From NCBI RefSeq assembly GCF_006345805.1, contig NC_043015.1, forward strand, positions 45,942,001 to 46,006,000: a DNA stretch of 64,000 nt, read 5' to 3'. A program made the translations under genes and the position numbers. The notes beneath the pieces are model-generated. The model was not told where the DNA came from, ran no database searches, and worked only from the letters and a program-made list of their open reading frames with translations. The stretch comes from Octopus sinensis. Taxonomy: Eukaryota. This document shows, piece after piece, positions 1 to 64,000 of this stretch (position 1 is the stretch's first letter; every line of letters begins with the position of its first letter).

Positions 1-732
1 CCTATTTGGCAGATTGTCTATATCTCTCTACATCACTTCTGTGTTTTTTTTTTTGGGGGGGGGGTTACTTTTTCTGCCATCTTTCTATATTTTCTTTTCT
101 ATTTGTGTTGCTCTCTTTTTTTCTGTTACTATTTGTGTTGCTTTGCTTTACACACACACACTTTTACTCCTCTTCTTCTCACCCCCCTCTCTCTCTCTCT
201 CTTTGGAATTTTTTCAACTCTGGCTGTTTTATGCTGGAATGAATCGTGGATTGCTGTAGCCTATGGAATTACCCAACATTTTATTTCTTTCTTTCTTACT
301 AGCTTTCAAACCAACTACAGTTTTTCGACACTTTTTTTCCCTCCTTCTTACGTCACAAATGCCCCTTCGAAAAAAATATGAACTTAACAGTTTTTTACTA
401 AGGTGTCCCCCTTTTTTTCTCTCTAATGGTATCCTTTCATGAGGTTTAAAGATTTGTGTTGCCTTTCGTATCAAAAATTACATCCAAATAACTAGGAATC
501 CTCTCCACAGAGTTGGAAAATACCTTCATCTCCTGGTCTTCTTCAAAACTCTGTTGCGACCTAATACACAACCACATTCCTAGATCACATCCAAATTGAT
601 TGATAGATTCACTGCAGAATTCCACTACGGCTGCGTGGTTCTTCAGTTCTATTTGCAAACTACATGGTTCCTGGTTCGAGTGGGATGATCGATAGGCTTC
701 TCTCCGCTCTGACTTCTATTGTTACTGATTTT

Positions 733-1156
733 GGATCTTTTCGGTTTGAACGGCAGTTTTTTCTAGCGGTGTCATATGAAATTGTTACCCATAATTATTA
801 CCCTAGTATCGATCTATTGCATTTCTATCTGTTTTAGGGTTGGGGTTGGTTAGGGGTGGGGGAAGGGTATCTTTTTTTCTTCACAAATGTAAATAAACCC
901 AATCTGTTTCTTAAACGAGGGACATATTCATACGGCACAGAATATTTTTTTTTACCTCAATAGACGTCATTGATTGGTTGAAATTGCAGAAATTGAAGGA
1001 AAAAAAAACAAATATCTTACAAACTATAGAATTTTTTCAATAAAGCCCAGAGAAAAAGATGTTTTATAAACACATTCTACCAGTATATGAAGTTTAAAAG
1101 TGTTTAGTTACGTGGAAATTATTTTTAAAAAACTGCCGTTCAAACCGAAAAGATCC
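733..1156. mobile_element. non-autonomous DNA transposon (MITE) with ~28-bp TIR GGATCTTTTCGGTTTGAACGGCAGTTTT
   Basis: TIRs at both ends; flanks actgatttt/tatgatttt form an imperfect 8-9 bp TSD. Related copies at 23773-24010, 26328-26728 and ~28410-28790. Confidence 0.8.
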
Positions 1157-1597
1157 TATGATTTTAGTATTTGTTCCAGTTGCATTTGATAGATTAAAGA
1201 AAAAATCTGAAAATTTAAAATGCTATCATCTTGTATAGTGTGTGTGTGTGTGTGTGTGTGTGTTTGGTTGTATTTTGAGACAAATGAATGTAACTTATCC
1301 TTTGACGGCATTTTTCTAAAAATATTTAAAATTGTAAATATTTATTATAATCTTAGGTTAACCACAAAATAAAGATTGTATTGAAAATACATAAGAGATC
1401 TAACAATGTATAGAGTTTAAAGTCCCAGGACTTATGAATCACCTGCGTGTGTGTGTGTGTATGTGTGTGTGTTTGCACGCATGTATATACGTATATACAC
1501 GTTCTTTTCAATAACAGCCTAGTTGACAACACCCATCTCCGTTTTCATTACCGTTTCTGTTTCCACCACCTCAGCTCCTTATTAAACGCTATATACA

Positions 1598-1855
1598 CAC
1601 TGGGGTCGATGTAATCGACTTAATCCGTTTGTCCTTGTTTGTCCTCTCTGTGTTTAGCCCCTTGTGGGTAGTAAAGAAATAGGTATTTCGTCTGTCTTTA
1701 CGTTCTGAGGTCGACTTTGCCTTTCATTTTTTTCCGGGTCGATTAAACAAGTACCAGTTACACACTGGGGTCGATGTAATCAACTTAATACCTATGTCTG
1801 TCCTTGTTTGTCCCCTCTGTGTTTAGCCCCCTATGGGCAATATAGAAATGAATAA
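1598..1855 (+). mobile_element. SINE family B, partial tandem dimer
   Basis: 3' part of one copy joined at ggtatttc to an internal-to-3' second copy; same sequence as 13712-13920 and 17970-18190. Confidence 0.7.
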
Positions 1856-2737
1856 CTAATATTTAATATAATAGGGTGTTTTTTTAAACATCAAATGGCT
1901 ATGAGGTCCCACCCTAGCAAAATAGGAATCAAAGGTAAAAAGTGGTTGAAGAAACACTGGTTTTTAAACCAATGTTTTACCAACTGTCTGGTGTGTGTCC
2001 CCCTTGTTGCTAATTTTTGCGATTTTCTCAAATTGATTCCACTTCTTAAACTTCAAGTTCTTCATTAACTTCTAATCTTTTACTTGCCTGTCATTGAACT
2101 GCGGCACCAACTTCAGTTTAGTCAAACCAACCAGCCTCAATATTTCATTTAAAAAAAAAAATCTGATACTTATTCCGTTTGTTTCTTTTGCCAAACTGCT
2201 TACAGGAATGTAAACAAACCAACAATGTGGCACACACACACACAATATGATGGACTTCCACATAGTTTCCATCTACCAAATTCACTTATGAGGCATTGAT
2301 CAGTCAGGTGCTTTGGTAGAAGAGACTTTTTCCTAAGGTGCCACATGGTGGGATTGAACCCACAACCACATGGTTACAAAGCAAGCTTCTGAAATGCAAG
2401 TGTGTGTGTTTGTGTGTACACATGTAAATCTTTAACTGGTTTCAATTAATGTACAATGGCCATGCTAGAACACCTCATTCTTGGACAGCTGTTCTCAAAC
2501 TGACAAATACCAGCCTTCCCCCATTTACAAGAAAATATTTGTGAGATTCTTTCCCCCCTATCTTAATGAGAAAACAAAATAGCTTTTATCTGTATAATTT
2601 CTTTGCCATGGTGTTAGTAGGGCATGTTTAAAACCTATGTTGATTTAATTAAACGTAGTTGTTTCTCCTCCCCACACAATTTCTGATTTTCATAGCCCCC
2701 TATCCCCATGCACACTCATCCTTGTGTGTGTGTGTGT

Positions 2738-2975
2738 GCCGGTGACACGTAAAAAAGCACCAACTGATCATGGCCATTTGCCAGCCTCCTCTGGCCCCTG
2801 TGTCAGTAGCATGTAAAAAGCACCCACTACACTCAGAGTGGTTGGCATTAGGAAGGGCATCCAGCTGTTGAAACACTGCCAGATCAGACTGGAGCCTGAC
2901 ACAGACTCCTGGCTTCCCAAACCCTGGTCAAACTGTCCAACCCATGCTAGCATGGAAAATGGACGTAATATATAT
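2738..2975 (+). mobile_element. dispersed repeat family C (SINE/LINE-tail type; most copies end in a (TGA)n tail)
   Basis: Motif gtggttggcattaggaagggcatccagctg...ccatgctagcatggaaa recurs at ~4555, 12835, 24547, 31980, 42560, 43030, 45780 and 58610. Confidence 0.65.
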
Positions 2976-3723
2976 ATATATATATATGAAATTTAGAATT
3001 TAATCCACAGACCCCTAGGGGTCTGCAGGCCACAGATTGGAAACCACTGTTCTAAGACATAGCTGATTACATCAGCTCCACTCCTCCCCTGAAGTTATTA
3101 ATGTCTGAAGAATGAAAAACAAAAGAAATCTGGGGGAAGGTTGAACTCAAAACGTGGAGAGATGTAATTAGATCCCACAAAGGATTTTGTTCGATGCTTT
3201 GCCAAATTTGTTACCCACCCACCCACCCACCGTCTGTGTGTGTGTGTATTTCAAAATAAAGGCTTGGAATTTCATAGTGTTCCATGTTTTTGAAACTCTT
3301 TTACTTGTTTCTAAAGAGTTTAGTCAACAGGACTTATTCTGTAAGTTTGGTATTTAATCCATCCATGTCTTTTGCTGAATTGCTGGGTTACAGGGACATA
3401 AGTCGACCGACACTGGTTGTCAAGCTCAGTAGGGGAAGATAATACCCACAATGGGTTACCACATGGTTTCCATCTATCAAATTCATTCAGAGGACATTGG
3501 GTTGGCCTGGAACTATAATAGAAGGGCATTTGCCCAAAGTGCTGTGCAGTGACAGAACCCAAAACAAGGTGGTTACAAAGTGAGCTTCTTAACCACATAG
3601 CTGTGCCCATGTCTGTGTTATTTTATCAAAGAAATTATCAAATTTCTTTGACTAACAAGAAAATTCTTGTCTTGTGCCTTGAGTGGATTTGGTAGATGAA
3701 AACTGAAAGAAGCCCGTCGTGTG

Positions 3724-3771
<48 letters not shown>

Positions 3772-5225
3772 TATATGTGTGTGTATATGTTTGCCCCCCC
3801 CCCAACATCGCTTAACCGATGCTGGTGTGTTTACGTCCCCGTAACTTAGCGGTTCAGCGAGAGACCAATAGAATAAGTACTAGGCTTACAAAGAATAAGT
3901 CCTAGGGTCGATTTGCTCTACTAAAGGTGGTGCTCCAGTAAGATATTGTGTATCTTAAAATACTATACTCCTCACAAACCAGACTCATTTTTTTCCCCCT
4001 TCTGTCAAATAATGTTCCTCATTCTTTCTTTGCTTTCATTGTCACTCTTATTCTCTCAATCTTTTTTCGAGTCTTCAACTTTTACCATCTGTTGGCAATC
4101 CCTTGCATGATTCAGCTTTTTGCAGCAAATTAGTAACTTAATAATGACTTCTTGTGAAATATTTTCCCAGCATGTCAATCTGTAAATGTGTGTGCTATAC
4201 TATTGTCATTTACATTGTGAGGACACTTTCTGGGACTTAGAGACGGAAGCACTCTTACAAAAGATACTGTTTATGGCTTTTTCATAAATCTCATTGCAGC
4301 ATCTATTAATGATATCGTGGAAAGCAATCCAACATACTCGTTCTGCAAACTGTGATCAAATTCTAGTTCAAATCACCAAGAACAACCAGGCTATTTGCTA
4401 ATAGATAACTATGAGATTAGATGTGTACCATCTTTTTACATGTTTAATATAAGTGGCATAAAAGTAGCTGAGAAAGATCAGTTGAGCCTTACAAAGATGA
4501 CAAAAGGATCAAGATATATGGTGCTGTACTGTGTATTCAAGATGATCTATCTGCGACAGAAGAATTGATACCGGCAGTGGTGCCAGCGTTGAAAGCACCC
4601 AGCTTACTCTGTGGAGTGGTCAATGTTAGTAAGGGTACTTGGCCATGGAAATTGTGCCAGAATAGACAATGGAGCCTGGTGCAGCCCCCAGCCAGCATGG
4701 AAAAGGGATGTTTAATAATATACACACACGTGTGAATGTATTTTATATATTTAAACACTCAACAGATATTTTGGCCGAAGGTCTTGTCAAGTGTGATAGC
4801 CTAAACTGTGTGTATTTTGTATCTGTATATAAAATGTGCACACATTTAATCTTTGCTACTGATTCAATATCAACCATGCTGGAAACTTTACAGTAGATCA
4901 ATATGTATTTAAGGGGTGATGATACTGAAACCGTTCGTCTCAGTTACCAATTCTTTGTTTAATATATCTTTGTGATCACATGTCTCTGTAAACTTAATGG
5001 TCAAAATATTTGAAGTATTATTCTTTGTAGTTGAATTGAATTCACTCAGGTGTTAATAATTAGATTAATATGAGTTTCAATTAAAAAGTACAAATCTTGG
5101 TTAGTTAATTGTCAGGACTGTCAGTGGTCCAGTTAAGGTTCTTTGTGACATTTGTTCTGGTTCTTTGTATTCTGACAGTAAAGCCTGTGATGGCACTGGT
5201 GCCAAGCTGTATCAACCCAAGTCAA

Positions 5226-5612
5226 CCATCATCATTGTTCGACCGTGGTTGAGACAATGGAATTTACCATGCTACGCCAGACTTCACGGTCCATCATAGC
5301 ATTACGGAGGTCCTGTTGCTGGATGCCTGTATCCCTGGAGATTACATCAGGGTAGGAGAGTGTGCGCCCTCTGGTATTGCGAGTAGATGGCTTCCAGAGG
5401 AGAAGAGTAGAAATTGCCTCATTTTCAGCTCTACAACAATGTCCAGCAAACTGGACTCTCCTACCTTTCACAAGAGATGACACAGGTGGTAGTTTCCCAT
5501 ATATTTGCATTTTGGTTGAATGACACTTCCACGAGAGATTTTGAGCTCTCAAAAGGAGGCGAGTGTAGGTTCCATCCAACCGCCTCTCAAGCTTCTTTGA
5601 TAACGTCTAAGT
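5226..5612 (-). mobile_element. 3' fragment of an RTE-like non-LTR retrotransposon (ORF C-terminus plus TGA tail)
   Basis: ORF 5232..5579 'DGTYTRLL...RRVQFAGHCCR...LLLWKP..RGR..YPDVISRDTG...DLRNAMMDREVWR' is typical of RTE-clade C-termini and is followed by a TGATGATG tail. Confidence 0.75.
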
Positions 5613-6333
5613 CAACAACTTTTCCTTCGGATAAACATTTTCGTGAAGGTGACTTGCGTACATGAGCAGCTGCTAGCCTTTCGAAATTAGAAAAAAATCT
5701 TGCCCAGGTATGGCTGTGTGGTAAGAAGTTTACTTTCCAACCACTGGTTTCCAAGTTCAGTCTCATTGTGTGGCGCCTTCAGTTAGTGGTTTCTACTATA
5801 ACCTCAACCAACCAAAGCCTTATGAGTAGATTTGGTTGACAGAAACTAAAAGAAGTCTGTATGCGTATGTGTCTGTTTGTCCCTCATCACTACTTGGCAG
5901 TGCCCCAGCATCACAGCAATCTGATGACTGAAGCAAGGAAAGGAAACGATAAAAGAAGCCTTCATATGTACAGATAGATGCATAATCAACCTTGACCAAT
6001 GGAGTCCACCCAGACCAAAGTAGCGAATTACTAAAATTTTTAGGTGTTTTTGTAGTATCTGTTCTGGCTCTCTACATGTTCAAAATTAAAATATGGTTTT
6101 CTATCACTAGTCTTTTCATAGCAAAAACAGAAAAAGCTCTATGTGAGGCCCCAGCTTGCAATGATGGGCCTTTTTACTCCTAAGGTCACACAGAGCATCA
6201 GGTCAATCTCGGGAACATCAGTGCGAAAATGAGCAAACGATCGTACAATAAATCAAGATGTATGTTTGGACAGATATTTCCCATTTGAAGAAAAAGTAAG
6301 ATACTTGACTGACTTGTGTACATGGCTCAAGCA

Positions 6334-6334
<1 letters not shown>

Positions 6335-6401
<67 letters not shown>

Positions 6402-6410
6402 TATTACTTG

Positions 6411-6463
<53 letters not shown>
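6335..6463. repeat. (CA)~32 and (TG)~27 microsatellites in inverted arrangement with a 10-nt spacer
   Basis: Read directly from the sequence. Confidence 0.9.
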
Positions 6464-6466
<3 letters not shown>

Positions 6467-7087
6467 TTGAGAAAGAAATTTTTAACTTGGCATTTGACTC
6501 GCATCCTTATGTAGCCAGGTGATACTGGAAATCTCCCTTCAAATACATTGATCATGGTTTCCCCAGTAAGTCAGTTTGATCAAGTTCACATACGATCGAA
6601 GACAGCCATTCTGTGACTACCTTTTATTCTTTTCCCAGATCTGTTATATCCACAACTATATTTTCCAGTAGTGTGTCTGTTTTTAAGATAGTTGGAAGTT
6701 TTGGTTGCGCTTTCTAGCAGGTTGAGCAACAAGTCATTAACTGAAGTGACTAGATTTTTTTCTTTATCTTGCCATTGGACTGTGCCCGTACTGAGCACTG
6801 CATTAGCAGGTTTAGGTGACCCAATTGACCCCAGTATTGTCAAACATTTTTTTTCTAGGCCTGGTACTTATATTCGTTTGTTTACATCTCCCTAACTCAG
6901 GCAGTTTAACACAGGGACCAGTACCAGTTGTCAAGGTATGGTCGGACAACACTCACACACGACTGGCTACTTTGTTTCCACCCACCAAATCCACTTGCAA
7001 GGCTTTTGACCAGCCTTGGGCTATAGAAGACACGTGCCCAAACTTATCACAAAGCTTATCCTTTATATTTTTTAAATTTTATGAATG

Positions 7088-7865
7088 AAGCGCAGGAGTG
7101 GCTGAGTGGTAAGTAGCTTGTTTACCAACCACATGGTTACGGGTTCATTCCCACTGCGTGGCACCTTGGGCAAGTGTCTTCTACTATAGCCTCGGGCCGA
7201 CCAAAGCCTTGTGAGTGGATTTGGTAGACAAACTAAAAGAAGCCCGTCGTATATATGTATATATATATATATATATAGGCGCAGGAGTGGCTGTGTGGTA
7301 AGTAGCTTGTTTACCAACCACATGGTTACGGGTTCATTCCCACTGCGTGACACCTTGGGCAAGTGTCTTCTACTATAGCCTCGGGCCGACCAAAGCCTTG
7401 TGAGTGGATTTGGTAGACAAACTAAAAGAAGCCCGTCGTATATATGTATATATATAGGCGCAGGAGTGGCTGTGTAGTAAGTAGCTTGTTTACCAACCAC
7501 ATGGTTACGGGTTCATTCCCACTGCGTGGCACCTTGGGCAAGTGTCTTCAACTATAGCCTCGGGCCGACCAAAGCCTTGTGAGTGGATTTGGTAGACGGA
7601 AACTAAAAGAAGCCCGTCGTATATATGTATATATATATATCTATATATATGTGTGCGTGTATGTTTATGTGTCTTTGTCCCATCCAACATCACTTGACAA
7701 CCGGTGCTGGTGTGTTTATGTCCCCATCACTTAGCGGTTCGGCAGAAGAAACTGATACAATAAGTACTGGGCTTACAAAAGAATAAGTCCCGGGGTCGAG
7801 TTGCTCGATTAAAGGCGGTGCTCCAGCATGGCCGCAGTCAAATGACTGAAACAAGTAAAAGAGAG
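7088..7865 (+). mobile_element. tRNA-derived SINE family A with its 5' half present three times in tandem
   Basis: Heads 'aggcgcaggagtggctg...ggttacgggttcattccc...accttgggcaagtg' start at ~7088, 7277 and 7456; only the third has the 3' half. The accttgggcaagt segment resembles the CORE domain. Confidence 0.85.
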
Positions 7866-8083
7866 AAAAAGAGAGAATTGAAATCTAGAAATTTAGTGTA
7901 ACAGCTGTATGTTTGAGTTATTTTGCATTGTATTTCAAGGCTTGTGGCGACACAAGCACCAAAGGACTTGTAAAAGAAACGAAAATTTAAAAAAAATTTA
8001 CTCAGTCGGTTGGAACACAAGTCCTACATAAATTTCCAGTTCTTTCTCTTTTCTCTGATTGGCCATCTCTCTCTCTCTTTCTT

Positions 8084-8123
<40 letters not shown>

Positions 8124-8470
8124 CTTCTATCTCTCTTTCTCTTTCTTTCTTCCTCCCTCTCTCTCTCTCCCCCTCATCATTTCAGATGAAAAATTATTGG
8201 GTTGTTTCAACACTTGGTTCCATGTGATAGAATTTCTAGAAAATCTTGAGGAAAAAAATTAAATGCCATAGTTTCAAATGTGTACACATACATGTATACA
8301 TACACATGTATGCGCACACATATATACATCATATATACATACACACAAATGTACATATTTGCACTCGTACACACGATGTTGACTTTATTACAGTTCATGA
8401 AAATTAATGGCATCAATCTCAGACTTGGGAAACACTGCAAATGCCAGTAAAAAAAAAGTTAAATATATAC

Positions 8471-8838
8471 ATAGGCGCAGGAGTGGCTGTGTAGTAAGTA
8501 GCTTCTTTACCAACCACATGGTTCCAGGTTCAGTCCCACTGCATGGCACCTTGGGCAAGTGTCTTCTGCTATAGCCTCGGGCCAACCAAAGCCTTGTGAG
8601 TGGATTTGGTAGACGGAAACTGAAAAGTATATAAGGTGTGTGTGTGTGTGTGTCCCCTAGCATTGCTTGACAACCGGTGCTGGTGTGTTTACGTCGCCGT
8701 AACTTAGCGGTTCGGCAAAAAGAGACTGATAGAATAAGTACTGGGCTTACAAAAAGAATAAGTCCCAGGGTCGATTTGCTCGACTAAAGGCAGTGCTCCA
8801 GCATGGCCGCAGTCAAATGACTGAAGCAAGTAAGAGTA
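8471..8838 (+). mobile_element. SINE family A, full length
   Basis: A/B-box-like head, CORE-like middle, internal (TG)n, 3' end gtcaaatgactgaa(a/g)caagtaa. Confidence 0.85.
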
Positions 8839-9006
8839 AACAGTATACATACTACACACACTTATATATAAGCACTTAAGTATACTTACAACGTTGTGAA
8901 ATGATTTACTTTACAAAGGGAAATAAGCCAAGTCAGCTATTCACTCCTACCCTATCGTCTTCTCTTCCCCCCATCCTCCCTACCGCACAGCACATTGTCA
9001 ACTGTT

Positions 9007-9198
9007 TCAAACTTGTGGGGATTGGAATTCACAGCAGTTTTGAAGAATTCCTTGTAGACTTGTAAAGGAGCAAGGGTAGTGGTGTGGGTAGGAAGTTCTC
9101 CATGCCTTCACTTGCTTCTTAAACTCTATCACACACACACACACACACACACACACTCTCTCTCTCTCTCTCTCTCTGTATGTATGTATGTATGTATG

Positions 9199-9242
<44 letters not shown>

Positions 9243-9380
9243 TTATTGTATGAGTGTTATATTGTCCTACTTTTTGGTAAATTTGCTGGGTGCTGCCAGA
9301 CTTGAGAACCCTGCTTTCTTTTATTTATTAATTGTAGCCTTCTCTTTCTCCCCTTACCCTGAGTGCTTCTCAGTCTAGCC
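9007..9380 (-). mobile_element. degenerate LINE (CR1/L2-like) 3' end interrupted by microsatellites
   Basis: Reverse-strand peptides 'GSQVWQHPANLPKSRTI' and 'IEFKKQVKAW...YPC' resemble the 'GPKIWNxLP..IK....FKxxxKxW..CPC' tail motif. Confidence 0.4.
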
Positions 9381-9414
9381 ATGTTTTCCTTGGGTTTTTC
9401 TTCTAATAAATCTG

Positions 9415-9416
9415 TA

Positions 9417-9473
<57 letters not shown>

Positions 9474-9630
9474 GTGTATATATGTGTGTGTGTGTATATA
9501 TGTGTGTGTGTATATATATATGTGTATATGTGTGTGTGTATATATATATGTGTATATATATGTGTGTGTGTGTGTGTGGTGTGTGTATATATACGTGTGT
9601 ATATGTATGTATATACACATACACACACAC
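9415..9630. repeat. compound (TG)n/(TA)n microsatellite
   Basis: Read directly; source of several spurious ORFs. Confidence 0.9.
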
Positions 9631-10231
9631 CCCTGCATGTGTGTCATGTGATCACCAGTGTAATCAATAGGTAGGCAGTACATGTTTCAGTTAAGATTTC
9701 CACCCTCTTGCTGCTGAAATTCTTGTGTCTCTGGGGAATTCTTCTCTGGTGACCCACCCACCCACCTACCAACCTACCCCCCATCTCTCTCTCTCTCACT
9801 CTGGTCTCCTGTTGACATACCAAATGATTATTTACAGCTGAAGAAAAAAAGAAACAAATTATATTGTTCCCTCAGCTTTTTATTTCTACTCCTCCTTCCC
9901 CACTACCTCCACCACCATATGCCATCAACTCTATTCCCACCCATTATTGCTTTTTAAGGATTAACCGCCACTTTTTCAAAAATACATTTTCTTAATTCTG
10001 ATCCCTGCGACTCACCATAGTTTTTGGCTAGTCCTTGATTTGCTCACACTCACTTATCTGTGTGTGTAGCATTTTACTCAGTCATTTGGTTGCAGCCATG
10101 CTAGACAACACTTTTGCAAGCGTTTGGTGATCATATCTGCCCTAGTCTGTGCTTTCTTTCTAATGTTTTTTTGGGTTTTTTTCTTCATATCTTTTGAAAA
10201 TCCTTTTGTTTCAATCAGTTTTGAAAATAAT

Positions 10232-10583
10232 AGCTGTGTGGTAAGAAGCTTGCTTACCAACCACATGGTTCTGGGTTCAGTCCCACTGCGTGGCATCTTG
10301 GGCAAACGTCTTCTATATCCTCGGGCTGACCAAAGCATCGTGAGTGGATTTGGTAGATGGAAACTGAAAGAAGCCCGTCGTGTGTGTGTCTGTGTTTGTA
10401 CCCCCCACATCACTTGACAACCGATGCTGGTGTGTTTACGTCCCCGGTTCGGCAAAAGAGACCAAGACAATAAGTACTGGGCTTACAAAGAATAAGTCCT
10501 GGGGGCGATTTGCTCGATCGACTAAAGGCGGTGCTCCAGCATGGCCACAGTCAAATGACTAAAACAAGTAAAAGGATAAGAGA
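10232..10583 (+). mobile_element. SINE family A
   Basis: Same sequence family as 8471-8838. Confidence 0.8.
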
Positions 10584-11512
10584 GAAGTCATTAAAATAAG
10601 ATTATCAAGTTAATGTTTAGAAGAACATGAACTATCATGAAATTTTAATGAAAGGTTTTAATTTCAATCAGTTTAAAAGGGGAAGTTTGTATTATAGAAC
10701 TAGGGGCCTGTCTCAGTTGGTGTGACCCCAACCCCTCCCATTCCTTATCACACTGTTTTGGGGTATAAATGCAGTTGAGTATTTTCCCCTTCCTCCTTTT
10801 CAGATGGTTTCACCTTAAGCTTGTGCATAATCCACTCTTAATGACTCCACTAATTACCAGATGACTTTATTCATTGGTTGGTTCCACAAAAAGGACCCAT
10901 ACATACGTGTGTGGTAATGACACACAGGAATCTCTTAATTTGTCTTAATGAGGCAATTGTACACTGAGGATACTGTACAATTAATTACAACTAATTAATT
11001 TGTTGCAGAATAAACACTGTTAGCCTCGCTTTTTCAACCATGCGTGGCTGTGTGGTTAAGAAGCTTGCTTTGCAAACACTTGGTTTTGGGTTCAGTCCTA
11101 CTGCACAGCACCTTGGTCAAGTGCCTTCTATTATAGCCCAGGCTGACCAATTCTTTGTGAGTGTCTCTGGTTGATGGAAACTGTGTGGAAGCTTGTCATG
11201 TATGTGTATATAAATGTCGTTCCCCACTGCCCCTTGACAACTGCTATTCATTTGGTTACATCTCTATAACCTTGCAGTTCAGCAAAAGAGACTGATGGAA
11301 TAAGTACTGGTATTGAAAATATGTACTCGGATCAATTTGACTAAAAAAAGGTGGGGCGATTTATTGTGGCCATGCTGTGCTCCAGCATGGGCGTAGTCCT
11401 ATGACTAAAACAAAAGATATGTGAAATAGATACATGGACAGAATCATTTAGTTACTTAGCATTAACTTAGTTTATAAAACTAGTGCTCACTGTCTTGTGG
11501 CCATCTTCAGCA

Positions 11513-11905
11513 GTGGAGGTGCAATGGCCCAATGGTTGGGGCAGCAGACTCACGGTTGGAGGATCAGTTTCGATTCCCAGACCGGGCGTTGTGTGTTTTT
11601 ATTGAGCGAAAACACCTAAAGCTCCACAAGGCTCCGGCAGGGTGTGGTGGCGACCCCTGTTGTACTCTTTCGCCCCCAACTTTCTCTCACTCTTTCTTCC
11701 TGTTTCTTGTCCCCGACTTCCTACGCAACCGCTGAGCCTGGATGCACATTCATCCATCCGTCAATGCTCTCGGTGTCGGGGGTTGACCTGCTTTCTCTTC
11801 TGCGGGTCTTACGAATAGCAAAGGACCACGTTTCGGACTTCTCCCACTACAGAGGCGTGATCTTGCGAGCTCTGGGACGAAGACCGCTACGCTCAACAGC
11901 AACAT
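11513..11905 (+). mobile_element. tRNA-derived SINE, different family (GC-rich)
   Basis: A box TGGCCCAATGG, B box GTTTCGATTCC, GC-rich body and a caacagcaacatc tail. Confidence 0.55.
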
Positions 11906-12194
11906 CTTCAGCAAGATATTCTGACTGCTCTCAGTAAAGACAACCTTGAAAAACAATTGACAGACTGATAACATTGTTCTAAATGTCAACAAGCACTTTT
12001 TTTTTTCTTTTTCCAGTTCAATAAAATGTTTGACATAAATACCACATGTTAAAGGAAATATGCAGTAATCTTCTGGGTCACTTGGGGTAATCTTGTGGAA
12101 CACCTGGGTGTTTCAGTGACTGCTGACTTCTTCAGCCACTGTCCATAGGCTTCCATAGAAACTTTTGATAACTGTTGGCCATGAGGGTTAATCT

Positions 12195-12771
12195 CTATCT
12201 CTATAGATCAGTGGTTTTCAACCAGGGTTCCGCCAGTACAGTCCAGAGGTTCCGCAAGAAGTTACAAAAATGCTAAAATCGACAGTCATTTTAAATTCTC
12301 CTGTGCAGATATGTGTGCATAAGGCAATTAAATTATTGCACAGGGGTTCCTCGAGCCAGTGGAATGTTTCCTTAGGGTTCCGCTTCAGCAAAAAGTTTGA
12401 AAAGCACTGCTATAGATATATAAATGGCAAAATGTCTGTGTGTGTGTCCTTTATACAAATCCACAATTTTTCAGTTAGAGGGCTTGCCCTTTCTATGGTC
12501 ATTCAAAACCGTCCGAGGGTGGTTGTGCACATCTTTACATTTCCCCAGTCACCCCGCAAAGCCATTAAAAAATCGATAGAAGTGACTTTTTGTGAATTTT
12601 ATATCCTAAACCCAATTAAAATTCCCAAAACTTTATATGCCAATTGAATGCCAGCTAGCTGTATGTGATTGGTCGCAGATTTGGACAGTACTCGTGTGTA
12701 TGTGCGCACGTATGCAGCTGTATATGCATGCACTAGCAGTATGACTTGGCAACGCCGGGTGATAGTGCTAG
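12195..12771 (+). mobile_element. non-autonomous Helitron, interrupted by the hAT MITE
   Basis: 5' TCTAT.., subterminal hairpin, CTAG|T 3' end at 12768-72; homologous to 36044-36399 and 46319-46683. Confidence 0.75.
12209..12409. mobile_element. hAT-type MITE inserted in the 5' end of a Helitron
   Basis: TIR CAGTGGTTTTCAA / TTGAAAAGCACTG and perfect 8-bp TSD CTATAGAT (12201-08 and 12410-17). Confidence 0.85.
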
Positions 12772-13711
12772 TAAAAGATAAAGTGACAAGAACATGAATG
12801 CTAATAATTAAACTTGGTTCTTAGTCTACACAGTCATTTGGAAGGGCATCAAGCTGTAGAAGCCATGCTGAATCAGATTGGAACCCGGCGCAGCTCTTCA
12901 GCTTACCAATTTGTCTGTCTAACCCATGCCAGCATGGAAAGCAGATACTAAATGATGAGATATATATATATTTCTGTATCTGTATTATATATCACATAGA
13001 AAAAAAGTATAGTGATATGTACGAGTAGAATTTTTTTCGCTCTTATGTAATCCAGGTTTAAACAAAATTTTAAAATGTAGTTGACATTATCAATAACCTG
13101 ACAATATTGAACATCACTCAATTTAGGAATGTTTAATATACACACACACGCGTGTGTGTGCGCACACACACACACACGCACAGGGAGAGAGAAACCAACA
13201 AAATGTAATGTGTGCATTAAAGAGAAAGGATATATATTAAATTGCATTTCTACTTGGCTGAGTACCCGGAATTTCTCGAAACAGAATTACTATGTGGCTT
13301 ATTTTAACGACATAGTCTGGATTTTTTCCTTTTATTTAAAAAAAAAATTTTATTTTGAATTTGTATTTTTGCTATATAATCGTATAGTTCTCCAGTTTCC
13401 TTTCAAATATTGGTAACTTTAAGTGTTTTCGGTTATAGCCCGCCCATCCTCCCTCCACTTGCTGCCAACCAAAACCTGTGTGGATTTGGTAATGGAAACT
13501 AAAAGTAAAACTAGCCTTGTCACGTGTGCGCACATGCATCTTTGAGATCACATGGTGGTGGTAAAACGAGCATGTTCTTAGTTTCCAGTCTTCCTTCAAA
13601 ATATAATTTGGCCACGGGAAATATTACCTTGCTTAGATTATTACAGGTGAGGGTTGGTGACAGGTAGAGCATCCTTCTGTCTGATCCGTGCAAACATGGA
13701 AAAGAGGACAG

Positions 13712-13920
13712 GCGAGCTGGCAGAAACGTTAGCACGCCGGGCGAAATGCGTAGCCGTATTTCGTCTGCCGTTACGTTCTGAGTTCAAATTCCGCCGAGGT
13801 CGACTTTGCCTTTCATCCTTTCGAGGTCGATAAATTAAGTACCAGTTACGCACTGGGGTCGATATGTCCTTGTTTGTCCCCTTTGTGTTTAGCCCCTTGT
13901 GGGTAGTAAAGAAATAATTT
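13712..13920 (+). mobile_element. SINE family B
   Basis: ggcgagctggcagaaacgttagc...gagttcaaattcc...gtcgactttgcctttcatcctttc; reverse partial copy at ~14155-14295. Confidence 0.8.
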
Positions 13921-14857
13921 ACTGTGAGCTGTTTCTATAAGTTTTCTTTTGGGCTTTAAATCTGACGATATTGTGCTGGCCACTGTAATAATACTCATTT
14001 TATTTGCTTTCCATGAATTCCTTGATTATTCCTGTTGAGTTGCATCGTCACCATTGCCATTATATTTCACTTGTTCCAGTATTTCTGCCTGTTCCCATCT
14101 GTGTGTTATGCTTGCGTCAAAGGAGGTTCTAACTTGAATATAGAAATATATATTTCTTTTACTACCCACAGAGGGGACAAACAAGGCCGGACAAACGGAT
14201 TAAGTCGATTATATCGACCCCAGTGCGTAACTGGTACTTTTTTAATCGACCCCGAAAGGATGAAAGGCAAAGTCGACCTCGGCGGAATTTAAACTTAGGA
14301 CATAACGCGAAATATGATAATGGGGAGAAAGGGAGCCGGTGAAATGTGAATAGTTGAAACAGTGAGAAAATAGAAAGGGAAAGCACGAGAGAAGTGGGTG
14401 GTCTATCTTCTTAGAAATAGTGAATGGAGGAAGGTTTTTATCATGCCTGGCCAAATTGAGTTACATTGCTGGCCACTTTAATCCTGTCTTTTGAGGGCCA
14501 CTTGTATACTGACAGAATTTAAACCATTTTGCTTTCTCATGCTATAATTACAATAATGAATGAATGACTAAATAATTGTTGATTCAACATGGAATATTAT
14601 CGTTGCAAAAACACTATCTTTCTTTTTCACTTTTCATTACAATCTTTAATTTTTGATAAGATTTTAAAAATATTCGTTTGAATAAACCCATTTCAAGAAA
14701 GTATCAAGCAGGCCGCAAGATAAAATTCTACAGGCCTCAGGTTGGCCTCCCCTGCCCTGGTCTATATTTCTGCATTTGTGCATTAAAATTGCAGGTGCAA
14801 CCAAAATGTTTAACATAATGAAACAAAACCATGAAGATGTATAACTTTATACTTTAA

Positions 14858-15078
14858 CCCTTTCGTTACCAACCTGGCTGAAACCGGCTCTGGCTCCACC
14901 GTACAAATGTCTTGCTTTCATAAGCTTTGAATTAAAATCTTCCACCAAACCTTAGTCACAATTTATGTTCCTAACACTAGCTGAATGATAACTAAGTTAT
15001 TTTACTAAATTCTTTGTTACATCTAAAATAATTGAAAGAAACACAGAACATCTCAAAGTAAATACAGTAACGAAAGGG
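14858..15078. mobile_element. piggyBac-type MITE family 1 (221 bp)
   Basis: TTAA|CCCTTTCGTTAC...GTAACGAAAGGG|TTAA. Confidence 0.88.
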
Positions 15079-15224
15079 TTAAAAAAGATATGTCAACACT
15101 TGAATTAAGTGGAATAAACTTTGTTAGCGAGTAGCTGTGGAACTCACACTTTTATTTTTTGTTCCAAACCAAAATCTGTGCCATGGTGAAGCACTGTTGC
15201 TATCCATTTTTATAAATTGGGTTT

Positions 15225-15926
15225 AACATTACTGTATTTCTGTTGAGATGCTCTGTGTTTCTTTCAATTACTTTAAATATATCAAAGAATTTAGTAAAAT
15301 AACTTGGTTATCGTTAAGCTAGTGTTGTGATTAAGGTTTGGTGGAAGATTTTAATTCAAAACTTGTCAAAACAAGGCATTTGTACTACAGAGCCAGAAGT
15401 GGTTTCAGGTGGGTTGATATCAAAAGGGTTAATGTGACACCATCACCAGTGCCTTCTACATGGCACCAGCATGAGTGCTTTTAACCCTTTTGTCCCCATA
15501 TTTCTGTTGAGATGCTCTGTGTTTCTTTCAATTACTTTAAATATAACAAAGAATTTAGTAAAATAACTTGGTTATCGTTAGGCTAGTGTTGTGAACATAA
15601 ATTGTGACTAAGGTTTGGAAGATTTTAATGCAAAACTTATGAAAACAAGACATTTGTACTCAGAGCCAGGGCCAGTTTCAGCCGGGTTGGTATTGAAAGG
15701 GTTAACCCTTTAGCATTTAAACTGGCCATATCCGGCCAAAATATTCTCCCTTGTTTTATGTTCAAATTGGCCAGATCTGGCCTTTCACACCAGCCCTACT
15801 ATATAATTCTAAAAATGAATAGTTACTTCATCAAAATCTCAATGCTACAAGATAATGCAGGATTGATTTAAAACAAAGTGAATAAAAAGGCATTACTTTT
15901 GACAGAATAACATGAATACTAAAGGG
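15225..15926. mobile_element. cluster of piggyBac-type MITEs (family 1 twice, family 2 once); the last two share one TTAA at 15702-05
   Basis: Junction gaaaggg|TTAA|ccctttagc. Confidence 0.8.
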
Positions 15927-15957
15927 TAAAATGCTTATCAGTGTCATGAAAGTAACC

Positions 15958-16402
15958 ATAGGCGCAGGAGTGGCTGTGTGGTAAGTAGCTTGCTTACCAA
16001 CCACATGGTTCCGGGTTCAGTCCCACTGCGTGGCACCTTGGGCAAGTGTCTTCTACTGTAGCCTCGGGCCGACCAAAGCCTTGTGAGTGGATTTGGTAGA
16101 CGGAAACTGAAAGAAGCCCGTCGTATATATGTATATATATGTGTGTGTATATGCTTGTGCGTCTGTTTGCGCCCCCCCCCCCCCAACATCGCTTGACAAC
16201 CGATGCTGGTGTGTTTACGGCCCCGTAACTTAGTGGTTCGGCAAACCACTTTAATCGAGCAACTCGACCCCGGGACTTATTCTTTTGTAAGCCCAGTACT
16301 TATTCTATCGGTCTCTTGTGCCGAACCGCTAAGTAACAGGGACATAAACACACCAGCATCGGTTGTCAAGCAATGCTAGGGGAACACACACACACACACA
16401 CA

Positions 16403-16433
<31 letters not shown>

Positions 16434-16480
16434 CAAACATACACGCACATATATATATATACACACACACACACACAAAA
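15958..16480. mobile_element. two truncated SINE A copies joined in opposite orientations
   Basis: + copy 15958-16245 is joined to a - copy 16247-16480; the shared segments form an inverted repeat. Confidence 0.8.
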
Positions 16481-17070
16481 TGGGCTTCTTTCATTTTTTA
16501 TTTTTAAAATTCCCTCGCTCAATGCACGGGCAATTATATGTGACATTTTCTAGGGCCAGGAAATTATTTGATATGGCAGTAAAAGTAGTTGAGACCAAAG
16601 ACAAGACAAATAAGAATGTAAAACTCTTAGGAAAAACCTTCTGTATAATAATAGTGTTGAGAGTAAATCTAGAATTTTGATAATCTCATATGGATGTCAT
16701 TCATATTACATTTAGTTCATACAGTTTGTAAAGTATTTTTCGTGATCACATACCATGCCCATTTCATACACATTTTAATTGGTTTGTTTTGTATTTCTGT
16801 TTCTATATGTGTGTCACAGTTTGTATAGTTACATTTGTAATGCAAAATGTTTGTATCTAATTCAGTAAGCTCATTTTTTATGTACATATAATCATATACA
16901 AAAAACATATTTATATTTACTTTGTAAATATTTAAACAGTTAATCAATAATGCTTTCTTTTTAATTCATCTTTTATTTCCTTAAACTATAAAGGACATCA
17001 TATCTGTCAAACGTATTACAGGGGGACAAATAAGCAATACATTCGAAATTCATTTCAGTTTTATTTTTAA

Positions 17071-17289
17071 ACCTTTAGTATTTAAACCGGCCATATCCAG
17101 CCAAAATAGTTAATCTGTTTTATGTTCAAACTGACCAGATCCAGGCTCTCACACCTACCCTACAATGTTATTCTACATTAAGTAATTACACCATCAAGAT
17201 CTTGAAGATATGAGATAATGCATGATTAATTCAAATCAATGGGAATCAATAGGCATTATGTTTGATAGAATAATCTGAACGCTAAAGGG
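17071..17289. mobile_element. piggyBac-type MITE family 2
   Basis: (c)CCTTTAG.ATTTAAACCGGCCATATCC...CTAAAGGG|TTAG; TTAA at the left end. Confidence 0.75.
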
Positions 17290-17291
17290 TT

Positions 17292-17592
17292 AGTCATGGC
17301 ATGGAGCTCTCCGTCGGTTGCGACGACGAGGGTCCCAGCTGATACAATCAACGGAACAGCTTGCTCGTGAAATAAACGTAAGTAGTTGAGCACTCCAGAC
17401 AAGTGTACCCTTAACATAGTTCTCGGGGAGATTCAGCATGACACAGCGTTTGACAAGGCTGGCCCTTTGAAATACAGGCACTACACAACATTTTTGCCAG
17501 CTGAGTGGACTGGAGCAATGTGGAATAAAGTGTCTTGCTCAAGGACACAACACGCTGCCAGGAATTGAACTCATGACCTTACGATCGCAAGC
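17292..17592 (-). mobile_element. SINE family D (cttgagcaagacact...ctccagtccactcagctgg)
   Basis: Reverse-oriented relative of the + copy at 22387-22640, which has a tRNA-like head. Confidence 0.6.
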
Positions 17593-17969
17593 CATTAATT
17601 AAATGGCAGGATATCAAAGTTTTTCAAACTGCCTGTATTTAATATACCAACAAGGTTTTCAAAAGTGCTGACTTATACTGTGGAATTTCCACAAGTTCTG
17701 CTCATGTTGATAAATTCACATTTGGCCCAAATTGTTTTTTGATACATGGAAGCAGGACTCTCCACAGGATCTCTTAATGTTGGAGATGCACTTGATCATC
17801 AGAGACAAATTCAGTTTCAGCTCTTTCAACCACAAATTTTTCTAGCCATTGATGCCTCAATTTTTTCAGGGACCTGTGCATTTTTAAGTGCATTGCATCC
17901 CACAGACCCAAACTGCTCTTCAGTTTTTTATGTTTGCAACATTAACCTGCCTGTGGTATTTCTGTTAAA

Positions 17970-18190
17970 AAAGGCGGCGAGCTGGCTGAACCGTTAGCAC
18001 GCCGGGCGAAATGCTTAGCAGTATTTCGTCTGCCGCTATGTTCTGAGTTCAAATTCCGCCACGGTCGACTTTGCCTTTCATCCTTTCGGGGTCGATTAAA
18101 TAAGTACCAGTTACGCACTGGGGGTCGATATAATCGACTTAATCCGTTTGTTTGTCCTGTGTTTAGCCCCTTCTGGGTAGTAAAGAAATA
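17970..18190 (+). mobile_element. SINE family B with 15-bp TSD
   Basis: GGTATTTCTGTTAAA at 17955-69 and 18191-205. Confidence 0.85.
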
Positions 18191-18680
18191 GGTATTTCTG
18201 TTAAATGTCATTCACATTGTTGGCAGGTCACTTTCTTGATCTTTATTGATGAACTATAGTTTCAGGGTTGCAATGGTTTGGGAACAGTCAGAATAGGGAC
18301 TAGTTTCATTGAAGGTGTCCATAGCATGGCGAGCAATTGTTTGCTGAGCATAATTTCAGCCTATACAGTTGGACAATTCTCAATTGTCTCTAAGCTTTCA
18401 CATTTTCCAGTCACAACAGATCTTAGTGGGATTATCAGATAAAGGATTTGTCTTAGAATCCCATACCAAATATTAAAAACTTTTCTAAAGCATTTTTAGA
18501 TTAAGTGAATTCATAGCTTTATTAATTCTCTCAGTAATTGCATTATGCTTGTTACAATTTTCAGTTTAAAAAATTTACATCATTTAGGAGTCTAAAAATT
18601 AAAAAAAAAATTTTTTCAGTTTGAATCAAGATTAAACAAATGATAATGATCATTCATTGCATTACTCACCTTTAAATTAG

Positions 18681-19514
18681 CACTACTACCACTACTACCA
18701 CCACCACTACTACCACCACCACTACTACCACCACCACTACTACCACCACCACTACTACTACCACCACCACTACTACTACCACCACCACTACTACTACCAC
18801 AACTATTACTACTACTACTATTATTATTACTACTACTACTACTATTATTACTACTACTACTACTATTATTACTACATCTATTATTACTACTACATCTATT
18901 ATTACTACTACTACATCTATTATTACTACTACTACTACTATTATTACTACATCTATTATTACTACTACATCTATTATTACTACTACTACATCTATTATTA
19001 CTACGACTACATCTATTATTACTACTACTACATCTATTATTACTACTACTACATCTATTATTACTACTACTACATCTATTATTACTACTACTACTACATC
19101 TATTATTACTACTACTACTACATCTATTATTACTACTACTACTACTACATCTATTATTACTACTACTACTACTACATCTATTATTACTACTACTACTACT
19201 ACATTATTACTACTACTACTACATCTATTATTACTACTACATCTATTATTACTACTACTACATCTATTATTACTACTACTACATCTATTATTACTACGAC
19301 TACATCTATTATTACTACGACTACATCTATTATTACTACTACTACTACTATTATTACTACATCTATTATTACTACTACATCTATTATTACTACTACTACA
19401 TCTATTATTACTACTACTACATCTATTATTACTACTACTACATCTATTATTACTACTACTACATCTATTACTACTACTACTACATCTATTACTACTACTG
19501 CTACTACTACACAT
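18681..19514. repeat. ~830-bp trinucleotide-based minisatellite: (ACT/ACC)n grading into (ACT)n-ACA-TCT-(ATT)n units
   Basis: Read directly. Confidence 0.92.
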
Positions 19515-20128
19515 TTAGTGCACCACAATATTTTAAGAATTTGAAATGGCAGGCATACTTTCAACCAAAGTTTCTCAACTGGGGTGTACAATGGAACCTT
19601 ACGGTTCTGTAAGAAATCACTGCCTTGTGTGTGCATTTAGCTTAAGGATTGCAAACCCAACCTTGCTTCCCAGTATGAAATGCAAGGTTGTGTGTGTTTA
19701 TACACGTGCCGTGAAAACAATTTACGATTTTAGATTATGAAAAGTACATGCATACACACGCATGCATTTTGGAGTCATTTTTGTGCTTAAGTCTATATTC
19801 ATAATTCTCTCTCTCTCCTCTAAAATCGAGAAATTTTGGCATCTGTAAGTAGACGTCCTTCAGAAAAATGACTTCAACCAGGGATTTGTTGAGAAATTTC
19901 TCATCAGGGTCTTGCTTAAAATGAAATCTTAAAAAATCTTTTAATGTCTAATGGATTCAAAGACGTTTCATTTGTTCATTTTCTTATGAAATTTAACTTT
20001 GTGAAAAGAAAGAAGAAAAAAAAAGACAAGTAATTTCTCTGTAGCAATTCCATGAAACGTGGAATAGAAATTGAGGGTTTCATAAAGTAAACGAGTTATG
20101 AAATGCTACCTTGAACCAATCAATTTAA

Positions 20129-20978
20129 CCCTTTAGTGTTTAAACTGGCCATATCTAGCCTTTCACACCTAACCTACAATGCCATTCTAAAAATAATCAT
20201 ATTCATTGAAACCTCAAAGCTATAAGATAATGCTTGATGAATTCAAAAAAATTTGAATAAAAAATATATTACATTTAACAGTGTAATCTGAATACTAAAG
20301 GGTTAACTGATTCCTAAATTTTCACTTTAACTCTTTTGCATTCAGATTACTCTGTCGAATGCAATGCTTATTTATTTACATTATTTTTAATTAATCCTAT
20401 ATCTTATAGCTTTGAGAATTAAATGTTTATTTTTAGAATAACATTGTAGGGGGGAAATGCTAGGGGCCAGATCTGGTCAGTTTTGAAAACAAAACGGGGC
20501 AGATTAGGGCCGGATATGGCTGGTTTAACCCTTTAGCATTTAAACTGGCCATATCCGGCCAAAAGTATTCTGCCTGTTTTATGGTCAAACTGGCCAGATC
20601 TGGTCTCTCACACCAACCCTACAATATCGTTTTAAAAATTAACAGCTAATCTCATAGCTCCAAGATAATGCCTGATTAGCTCAAAACAATGTGGATGAAA
20701 AAGCATTAATTTTGGCAGAATAATGCAAGCACTAAGGATTAAATACTAATGGATTAACCCTTTCGTTACCAACCCGGCTAAAACCGGCTCTGGCTCTTTA
20801 GTACAAATGTCTGGTTTTCAAAAGTTCTGAATTAAAACCTTCCACCAAACCTTAGTCACGATTTATGTCCCTAACTCTAGCTTAATGATAACGATGTTAT
20901 TTTACTTAATTCTTTGTTATATTTAACATAATTGGAAGAAACACTGAGCATCTCAAAATAAATTCAGTAACGAAAGGG
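20129..20978. mobile_element. piggyBac MITE cluster: family 2 (20129-20302), nested family 2 pair (~20329-20753), family 1 (20758-20978)
   Basis: TTAA-bounded CCCTTT/AAAGGG termini at most ends; some termini degenerate. Confidence 0.78.
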
Positions 20979-22227
20979 TTAAACAACAAAGCTTTTCATT
21001 ATAAATCGACAGAACATGGTAGCTTTAAGTTCTAGGTTAGTACTCCTTTTCAGTGAATGGTGTTTTACAAATGTCACCTCCATGTGATTAACCATAAAAA
21101 ATTTTCAACCCTTTTGTTGAAGGCACATGGAAATGATTAAAGTGCTGCACTCACAATTGCCAGATTGTAGGTTTGAGTCCCAGATCAGGGCATGTATAGT
21201 GTTCTTACAACTTATTTCACATTGCTCAAGTGTTGTGAGGGTCCAGCATACCAAAGAATAGACCTAGTGTTTCCTCTCTTGCTTAAAGGGGACTAAAAGA
21301 GGTTTGAGGTAGAGGGTCAATGCAGCAACATACTGTTACAGCACATGCCCCTTCCCATACTCATACTTCCTCCTTTTGATACCAACCCCCACCTGAGACT
21401 GGCTCTGATACAGATTTCATGTTTGAAGGGATCAAAATGTCATGTTTAATTTTTTGAACATCAGCTTAATGACAAATCATTTTACTGAACTGATTTTAAA
21501 AATTAATTGGCATTCGAGCAGTATATTTCAGTAGAAATATAACAGAAGGGTTTAATGAAATGGATATTTATTCCATCCAACATGTGCTTCTCTGTGTATG
21601 TGAACTAATACTCTCTGTGTGTTAAATAATTACATAGAAATGACTAAAGACAGGAACTTAATAAAATTATATTCAACCTTAGTGCATCCTTAAACATTTT
21701 TCTGCTTGCTGATAACGTGTTCTGTTCATATTTAATCTCAACCAAGAACTTTTTTGAAAAGGTGTTTCAAATAGTATTCTTACATGGTTTAAGTATTTTA
21801 ATTTTTAGAAAACTCACAACACTCTACCCACTCAATGAATACCTAGTGCACTCCGTTGTACTCCTTTTTTTAAGGCTCACTAATTAAGGGGAGGACAAGT
21901 GCTCTAAGAGAACTGGAAATAGTCCTTTTGTTACTAACCTGGCCTTGGTACCATAAATCCTTGTGTATAATCCACATTTCACCCCCCAAAAAATTTGAAG
22001 GTCAAAATTCCTAGTGCGTATTATATATGAGGTTAAAAATGAAAAATATTTTCTATGCAAATCTCACCCACACATTTATTACCTTACAATTGTTTTTCCC
22101 AGACTTGAAATTAAACGAGGTCTTCTCCAGCAGACAACTTTTCGTAATATATACATGGGTGTATAATTACACACATGTGCATATATACATTACATGTAAT
22201 GTATATATGCGCGCGCGCGCACGCACG

Positions 22228-22266
<39 letters not shown>

Positions 22267-22386
22267 TCATTGATTAGAAAATAGGAAATTGCCACAATGT
22301 ATGCATGAAATTTAAGTCAGGAACAACTTGCACAACACAGAACTCATTATCCAAGCCAATTAACCTAAAGCCAAAGGTGATGTGTG

Positions 22387-22640
22387 TGGAGGCGCGTGGC
22401 TTAGTGGTTAGGTTGTCAGCATCATGATCGTAGGATTGTGGTTTCAATTCCTGGACCGGGCGATGCGTTGTGTTCTTGAGCAAAACACTTCATTTCACGT
22501 TGCTCCAGTCCACTCAGCTGGCAAAAATGAGTAACGCTGCGATGGACTGTCGTCCCGTCCAGCTGGGGAACACATACGCCATTGAAACTGGACCCATGAG
22601 CCTGGCTAGGCTTTAAAAGGGTGCACTTACTTTTTCAAAG
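22387..22640 (+). mobile_element. SINE family D
   Basis: ggaggcgcgtggcttagtggttagg A box and ggtttcaattcc B box. Confidence 0.65.
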
Positions 22641-24050
22641 GTGATGTAAGATGGTTATCTCAAAGATATTACCAGATTTTACATTGGAACAACCTACTAG
22701 GAAAATGGTTTACTGAAAAGTAAGAAGTGTGTGTTACTCTTAGTAGCATAATGAGTGAATGTGTGTGCATATATACATTACACGTAATGTATATATGCAC
22801 ATATGTGTATATTATACACCCATGTATATATTACGAAAAGTGGTCATTTGTTCAACAAAAACTGAATGCGGTGCTCCAACATGGCCACCGCCAAATGACT
22901 GAAACTAGTAAAAGAATATTTTCGTCAGTACCACGCCGCCACCACCACCACTTGACAACCGGTGTTGGTGTGTTTATGCTCTTCCCCCACCACCATAACT
23001 TAGCAACTGTTCAGCAAAGGTTTAAACAACAAAAAAAAAAAGATGGTACTGGAACTAAAAATGCAACTCAGCATGGCTGAAACAACACACACACACACAC
23101 ACACACACACACATTCACACAAAAATATGTTAATGACTACAACAGTCTGTGTTGGGGCTGGGGTGTGGTTGATACTATTGCTTTTTAAAATTTTTTTTTT
23201 ACTACTTTTATCTAAATTCACTTCCATCTGTCTCTGTTCAAAGGATTTAGTTTTTTTTTTTTATATTTGTAGACAAATCTCAGTTGGTATTTTACTTTAT
23301 TTTATTTGCTTTTAATCTGTGAACTTTGTCAAGTGATACAGTATTGACTTATATGTAGTATATAGTACAAGGAAAAATCTCTCATACTCTTTTCCCCCCT
23401 CTCCCCCTCTCTCTCTTTCTGCTTCTCTACTATTCAATGTTAAGTTTGTTCAGGGGGGGAGGGATTTTTATTTTTATAGTCTTCCTGTCTTTTATGGAGA
23501 CTGTTGATAGTGAGTGATAAAACTTTTGAGCCCTTTGTATGTGGTGTGGGAGTTTTTTATTATTTTTATTTCTAGGTTATAAAGAAAAAGATGAAACAGG
23601 TAGACAACCAGAAGATTCTAGAGCTATAAGAAAAAAAATAAAAAGCTCACATTGACTTTTAAGGTGAACGAGTGCTGCAAAAAATCTATGCCTTACATTA
23701 TATGCATCTTGGGGTCGTGGTGGTGGTGGTGGGGTTAATTTCCTCCAAAACCCTTGTACCATGTATAACTTGGGATCTTTTCAGTTTGACCGGCAGTTTT
23801 TTAAAAATAATTTCTACGTAACTAAAAAATGTTAAACTTCGTATACTGGTAGAATGTGTTTATAAAACATCTTTTTTTCTTGGCTTTATTGAGAAAATTC
23901 TATAAGTTTGTAAGATATTTGTTTTTTTTCTTCAATTTCTGAAATTTCAACCAATCAATGACGTCTATTGAGGTCAAAACATTCTGTGCCGTATGAATAT
24001 GTCCCTTGTTTACCCACTGTATGACACATTTAGCAAGTGTTTTCTTTTAA

Positions 24051-24270
24051 CCCTTTCGTTACTGTATTTATTTTGAGATGCTCTGTGTTTTTTTCAATTA
24101 CTTTAAATATAACAAAAAGTTTAGTAAAATAACTTGGTTATCATTCAGCTAGTATTAGGAACATAAATTGTGACTAAGGTTTGTTGTAAGATTTTAATTC
24201 AAAGCTTATAAAAACAAGACATTTGTACTCAGAGCCAGAGCCGGTTTCAGCCTGGTTGGTAACAAGAGGG
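24051..24270. mobile_element. piggyBac-type MITE family 1
   Basis: TTAA at 24047-50 and 24271-74, TIRs present. Confidence 0.85.
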
Positions 24271-24546
24271 TTAAAGCTCTGAGCTGACCAAAATTTTGAG
24301 TGATCTCAGTAGGTAGAAACTGCATGAAGCCCATTTGTGTGTATGGTCTTGACTTGTGCTTCTTGTAAATGGATGTCCTTCATTTCTGATATGCAAAAAC
24401 TTGTTTGGCCATGAGGAAATATTACCTTACTTAAACACGGGTAATAGTTGGCAACAGGAAGGACTTTTGGCCATAGAAAATATGCCGTAATAAACTGCAT
24501 CCTACCCATACGAACATGGAAAAGCGGACCATCAAAACAATGCTAG

Positions 24547-24800
24547 TCATCATCATCTTCGTTTAGCATCCGCTTTCCATGCTAGCATGGGTTGGACGGT
24601 TCAACTGGGGTCTGGGAAGCCAGGTGGCTGCACCAGGCTCTAGTCTGATTTGGCAGTGTTTCTACGGCTGGATGCCCTTCCTAACGCCAACCACTCTGTA
24701 AGTGTAGTGGGTGCTTTTTTAATGTGCCACCAGCACATGTGCCGGGGGAGGCTGGCAAACGGCCACGATCGGATGGTGCTTATTACGTGCCACCAGCAAA
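24547..24800 (-). mobile_element. repeat family C
   Basis: catcatcatc..tccgctttccatgctagcatggg...ggatgcccttcctaacgccaaccac. Confidence 0.7.
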
Positions 24801-25023
24801 CATGTATGCAGCTTGGCTTCTGACCACAAAATCCCAATCAGGTTACTAACTGGTCATCTCAAAGCCATAGTGGCATGCACTTAACCCAACCCAATGTGCC
24901 ATGCAGAAGTATCAAACCCAGAACTATGTGACTGTGAAGTCAGTTTTGTAAACCCCCCAACCATCATGTGATTATCAACATTCCAGTAGAAAAAAAATAC
25001 TTCTACTCCACCTGCACAGTTAA

Positions 25024-25245
25024 CCCTTTTGATACCAACCCGGCTGAAACCGCCTCTGGCTCTGTAGTACAAATGTCTTGTTTTCAAAAGTTCAGAATTA
25101 AAATCTTCCACCAAACCTTAGTCACAATTTATGTTCCTAACACTAGCTGAATGATAACGGAGTTATTTTACTAAATTCTTCGTTTTATTTTAAATTAATC
25201 GAAAGAAACACAGAGAATCTCAGCAGAAATATGGTAACAAAAGGA
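25024..25245. mobile_element. piggyBac-type MITE family 1
   Basis: TTAA flanks with slightly degenerate TIRs. Confidence 0.8.
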
Positions 25246-25456
25246 TTAAATGAATTTGTTGGTTAGACATTGTGGGGGATGAAGTTCTCACCAAGACTTT
25301 TTGCCTATGCAAAGCATTTACACAAGTTTCTTAAATATTCATGTTTGTTTTCAGACTTTTGTTAGTCCTTGTTCCATTATGCTCTGAGCACTATAAGGGC
25401 TTTCTTTTCATAAGTTCCAAGTTTCTTCGGTAGTTGGGGGGAAAAAAGGGAATATT

Positions 25457-25841
25457 GGCGCAGGAGTGGCTGTGTGATAAGTAGCGTGTTAACCAACATC
25501 ATGGTTCCGAGTTCAGTCCCACTGCGTGACATCTTGGGCAAGTGTCTTCTGCTATAGCCTCAGGCCGACCAAAGCCTTGTGAGTGGATTTGGTAGACGGA
25601 AACTGAAAGAAGCCTGTCGTATATATGTATGTATGTGTGTGTGTCTGTTTGTCCCTCTAGCATTGCTTGACAACAGATGCTGGCGTGTTTACGTCCCCGT
25701 CACCTAGCGGTTCGGCAAAAGAGACCGATAGAGTAAGTACTAGGCTTACAAAGAATAAGTCCCGGGGTCGATTTGCTCGACTAAAGGTGGTGCTCCAGCA
25801 TGGCCGCAGTCAAATGTCTGAAACAAGTAAAAGAGTAAAAG
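25457..25841 (+). mobile_element. SINE family A, full length
   Basis: Family consensus match. Confidence 0.85.
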
Positions 25842-26327
25842 ATGCATCTTATATGAAACCTGGATACCAGGGAAATATGTCCCGTGTATCAAACACGGGA
25901 CAGGCAAAGGGTTTATAAAATGTCTGTAGATGCTTCAATCCACATCGATGTTGTTTATATCAAATGTGGCATGTTTTAACGAGCAAAGTAGCTAGTTAAG
26001 AAATCTATACTGAGAAGTAATGCTTATTGCTACATCAATATGGCTGTCCTGTAGGAATCAGTGTTACTACCATTTTTAACCCCCATCCAATGGAACCGCC
26101 ATATTGATGTGGTGATAAACATTTACTTAATATAGTTACTACTTCCATCTCTTACGGAGATTTTTCTAATTAGCTGCTTCACTTGTTGCATGATCAGTGA
26201 CTAACTGTTGCTTGGTTTTTCTATATATTGCAAGCTGGAGCGAATTGCTGCTACCTCTAGCAGACGGGTTAGGGTTTAGGGTTTGTATTTGTCTTATGTT
26301 TGATCAGATGATCATAATAAAGATTTT

Positions 26328-26728
26328 GGATCTTTTCGGTTTGACCGGCAGTTTTTTAAAATAATTTCCACGTAACTAAACACTTTAAAACTTCGTATAC
26401 TGGTAGAATGTGTTTATAAAACATCTTTTTCTCTTGGCTTTATTGAGAAAATTCTATAGTTTGTAAGATATTTGTCGTTTTTTTTCTTCAATTTCTGCAA
26501 TTTCAACCAATTAATGACGTCTATTGAGGTGAAAACATTGTGCCGTATAAATGTCCCTCGTTTAAGAAACAGATTGGGTTTATTTATATTTGTGAAGAAA
26601 GAAAAGATACCCTCCCCACTAACCTTAAAACAGATTGAAATGCAATAGATCGATACTAGGTCATAATTATGGGCGACAATTTCATATGACACTGCTAGAA
26701 AAAACTGCCGTTCAAACCGAAACGATCC
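26328..26728. mobile_element. MITE of the same GGATC-TIR family, opposite orientation
   Basis: Both TIRs present; perfect 8-bp TSD AAGATTTT (26320-27 and 26729-36). Confidence 0.85.
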
Positions 26729-27815
26729 AAGATTTTACCTCTAGCAGACAAGGGACACAAATAGCCCAAAACCATATGGTCTGGTGATCCCATCCGGTGC
26801 ATATTACATTGATTACCAGCTGGAGGAGGCACCTCCTGGAGTTAAAAACAATAGTGACGCTGATTCTGATTATTGATGTGGCAATAATAAGCATTACTTC
26901 TTGTTGCATATTTCGTTTCTCTTTAATCAATAATTTTGATAATGTTTCCATTTTCTTCTTCATAAGCAATTTCTTAATGATAAAAAAGAGAAAAACATAA
27001 CATTTATACTTTTTGTATTTATCCTGCCCCAGTAATGAAAATGTCTATTAAAATAGTCCGAAAGTTAAATTCGAGCAATAAGTGTTGGAACATGCTATTA
27101 ATGTCACCATATTACTGCAGGGTTTATACTTAATTTAAATACAAAATACAAAGCTATGCTCTAATGGAGTTGGATTCTGTTTTATTGCATTATATTTTGT
27201 CTCTTATGGGCATTGTTGTTAAATTGAAAGAAATACTTGACTGTTCAACACAATTAATTAGAACACCACCATATAATTGCAAAGTTACATAGCTTTGGAT
27301 TAATTTAGCCAAACACAGCACGCTAGGTGGTTGGTTTAAGCTGGTTATTATAGTGTGGCGAGTAATATAATTTAGCTTCTTTTAAACTATATTACCAAAT
27401 AAGCCAATAAAATCTTTACTTTGTGGTTTGTTCTATTTCTGGAGGTGGGGGTGAGAGTTTTGTTTGATTAGATATATTTAAAATAGAACCGGATGTGATA
27501 GATAAAGAAAAATATATATAAAATAATCTAACACTGTTCATTCATCTATTTCGTTTTTTTTTCTTTAAAGCAAAGATAAAAACTTCGATAAAAAAAATAA
27601 TCACAAGGTGATTGCCAAGCAAAAGTTTAAGTACTTAATGAAGTTTGTAATTTTGGAACCCACCTTGCTGGTTTTTATTATAAAGTGATCTGGTTGTGTT
27701 CTGTTAAGTATTAATCACTTAAATTCTCGCGCCAAGATGGAATTTAAAATAAAAATTCTAGGGAGAGCTGAACAATTGAAGGTCTTCATGCAAGTTTTGA
27801 CCCTTCTTACACTCT

Positions 27816-28011
27816 CAGAGGTTCTCAACCATTTGTCTATGAACCCCTTTGATTCCTATTTTATTCTGGTGGACCCCTATAGCCATTCGGTGTTTAAAAA
27901 CTAGTTTTATAGAAACGTATCTAAAGCAAAACTTATTTAGGGGCCCTTCAAATACTATTGTGAATTCCCAATTTACTATTCTGTTGCATGGGTCCCAGTT
28001 GTGAACCCCTG
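27816..28011. mobile_element. hAT-like MITE
   Basis: TIR CAGAGGTTCTCAAC / GTTGTGAACCCCTG; TSD not clean. Confidence 0.6.
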
Positions 28012-29066
28012 CTCTAAGGGGACCATGACTCCAGGGTACCCCTCTACTACTTTGTGTACTAGTCTGCATTGCAGCCCTCCTGGTGCCACGGTACCTTGAA
28101 TATTGTAACAAGATCAGTCTAAGATGTTAGTAGGGTGAATTATACCTTCTGGAAATTTACTTCCATTCCACTTTGACCAGCTCCAGTTGGAAATTTTTTC
28201 AGCTGATTTACCTTCTCCAAGAAAATTAATTTCATGAGATCACATGCAGAATTGTAAATACCTCTGATTTCTGTTGTCCAGTGTACTGGATCTTTCACTG
28301 TCCACTCATTAAACGGGATGAACCTTTCTGAGAATCCTCTTCTCATACGCCCGCAAGTTTAAGACACATAAAATGTGACTACATAAATTTTAACCATTTC
28401 CATTTCATGCTGTATGTCATATGAAATTGTCACCCATAATTATGACCTTAGTATCGATCTATTGCATTTCAATCTCTTTTAGGGTTAGGGGTGGGGGAAG
28501 GGTATCTTTTTTTTCTTCGCAAATGTAAATAAACCCAATCTGTTTCTTAAACGAGGGACATATTCATACGACACAGAATGCTTTTTAACTCAATAGACAT
28601 CATTGATTAGTTGAAATTGCAAAAATTGAAGAAAAAGAAACAACAAATATCTTACAAACTATAGAATTTTCTCAATAAAGCCTAGAGAAAAAGAGGTTTT
28701 ATAAACACATTCTACCAGTATACGAAGTTTAAAATTTTTTAGTTACCTACAAATTATGTTAAAAACTGGCCATTCAACCCCAAAAGATCCTTGCTTTCTA
28801 CATTTTTCTCCCTTCTATAAAATTTAAATGGTTTGTACTTATTGAAGTTTGACACTTCACTCTGTCCATGTCTGAGATACTAAAAGAAGCATTGTTTTTA
28901 TGGGAAAATGAGAGGAATGGAAGATAGTTTTCTAGTTTGCAGATTGCATGCATTGAGTTTTTAGATGGCAGCTAAGCTAAACACTTTATAGAAGTCATTT
29001 TTCAGAAATTGACAGCTTAGGTTAGAATTTTAATTTTTCGTTTTCCATTTTTGTTTTTCTTGACAG

Positions 29067-29084
29067 CACTCGTTAATTCAGAAG
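29067..29084 (+). CDS. candidate 18-nt microexon (xA-L-V-N-S-E) upstream of the 35610 exon
   Basis: About 35-nt pyrimidine tract plus gacag, then CACTCGTTAATTCAGAAG, then gtaaat. Length 3n and no stop in phase 1. No homology support. Confidence 0.4.
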
Positions 29085-29174
29085 GTAAATGGTAGAGAAC
29101 ACACACACACACATGTATATTTGTGTATATGTGTATATTTGTATGTGTATATGTATGTATGTATGTGGGTGTGG

Positions 29175-29206
<32 letters not shown>

Positions 29207-29980
29207 GTGTGTATATGTATACGTAGTAAAGCAGTAGAAAGAAAGAAGGAAAAATGGGTTGCTATTAGTTTAGTTCATTTGTAAATAGGCAGAGATTCTG
29301 GTTGTATCTGTTTCAGGGTGTCTTTTCAAAATGAGGAGTAACATTAGAAACCTATAGCAAATACTCATTTATATTAAGTGAGGAGCTGTCATTCTCGAAA
29401 TGCTCAGAATTTGTGATGCGACAACGTTATATATAAATGCTGTGAACAACATTACAATTCTTTGCTTTTTGGCTCTGTACTTTAAGACAGATTCAACTGC
29501 CTGGTAACTAGATAGCATCGCCTAAACATTCTGCTAAGGCGTAGTATTGAAATTTTCTCGTTGATATAAACTGCTAATGATAAATGGGTCTTTATTAGCT
29601 GAAAGTATTGTCTTTATGAGTAGCAAATAGAACTGTGTGTTTCAACTGAGGTGGCTGTGGCACCTTCTTAGCTTAACTGCCAATTTGTCGAGTTTATAGT
29701 ACAACAATAAATCCCTTAGCTCATCCATTAACCATCCTGCTTTTATTAATGTTTAACGATCAGCTCAATTAACTCTTTAATTCTAATCTACTGAGATTGT
29801 TGTTTCAATGTACAAGTGTTAGATTTAACACTCTGTGTCTCTGTTCACTTATTCATTTGGGGATTCCTGCTGTTTTCTTTGATTCTTGTCTACTTAATCT
29901 CATTCAAAATTTAGTTGAAGTCCTTTATCTGTCAAGGTTTAGAAAGCATTTTCATATCTAATTTGTTTGGAATATTGATA

Positions 29981-30337
29981 CAGGCGCAGGAGTCGCTGTG
30001 TGGTAAGTAGCTTGCTTACCAACCACATGGTTGCTGGTTCAGACCCACTGTGTGGCGCCTTGGGCAAGTGTCTTCTACTATAGCCTCGGGCCGACCAAAG
30101 CCTTGAGTGGATTTGGTAGACGGAAACTGAAAGAAGCCTGTCGTGTATGTGTTTGTGTCTGTGTTTGTCCCCCCCAACATCGCTTGATAACTGATGCTGG
30201 TGTTTACATCCCCGTAACTTAGCGGTTCATCAAGAGACCGATAGAATAAGTCCTGGGGTTGATGTGCTCGACTAAAGGCGGTGCTCCAGCATGGCCGCAG
30301 TCAAATGACTGTAACGAGTAAAAGAGTAAAGAGTGAG
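29981..30337 (+). mobile_element. SINE family A
   Basis: Family consensus match. Confidence 0.85.
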
Positions 30338-30834
30338 AATGTCATTGGCTTTGCTGTTTGAATTGCTTCTTGTACAACACAGCTAAGGTAGTAGTTCTCT
30401 AATTGTAGCTTGAACACTCTTCTTCCTCGGGAGACTGCAAACCGTATGGAAAATCCGAGATATGAGACTCTGATTTGTGCAGTATATAAGGTAACTTTGT
30501 CAGAGTACTTGACAAAGTGTGATTTCCTTAGTTTTGGCATAATCAGCTGTCATTCAACCTCTTAAAAATAATTGCCGAGTTATCCTCTCTCTGTTTTAAC
30601 AACAGAAAGACATAGCCAGCCCCTGGATATGTTACATAGAATTGGTGGGGTACAAAGACTGGTGATCATGGCTGGAACGACTTTGATCATAGACTGTTCA
30701 ACTAGTGCTGACCTCGGGCTAAACACATTCTATGATTTGAGCTTTTGTTCATAAACTCATGATTTAATTACCTTATCCATTTAGCCACTTTTCTCTTGCG
30801 GGTTTCATATAGCATGGTTCTGCAGTCACACATA

Positions 30835-31045
30835 TGGCAGAAACGTTAGCATGCAGGGCAAAATGCTTAGTGGTATTTCGTCTGTCGTTACGTTCTGAGT
30901 TCAAATTCCGCCGAGGTCGACTTTGCCTTTCATCCTTTCGGAGTCGATAAAGAAAGTACCAGTTTTGCACTGGGGTCAGTGTAATCGACTTAATCCCTTT
31001 GCCCTTGTTTGTCCCCTCTATGTTTAGCCCCTTGTGAGCAATAAA
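30835..31045 (+). mobile_element. SINE family B
   Basis: Family consensus match. Confidence 0.75.
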
Positions 31046-32942
31046 TATGTGCATATGCAGGTGTGGGGTTTGGTGTACATGGATCTGTCTGTTTCTGTAT
31101 ATCTTTACTTTGACACTGATTTAAAAAGAACCCACAAAGCAGTTGTCATTTTTCTTGTATCTTAACAGTTCAGCAAACAGAAATCGCTAAAATTAAATAC
31201 TGGGGTTTGTGATTGACACCACCTCAAGGTGGATGCCCCAGCGTGGTCACAGCCCAATGAGTGAAACAAGAGTTCCTATTACAAAGACTAGGAGTTCATT
31301 GATAATTTGTTGTTTAACCTTATGTCACCTCTGGCTGAGCAGGATTACCAAAAACATTCCAGCTGTGGCTATCACTTTTTTCTTTTTTTTTTGTGTGTGT
31401 GCTGGAAACTCATTCATGTCCCTAAGGTAGTTGGCTGTAATCTGAGGAAGATTTGGCTACTACTGTTTCTTATTTATACTTTGTAGCATATGATAGAATT
31501 GGTAGTGCAAAATAAATCAGTTTAATTAGTCCTTCTTAATGTTAGTTCAATTTTCAGTGGCAGTGGGTGGGGGTACCATGTTCCAAAGTTAGGAATTATG
31601 TACATAGTGTTCTTAGCCTTCTGTTGTACCCTAAACATTGCATCACCTGCTGTGAAGTCCTCTCCCTCAATACTACTGAATCAGGTATCATTAGGTAAAG
31701 GAGGGAGTAGCATTTACTCATGTTATATATATATATATAACAAGTGAATAGTTTATCAAAATCAAATACCCTCACCTGGGCAACCTAGCTAGGGTTGATC
31801 ACTCCATCCTAGAATTGCATCCCACCAACAACAGTTCATGATGCAACCCTCTTAACCCATATATACCCATAAAAAATAGTCTAAAATTTCACTGTATTTA
31901 GATCAAACGTTATGGTAAGCTTTCACAGTCTGGAAGAGAAGGACAGTATGCAGCTGTTAGCTATGGGTGTCGACTACATTATCATCATCGTTTAATGTCC
32001 GCTTTCCATACTAGCATGGGTTGGACGAATGACTGAGGGCTGCACCAGGCTTCAATCTTGATCTGGCAGAGTTTCTACAGTTGGATGCCCTTCCTAAGCC
32101 AACCTCTCCGAGAGTAGTGGGTGCTTTTACGTACCACCGGCACAGGGTCAGCCAGGCGGCACTAGCAACGACCTCGCTTGAATCTTTTACACATGCCACC
32201 GGCACAGGTGCCAGTAAGGCTATGCTACTGAACATTTCGTATGCTCAGTCAGTTGCTTCCTAGCGAGTTCATATCCAAACAAGCAGGAGCAGGTTTTGTG
32301 TTACGAAAGCACAACCAGGGGTATATATATGGGTTAATCCAGAGCTATCTGGGGGCTTTATCTGTAGCTTCACATGTAGGACTGAAGGGGTTCCCTTCTT
32401 TCAAGTGCAATTGGATGAGTACTTTGCAGAGTGAGTGCCCTGCAAAACGTCTCCAAACCATCTCTGTAATCTGGAGATTTTCCCCCTACATGATCTGCTT
32501 AACTTTTTACAGCTGATTTATACCCAAACAAATGGATCTTTCATCAGACTTCAGCAATGAATATCCCAATTGTCTGATGAACTGGACTACCTGCTTGTTA
32601 AATTTAATTTTAAATGGCCGAGTATTCTACATACTAGTACTCTTGACCCTTTAGCATTCAGATTACATTGTCAGAATGACATTGCAGGGTAAGTGTAAGA
32701 AGCTGGATATGGCTGGTTTAATCCTTTAGCATTTAAACCGGCCATATCCGGTCAAAAGTATTCTGCCTGTTTTATGTTCAAACTGGCCAGATCTGGTCTC
32801 TCACACCAGCCCTACAATATCTTTTTAAAAATTAACAGCTACCTTGTCAAAATCTCATCACTACAAGATAATGCACGATTAGTTCAAACAATGTGGATAA
32901 AAAAGGATTAATTTTGGCAGAATAATGCGAATACTCTATACT

Positions 32943-33340
32943 CTCTCTTTTACTTGTTTCAGTCATTTGATTGCAGTCATGCTGGAGCACCACTTTTAAT
33001 CGAGCAACTCGACCCCGGGACTTATTCTCTTGTAAGCCCAGTACTTATTCTATCGGTCTCTTTTGCCGAACCGCTAAGTAACGGGGACATAAACACACCA
33101 GCATCGGTTGTCAAGCAATGCTAGGGGGACAAACACAGACACACAAACACACTAACATATATATGCATATATACGACGGGCTTCTTTCAGTTTCCGTCTA
33201 CCAAATCCACTCACAAGGCTTTGGTCGGCTTGAGGCTATAGTAGAAGACACTTGCCCAAGGTGTCCCATGCAGTGGAAGTGAACCCGGAACCATGTGGTT
33301 GGTAAGCAAGCTACTTACCACACACAGCAACTCACACTAT
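32943..33340 (-). mobile_element. SINE family A, full length
   Basis: Reverse complement of the family consensus. Confidence 0.85.
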
Positions 33341-33749
33341 AGGGATAAACTTAATCCCTCCAGCAGGACTGGTGGAATAACACAATGTCTAAGACCAGGT
33401 TTTTGAAGCCTGTTACAGTCTGACAGGATTTTTGCACAGTTTCCATTTTCCTAATTTTCACTCTTGTTTAGATCAACTCAAAAGCTGTTGTTGGTGCCAT
33501 ACAGTCCTTGAATTATAGATCTGTAGATTTCTGCTGTTATCACCACTCCTCGGCTCTCCATAGATTACAAATTATTAATAGAATGGTATAAATAGATCAA
33601 CAGTAACGTATGATGGTGTTAAAAGTTGTTCAAGTGTCAAACATCGAAATTCGGCCAAGTCCAGAATCGTAGTTTAACCGTAGGTCAGTCCTGATGAAGC
33701 AGATCTATGATCAAGTGTTTTAGAATTGTGACCATCCTGCCTCTCTTAA

Positions 33750-35005
33750 CCCTTTCATTACTGCATTTATTTTGAGATGCTCTGTGTTTCTTTCAATTAT
33801 TTTAAATGTAACAAAGATTTTAGTAAAATAATTTAATTACCATTAAGCTAGTGTTAGGAACATAAATTGCGACTGAGGTTTGGTAGTATATTTTAATGAA
33901 AAACTTAAAACAAGTCACTTGTACTACTGAGCCAGAGCCGGTTTCGGCCGGGTTGGTAATGAAAGGGTTAAAGGTAGTAAATCTACGTTTTATGTAATGC
34001 CCCTTTCCTCTTAACCCTTTCGTTACTGAATTTATTTTGAGGGGTTCTGTGTTTCTTTCAATTACATTAAATATAACAAAGAATTTCGTGAAATAACTTA
34101 GTTATCATTCAGCTAGTGTTAGGAACATAAATTGTGACGAAGGTTTGGTGGAAGATTTTAATTCACAACTTATGGAAACAAGGCATTTGTACTACAGAGC
34201 CAGAGCCGGTTTCAGCCGGGTTGGTAACGAAAGGGTTCATTTATAGACAGTACAGCGTTGTGGTTTCAGAGGCAATTTGGTTGCTTTTTCTAGCTGGTTA
34301 AAACAACCGCATAGAGGCTTCCTCAATGGATTTGTGATGTTGTATATCTAAATTGTGACGAAGGTTTGGTGGAAGGTTTTATTTCAAAACTTATGAAAAC
34401 AAGGCATTTGTACGCCAGAGCCGGTTTCAGCCGGGCTGGTAATGAAAGGGTTAATTTATAGACAGTACAGCGTTGTGGTTTCAGAGGCAATTTGGTTGCT
34501 TTTTCTAGCTGGTTAAAACAACCGCATAGAGGCTTCCTCAATGGAATTGTAATGTTGTATATCTAAATTGTGACTAAGGTTTGGTGGAAGATTTTATTTC
34601 ATAACTTATGAAAACAAGGCATTTGTACTACAGAGCCAGAGCCGGTTTCAGCCAGGCTGGTAACGAAAAGGTTAATTTATCGACAGTACAGTGTTGTGGT
34701 TTCAGAGGCAATTTGGTTGCTTTTACTAGCTGGTTAAAACAACCTCATAGAGGCTTCCTCAATGGATTTTTTTAATGTTGTATATCTAAATTGTGACTAA
34801 GGTTTGGTGGAAGATTTTATTTCAAAATTTATGAAAACAGGCATTTGTACTACAGAGCCAGTTTCAGCCGTGCTGGTAACGAAAGGGTTAATTTATAGAC
34901 AGTACAGTAGTGTTGTGGTTTCAGAGGCAATTTGGTTGCTTTTTCTAACTGGTTAAAACAACCGCATAGCAGTTTCCTCAATGGATTATTTTAATGTTGT
35001 ATATC
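33750..35005. repeat. two family-1 MITEs (33750-33967, 34015-34235) followed by a ~215-bp-period tandem array of spacer plus half-MITE
   Basis: Spacer 'tttatagacagtacagcgttgtgg...' restarts at ~34241, 34456, 34677 and 34893. Confidence 0.85.
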
Positions 35006-35609
35006 ATAGGCACGCGTGTGTGCACACACACACACACCATCTTTTTTTTTTTTTGTCTTTGTCTTTTTTGAATCCTCTGTATATGTGTGTGTGTGTGTGT
35101 GTGTGTGAGATAATTGTCTACCATTTAACTTGTAATGACAGTAATTTTCGCGTGGCTCGTGCCCTCTTCTGACAAGTTGTTTGCCAACAACCGCCAGTTA
35201 ATTTCTCTCCATTTCATGCCCCTGTAAAGGTCATTCTCTTCAGTTTGAATGTCACAGTTCTCTCTCTTAACTGATCAAATTAGTTCTCTATTAGCTCTCT
35301 CAATTTATGCTATTTTATGTACGTTTGTCCCATATATATATATAGAGTCTGTGTGTATAAAATAAACACGCACATTCATAATGGCACTTGTTTAAGCATT
35401 TATCAGTGTATTTAGATTTGATTGCTGCTGTTTTTTTTTTTTGCTTTTTATCTATTTCCTATAAAATTGTTTTGTTTTTGTTTCTTTGTATAATTTTTTT
35501 TTATATATCTTAGTTTGCATTTTTTTTTGGTTTTATTTTATTTTCCGTGTCTTTCTATTTTTCTGTTTGCTAATTTTTTTTTTCCTTTTTTTTTTTTAAT
35601 CTTCTGCAG

Positions 35610-35743
35610 AGATCGCACGGATACGATCCTCATTGTTCCATCACAAAGGAAACAGCAGGGAATCTTTACCCTTACCTGCATCAGATGGTCAAGCAGTCAC
35701 ATTATCACAGAAACTTTATGTACCTGTCAAAGAACACCCTGAT
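35610..35743 (+). CDS. QKI: quaking exon: end of QUA1, linker and start of KH ((E)IARIRSSLFHHKGNSRESLPLPASDGQAVTLSQKLYVPVKEHPD)
   Basis: Long T tract plus ctgcag acceptor (AG 35608-9), donor GAT|gtaagt, 134 nt, phase 1 to 0. Resembles HOW/QKI 'EISRVR...KLYVPVKEYPD'. Confidence 0.93.
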
Positions 35744-35820
35744 GTAAGTATCATACCCCCTTATTTCTGCTTGGTTATGTCATTGTTCTACCATGCCTCC
35801 CCACTAAATATATCATTTAA

Positions 35821-36039
35821 CCCTTTAGCGTTCAGATTATTCTATCAAACATAATGCTTATTCATTCCCATTGATTTGAATTAATCATGCATTATCTCAT
35901 ATCTTCAAGATCTTGATGGTGTAATTACCTAATGTAGAATAACATTGTAGGGTAGGTGTGAGAGCCTGGATCTGGTCAGTTTGAACAGAAAACAGATTAA
36001 ATATTTTGGCCGGATATGGCCAGTTTAAATACTAAAGGG
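35821..36039. mobile_element. piggyBac-type MITE family 2, 77 nt downstream of a quaking exon
   Basis: TTAA at 35817-20 and 36040-43, TIR CCCTTTAG/CTAAAGGG. Confidence 0.85.
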
Positions 36040-36043
36040 TTAA

Positions 36044-36399
36044 CTAGCACTATGACCCAGCAATGCCGGGTCATACTGCTAGTGCATGCATATACAGCTG
36101 CATGCGTGCACACATACGCGAGTACTGTCCAAGTCTCTGACCAATCACATACAGCTAGCTGGCATTCAATTGGCGTATCAAGTTTCGGGCACTTTGATTG
36201 GGTTTTGGATAGAAAATTCACAAATAAGTCACTTCTATTGATTTTTTTTAATGGCTTTGCGGGGTGACTGGGGAAACGTAAAGATGTGCACGACCACCCT
36301 TGGACGGTTTTGAATGACCATAGAAAGTGCGAGCCCTCTGAAAAATTGTGGATTTGTATAAAGGACACACAGACATTTTGCCGTTTATATATATGGAGA
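36044..36399 (-). mobile_element. non-autonomous Helitron
   Basis: A|TC...hairpin TATGACCC..GGGTCATA...CTAG|T on the - strand. Confidence 0.8.
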
Positions 36400-36750
36400 T
36401 GTCCACTTTTCCGTGCTTTCATGGGCCAGACAATAGAATTTGTTGAGGTAGATTTTCTAGTTTGATACTTTTCCTGTCACCAATTCTCACCTGTTTTCCG
36501 AGTAAGGTAGTACTTTCCCATAGTTTTTTTTGGAAGACTGGGGGCAAAAAAAACCACCCTTACTTGTATGATGACGATGCTCATTTACAACCATCACATA
36601 CAGTCAAGACGAGTACCCACTCACGCATACACAAGCTTCTTTCAGTTTCCATCTGCCATATCCACTTACAAAGCTCTGATTAGCTCAGTGCTATAGTAGA
36701 CCAACCTAAGGTACTACACTATGGTAGTGAACCTGAGATTACATAATTAC

Positions 36751-37147
36751 ATAGGCGCAGGAGTGGCTGTGTGGTAAGTACCTTGTTTACCAACCACATG
36801 GTTCCGGGTTCAGTCCCACTGCGTAGCACCTTGGGCAAGTGTGTTCTACTATAGCCTCGGGCCAACCAAAGCCTTGTGAGTGGATTTGGTAGACGGAAAC
36901 TGAAAGAAGCCCGTCGTATATGTGTGTGTGTATGCGTGTGTGTTTGTGTGTCTGTGTTTGTCCCCCTAGCATTGCTTGACAACCGATGCTGGTGTGTTTG
37001 TGTCCCCGTTACTTAGCAGTTCTGCAAAAGAGACCGATAGAATAAGTACTGGGCTTACAAAAGAATAAGTCCCGGGGTCGAGTTGCTCGATTAAAGGCGG
37101 TACTCCAGCATGGCCGCAGTCAAATGACTGAAACAAGTAAAAGAGAG
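36751..37147 (+). mobile_element. SINE family A, full length
   Basis: Family consensus match. Confidence 0.87.
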
Positions 37148-37393
37148 AATTGAAAAGCAAGCTTTTTAACCACACAGCCATGCCTGCATTTTTTTTCCCC
37201 ACCCCACAGACACCCAACCTTTGTTTCCAAGTATAGCAACTTTATTCCAATGGTCATTTGCTTGTTGAACAACTATGGTGTGGGACATAAACATCACTGC
37301 AGCCCAGGCAGTATCAAAGGTTAAGCACACGGACAGCCAACACACACATCTGCACAACTGGCTTCCATACAGTTTCGGCTAAATTTTACTCAT

Positions 37394-37508
37394 TGGGTAT
37401 TTGTGAACCCAAAGCCATAGGGGATACTTCGACCCCCTAAGTGTTATGCAGTGGGTATTTGTGAACCCAAAGCCATAGGGGATACTTCGACCCCCTAAGT
37501 GTTATGCA
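37394..37508 (+). repeat. perfect 57-bp direct duplication (period 58)
   Basis: tgggtatttgtgaacccaaagcc...gtgttatgca occurs twice. Confidence 0.9.
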
Positions 37509-38176
37509 ATAGTATCAAACCTGAAACTGTGATTGTAAAGTGCAACAGGAAGGGTTTCCGTCCATAGAAAATTTGCTTCAACAAATTCCACCCGGCTCGT
37601 GTAAGGAAAATGGATATTAAAATGGTGATCTACACGACACCGATTCTTTTGTATAATTTTTTTGGAGAAGGGCCAGAAATCATTCTAGTGTATCTACCTT
37701 TCAGTTAAACTGAAACATTTGTGGTACCTGGTGCAAGTTTCTCATTCCACCGAGGTTGACTTTGCCTGTCGTTCTTTTGGTGTCAATAAAATAATCATCA
37801 GTTAAGCACTGGGGTCTCTCCCCAGAACTTTACTGGCCTTGTGCCAAAATTTGAAACCAATTATTATTATTATTATTATTATTGGAGCAAGCTGGCAGAA
37901 ATGTTAGCATGCCAGACAAAATACTTAGCAGTAGTTCATCCGTTGTTTCATTCTGAATTCGAATTCCACCAAGGTTGGCTTTACCTTTCATCCTTTTGGG
38001 GTTGATAAAATAAGCACCAGTCAAGTAGTGGGGTCAAAGTAACACTTACCCCCTCCCTAACAAAATTTCCATGCCTTGTGCCTATAATGTAAAGGATCAT
38101 TGTATCTGATGACATAATACACAAGGGCATATTATATGCAGCCCAATTCTATCAGTGCATTTTTTAGTGCATTTAA

Positions 38177-38395
38177 CCCTTTCATTACTGTATTTACTTT
38201 GAGATGCTCAATATTTCTTTCAATTACTTTAAATATAACAAAAAATTTAGTAAAATAACTTAGTTATCATTAAGCTCGTGTTAGGAATATAAATTGTGAC
38301 TAAGGTTTGGTGGAAGATTTTAATTCAAAACTTATGAAAACAAGACATTTGTACTCAGAGCCAGGGCCAGTTTCAGCCGGGTTGTAACAAAAGGG
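38177..38395. mobile_element. piggyBac-type MITE family 1
   Basis: TTAA at 38173-76 and 38396-99. Confidence 0.85.
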
Positions 38396-39944
38396 TTAAA
38401 ACTTATGTAGACCCCCCCTTTTTTTTCGGGTTTTTTTTTTTTCCCCCCTCTCAGTTTTATATGCCATAGTATGGTATATTTAATGGGTGCAATTCTGAAA
38501 TATCAGGCACCCGCATGGCTGTGTGGTTAAAGGAATTTGCTCATGGGTTCAATCCTATTGTGCACCAGTTTGGACAAGCATCTTCTTGGTGGAAGCCTGT
38601 TTGCTTGATTATGTAAATATCATTTCTACTTTTCACATGATGTCAGAGGAATAGAAAATGTCGTGTTTACATTCCTAATGAACACCTCAGCATTCTGTAA
38701 CTCTGCACTCTCTAAATAGTGGAATGCAAAAAGCACTTTGTCAAAGAGATGAGGGTTAGTGACAGGAAAAGCCATCTGTAAAAATACAGCCCCAAATAAG
38801 TAACCAACCAACCAACCTATTCAAGCAGAGAAAAATGGACATATTTTAGCATACTGCAGACTTCAAGAAATATGAAATCTTTTTGATATGAGACTTATAG
38901 TAGATGAAGTTATAAATAATAGCATGTAGAATGTTACAAAAAAATCCCACTGGATTAATTACTCTTGTACTCTCCCAGGGATTTTTTTTTTTTTTTATAC
39001 CTAATATTCTTTTTGCTATCATTTATAGTTTCATCTGACATCATTAAAGCCAATGTCCTTTTATATTCCTTCAAGTGTAATTTTTTTTACACAATTTTGA
39101 GCTGGTTCCTTGTCCCTTGGTTGCTCTTTTTATTATACAATAAGCACTTTTTCGTAAACTTAACTCCAGTATATTACTAGCATTTAAATTTATAGGACTC
39201 AACAATTGTGGGTTCTTTCAGAAATCTTTTATAAGACTGATCTTCAAACCATTTTCTTCCTTATTGCTGAAGAATATACATATCCATTGGATTAAAACAA
39301 CAAAACTGGTAGAACGGTAAACTGAGAAGTGAAGAGGGGGAAATGTTTTATATTCAAAACGAATCCTAAATTTGATGGCCTTTTCAATTGCGCCTGCTCA
39401 TGTCATTCTCTGACCTTCGAGTATAATTAAATCCTACACTTAACGTTAGATGGCCTTCCATATAGTTTTCATTGACTAAATTTCATTGACAAAACATTCG
39501 TCCACCCTTTTACTACAGTAGAAGCTGTATGAGATGGAATCCCGCCACACACACACACACACACACACATAAGAAAAAGCATGATAAACACGAGATATAA
39601 ATATTTTTGCATTTTAGCATTTAGTTATTTGCATCTTGTGTTTATCATGCTTTTCCCCAACATTTGGTCTGTATATTGTAATTGGTAACCCTGCTAAGTA
39701 GCAACTGCAGCACATTGCTGCAAGCAGTGGTTGATAATGCTCTGTGTGGTGCTCTAAACACCACAGTAGCAGTCATACACTTCTGCATGAGTTAGACGGA
39801 ACTCACTGAGTCAGGTTTAAAAATTTTTTTTTTATAGCAGGATATCCTTCCTTTTGCCAGTCCTCACCTGTTTTCATGAAGGATTGGGAGTGAGCAATAC
39901 CAGTTGTAGAGCAAGACGAGGGGGGGAAACACACACATATACAT

Positions 39945-40352
39945 ACTCTCTTTACTCTTTTACTTGTTTCAGTCATTTGACTGCGGCCATGCTGGAGCAC
40001 CACCTTTATTCGAGCAACTCGACCCCGGGACTTATTCTTTTTTTGTAAGCCCAGTACTTATTCTATCGGTCTCTTTTGCCAAACTGCTAAGTAACGGGGA
40101 CATAAACACACCAGCATCGGTTGTCAAGCAATGCTAGGGGGAGAAACACAGACACACAGACACACACACACATATATATATATACACGACGGGCTTCTTT
40201 CAGTTTCCATCTACCAAATCCACTCACAAGGCTTTGGTCGGCCCAAGGCTATAGTAGAAGACACTTGCCCAAGGTGCCACACAGTGGGACTGAACCCGGA
40301 ACCATGCAGTTCGTAAGCAAGCTACTTACCACACAGCCACTCCTGCGCCTAT
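39945..40352 (-). mobile_element. SINE family A, full length
   Basis: Reverse complement of the consensus. Confidence 0.85.
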
Positions 40353-41444
40353 GGGCTTTTTTCAGCTTCTGTCTACCAAATCCAGTCAAGTTTTTAGTTG
40401 GCCTAGGACTATAATAGAAGACACTTTAGCCAAGGTGCCGTGCAGTGGGACTGACCCCAAATCACTTTGCGAAACAAACTTGACTTCACAGCCCATGCCT
40501 ATCATGTGCATGCGTGTGATATATGAAATGCCAGTAGCAGATGTGAACTCACAACCTTGTTGTTTGGTACACCCTGACACGTGTCTGTTTCAACTCACAC
40601 AGTGTATGTGTGTGTGTACACACAATGTAACCAGTATTCTCTTTACTCTTTTACTTGTTTGTCAGTTTGCTCGACTAAAGGTGGTGCTCCAGCATGGCCC
40701 ACAGTCAAATGACTGAAACAAGTAAAAGAAAAAAGAGTAAAAGAGAAATAAGAATTACATTTGACTTCAGTCTTAAAGGGTTAAAAATATACCAACTTTG
40801 AAAAGTTATTTGTATTCTTGGAGTGTCCTTCTAAAATGTTGTTTTGTACACTGTCAGGATAAGATCATTGGGATCATTAGCCCTTTAGCATTTAAACTGG
40901 CCATATCCGGTCAAAATATTCCTGTTTTGGGGTCTTAAAATGGGTAGATCTGGCCTCTTAAACCAACCCTACAATATCGTTCTAAAAATTAAGTTATCTC
41001 TTCAAAAATCTCAAAGCTACCAAATAATGCATGGTTCATTCAAAACAATCTGAATAAATAAGCATTACTTCTGACAGAATGCATATGCGAAAGGGTTGAG
41101 GAATGAGATCCTTAGACACAGTAATGTCCTGATTCCATAACCCCTGCCTCCTCCCCACCTGAACAGAAATCCATTTAGTTGAGTGCATATTTTTCCTACC
41201 TCCACTGTCTTAACCTCCTTTTCTCCACTACATGCACTGCATTATGGGTAATGTCATATTGTTCTTATCTCAACTTCATCTTAGCTTCTTCCCAATCTAA
41301 GATAACAAACTATATTCCTAGAACATCATAACTTGGCAATGCCCTTATATGGTCGTCAATTCACAATTTAATTTTTGTTTTTTTTTTTAAATCCTTTTTG
41401 GAATGGATAGCAGGCTGCTTACAAAAGTGGTTCCTATTAGTTAA

Positions 41445-42090
41445 CCCTTTTGTTACTTTATTTCTAATGAATGCTTTAATTTTTGAAAATATATTTAGTA
41501 AGACAGTTTTTTGTCATTATTAAACCCTTTCATTACTGTATTTATTTTGTGATGTCCTGGGTTTCTTTCAATTAATTTTAAATAAAACAAAGAATTTATT
41601 AACCCTTTCATTACCAACCCGGCTGAAACTGGCTCTGGCTCTTTAGTACAAATGTCTGGTTTTCAAAAGTTCTGAATTAAAATCTTCCACCAAACCTGAG
41701 TCATAATTTACGTCCCTAACTCTAGCTTAATGATAACGATGTTATTTTACTTAATTCTTTGTTATATTTAAAATAATTGGAAGAAATACTGAGCATCTCA
41801 AAATAAATTCAGTAACGAAAGGGTTAAAATAGCTTAGTTATCATTAAGCTAGTGTTTGGAACATAAATTATGACTCAGGTTTGGTGGAAGATTTTAATTC
41901 AAAACTTACGAAACAAGACACTTGTATTACTGAGCCAGAGCCGGTTTCAGCCGGGTTGGTAATGAAAGGGTTAAGCTGGTTCAAGAACATAAATTTTGAC
42001 AGGGAATTTTGAAGGGAGGTTTAATTTAGGTCACACTTTAAAACAAGGATTGCGCTGTGGAACAAGAGGCAGTGTTGGTATCAAAAATGT
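41445..42090. mobile_element. triple-nested piggyBac-type family 1 MITEs
   Basis: Inner 41603-41823 lies inside middle 41525-41970, which lies inside a diverged outer copy; boundaries are at TTAA. Confidence 0.75.
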
Positions 42091-44219
42091 TTGTATGAAT
42101 TTAGTGAAAATGCACATTATCCAGTAATGATGGAGATGGTTATCTTTTTGGCTTTGATCCCTTCCTGCTACTGAAAACACAGTGGTGGGGTACTTATTTA
42201 TTGCCTGCTTCTCTCTCTCCTTCTCTGTTTTTCTCTTTCTCTTTCTGTTTCTTTCTTTCTCTGTCTCTCTCAGATGTGAGCAATACGGATGTTTGAACTA
42301 ATAACCATGTAGACAGACAGGAGTCGAACATCTTGCTCTTCAAATGAAAAATATCTGTCCAAAATGATTGTCTTTAGAGTACAATGGTCTGCTAGTTTTG
42401 CACTAATGGTCAGTTGACATGTCACTTTATGGCGTTGGACATGGGCTTCTCTGTGTAAGCTGGTCCACAAAGACCCTTTATCATGCCACAAGGAGAACAG
42501 GGATAGTAAGCAAAATTTCAATTTAGATCATGCAGAGAACGAGAACATACCTTGAAACAACATCATCATCATCATCGTTTAACATCCGTTCTCCATGCTA
42601 GCATGGGTTGGACGGTTCGACCGGGGATCTGAGAAGCCAGAAGGCTGCACCAGGCTCCAGTCTAATCTGGCAATGTTTCTACAGCTGTATGCCCTTCCTA
42701 ACGCCAACCACTCCGTGAGTGTAGTAATCTTGTCTGATGCAAAAACTTATTTGCTGCTTTGGACTGGTGGATAGATAGATGGATCCGTGAGTCAAAGCTA
42801 ATTATGCAAGGGATTGGGCATGCAAGTCTCCTTCTCCACAGTGCTTTTATTCAAAGAGAAGGTTACTGATTTGGGTTGATACAGTTTGGCACCAGCCTCA
42901 TTGTAGGCCATGGTGTCAGAATGTAAAGAGCTGGAAAAGATAAGTATTTTGCCTGTTCTTTTAACAGTACAGTTCTGCCAATCCACTGCCCTGGCTGGGT
43001 CCCTTTTAAAAAAGAAAAACAAGTTGACATTAGGAAAGGCATCTAGCTACCTGTAGAAACCATGCCAAACCTGACACTGGGGCTCACTTCCTCCCTGTGG
43101 CACGCCAGATCCTGTCAACCCATGTCAGCATGGAAAATGGATATTAAATGATGATCCAAAAAATAAAATAAAAATGAACAGCTCAGGTGACCTTTGTGGG
43201 ATTTCAACCCAGAATGCAGAGAATTGGAGCAAATTCCATAAGGTGCTTATCCTGCACTCCCAGTTCACTGCCTTACTACTTTAACCCTGTAGCATTTAAA
43301 CCGGCCATATCCGGCCCAAAGTATTCTGCCTGTTTTATGTTCAAACTGGCCAGATCTGGTCTCTCACACCAACCCTACAATATCGTTTCAAAAATTAACA
43401 GCTACCTCATCAAAATCTCAAGCTCCAAGATAATGCCTGATTAATTCAAACCAATGTAGATAAAAAAGGATTAATTTTGGCAGAATAATGCGGACACTAA
43501 AGGGTTAAACTGTTTGGGTACTTTATTAGGGGTTATTTTATTTATTGGCCCTTGAATGAGTAAAAAGCAAAGTTGACCTTGGCGCGGTTTCAATTCAGAG
43601 TACATACACCAAGCCAGGACAAACAGAGGTCATTCTATGTATTCCTTTCAAACGAGAAGTAAATTCTTCATATTTTTAGCATTTCCTACATCTGCTTTTG
43701 TCTAGGATCCTTTGACTAGAATTACTTACCAAGCTTACCAAGGTGAATGCAAATTACCATAGTATTTGAAATGTCATGAAAACGAGGATTAAGTGTCAGT
43801 AATATTTGTTTCCCCATTAGAGATAAGAATTCTTTAGTCTTGGAGGATGTTATCGCCTTTCCCCACTCTCTAAAATTACCGTTAAAATTACTCCATAAAT
43901 TCCTTTGGTATCATTTCTAACAATTTAGCCATTTTAAAGCCTGTAAAATATGTTAAATGCTTCTACAAGTAAATCTTTTATTGCGGGAATTTTATTCCAA
44001 AACAAAGTGATAAACCATTTCTTTGCACTCTGTAAATGGGACCAATGGTGGGGTCGACCCCAAACTTGCAGCCCATAACAGCAAAGCTTCTTTACATATT
44101 TTCGTTATCTTCTCTACCTTATAGAGAATACATTCTGATGCATCATTTGTTAAGATCAGGTGCCTTCATATTTTTTCTGCTCACTGGTCTCTAAGTTGTT
44201 GATTACAAGTATGTAAGTC

Positions 44220-44253
<34 letters not shown>

Positions 44254-45001
44254 CCTTTACCTTCGAAACGCAGAGTAGATGAAACAGAGGCGACTGAAGA
44301 AGGGGAATTTTCCTTGTATTGTATGTCCTGTACTCTATTTTTTCGTTGTTTAAAACCATTTCCTTGATTTTGTGTTTGTTTTCGTTTCTCATTGTGTTCG
44401 ACGTTTTTTTTTTTGGTGTCTTGTACTCATATATGCACGTATATACATGTAGATGTAGGTACATACATATATGTATATATGCATATGCTTTATTTATTAA
44501 TTTGTTATATATATGTGTGTGCAGCCTCACTGCATGGCCATATAGATACAGTTGTCAGTGCATTTTGGGTAGTTGAACATTGTGGTTGGTCACTGGGGGG
44601 GGGGTACTTTTTTGCAGCACAAACAGAATTGACTGATTGTTTTCCCTACTGGCATTGTTTGGATGGCTTGACAGGAACTGGCAAGACCAGGGACCACATC
44701 GAGATTCCATAGTCAAACTGTCCAACTTGTGTCACCATGGAAAATTGGATGTTAAACGGATCTACTAGAACAGATAGAGGATAGGTGGAGCTTTTCTCCA
44801 AAATTTTGGTTATCTGAAGTAGTTCCTATTGTGAACTGGTTGGTTGGCCCATACTGTCAGAGTAAGAACCAGTCAATCTTTTGCAGCTGGATGAACTTAA
44901 CTAATTTGTCACCAAATTGCCTGAAATCTCTACAAGGGTCTGGGATATAAAAGCTATCTGTTTTTAGTGTTATTTTTAAATTTAAACTTTCCATAGTTTA
45001 A

Positions 45002-45217
45002 CCCTTTCGTTACCAACCCAGCCAAAACCGGCTCTGTAGTACAAATGTCTTGTTTTCATAAGTTTTGAATTAAAATCTTCCATCAAACCTTAGTCACAAT
45101 TTATGTTCCTAACACTAGCTTAATGATAACTAAGTTATTTTACTAAATTCTTTGTTATATTTAAAATTAATTGAAAGAAACACAGAGCATCTCAAAATGA
45201 ATACAGTAACGAAAGGG
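45002..45217. mobile_element. piggyBac-type MITE family 1
   Basis: TTAA at 44998-45001 and 45218-21, perfect TIR CCCTTTCGTTAC. Confidence 0.88.
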
Positions 45218-46318
45218 TTAAGAAGTTTTGTTTCAAACATCTGGTTTTTTAAATTATTTGTAATTTAGGCAGAATGCTAGCTAGCAATGGGGAGGTGGGG
45301 GTTGGTCAATTACATTGACCCCTGCCACTTGTAATTTATTTTGTCGGTCCTAGAGGAAAAGGTGAAACCGACTTTGGCAGGATTTGAACTCGAGCTTAGA
45401 AATGCTGGAAGGGATTCCTTACCCCCCACCCCAACCTATTTCTTTACTACCCACAAGGGGCTAAACACTTAATAATTTTTATTAGAGGCACAAGGACTGA
45501 AATTTGGGAGGAAGAGGGTTCGTCAATTGTACTTATTTCATTTAGATTACTTTATCGAATGTAATGCTTACCCACCATTGGTTTGAATAAACCTTTTAGT
45601 GTCCAGACGACTGTCAAATGTAATGTTTATTTATTCACATCGTTTTGGATTTATTGTGCATTATCCCTTAGCTTCAAGAGTTAGATGTGATTGTTTACTT
45701 TTAAAATGGCATTGTAGCATAGGTGTGAGAGGTCAGATCTGGTCAGTCTGAACAAAAGCAAGTAAAATATTTTGGGCCAGATCATCGTCGTTTAACGTCC
45801 GCTTTCCATGCTGGCATGGGTTGGCCGGTTTGACTGAGGGCTGGCGGACCAGATGGTTGCACCAAGCTCCAGTCTTGATCTGGCAGAGTTTCTACAGCTG
45901 GATATGGTCCCAAAATATGGGCTGATCGTGCATTATCTTGCAGCTTCAAGATTTCGAAAATGTAATTGTTTAGAATTAGAACATTGTAGGGTAGGCATGA
46001 GAGGCCAAGTCTGAACACAAAAGACAGGATATTGATATGGCTAGGTTTTTTTGGCAGGGGCTTATAATATGGTTCCTTTATGTGATTCCAAATATGCCTC
46101 TTTGTGAGGGTTTCTTTGTGACATTTTTATATAGTTTTATTTGTATTTCTTGTTCTACTCAAATAGTTGCTTAATTGATTTATGCCTTGCACTAAGTCCA
46201 AGTCATAGCTGGCCTGGGGTTATGCAACTTGTTTATCCATTTAAAGTGGCCACCTCCAACCAAAATAATCTGTTATCTTCAAACTAGTTAGATCTGGTCT
46301 CTCACATTTGCCCTAAAA

Positions 46319-46683
46319 TCTATATATATAAACGGCAAAATGTCTGTCTGTGTGTGTGTCCTTTATACAAATCCACAATTTTTCAGTTAGAGAGCTCGCA
46401 CTTTCTATGGTCATTCAAAACCGTCCACGGTGGTCGTGCACATATTTACATTTCCCCAGTCACCCCGCAAAACCATTAAAAAATCAATAGAAGTGACTTT
46501 TTTGTGAATTTTCTATCCAAAACCCAATCAAAATGCCCGAAACTTGATACGCCAATTGAATGCCAGCTAGCTGTATGTGATTGGTCGGAGATTTGGACAG
46601 TACTCGCGTGTATGTGCGCACGCACGCAGCTGTATATGCATGCACTAGCAGTATGACCCAGCGTTGCCAGGTCATAGTGCTAG
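46319..46683 (+). mobile_element. non-autonomous Helitron inserted in a family-2 MITE remnant
   Basis: A|TCTATATATATAAA...hairpin...CTAG|T with no TSD; flanks continue the MITE-2 sequence. Confidence 0.82.
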
Positions 46684-46887
46684 TATTCTATAAATAATCA
46701 GATAATTGAAATCTCAAAGCTACAAAGTAATGCCCGACTAATTCATATCAATGTTAATAAATAAGAATTTCATTTGACAGAAAAAACTGGAAGCTAAAGG
46801 GTTTAACCCTCAAAAGTTTTTGCCGTTCAACCTCATTGCTATATTGTTTTTGTTGCTGGTTTTTAATTGTGCTTTTTAATTTTTCAG

Positions 46888-47004
46888 TTCAATTTTGTCG
46901 GACGAATATTGGGCCCACGAGGGATGACTGCTAAAGAACTCGAACAATACACAGGCTGTAAAATCATGGTACGAGGGAAAGGATCAATGCGGGACAAGGT
47001 AAAG
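46888..47004 (+). CDS. QKI: quaking KH-domain exon ([39 protein letters not shown])
   Basis: ttttcag acceptor, AAG|gtaagt donor, 117 nt, phase 0 to 0. GPRG loop and RGKGSMRD motif intact. Confidence 0.97.
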
Positions 47005-48131
47005 GTAAGTTCTTTAGGGGTCTATTTTTTCTTTGTCCTTACAATTTGGTTCCATTATGATTCCAAATATGGCTTTTAAGAGGAGGTTTCATGTGACATT
47101 TTTATAGGTTTTTTTTTCCCTCCACTTGAATAATTGCTTAATTGATTTATACCATGCACCTAATAGCTGGCTTGGGGTTACGCAACTTGTTTATCCAAAT
47201 GAAAGTGGCTAGTAAACAAATTCTTGCTTTATTTAGCTTATTGATTTTTGAATATGAATTTCCCCACCTCCTGTTCTTTGGGGAATGTCTTTAGATTCAA
47301 TAGCCATTAAATTTTGGCAATTGAACACTGACAAATTTTTGTCAAGAATTTGGTGCTGCCTGAAGTATTTAGATAATTTCAGCTTCTGTGTGTGTGTGCA
47401 CCTGTATATGTGAAAATGTGACTGTGTGGTTATCTGAATTTGTTTTGTAGTATAGTCAGAACCAATCAATTCCTTGTGGCAGAATTTGGTAAGATAGAAA
47501 ACTGCAGGAAGCCTAGAGTGTGTGTGTGTTGCTATTCTGCACTTGTCAACAGCAGTCATGCAGTGATATCGTTAATGTGCTTTGTCACCCTGCGTTTTTG
47601 AAGTCCTCTGGAATATTAAAAACAGGTAAGGAATTGTAGACAGGTATGCGACACAGCAAAATCCGGCTTCAAATAACACCTCATCCAAACAAGTCTAATC
47701 GTGGCATGTGGAACAGACATGAAATATGTATGTATATAAGAGGGGAGTGGCTTTGTTGTTTAGGAGTTTGCTTCCCAACTGTATAATTTTGAGTTCAGTC
47801 CCATTGTCCAATACCCTGGGGAGCAAGTGTGTTTTACTATGGCCCCTGGATGGATTTGATAGATGGAAACTGGAAGAAACTAATTTTGTGTTAGTGTGTA
47901 TATGTTCGTACCTCCTTATCTTGACATCATGCAATTGTTGAAAAATGAATTGTTCCTCTCCAATATTCTGCAGAAACACCTCACATCATGGGATGGGGGG
48001 AAAAATATTACCTTGCTTGGAAACGGGTGAGAGTTGGCATCTGGTTGTAGAAAATCTGCCTAAATAAAAAACTTCATCAGACCCATGCAAGTATAGGAAA
48101 GTGACTTTTAATAAAATAATGATTTTATATA

Positions 48132-48166
<35 letters not shown>

Positions 48167-48365
48167 AGATATTAGTTAAGACGGTTTCATAGAAACATTA
48201 ACTGGGACACATTTGAAATCAGTGCATTTTGGTGAAAATGGTCTTGACTCTTACAGGGTGGGATTGTTTGCTCCCAACAATGTAAATCTTCAAATTTGCA
48301 AATATTTTTACAGCTGGTTGCCCATCGTTGAACTGCTAAACAAGATGGCACCTTTTGCAAATTGA

Positions 48366-48789
48366 TTTTTTTTTTTTATTTTTTAAATTTTTTTATTTAC
48401 TTTAAGGTTCCTGTCATCATCGTTTATCAAAGTCCTGATGTATTGTTTGTATAATAAGTCACCCAGGAACAAGTACTTTGCCTTCAAAAATAACAAATTC
48501 AGTTTTCGTAACCCTTTCATTCTCCTTGGCTGGAGAAGGAGGAGAGGGCAGGGGCTGAAATTACCATTCAACCAGTTTTTTTTTTTTTTATTTTTTAAAT
48601 TTTTTTATTTACTTTAAGGTTCCTGTCATCATCGTTTATCAAAGTCCTGATGTATTGTTTGTATAATAAGTCACCCAGGAACAAGTACTTTGCCTTCAAA
48701 AATAACAAATTCAGTTTTCGTAACCCTTTCATTCTCCTTGGCTGGAGAAGGAGGAGAGGGCAGGGGCTGAAATTACCATTCAACCAGTT
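48366..48789 (+). repeat. identical 212-bp tandem duplication bounded by poly-T
   Basis: Identical ORFs 48383..48571 and 48595..48783, offset 212. Confidence 0.92.
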
Positions 48790-49179
48790 TTTTTTTTTTA
48801 TGTCTATACTGGTTCTGGTTGGTAACTTATTAATTTCAATTATCTGTGCAAACGTTTAGTTCTTTGGCAGTTCCGAGCAAATGTTTTCATAGCTGGGTTT
48901 CTATAGCTATTTTGCTACTTTGAACACCAATTGCTCTTATCAAGAACTGGTTGATACTTTTATCATTTCCACTTCCTGGAAGCGAGTGGATATGACTAAT
49001 AAGGACAATGCTGTGTGTGCTTTTGGGACTGAATGCATTTCACTACTTTGGTTTCTTTCACCCACCTCTTACGAACCAGTTCAAACGTCAACTCAGTCTG
49101 TTGCTGTAATTTTCAATTTCTTCTGAGGTTGGTTAGTTAGTCTCAGTTAATTGTTCTGAAAAATGTTAGACAAATGTTA

Positions 49180-49357
49180 GGTGCAGGAGTGTGGCTGTGT
49201 GGTAAGTAGCTTGTTTACCAACCACATGGTTCCGGATTCCGGGTTCAGTCCCACTGTGTGGCACCTTGGGCAAGTGTCTTCTACTATAGCCTCGGGCCGA
49301 CCAAAGCCTTGTGAGTGGATTTGGTAGACAGAAACTGAAAGAAGCCCGTCGTATATA

Positions 49358-49417
<60 letters not shown>

Positions 49418-49800
49418 CATATACAAAACAAGAAAATGGAGGAATAGATTTTAATCAATCAACTACTAGATAATACCAATTCATATAATTTATTAACTAA
49501 TTATATAGGAACATCCAGATCAAACAGAATAAAACAGTACACATCAATGAGTAAGATAATACCATAAGAATCATATATATATATATATATGTATGTGTGT
49601 GTCTGTGTTTGTCCCCCTAGCATTGCTTGACAACCGATGCTGGTGTGTTTATGTCCCCGTCACTTAGCGGTTCAGCAAAAGAGACCGATAGAATAAGTAC
49701 TGGGCTTTCAAAGAATAAGTCCCGGGAGTCGAGTTGCTCAATTAAAGGCGGTGCTCCAGCATGGCCGCAGTCAAAATGACTGAAACAAGTAAAAAGATAA
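49180..49800 (+). mobile_element. SINE family A with ~150 bp of extra sequence inside its (TA)n linker
   Basis: 5' half 49180-49350 and 3' half 49600-49800. Confidence 0.75.
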
Positions 49801-51355
49801 AAAAAAAATAAGAAAATGTCTGATTATGGGAGACAACAGTAGGATTCTAAACAAATGTTGGGGAAATTTTAGGAAGTGCATCATGACGGTGTAGGTATGA
49901 AGTTCAATTCTCATCCACATGGTTTCAGGTTCAGTCCCCCTGTATGGCACCTTGGGCAAGCCTTCCAACCAACCAAATCCTTGTGAATGGATTTGGTTGA
50001 CAGAAACTGAAAGAAACCTCTCGTGTGTGTGCCTCAGCTTGACGCCCTTTAATAGTTTTGAGTATCATTTTCATACAAGCAGTATCGTTTATTTCCAGTC
50101 TTCCATGAAAACATGTCCAACCAAGAACAAATACTAACTTTTTGGAAGCAGTCAGGGTTGGCAACAGGAAGGGCAATTTGCTCATAGAAAAACCTACCTT
50201 AACGAATTCCAACTAACCCATGCAAGCATGGAAAAATGGACATTGAAACAATATTCCATTAGCTTTTCACAAGGAAATTCTCTCAGTCTATTTACCAGAA
50301 TTGTTGCACTTCATTTTAAGTGCTTCTAATCAGTTGCTTTTTAAGGAAACTAAAAAAATTAATTAAACAAAAACTCAACCTGGGGTGATTTTTGGATGCA
50401 TGTGGCACAGGAATTCACAACAATTTCAGCGTTTGAAATTGAACTGCTTTATTTTTCATTCTTACTTTCTGTTTAACTTTTTCTTAATGTTATTTTACTA
50501 ATTCTAATTACTTAACAATAACCAAGATATATATCTTCTACCCATTGCCTGGAAATACTTTTCCGGAGAAAATGTCTTAGGGCTAGCTAGGAAAGAGGGC
50601 AAGTGTCAGAACTAAACTTGGCTATGGCATTTTGGTTTTTGCAATTGTAAAAACCTTTATATTCTAGCATTAAACAAACAAGAATTAAATATGGTCTGGT
50701 GGGGAATTATAGATTTTAAGGTTTTATTGCTGAAAAATGCAACATAGGAATGAAGTCTAAAGACCCGTTTTTCAGTTGCATCACAATGACGGCATCATTT
50801 TAAGGTGCGAGATTGTTCAATACCAATCTCATGGTTATTGAAATGAGTGCTGAGTTTTTTCTCCAAAGCAAACATAGCTGTTTTTACGTGAGGAAGGATT
50901 TTGTATTGAAAACTCAAATCACCCCCCAACTTGGATTAAATTAAAAACAAAAAGAAAAGGTGGGTTACGTGGTTAATTGTTATGAAAACTGGACTATATT
51001 ATCATATACCCTGTTGTTGTGTGTTCAGTCAGAAGTCTACTAAACAGTCCATTGTTAGACTAGAAACCTTATTTGATATCTGTTTATAAGAAATATTTGA
51101 GTTCAGTGTCTGATCGGCACCATACTTGACAATGTTCATTTAAAAAAAAAGAAAAATTGTGCACGAAACTTCAGTTTCTCTCTCAAAAGAGATTTTTATG
51201 AGGGTTTTCTCTTTCCATCCCCTCCTAAGCTTTGCACCGTTGCCTTCATGTTGTTTTGTACCTAGCCTCAATGTCTCTAGAATATTGCATATGCTTGGAC
51301 TGTACAGCTGCAAAACAAATTCTAGATCACATCTGAAGGGAGGCCATTTGAGCGT

Positions 51356-51543
51356 TACTCTTTTACTTGTTTCAGTCATTTGACTGCGGCCATGCTGGAG
51401 CACCGCCTTTTTATCGAGCAATTTGACCCCGGGACTTATTCTTTTGTAAGCCCAGTACTTATTCTATCAGTCTCTTTTGCTGAACCGATAAGTAACGGGG
51501 ACATAAACACACCAGTTTCGGTTGTCAAGCAATGCTAGGGGGA

Positions 51544-51581
<38 letters not shown>

Positions 51582-51733
51582 CGACAGGATTCTTTCAGTT
51601 TCTGTCTACCAAATCCACTCACAAGGCTTTGGTCGGCCCGAGGCTATAGTACAAGACACTTGCCCCAGGTGCCACGCAGTGGGAGTGAACCCAGAACCAT
51701 GTGGTTGGTAAACAAGCTACTTACCACACAGCA
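51356..51733 (-). mobile_element. SINE family A
   Basis: Reverse complement of the consensus. Confidence 0.85.
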
Positions 51734-52235
51734 ACAATTCACTTGCCAACATGCAATGACCAATAAGCTTGCCGTTCAGATGTTCTGTTTCACTGCCCTG
51801 CCCCCTTATTTCTATTACTTCGTTGCTGTGAACTTAATAGCTGTATGACCCTCTTCCAGTCTCACAGCACATCAGTCCTTGCTCCCTATTACTCCAAATA
51901 TGACTCAGCTGCTCTCTCAGGTTCTGCCCTTGTCTCCCGGTCATTCTCCCTTCAAAGCTGCAAACCTCCAGGATTCTCTTTCCTCCCCATATTTTTCTGT
52001 CTAGGTATGAACCTAGATACTGAAGGTCAAGGGCATTGACTAAGTGACAGATGTCAACCAACTTGCTGCTAAAATGTGGCAATGACCTATTTATTTGACA
52101 AGATGTCAAACTAGCTGCTGAAAGGAAATTGACCTAGTTGACTTATGCCAACTAACTGCTGTTGAGAGTATTTGACTTATTTATTTCACTGTAGAGGTTA
52201 GCCTGCTACTGATATTCCAAGTCATGAACAATACC

Positions 52236-52454
52236 TATTTCTCTACTACCCACAAGGGGCTAAACATAGAGGGGACAAACAAGGACAGACATAGGTATTA
52301 AGTCGATTACATCGACCCCAGTGCGTAACTGGTACTTAATTTATCGACCCCGAAAGGATGAAAGGCAAAGTCGACCTCGGCGGAATTTGAACTCACAACG
52401 TAACGCAGATGAAATACCGCTAAGTATTTCGCCCGGCGTGCAAACGTTTCTACC
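52236..52454 (-). mobile_element. SINE family B with 16-bp TSD
   Basis: AGTCATGAACAATACC at 52220-35 and 52455-70. Confidence 0.85.
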
Positions 52455-52912
52455 AGTCATGAACAATACCACTTCCTAGAAATTTTTTTTAATAATCTTA
52501 ACTATTTGGCTGAGTTGTTGGTGTGGAGTAGATTGTCTTATAACTCTGATCTGAGTTCAAATTTCACTGAGGTCAACTTGGCTTTTCATCCTTTTAAGGA
52601 CTGATTTTTAAAAAGAAAATAAGTTCAGGACAGTGGACTGGCAGAACATGTTAAGTCAGTTGACATAGCTCATGGTATCAGTTCCTGCTCTTTGCATTCT
52701 AAAAGCAATATCTGCTATGAGGCTAGTGGTGCCAAGCTGTATAGGTCCAAGTCCAGCAATCTTTTCTCCTAGATAAAACATTGAAGAGAAATATGCCTGC
52801 ATAACCAATTGCCAGTCAAGAAGTGAGGACAAAAAAAAAAGCCTTCTTTGAGCTTGCACATAAGCTGTGCCAATGCAAGGCCACCCCTGACTAAAGTAGG
52901 CTACATAAATAC

Positions 52913-52968
<56 letters not shown>

Positions 52969-53082
52969 GCCATGAGGACAAAGTGACCCAAATTTGATTA
53001 ATATATCTGAAAAAACAAATACTTTTTTCTTGAGATAGTCATGTGAACGAATATTGTCCGCACTCTGCGTGTGTTTGTGTAC

Positions 53083-53142
<60 letters not shown>

Positions 53143-54241
53143 TTGTGTGTGAATGTCTATTGAACTAAATAAACTAAGCTAGCTTTAAGTTTTTCTAGTT
53201 CATAAATACTATACATAGCTTGTCTCATGATGAGTAGTGTGTTTATACACACACACACACACAGTGGTAAAGTTCAAAAGGCAGAGTCAAGAATTTAAAC
53301 TCTAAGTTCAGGGCCAAGGTGTCTATTCACAGCTTTAAATTGCAACTTTCAATGCATTAGCTTGGATTGTATCACCACCCTTTCAGGATATTGTGAACCC
53401 ACAAGGGATTATGTAAACCAAATGCATTTAAAAAAAAAAGTAAAAGCTTTGTTAGGATTAATATACGAATAGGATTTTGTTATCGATGAGAACAAAACTT
53501 GACTGATGGTGCCACAAAGTCTGATATGTAATTATGGAGCGATTTCCATAAATATTGGACATAGAGATGCCATCATCATTCAATGTTCATTCTTGTAGGA
53601 GTCAGACAATCTGTCGAGTTAAATTTTCTAAGGCCAGAATCCCTTCCTGTCCCCAACCTTTACATTTCCAAGCAAGTTAACATTTTCCATGGGAGACTAG
53701 GAACAAACAGCATCGCTTGTATGATAGTGATGTTTATTCACACACTGGGGCAAGGGAGAGAGTACACACACGTACACACACAAACACATGATGAGCTTCT
53801 TTCAGTTTTTGTCTACCAAATCCACTCACAAGACTTTGGTCAGCCCAGGGCTACGGTAGAAAGCTCAGAAGGTGGCATCATGCCGTGGGACTGGACCCAA
53901 GACCATGTTTCAGAAGCAAGCTTCTCAACCACATAGCCACGTTGCACCCAATTCATGCAAATGTATAAGAGAGAGACAGGTTGGATGAGAAAGATTTTGT
54001 GCACTAGCTCCTGTTCGATTTAAAAACTTTTTCTTTTGTCTTTACAAAAACACAAGGGAAGAGATGTTAAAATGCCATTCTGTGAAAGTGGGGTGCTACT
54101 AAGCTGCCAAATGTTGAGGAACTCCCTCCCCGACTTGTACTTGAATAATTGAAACGGCACCAAGTGTGCCGATACCTTTTTAACTTTTGCCGGGCTTCTT
54201 GACTGTTCGCTCACTGGCTTTTGGATTTTCCTACTATGCAG

Positions 54242-54385
54242 GAGGAGTTGAATCGGGGAAAGCCAAACTGGGAACACTTGAACGAAGAGTTGCATGTACT
54301 CATCACTGTAGAAGACACACGTAACAGAGCAGAAATCAAGTTACAGAAGGCTGTCGAAGAAGTGAAACGACTGTTGGTGCCAGCA
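54242..54385 (+). CDS. QKI: quaking KH C-terminal exon ([48 protein letters not shown])
   Basis: tatgcag acceptor, GCA|gtaagt donor, 144 nt, phase 0 to 0. Closely matches QKI '[25 protein letters not shown]'. Confidence 0.97.
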
Positions 54386-57300
54386 GTAAGTAACACAGTA
54401 ATAATTGTCTTTTTAAGCTGGTTTGAGTAGACAAAGTATTTGGTAAATGCGGGTATCTGAAGGCGGGGTTGGCAGACGGGGAAAGAGGGGAGGAAGTATT
54501 GTTAGTTTTTTTTCTAAAACAGTAGGTTCTAAAAATTGCTTAATTCTGCTTAGTTTTGATTTTTTTTTTTTTTTTGACTGCTGATATTATAATAATGTAA
54601 TTTATTAATAAAAATAATCATAATAATGAATTTACTAAGCCAATGGCAAATCTGTATTACAAGACTAGTGTTTCTCTCTGGTGACTAAATTTTCATCACA
54701 GCATGGAAAGGGTTCTAACTAAGCTAATAAAGCAAACTAGTCTTTTTCTCTTTTTTTTTTCCTTGTTGCTTGATTAAAGTGGAAAAAAAAAAAAAAAACT
54801 AATTAAAATTTTTTTATTTTCACCCTGAATCTGACGGGTGGGGTGCAGCAGAGATAATATTTCATGCATATCTTTTCTTTGTAACACTATTTGCTTGTCA
54901 ATTCTAAGATCTCTCTAATATGGAAATGCATGACCTTAGCTTCCTTTACTTATCTGAAATATTTAGTCTCTCAGGTTTCTTATTTTCTGTAGGATTTTTT
55001 TTTTTCTTCTTTAAAAGTTTCCTTTTAGTGTCCTGTGACCAGGAAGATAAATAAAAATTTTATATGCTCTTGAAAATTTTACGAGGAGGATTTTCCCTCC
55101 TTTCTTTCTCATTCTCTCTCGTCCCACCACCACCACCATTAGTTTATTTAGCTAATTTCACATTTGTACCTTTATAATTAATTACTCCTTGTTTTTCATC
55201 AGTACAAAAGTTGTTCCCCTCATTTTCCTCTTAGTCTTGTTTACTCCAATAAATTATTGGCATTTCTCTTATTTTCTAAGCATTCTTGCTTTGTAATACT
55301 GCTCTCAGTTTTGGAGTATTTCATTTTCCACATTTCACATCAGAGGATAATATAGCAGTCGGCAGAGCACGGACAAAACTGCCTTGTTGTATATGGTTAT
55401 GTCCTACATGTTCTGTGTTCAAAATCTATCAGGTCGACTTAACCTCTCATCATTTGATGTATTAGACTATAGCTGAGAAAGGACTACCCCAGCATGGCCA
55501 CAGTCCAAGGACTAAGTATTGTTCCTTTCTCTCAGTAATTATTCCCAGTATATTCATTATATTTTAGTATATAAATGAATGCAAACATATAAGGTTTACC
55601 TAATCTTGAAACTTGAGTTTTGTGTTCCGCCTTGCCTAATATTAGTGCCAGCCTCACTTAGCTTTAGGATTGTGTGAATTTGTTTCTGTGGAAATTCTCA
55701 TTCAGCCAAAAACGTTTTGTACCGTTTTGTGTTTTGTACTTTTGATTGAAAATGTCTTAATGTGGCTGCAGAGATATTTGAGGAAAAGTTTAAGATTTTC
55801 TTTTCTTTATTAACCCTTTAGCATAAGTTTAAACCAGTCAGATCTGGACTCTCACACCTACCATACAATGTCATTCTGAAAATAATCACAGCATTGAGAT
55901 TTTGAATCTCTGAGATAATCTATGATTAACACAAAACAATGTGAATAAATTAAGCATCAGATTTGACAGAATCTAAATGTTAAAGGGTTAATTACCCTAA
56001 GAGTTTAACTACAGTTAAGGCAAGATATGGAAGAATTATTAGCTAGCTATAGGGATTCAAAAGAATCAATCTGTAGCAATGCTAATCCTGATCATAATCT
56101 TGTATGGATCTGAAGTGATCATCTTCTGTCTTTCAAACACAATGGAATGTCAGGTTGTGTCAGAACTATGTGAAATCAAGCCATGCCATTTCATCCTTGC
56201 TCTTCCTCTGTTCACTGTCAGGTACATGGCACCATTTCATCACCAAAGCTTTGTCCTAGGGTTTATGTATCAAGAGGTCTTCTCCAAGACCTCTAGAAGA
56301 TTTGGTCTTAGTACTTAGCATGAGAGTGCAGGTGTTTGGTGTAGTTGTGTATTACATTTATGCTCCAGTCTTAAGATCAGTTTGAATTTCTGTATTGGGC
56401 ACTACATTGTGTTCTTGAGCAAAAAAGAACCCCAAAAAACCGCTTCACTTCATGTTGCTCCAGTCCACTCAGTTGTGAATAGGTTCCAGCATTAGTTGGG
56501 CAGTTAACCCTGTGATAGACTGGCATCCCATTCAGTGGTGGAGGAATGTTATAATTTATAATCTGTCACTTATACTCCATGGAAACCTGATTAAGCCCTC
56601 ACCTTAAGGGCTTAAGAGAGACTGAAGACAGACCTAACTTATCACATGAGGCACGAAAGACCCTTAAAAAAAAAATCCTCTCCTACTAATGTAAGTCAAA
56701 CTGTTTTTCATAGGAAGTTTTTCAATAGCCAAAATGCAGTTATGTACTGAGTACTGACTTGATGACCTACAGGTCATCCCATAGAAAACCCTTCATGCAG
56801 AAATCTGTTTTGTCTGTGAATGGGTTTTACTTGTGGAAATTCTTAGCTGTACACAGGATGGTTGTGTGATTAACAGGTTCACTTTGCAACTACCCAGTTC
56901 AGTCCTAACATGTGACTTTTTGCGAAAGCGTCTTCTATAATTTCAAGCTAACCTGTACTCCATGGCTGGGATTTGGCACCATAGAAATGGTACAGTAGTT
57001 CATAATGTGTGTATTTGTTTCTTAATGTCCTGTATTCTAGTCTGGTAATCAATAAAATAAGTACTAGGAGTGCTGGGAAAGATTGATATGTATAAATGTC
57101 TAAATACATGACGAAAGCAATGGCCTCAGCATGGCTGCAGTCCAATGACTGAAACCGGCCAAAACCTATAGAAAAGTAATAATAATTGGTATGTGTAATA
57201 ATGGTGTTTTCCACATTTTTTATTTTCATTATTTTATTCTTCCTGTTCTGTTGAATGTTGTGGTGATTGGAGCCACATCTTAAGAGATTTTTTTTTAAAG

Positions 57301-57555
57301 GAAATGGGTAAAAATGCAAAAAAAAAAACAAAACATTATTTTCTTTTTCCTACAAAGCAAAAATAATAGAGATTAGTCATTTGTTTGCTTGTATTAGATT
57401 TCTAAAACTATTGTTTAAGAATCCTGCAACAATTTTTATTACATGCTTCGAGGAAGGACTGTCAACTTGATTCCAAACATGTAAGTAAATCTATATTGTG
57501 TGTCATACACATATATACTCACACACATATGTACATATACATATGTATATATATG

Positions 57556-57609
<54 letters not shown>

Positions 57610-58732
57610 TAGATGTGTGTATTATATATATATATATATTCTGGAAGGTTCTTGCATGACTATCTCCCAAACATAGGTGTAAAGCTTTCTTTGTTTATAT
57701 TTTTATATTATTATTTCCACTTTATTTTTTTTTATTTTTCCTTCACATTCTATTTGCTATATATTTATATATATATTATATATTGGTGATAATGTTTCTT
57801 AGCTGTTGTCTTCTGTGGCTCTTCAATTCCAATTTCACAGGTTGCCAGTTGCTTTTAACCAAAAAAAAAAAAAATTTTTTTTTTTAAATATTTGCACTTT
57901 GGTACTTATAGTAATTTTTTGTAATTTTTATTTTCCTTTTTTTTTCTCCATTTGCTTCAGTTTTGTTTTTTTTGTTTTTTTTTTCTTTTCCTGAAATGTG
58001 ATATTTGCAAAACACCTTTTTTTTGTCCCCCTTCCCCCCCTCCTCCACACTCGCTTTCATGTTGTCGTTTAAACTCAAAACGTGTGTGTGTGTGTGTCTT
58101 ATGTAGATGTTAGTATAACAAGCAACTTGTTCGTTCAGTGAAAGAAATTGCAAAAAAAAAAAAGTATATATAAATATATGTAAAGTTTCTATTAAAATTT
58201 AAAAAAAAAGAAAATTCCTGGCAGCAAACTGCATGCTTTTTTTTAAAATACACAAAAAAAAAAATTGTAAATAAATTCATATTTGAATATATATTACTTA
58301 AATTTCTCTATAGTTTCTCTATTGCATGTTTATCTTGTTTTTTTTTTTACCCCCTTTCACCCCCCATCCCTACACACTTAAACACTTCCCCTTCTGCCAT
58401 CACACTTGTAAATTTTTAAGAGAAAACTGCATGATAACTCCCCACTCATCCCTATCAATAGTATCGCAAACTTGCTGTGGTTCTGCTATTCATATCTCCT
58501 GCGCTTTTTTTCTCTAAAAAGCAGTGATTTCTTTCTCTTCCTTCCTTCCTTCTGTATGTGTGTGTGTGTGTGCGTAGTTACTGATTTCAGATACTATTAT
58601 TACTCTTAAGTGGTTGGCATTAGGAAGGGCGTCCAGCTGCAGAAACTGTGCCAAAACAGTCATAGAACCTGCTTGTACCCTGTGGCTTGTCTGCTCTTGA
58701 CAAACTGTCCAACTCATGGGGAAAAAAGGCAT

Positions 58733-59134
58733 ACTCTTTTACTCTTGTACTTGTTTCAGTCATTTGACTGCGGCCATGCTGGAGCACCGCCTTTAATCGA
58801 GCGACTCGATCCCCGGGACTTATTCTTTTGTAAGCCCAGTACTTATTCTATCGGTCTCTTTTGCCGAACCGCTAAGTAACGGGGAACATAAACACACTAG
58901 CATCGGTTGTCAAGCAATGCTAGGGGGACAAACACACGCACACACACACACATACACACACACATATATATATATGATGGGCTTCTTTCAGTTTCCGTCA
59001 ACCAAATTCACTCACTAGGCTTTGGTCGGCCCGAGGCTATAGTAGAAGACACTTGCCCAAGGTGCCACGCAGTGGGACTGAACCAGGAACCATGTGGTTG
59101 GTAAGCAAGCTACTTACCACACAGCCACTCCTGC
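58733..59134 (-). mobile_element. SINE family A, full length
   Basis: Reverse complement of the consensus. Confidence 0.87.
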
Positions 59135-60104
59135 ACAAATGATTATATATATATATATATATATCGACTCTGAGTGATCAAATTGTCATGCCACTAAAAT
59201 TGCTGTATGAACTGCAGGTGATATGATTTTGTGACTGCATTTCTAAAGCAGTTAGAAGTGATTTTCTCATATATATATATATGTGTGTGTGTATATATAT
59301 ATATATTCTGGAGGATTCTTATGTGAATATCATCCCCAAAATATAGATGAAAATAGAAATATTTCTGTTAGTGCACCACCACTGAGAAATGCTATTAATA
59401 GTTTGATAGTGGGAGTATGTCTGGTTGCCCACATTAAGTTAATTAGTAAAATGTAAAAAAAAAAGTAGAGTGGATTGTGATAATTCAAGTGTGTGCATGA
59501 GAGAGAGAGAGGCGTAAAGTACAAAGAAAAACAGATTGACACAAAGAAAATGCACAGGGGAGCACACAGGTGGCACAGTTGTTGGTTGAAGTCCCAGTAG
59601 TTTCTCTGTGCCATTGGATTTAAAGAAAAACCTGTTAGGATAGAGTTTAACAAAGACAGGTCAATGAGGTTTGGGACGCTGTGCTTATGGTATAACAGCT
59701 TAAGAAGTGCAAGCATTCATTCATTTATTATAGATATAGATGTAGTCATTCTTTTGGAATATGATCAAAATCCTTATGGACTTCGTAACAGCTGAGATGT
59801 GAGACCATTTGTCCTGGGACGAGGAAGGGTGCTAATTGCAACAGTACACATGGCACAATAAAACCCTCCTTGATGACTAAAAACTGCATGCGCAGTTTTA
59901 ATGCTGTCGGCACAGTCTAGCACTTGCGACGGATCAGAATACATCGTCCTGCTGCAGTGGGTGTTAAACTTTCAAACACCCTACTCAATCAGGACTCCGG
60001 TTCAGACTTCATCGTTATTGACTTACTTTCAAAATTTCCTTTCACCTGCTGCTTACATCTCAAGACGTTCTACCAGCTGTCTATTCTGCACACCCCTGTG
60101 TGTG

Positions 60105-60165
<61 letters not shown>

Positions 60166-60898
60166 CAGTCTCTCTCTCTTTCCCTCTCCAGCAACTGTTG
60201 TTTTCAAGCCCATACCAATCCGAAAAATATTTTAAAAAGTAGTAATAACTTTTGGTTTCTCAAAGGTAGTTATTTCAGACATTTCTTCCAGAAATTTCAA
60301 AATCCTGTCCACACTCATGGGGTCTGTGGCTGCCATGGTAACTATCTTGCCTACCTGAGTCCATTTGGAGTAATTTGCATATACTTACAGCATGGCACTA
60401 ATAATTGGATGAGAATCACTGATGCTTGGTGTTGACTGTTGGCATTTTATTTCATTGAACTGCAGCTCTTCAGAGTCGTTAAATTCTGAAGGATCCACAA
60501 GTGAAGAGGAGGGACTCACATTGAAAAAGAAAAAAAAATGCCATTTGCATAAGACTTGCTGGGGAAACCTATGGCAAATTTCCTTAGTGGGAACTTTTCT
60601 GACTCTGAGCTTCGTTAAATATAGAGGGCGGTTTAACCCTTTAGCTTTCAAACCAACCATATACCAAAATATTTAACCTGTTTCATGTTGAAACTGGCCA
60701 GATCCGGCCTCTCACCTCAGCCCTACAATGTCATTCTGAAACTAAACCATCACATTATTGAAATATCTAAACTACAAGATGATGTATGATTAATTCAAAA
60801 ACAATATAAACAAGGGTTAAACACTTCATAAAAGTGAGTGGGGCTTTACAATTTGAGCTGAGGGGGTTTGTTCTAACGGGGAAAACTCTCCTTGGGTA

Positions 60899-61287
60899 CT
60901 CTCTCTTTTACTCTTTTACTTCTTTCAGTCATTTGACTGTGGCCATGCTGGAGCACCGCTTTTAATCGAGCAACTCGACCCCGGGACTTATTCTTTTGTA
61001 AGCCCAGTACTTATTCTATCGGTCTCTTTTGCCGAACCGCTAAGTGACGGGGACATAAACACACCAGCATCGGTTGTCAAGCAATGCTAGGGGGGAGGAC
61101 AAACATACACACACATATACATATATATACGACGGGCTTCTCTCAGTTTCCGTCTACCAAATCCACTTACAAGGCTTTGGTCGGCCCGAGGCTATAGTAG
61201 AAGACACTTGCCCAATGTGCCACGCAGTGGGACTGAACCCGGAACCATGTGGTTGGTAAACAAGCTATTTACCACACGGCCACGCCT
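60899..61287 (-). mobile_element. SINE family A, full length; last obvious TE before the QUA2 exon pair
   Basis: Reverse complement of the consensus. Confidence 0.87.
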
Positions 61288-61664
61288 ATATTTTTGATTT
61301 TTTTTTTTCTTTTCCCCCCTTTCCATTTCACTGGTCTTCAATTTTTATATATTTATTTACAAAACATTTAATATAGCTTAATACTAAATTTAGACTATGT
61401 CCAGTTTTTATCAAAACCGTGCCCCTGCCCCCAAAGAATCACGATGTTACCCCCCTGTGTATTTCTCTCCAAAGTTCTTTCTTACCACATCCCCCACCAA
61501 TACTGATGATAGTCGTAACTTTAGATGTAGTGTGGAATGTTTCTGTGCTAGAGAAGTTAGTGAGAGGCTGATGTCATCTGCTTCCATCGAGCCCTAGCTG
61601 TAGCCTTTGTATTCTTAGTTTCTTGCAATGCTGCCCTACTTTCCCACCCATCCCCCACTCCACT

Positions 61665-61688
61665 TACTAATTGTTCTTCGCTTCTAAT
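61665..61688 (+). promoter_or_regulatory. bipartite quaking response element / branch-point region upstream of QUA2 exon A
   Basis: TACTAAT (61665-71), 13-nt spacer, TAAT (61685-88): matches the NACUAAY-N(1-20)-UAAY consensus. Confidence 0.55.
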
Positions 61689-61718
61689 CACCCCTGCACC
61701 CCATTTGTTTTCTTTCAG

Positions 61719-61815
61719 CCTGAGGGGGAGGATGAACTCAAGAAAATGCAATTAATGGAGCTTGCTATCTTAAATGGAACTTACCGGGATTTCAAAACTG
61801 GTTCATCCATCCATC
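61719..61815 (+). CDS. QKI: quaking QUA2 exon copy A ([32 protein letters not shown]), putative mutually exclusive exon
   Basis: ttttctttcag acceptor, C|gtaagt donor, 97 nt, phase 0 to 1, open frame. Absent from the ORF track and read by hand. Confidence 0.92.
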
Positions 61816-61832
61816 GTAAGTTTGCTAAATAG

Positions 61833-61838
61833 TGCATG
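61833..61838 (+). promoter_or_regulatory. RBFOX motif UGCAUG in the 85-nt intron between QUA2 exons A and B
   Basis: Exact TGCATG 17 nt after A's exon end. Further copies at 62510-15 and 62707-12. Confidence 0.5.
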
Positions 61839-61900
61839 CTGTGTACATACTCTATTAAGTCATGTTCTTTACAACTGTGTTCCTTGTGATCCTTTTTCAG

Positions 61901-62015
61901 CCCGAAGGAGAGGATGACTTAAAGAAACGACAACTCATGGAGCTAGCTATCATTAACGGCACATATCGTGACACTTCTAAACCATCCGCCTCTGCAGCAC
62001 AACCTTCCTCCACCC
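61901..62015 (+). CDS. QKI: quaking QUA2 exon copy B (PEGEDDLKKRQLMELAIINGTYRDTSKPSASAAQPSST), putative mutually exclusive exon
   Basis: cctttttcag acceptor, C|gtaagt donor, 115 nt, phase 0 to 1. Lies within ORF 61862..62110. Confidence 0.93.
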
Positions 62016-62635
62016 GTAAGTTTGGGAAGTGCCGTGCAGTTTCAGCTGTGTGTCATGGTTTTTCTGACAGCTTAGAATTCACTCTAGCTGCACCTGCCCT
62101 CTTATCTTAGCCTGCAACTCTTTTTTTTTTTTTTTTTTTTTTCCTCTCTGTCTCTTCCGACCCCTTCTTCAAATTCCCCTTTTTTCACTCTCCTTGGGCT
62201 CCTCCTTGCCAGTCTTATTGCCTCGAAACATTGTCATTATTCCTGGCCCCCTTCTTCCCTCCCCCACTGCTCTTTTTCATTTCTAGGTTGATTTTTTGCT
62301 CTTTGAATTTGATTTGTTTTTGTTTTTTGATTTGACTTTTTTTTTTACCTGAATTTTTACCTGTAGAGATGTTCTCAGTGGAACAGATGCGATGACAATC
62401 TTTTATGAATTGCTTAGAACAATTTGATCTTTTTGAATTTGGGGAATGGTGGGGAGTTGAAATTGCTTAGTATATATAAGCTTAAACCTAAATCTGTGAT
62501 AATTTAATCTGCATGGGAGCCCTGTTATCGCATGTGTTATGTCTTGGAGTTGCCTCATCCAACAATCAATAGCCTTCTCTGGCTGGCTTTATAGTTCTGA
62601 TAGACTATTAAAATCTGTCTTGTGCATTTAGTTGC

Positions 62636-62675
<40 letters not shown>

Positions 62676-64000
62676 ACTGTGTTTCTAATCCAACCACAGG
62701 TTTGCTTGCATGCTAAAAACATGATTGTTCTTTCCTTTTTTTTTTCTTTCCTTTTTTTTTTTTTCCTTCAATTAAACCTAATTAATCGGGTAACATTCAG
62801 TAATCAATCACTTCAGGTGTAGTATTGAGGGTTTTAAATCATTTTGAAACCAATTCCAGGTTAATAATAATAGTTCTTATAAGGGTCTTTTTTTTTTTTT
62901 TGTTTCACCCCTCCCCAAAGGGTTTTAATTTGATGTTAGATTTTTCTCATACAATAAAATTGTCTGGTTTTCTTTGTCATTTTATAATGAAAAATTTAAT
63001 TAGGGTTTCTTTAAGCTTAATATTTCAAAAATTTCCCTTGGATGGTTTTTGTTATAAATATGTACTGACAGTAATGGTCAAAGAATCTGCCATAAACAGT
63101 GACTGAATTTGAAAAAATTACTGTATAAAACATCTTAAAGTTATTTTTAAGACATAAGCAAGAAAACTTGAAGTTTTCATTAGTAAAGCTAAGAGTGAAT
63201 TATTTTAAATTTAGATGAGCGAAAACTGATGGTTAGAGTAATCGCAAAATTGCCATTTTGCAACAGAATTTTGTTGTTTTCCTCATTAACAAGTTGTGGA
63301 AATGTGAAAATAAATGCTCTACATCAGTATTGAAATCCATTTGATTTGTATAGCTGAGTTGAATAGTTGTCGGATCACGTGGTTTCATGTGTTGCTGTGA
63401 AGATGATTTTAGGATTAACCCAATGAGAGCATCTCCCAGTAAGATACTGATGTAGATAGGTACGGGTATAATTGTGTAGTCAAGCAGTCTGCTTCCTACT
63501 GACGTGGTTTGGGTTCAGAACCATTATGCAGTACCTGGGCAAGTGTCTTCCATTATAGCCCTAGGATAATCAGATCTTTGTAGATTTTGATAAATGGAAA
63601 TTAAGAGAAGCCTTATGTGTGTGTGTGAGTGGAGTTCTTGGCATCAGGCAATAGATATGAGTGTCACTGTCATGTAAGCAGTGTCCTTGGTTTCTAATCT
63701 GACATGGACATATGTCAGGCCCCATGGGAAAATATTACATTGCTTGGAAACTACCAAAGGTCTTGATCCAAGGACCACCGCCTGAGAAAATCTGCCTCAA
63801 TGAATTTTGTCTAACTCATGCAAGCATGGAAAAGTGGACATTAAAATGATTTTATATAAAATGGTAGCTACTTGCTACCAGGACGAATAAATGGGTGCTT
63901 AACAAGTTTAATGATTAATATTTAATTCTTAAGGGGGTGAGCTGGCAGAACTGTTACCTGTGCCAGGTGAAATGCTTAGCGGCATTTTGCCCAATCTTCA

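Follow-up and report, generated by a model that had tools for sequence, protein, structure and literature searches.

Two alternative QUA2 exons in the octopus quaking/held-out-wings gene form a pair shared with other molluscs and an annelid

In glia, muscle and the germline, quaking and HOW proteins regulate splicing, translation and the stability of mRNA. Vertebrates, insects and nematodes appear to have a single QUA2 exon, as their isoform sets indicate. In the stretch of Octopus sinensis DNA analysed here (64,000 nucleotides; hereafter the window), two adjacent exons, A and B, each encode a QUA2 helix of this family, A with residues that recall vertebrate QKI and B with residues that recall insect HOW. 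Is the pair a relic of an ancestral one from which different lineages kept different copies, did exon A instead converge on the vertebrate state, and does the choice between the two exons alter the way in which the protein binds RNA?

The gene clearly belongs to the QKI/HOW/GLD-1 branch of the RNA-binding STAR proteins, and the window contains most of the octopus orthologue of quaking/held-out-wings. Coding exons were placed by tblastn with a QKI probe and by inspection of splice sites. Exon A matched the probe with E=8e-9 and exon B with E=3e-8 in the 64-kb window; given these values, and the KH exons that lie upstream in order on the same strand, the resemblance to QKI is not due to chance. 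The first coding exon, with most of QUA1, lies upstream of the window; QUA1 scores 81 bits against PF16544 in two Octopus isoforms, P0239 and P0171, which match the window in their other exons. Exons 46888-47004 and 54242-54385 encode one KH domain, of type I and with a GPRG loop (PF22675, 63.5 bits), and over the length of the helix both QUA2 exons can be aligned with QKI (4jvh) and GLD-1 (4jvy). The features of the locus are as follows.

35610..35743, + strand: coding exon that runs from the last part of QUA1 through the linker into KH (..EIARIRSSLFHHKGNS..KLYVPVKEHPD), from tblastn and splice sites; identical to Octopus RefSeq isoforms
46888..47004, + strand: KH-domain exon with the GPRG loop, from tblastn, splice sites, Octopus RefSeq isoforms and Pfam (PF22675/PF00013)
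54242..54385, + strand: last KH exon, ending ..VKRLLVPA in phase 0, from tblastn, splice sites and Octopus RefSeq isoforms
57445..57480, + strand: cassette micro-exon of 36 nt (ASRKDCQLDSKH), from tblastn with the Octopus RefSeq isoforms P0239/P0243
61666..61690, + strand: UACUAAU + 13 nt + UAAU element, from the sequence and a scan for ACTAAY
61719..61815, + strand: exon A, 97 nt, QUA2 helix with M and L and a short tail, FKTGSSIH
61816..61900, + strand: A–B intron, 85 nt
61901..62015, + strand: exon B, 115 nt, QUA2 helix with R and I and a Ser/Thr/Pro-rich tail, TSKPSASAAQPSST
62367..62395, + strand: coding part of an alternative short terminal exon (..Q MFSVEQMR stop), from O. vulgaris isoform X15 compared with the window

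Exons A and B alike have a pyrimidine tract, a cag acceptor and a gtaagt donor; exon B translates as PEGEDDLKKRQLMELAIINGTYRDTSKPSASAAQPSST. The last KH exon splices to A or B directly, or first to the micro-exon, which has a gtaagt donor and is preceded in the window by the dinucleotide AT, not AG. In RefSeq Octopus isoforms the micro-exon lies between KH and QUA2, lengthens the linker that joins them and combines with either A or B; its peptide agrees with O. sinensis and not with O. bimaculoides. The short terminal exon is joined directly to exon B in O. vulgaris isoform X15, a 221-residue protein that lacks the C-terminal region, and short isoforms in bivalves have similar ends (GMFSIVR, GMFPVVR). 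A second QKI-like paralogue of Octopus sinensis (P0114), annotated as KHDRBS1-like, has its own version of QUA2.

Exons A and B both start in phase 0, and their lengths are both of the form 3n+1. When A is joined to B the product reads RRRG-stop, with the stop five codons into B, while skipping both exons shifts the frame; consequently, only mRNAs that include one of the two are productive. The same frame rule is found in Tegillarca (A 97 nt, B 124 nt), Lottia (118/121 nt) and Dimorphilus (124/118 nt). Both octopus isoforms are already annotated by RefSeq pipelines. Exon A is matched exactly in O. bimaculoides X6 and O. sinensis X14, and B is present in O. vulgaris X15 and in many O. sinensis and O. 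bimaculoides isoforms which are otherwise the same as those with A. In a second cephalopod, assembled spliced transcripts contain either A only (L009) or B only (L010, L011), with junctions exactly as the window predicts. RefSeq pairs that differ solely in the QUA2 exon are found in the bivalves Ylistrum, Argopecten, Mizuhopecten, Crassostrea, Ostrea, Mytilus and Mya and in the gastropods Littorina, Gigantopelta, Babylonia and Biomphalaria, so that about 12 mollusc genera, Octopus included, have such isoform pairs. The octopus exons are a typical mutually exclusive pair derived from tandem duplication.

A few bivalve and gastropod gene models place both exons in one protein, and exclusivity may therefore not be strict everywhere. 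These models (P0131, P0133, P0134, P0138, P0139, P0147 and P0185) come from oyster, pearl oyster, mussel, Biomphalaria and Nucella. In them the two peptides are linked by a short spacer that begins with RK, which is what the gtaag donor gives when translated. Either such models represent isoforms that retain the intron and so have two QUA2 helices, or they may be artefacts of prediction.

The first-pass annotation had suggested that the pair could be very old, and this was borne out in other genomes. Exon A followed by exon B, with the same phases, is found in the ark clam Tegillarca granosa (a bivalve), where the A–B intron is 78 nt, in the limpet Lottia gigantea (76 nt) and in the annelid Dimorphilus gyrociliatus (229 nt), where A reads KKMQ..AIING and B reads KKRQ..AIING..RDTT. 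Since the arrangement occurs in a bivalve, a limpet and an annelid, the pair did not arise by a duplication in octopus. Over the 24-codon core, comparisons of nucleotides agree with this. Octopus B and Tegillarca B are identical at 90% of nucleotides and 79% of third positions, octopus A and Tegillarca A at 83% and 58%, while A and B within one species share only 67–72% of nucleotides and 29–38% of third positions. Third positions within a species are effectively saturated, which supports an old duplication with no later homogenisation. With A and B saturated, and A–A and B–B much closer, the case that had been named as fatal to an ancient origin, a duplication restricted to the octopus lineage, is ruled out.

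Because it is common to molluscs and an annelid, the pair would be more than 500 million years old. The annelid evidence comes from one species, Dimorphilus, in which exon B has intact splice sites and an intact reading frame, and no B-containing transcript was recovered from it. Between octopus and ark clam, exon B (61901-61987 against 17501-17587 of the Tegillarca locus, L001) has identical codons at 20 of 27 positions capable of synonymous change, whereas the two KH exons have 36 of 76; exon B also contains a 32-nt run, AACGGCACATATCGTGACACTTCTAAACCATC, that is identical in the two species. This synonymous conservation is a hint that selection may act on the RNA in addition to the protein.

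How far the resemblance of A to QKI and of B to HOW extends can be judged residue by residue. It had been noted from the octopus sequence that the cores differ at three positions, and exactly these (E/D, M/R and L/I) were found across 24 residues, of which 21 are identical (nucleotide identity 72%). The reference sequences given at that stage also proved accurate: exon A shares M and L with human QKI (structure 4jvh), and exon B shares R and I with the sequence of insects and other arthropods such as Bombyx, Rhagoletis and Tribolium, which is GEDELKKRQLMELAIINGTYRD. The octopus gene has the QUA1-KH-QUA2 architecture of vertebrate QKI (4JVH), with all RNA-contact residues conserved, and its isoforms share with QKI a C-terminal RxHPYxR motif. 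The helix of exon A is identical to that of QKI except at the S188 position; the QKI tail is, however, unlike that of A, in which a K is followed by hydrophobic residues. Arthropod HOW resembles B in its R and I and in a Ser/Thr-rich tail after RD, but has GEDE where B always has GEDD, and begins with A, T or Q where B begins with P. C. elegans GLD-1 and ASD-2 have the same STAR domain, with a helix that reads KRKQ..AIINGTYRP, and SF1 reads RKMQ..ARLNG. A and B differ most in the tail after the helix: that of A consists of 8 mixed residues, and that of B of 14 residues, Ser/Thr/Pro-rich, which start with T-[ST]-K-P, a beginning that the mollusc classes have in common.

Outside Lophotrochozoa, a second QUA2 exon was not found by tblastn (at least 22 bits) in the loci of a scorpion (Centruroides), a sea cucumber (Apostichopus) and a coral (Porites), the three genomic loci covered there. 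So small a sample would miss a second exon that had decayed, and also a pair in groups such as priapulids, onychophorans, hemichordates and brachiopods. At the same threshold one paralogue locus of the leech Helobdella has a single QUA2 exon. The intron phases of the QUA2 exon are conserved down to coral. All 15 listed amphioxus (Branchiostoma) isoforms have one version of QUA2, as do three isoforms of the horsehair worm Gordionus. In nematodes, functional diversity has come from separate genes, GLD-1 and ASD-2, and not from alternative QUA2 exons.

Further taxa, added by a search of 50%-identity cluster representatives, reveal how labile the two diagnostic sites are. At the M/R and L/I sites respectively, the 15 listed amphioxus isoforms have R and L, Gordionus (a nematomorph, and so an ecdysozoan) M and L, the dicyemid Dicyema M and L, the crinoid Antedon R and I, the sea spider Nymphon K and M, the tunicates Styela and Oikopleura K and I, the hemichordate Saccoglossus G and L, the nemerteans Tubulanus and Lineus R and L, and the flatworm Macrostomum K and I; M together with L also occurs in SF1. 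Across animals, M, K, R, L, V, Q, G and I all occur at the M/R site, and within mollusc exon A many gastropods have K there, with R instead in Pomacea and heterobranchs. This recurrence, across taxa and within molluscs, places the ‘vertebrate-like’ and ‘insect-like’ residues among the most changeable of the helix, and each combination has arisen more than once. The A exons of heterobranchs and Pomacea (P0182, P0186, P0251, P0258, P0256) have an A-type tail and a first half, PDGEDDLKKRQ, equal to that of B, as would be expected if B had partly converted A, or if the two had changed in parallel.

Other parts of the exons are more stable. The core GEDDLKKRQLMELAIINGTYRD is invariant in 17 of 17 tabulated B exons, while A varies at four or more positions. 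A polar tail of the B type (RD-x-x-K, with K 3–4 residues after RD) is the general bilaterian pattern, vertebrates included; B-like tails occur in nemerteans (RDTSKPS) and Macrostomum (RDTSKK). The best reading of these comparisons is that B has stayed conservative while A has diverged, and they point to the A tail, with its K and hydrophobic residues, as a novelty.

With respect to RNA binding, the published contacts of QKI QUA2 are K190, Q193, L194, L197, A198, T203 and Y204, and GLD-1 uses K313, R314, Q316 and L320 in the same way, while its D310 stabilises the KH–QUA2 interface. Mutagenesis of GLD-1 has shown that QUA2 tunes affinity and forms a pocket for the 5' uracil. All of the published QKI contacts, their GLD-1 equivalents and D310 are identical in A and B. 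The M/R site was expected to adjoin the RNA-contacting K and Q, and it does, being M192 of QKI, between K191 and Q193. M192 and L200 of QKI, and K315 of GLD-1, the equivalent of M192, are not mentioned in the papers searched. By helical periodicity (100 degrees per residue), M192 would be turned about 200 degrees relative to K190, towards the side of the helix away from the RNA, and the L/I site (L200) would fall at the edge of the RNA-facing arc. With the contacts identical and the main difference in the tail, tuning is favoured over a changed motif specificity: A and B would differ in affinity, domain packing or regulation, and not in the RNA motif that they read.

The M/R substitution might nevertheless itself be the switch, the positive charge beside K190/K191/Q193 altering RNA affinity or specificity. 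The site does lie between RNA-contacting residues in QKI and GLD-1, exchanging neighbouring basic residues changes the affinity of GLD-1 11-fold, and R is invariant in all B exons. Against this, neither QKI M192 nor GLD-1 K315 is a listed contact, the side chain at M192 should point away from the RNA face, the site accepts eight different residues across animals, and even within gastropods A exons carry K or R. We consider this explanation unlikely. Of the functional switch originally proposed for this site, the adjacency to contacts has held, and the switch is weakened by the identity of the published contacts in the two exons.

Two other explanations concern the origin of the pair. If it had been present in the bilaterian or protostome ancestor, vertebrates would have kept the A type, arthropods the B type and lophotrochozoans both, as the M and L that A shares with QKI, the R and I that B shares with HOW, and the likeness of the B tail RDTSKP to arthropod RDSS.K, barnacle RDSSKPP and brittle-star RDNTKPQ would suggest. 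The single exon at the scorpion, sea cucumber and coral loci, as well as that of the leech paralogue, and the single version in amphioxus do not fit such retention of different copies, and nor does the recurrence of the diagnostic residues in Gordionus, Dicyema, SF1, Antedon, amphioxus, nemerteans and Nymphon. B always has D where arthropods have E, and vertebrate tails (RDANIKSP) follow the polar pattern of B and not that of A. Neighbour-joining trees of the exon peptides, built from the core and from core plus tail, were unresolved and uninformative, and no node with 50% or more of bootstraps united A with vertebrates or B with arthropods. Such an ancestral pair is, in our judgement, very improbable. 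Its stricter form, in which the pair predates the protostome–deuterostome split, A is orthologous to the QKI exon and B to the HOW exon, and independent losses occurred elsewhere, is highly improbable; if true, lophotrochozoans would preserve an ancestral two-mode QUA2 switch. The other suggestion made at the outset, that A converged on the vertebrate state, fares better in so far as convergence or retention at labile sites fits the data better than differential retention. Residue matches at two labile sites here mimicked deep orthology, which is a caution for the method. Conversely, molluscs and annelids might each have duplicated the exon, with the shared M-then-R arrangement arising in parallel. 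Tandem exon duplication is common, A of Dimorphilus has I and not L and a quite different tail, its A–B intron is 229 nt as against 76–85 nt in molluscs, and a sturgeon gene model with two tandem QUA2 copies indicates that such duplication can recur. Yet exon order, phases and the M of the first exon are common to both phyla, the second exon in both consists of the core GEDDLKKRQLMELAIINGTYRD followed by T-[ST], and a further lophotrochozoan-like lineage, represented by two species about 88% identical, has A- and B-type transcripts with the same signatures; parallel duplication is accordingly very improbable. The sturgeon model (P0003, quaking-A of Acipenser ruthenus) has two identical QUA2 exon peptides about 20 residues apart, and is either a recent vertebrate tandem exon duplication or an assembly artefact.

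The explanation that we prefer, to which we assign a probability of roughly 70%, is that the exon was duplicated in the lophotrochozoan stem, that one of the two copies is included, that B is conservative and A divergent, and that the difference between the isoforms is a tuning centred on the tail. After the last KH exon the octopus pre-mRNA takes exactly one of two tandem-duplicated exons, each of which supplies a QUA2 helix and the linker that follows it. The duplication would have preceded the split between molluscs and annelids, most likely in the lophotrochozoan stem. B would since have been almost frozen, keeping its polar RD-x-x-K tail and its R/I state, while A would have changed in its tail and at the labile sites. 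The match of A to vertebrates (M, L) and of B to insects (R, I) would then reflect recurrent change and not shared descent from a bilaterian pair. The differences between the isoforms would fall on the rear face of the helix (M/R), on the C-terminal edge (L/I), on the N-cap (E/D) and, above all, in the tail, with the proposed effect of tuning affinity, packing or regulation, for example through phosphorylation of the B tail.

As to what enforces the choice of exon, frame incompatibility is the sole means shown. Steric hindrance across the short A–B intron is possible: this intron is 76–85 nt in three mollusc classes (85 nt in octopus), while neighbouring introns reach kilobases. In the octopus A–B intron the best branch-point candidate is TTTAC, some 29 nt before the acceptor; its distance from the donor, about 56 nt, is probably far enough for splicing. 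Competing RNA structures were considered and set aside, with no inverted repeat conserved across octopus, Tegillarca and Dimorphilus. In these three species GGAACUUAC of exon A is able to pair with the exon's own gtaagtt donor, the codons GGA ACT TAC being U1-like where exon B has ACA TAT. The donor-pairing regions (61777-61822 of the window, 17382-17432 of L001 and 4826-4896 of L003) fold no better than shuffled sequences, however (z of -0.28, -0.84 and +0.87 for octopus, Tegillarca and Dimorphilus), and Lottia A uses different codons; the hairpin was rejected.

The UACUAAU of the element at 61666..61690, 29–53 nt upstream of the exon A acceptor, is probably a branch point, and the whole element, UACUAAU..UAAU, also fits a bipartite QKI response element. 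QKI is known to repress exons with ACUAA branch sites through competition between QKI and SF1, so that autoregulation is conceivable. It was nonetheless rejected as a candidate, as the position of the element is not conserved in Tegillarca or Lottia and ACTAAY is not enriched in the window (58 sites found against 96 expected from dinucleotide-preserving shuffles of the whole window, both strands). The two strands are depleted of ACTAAY to a similar degree. In Lottia it is exon B that has such motifs upstream, ACUAAC and CUAAC. Two inverted copies of a repeat element, at 61168-61214 and 63536-63582, are 74% complementary over 47 nt; A, B and the short terminal exon lie between the two copies, which could base-pair with each other in the pre-mRNA. 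The element is probably a SINE, and no tRNA gene was detected in it.

Similar arrangements are known from other genes. The muscle myosin heavy chain clusters and exons 4a/4b of OGDH likewise consist of adjacent homologous exons with compatible phase and a short intron; they too are deeply conserved, and each swaps one structural element. Unlike these pairs, A and B swap the RNA-binding helix of a regulator of splicing and translation, and neither a distal branch point nor competing RNA structures were found for them. Within the family, the well-studied vertebrate isoforms QKI-5, -6 and -7 vary at the C-terminus and not in QUA2 as the octopus isoforms do. A full-text literature search found no paper on alternative QUA2 exons in quaking or HOW.

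The known isoform diversity of quaking and HOW sits at the C-terminus, whereas here the QUA2 helix and its linker are swapped. A lophotrochozoan superphylum would have kept this QUA2 switch for more than half a billion years. The pair amounts to a natural mutagenesis experiment, in which the known RNA contacts are held fixed while the back face of the helix and the tail are varied, and it points to a regulatory layer of STAR proteins that is as yet unstudied.
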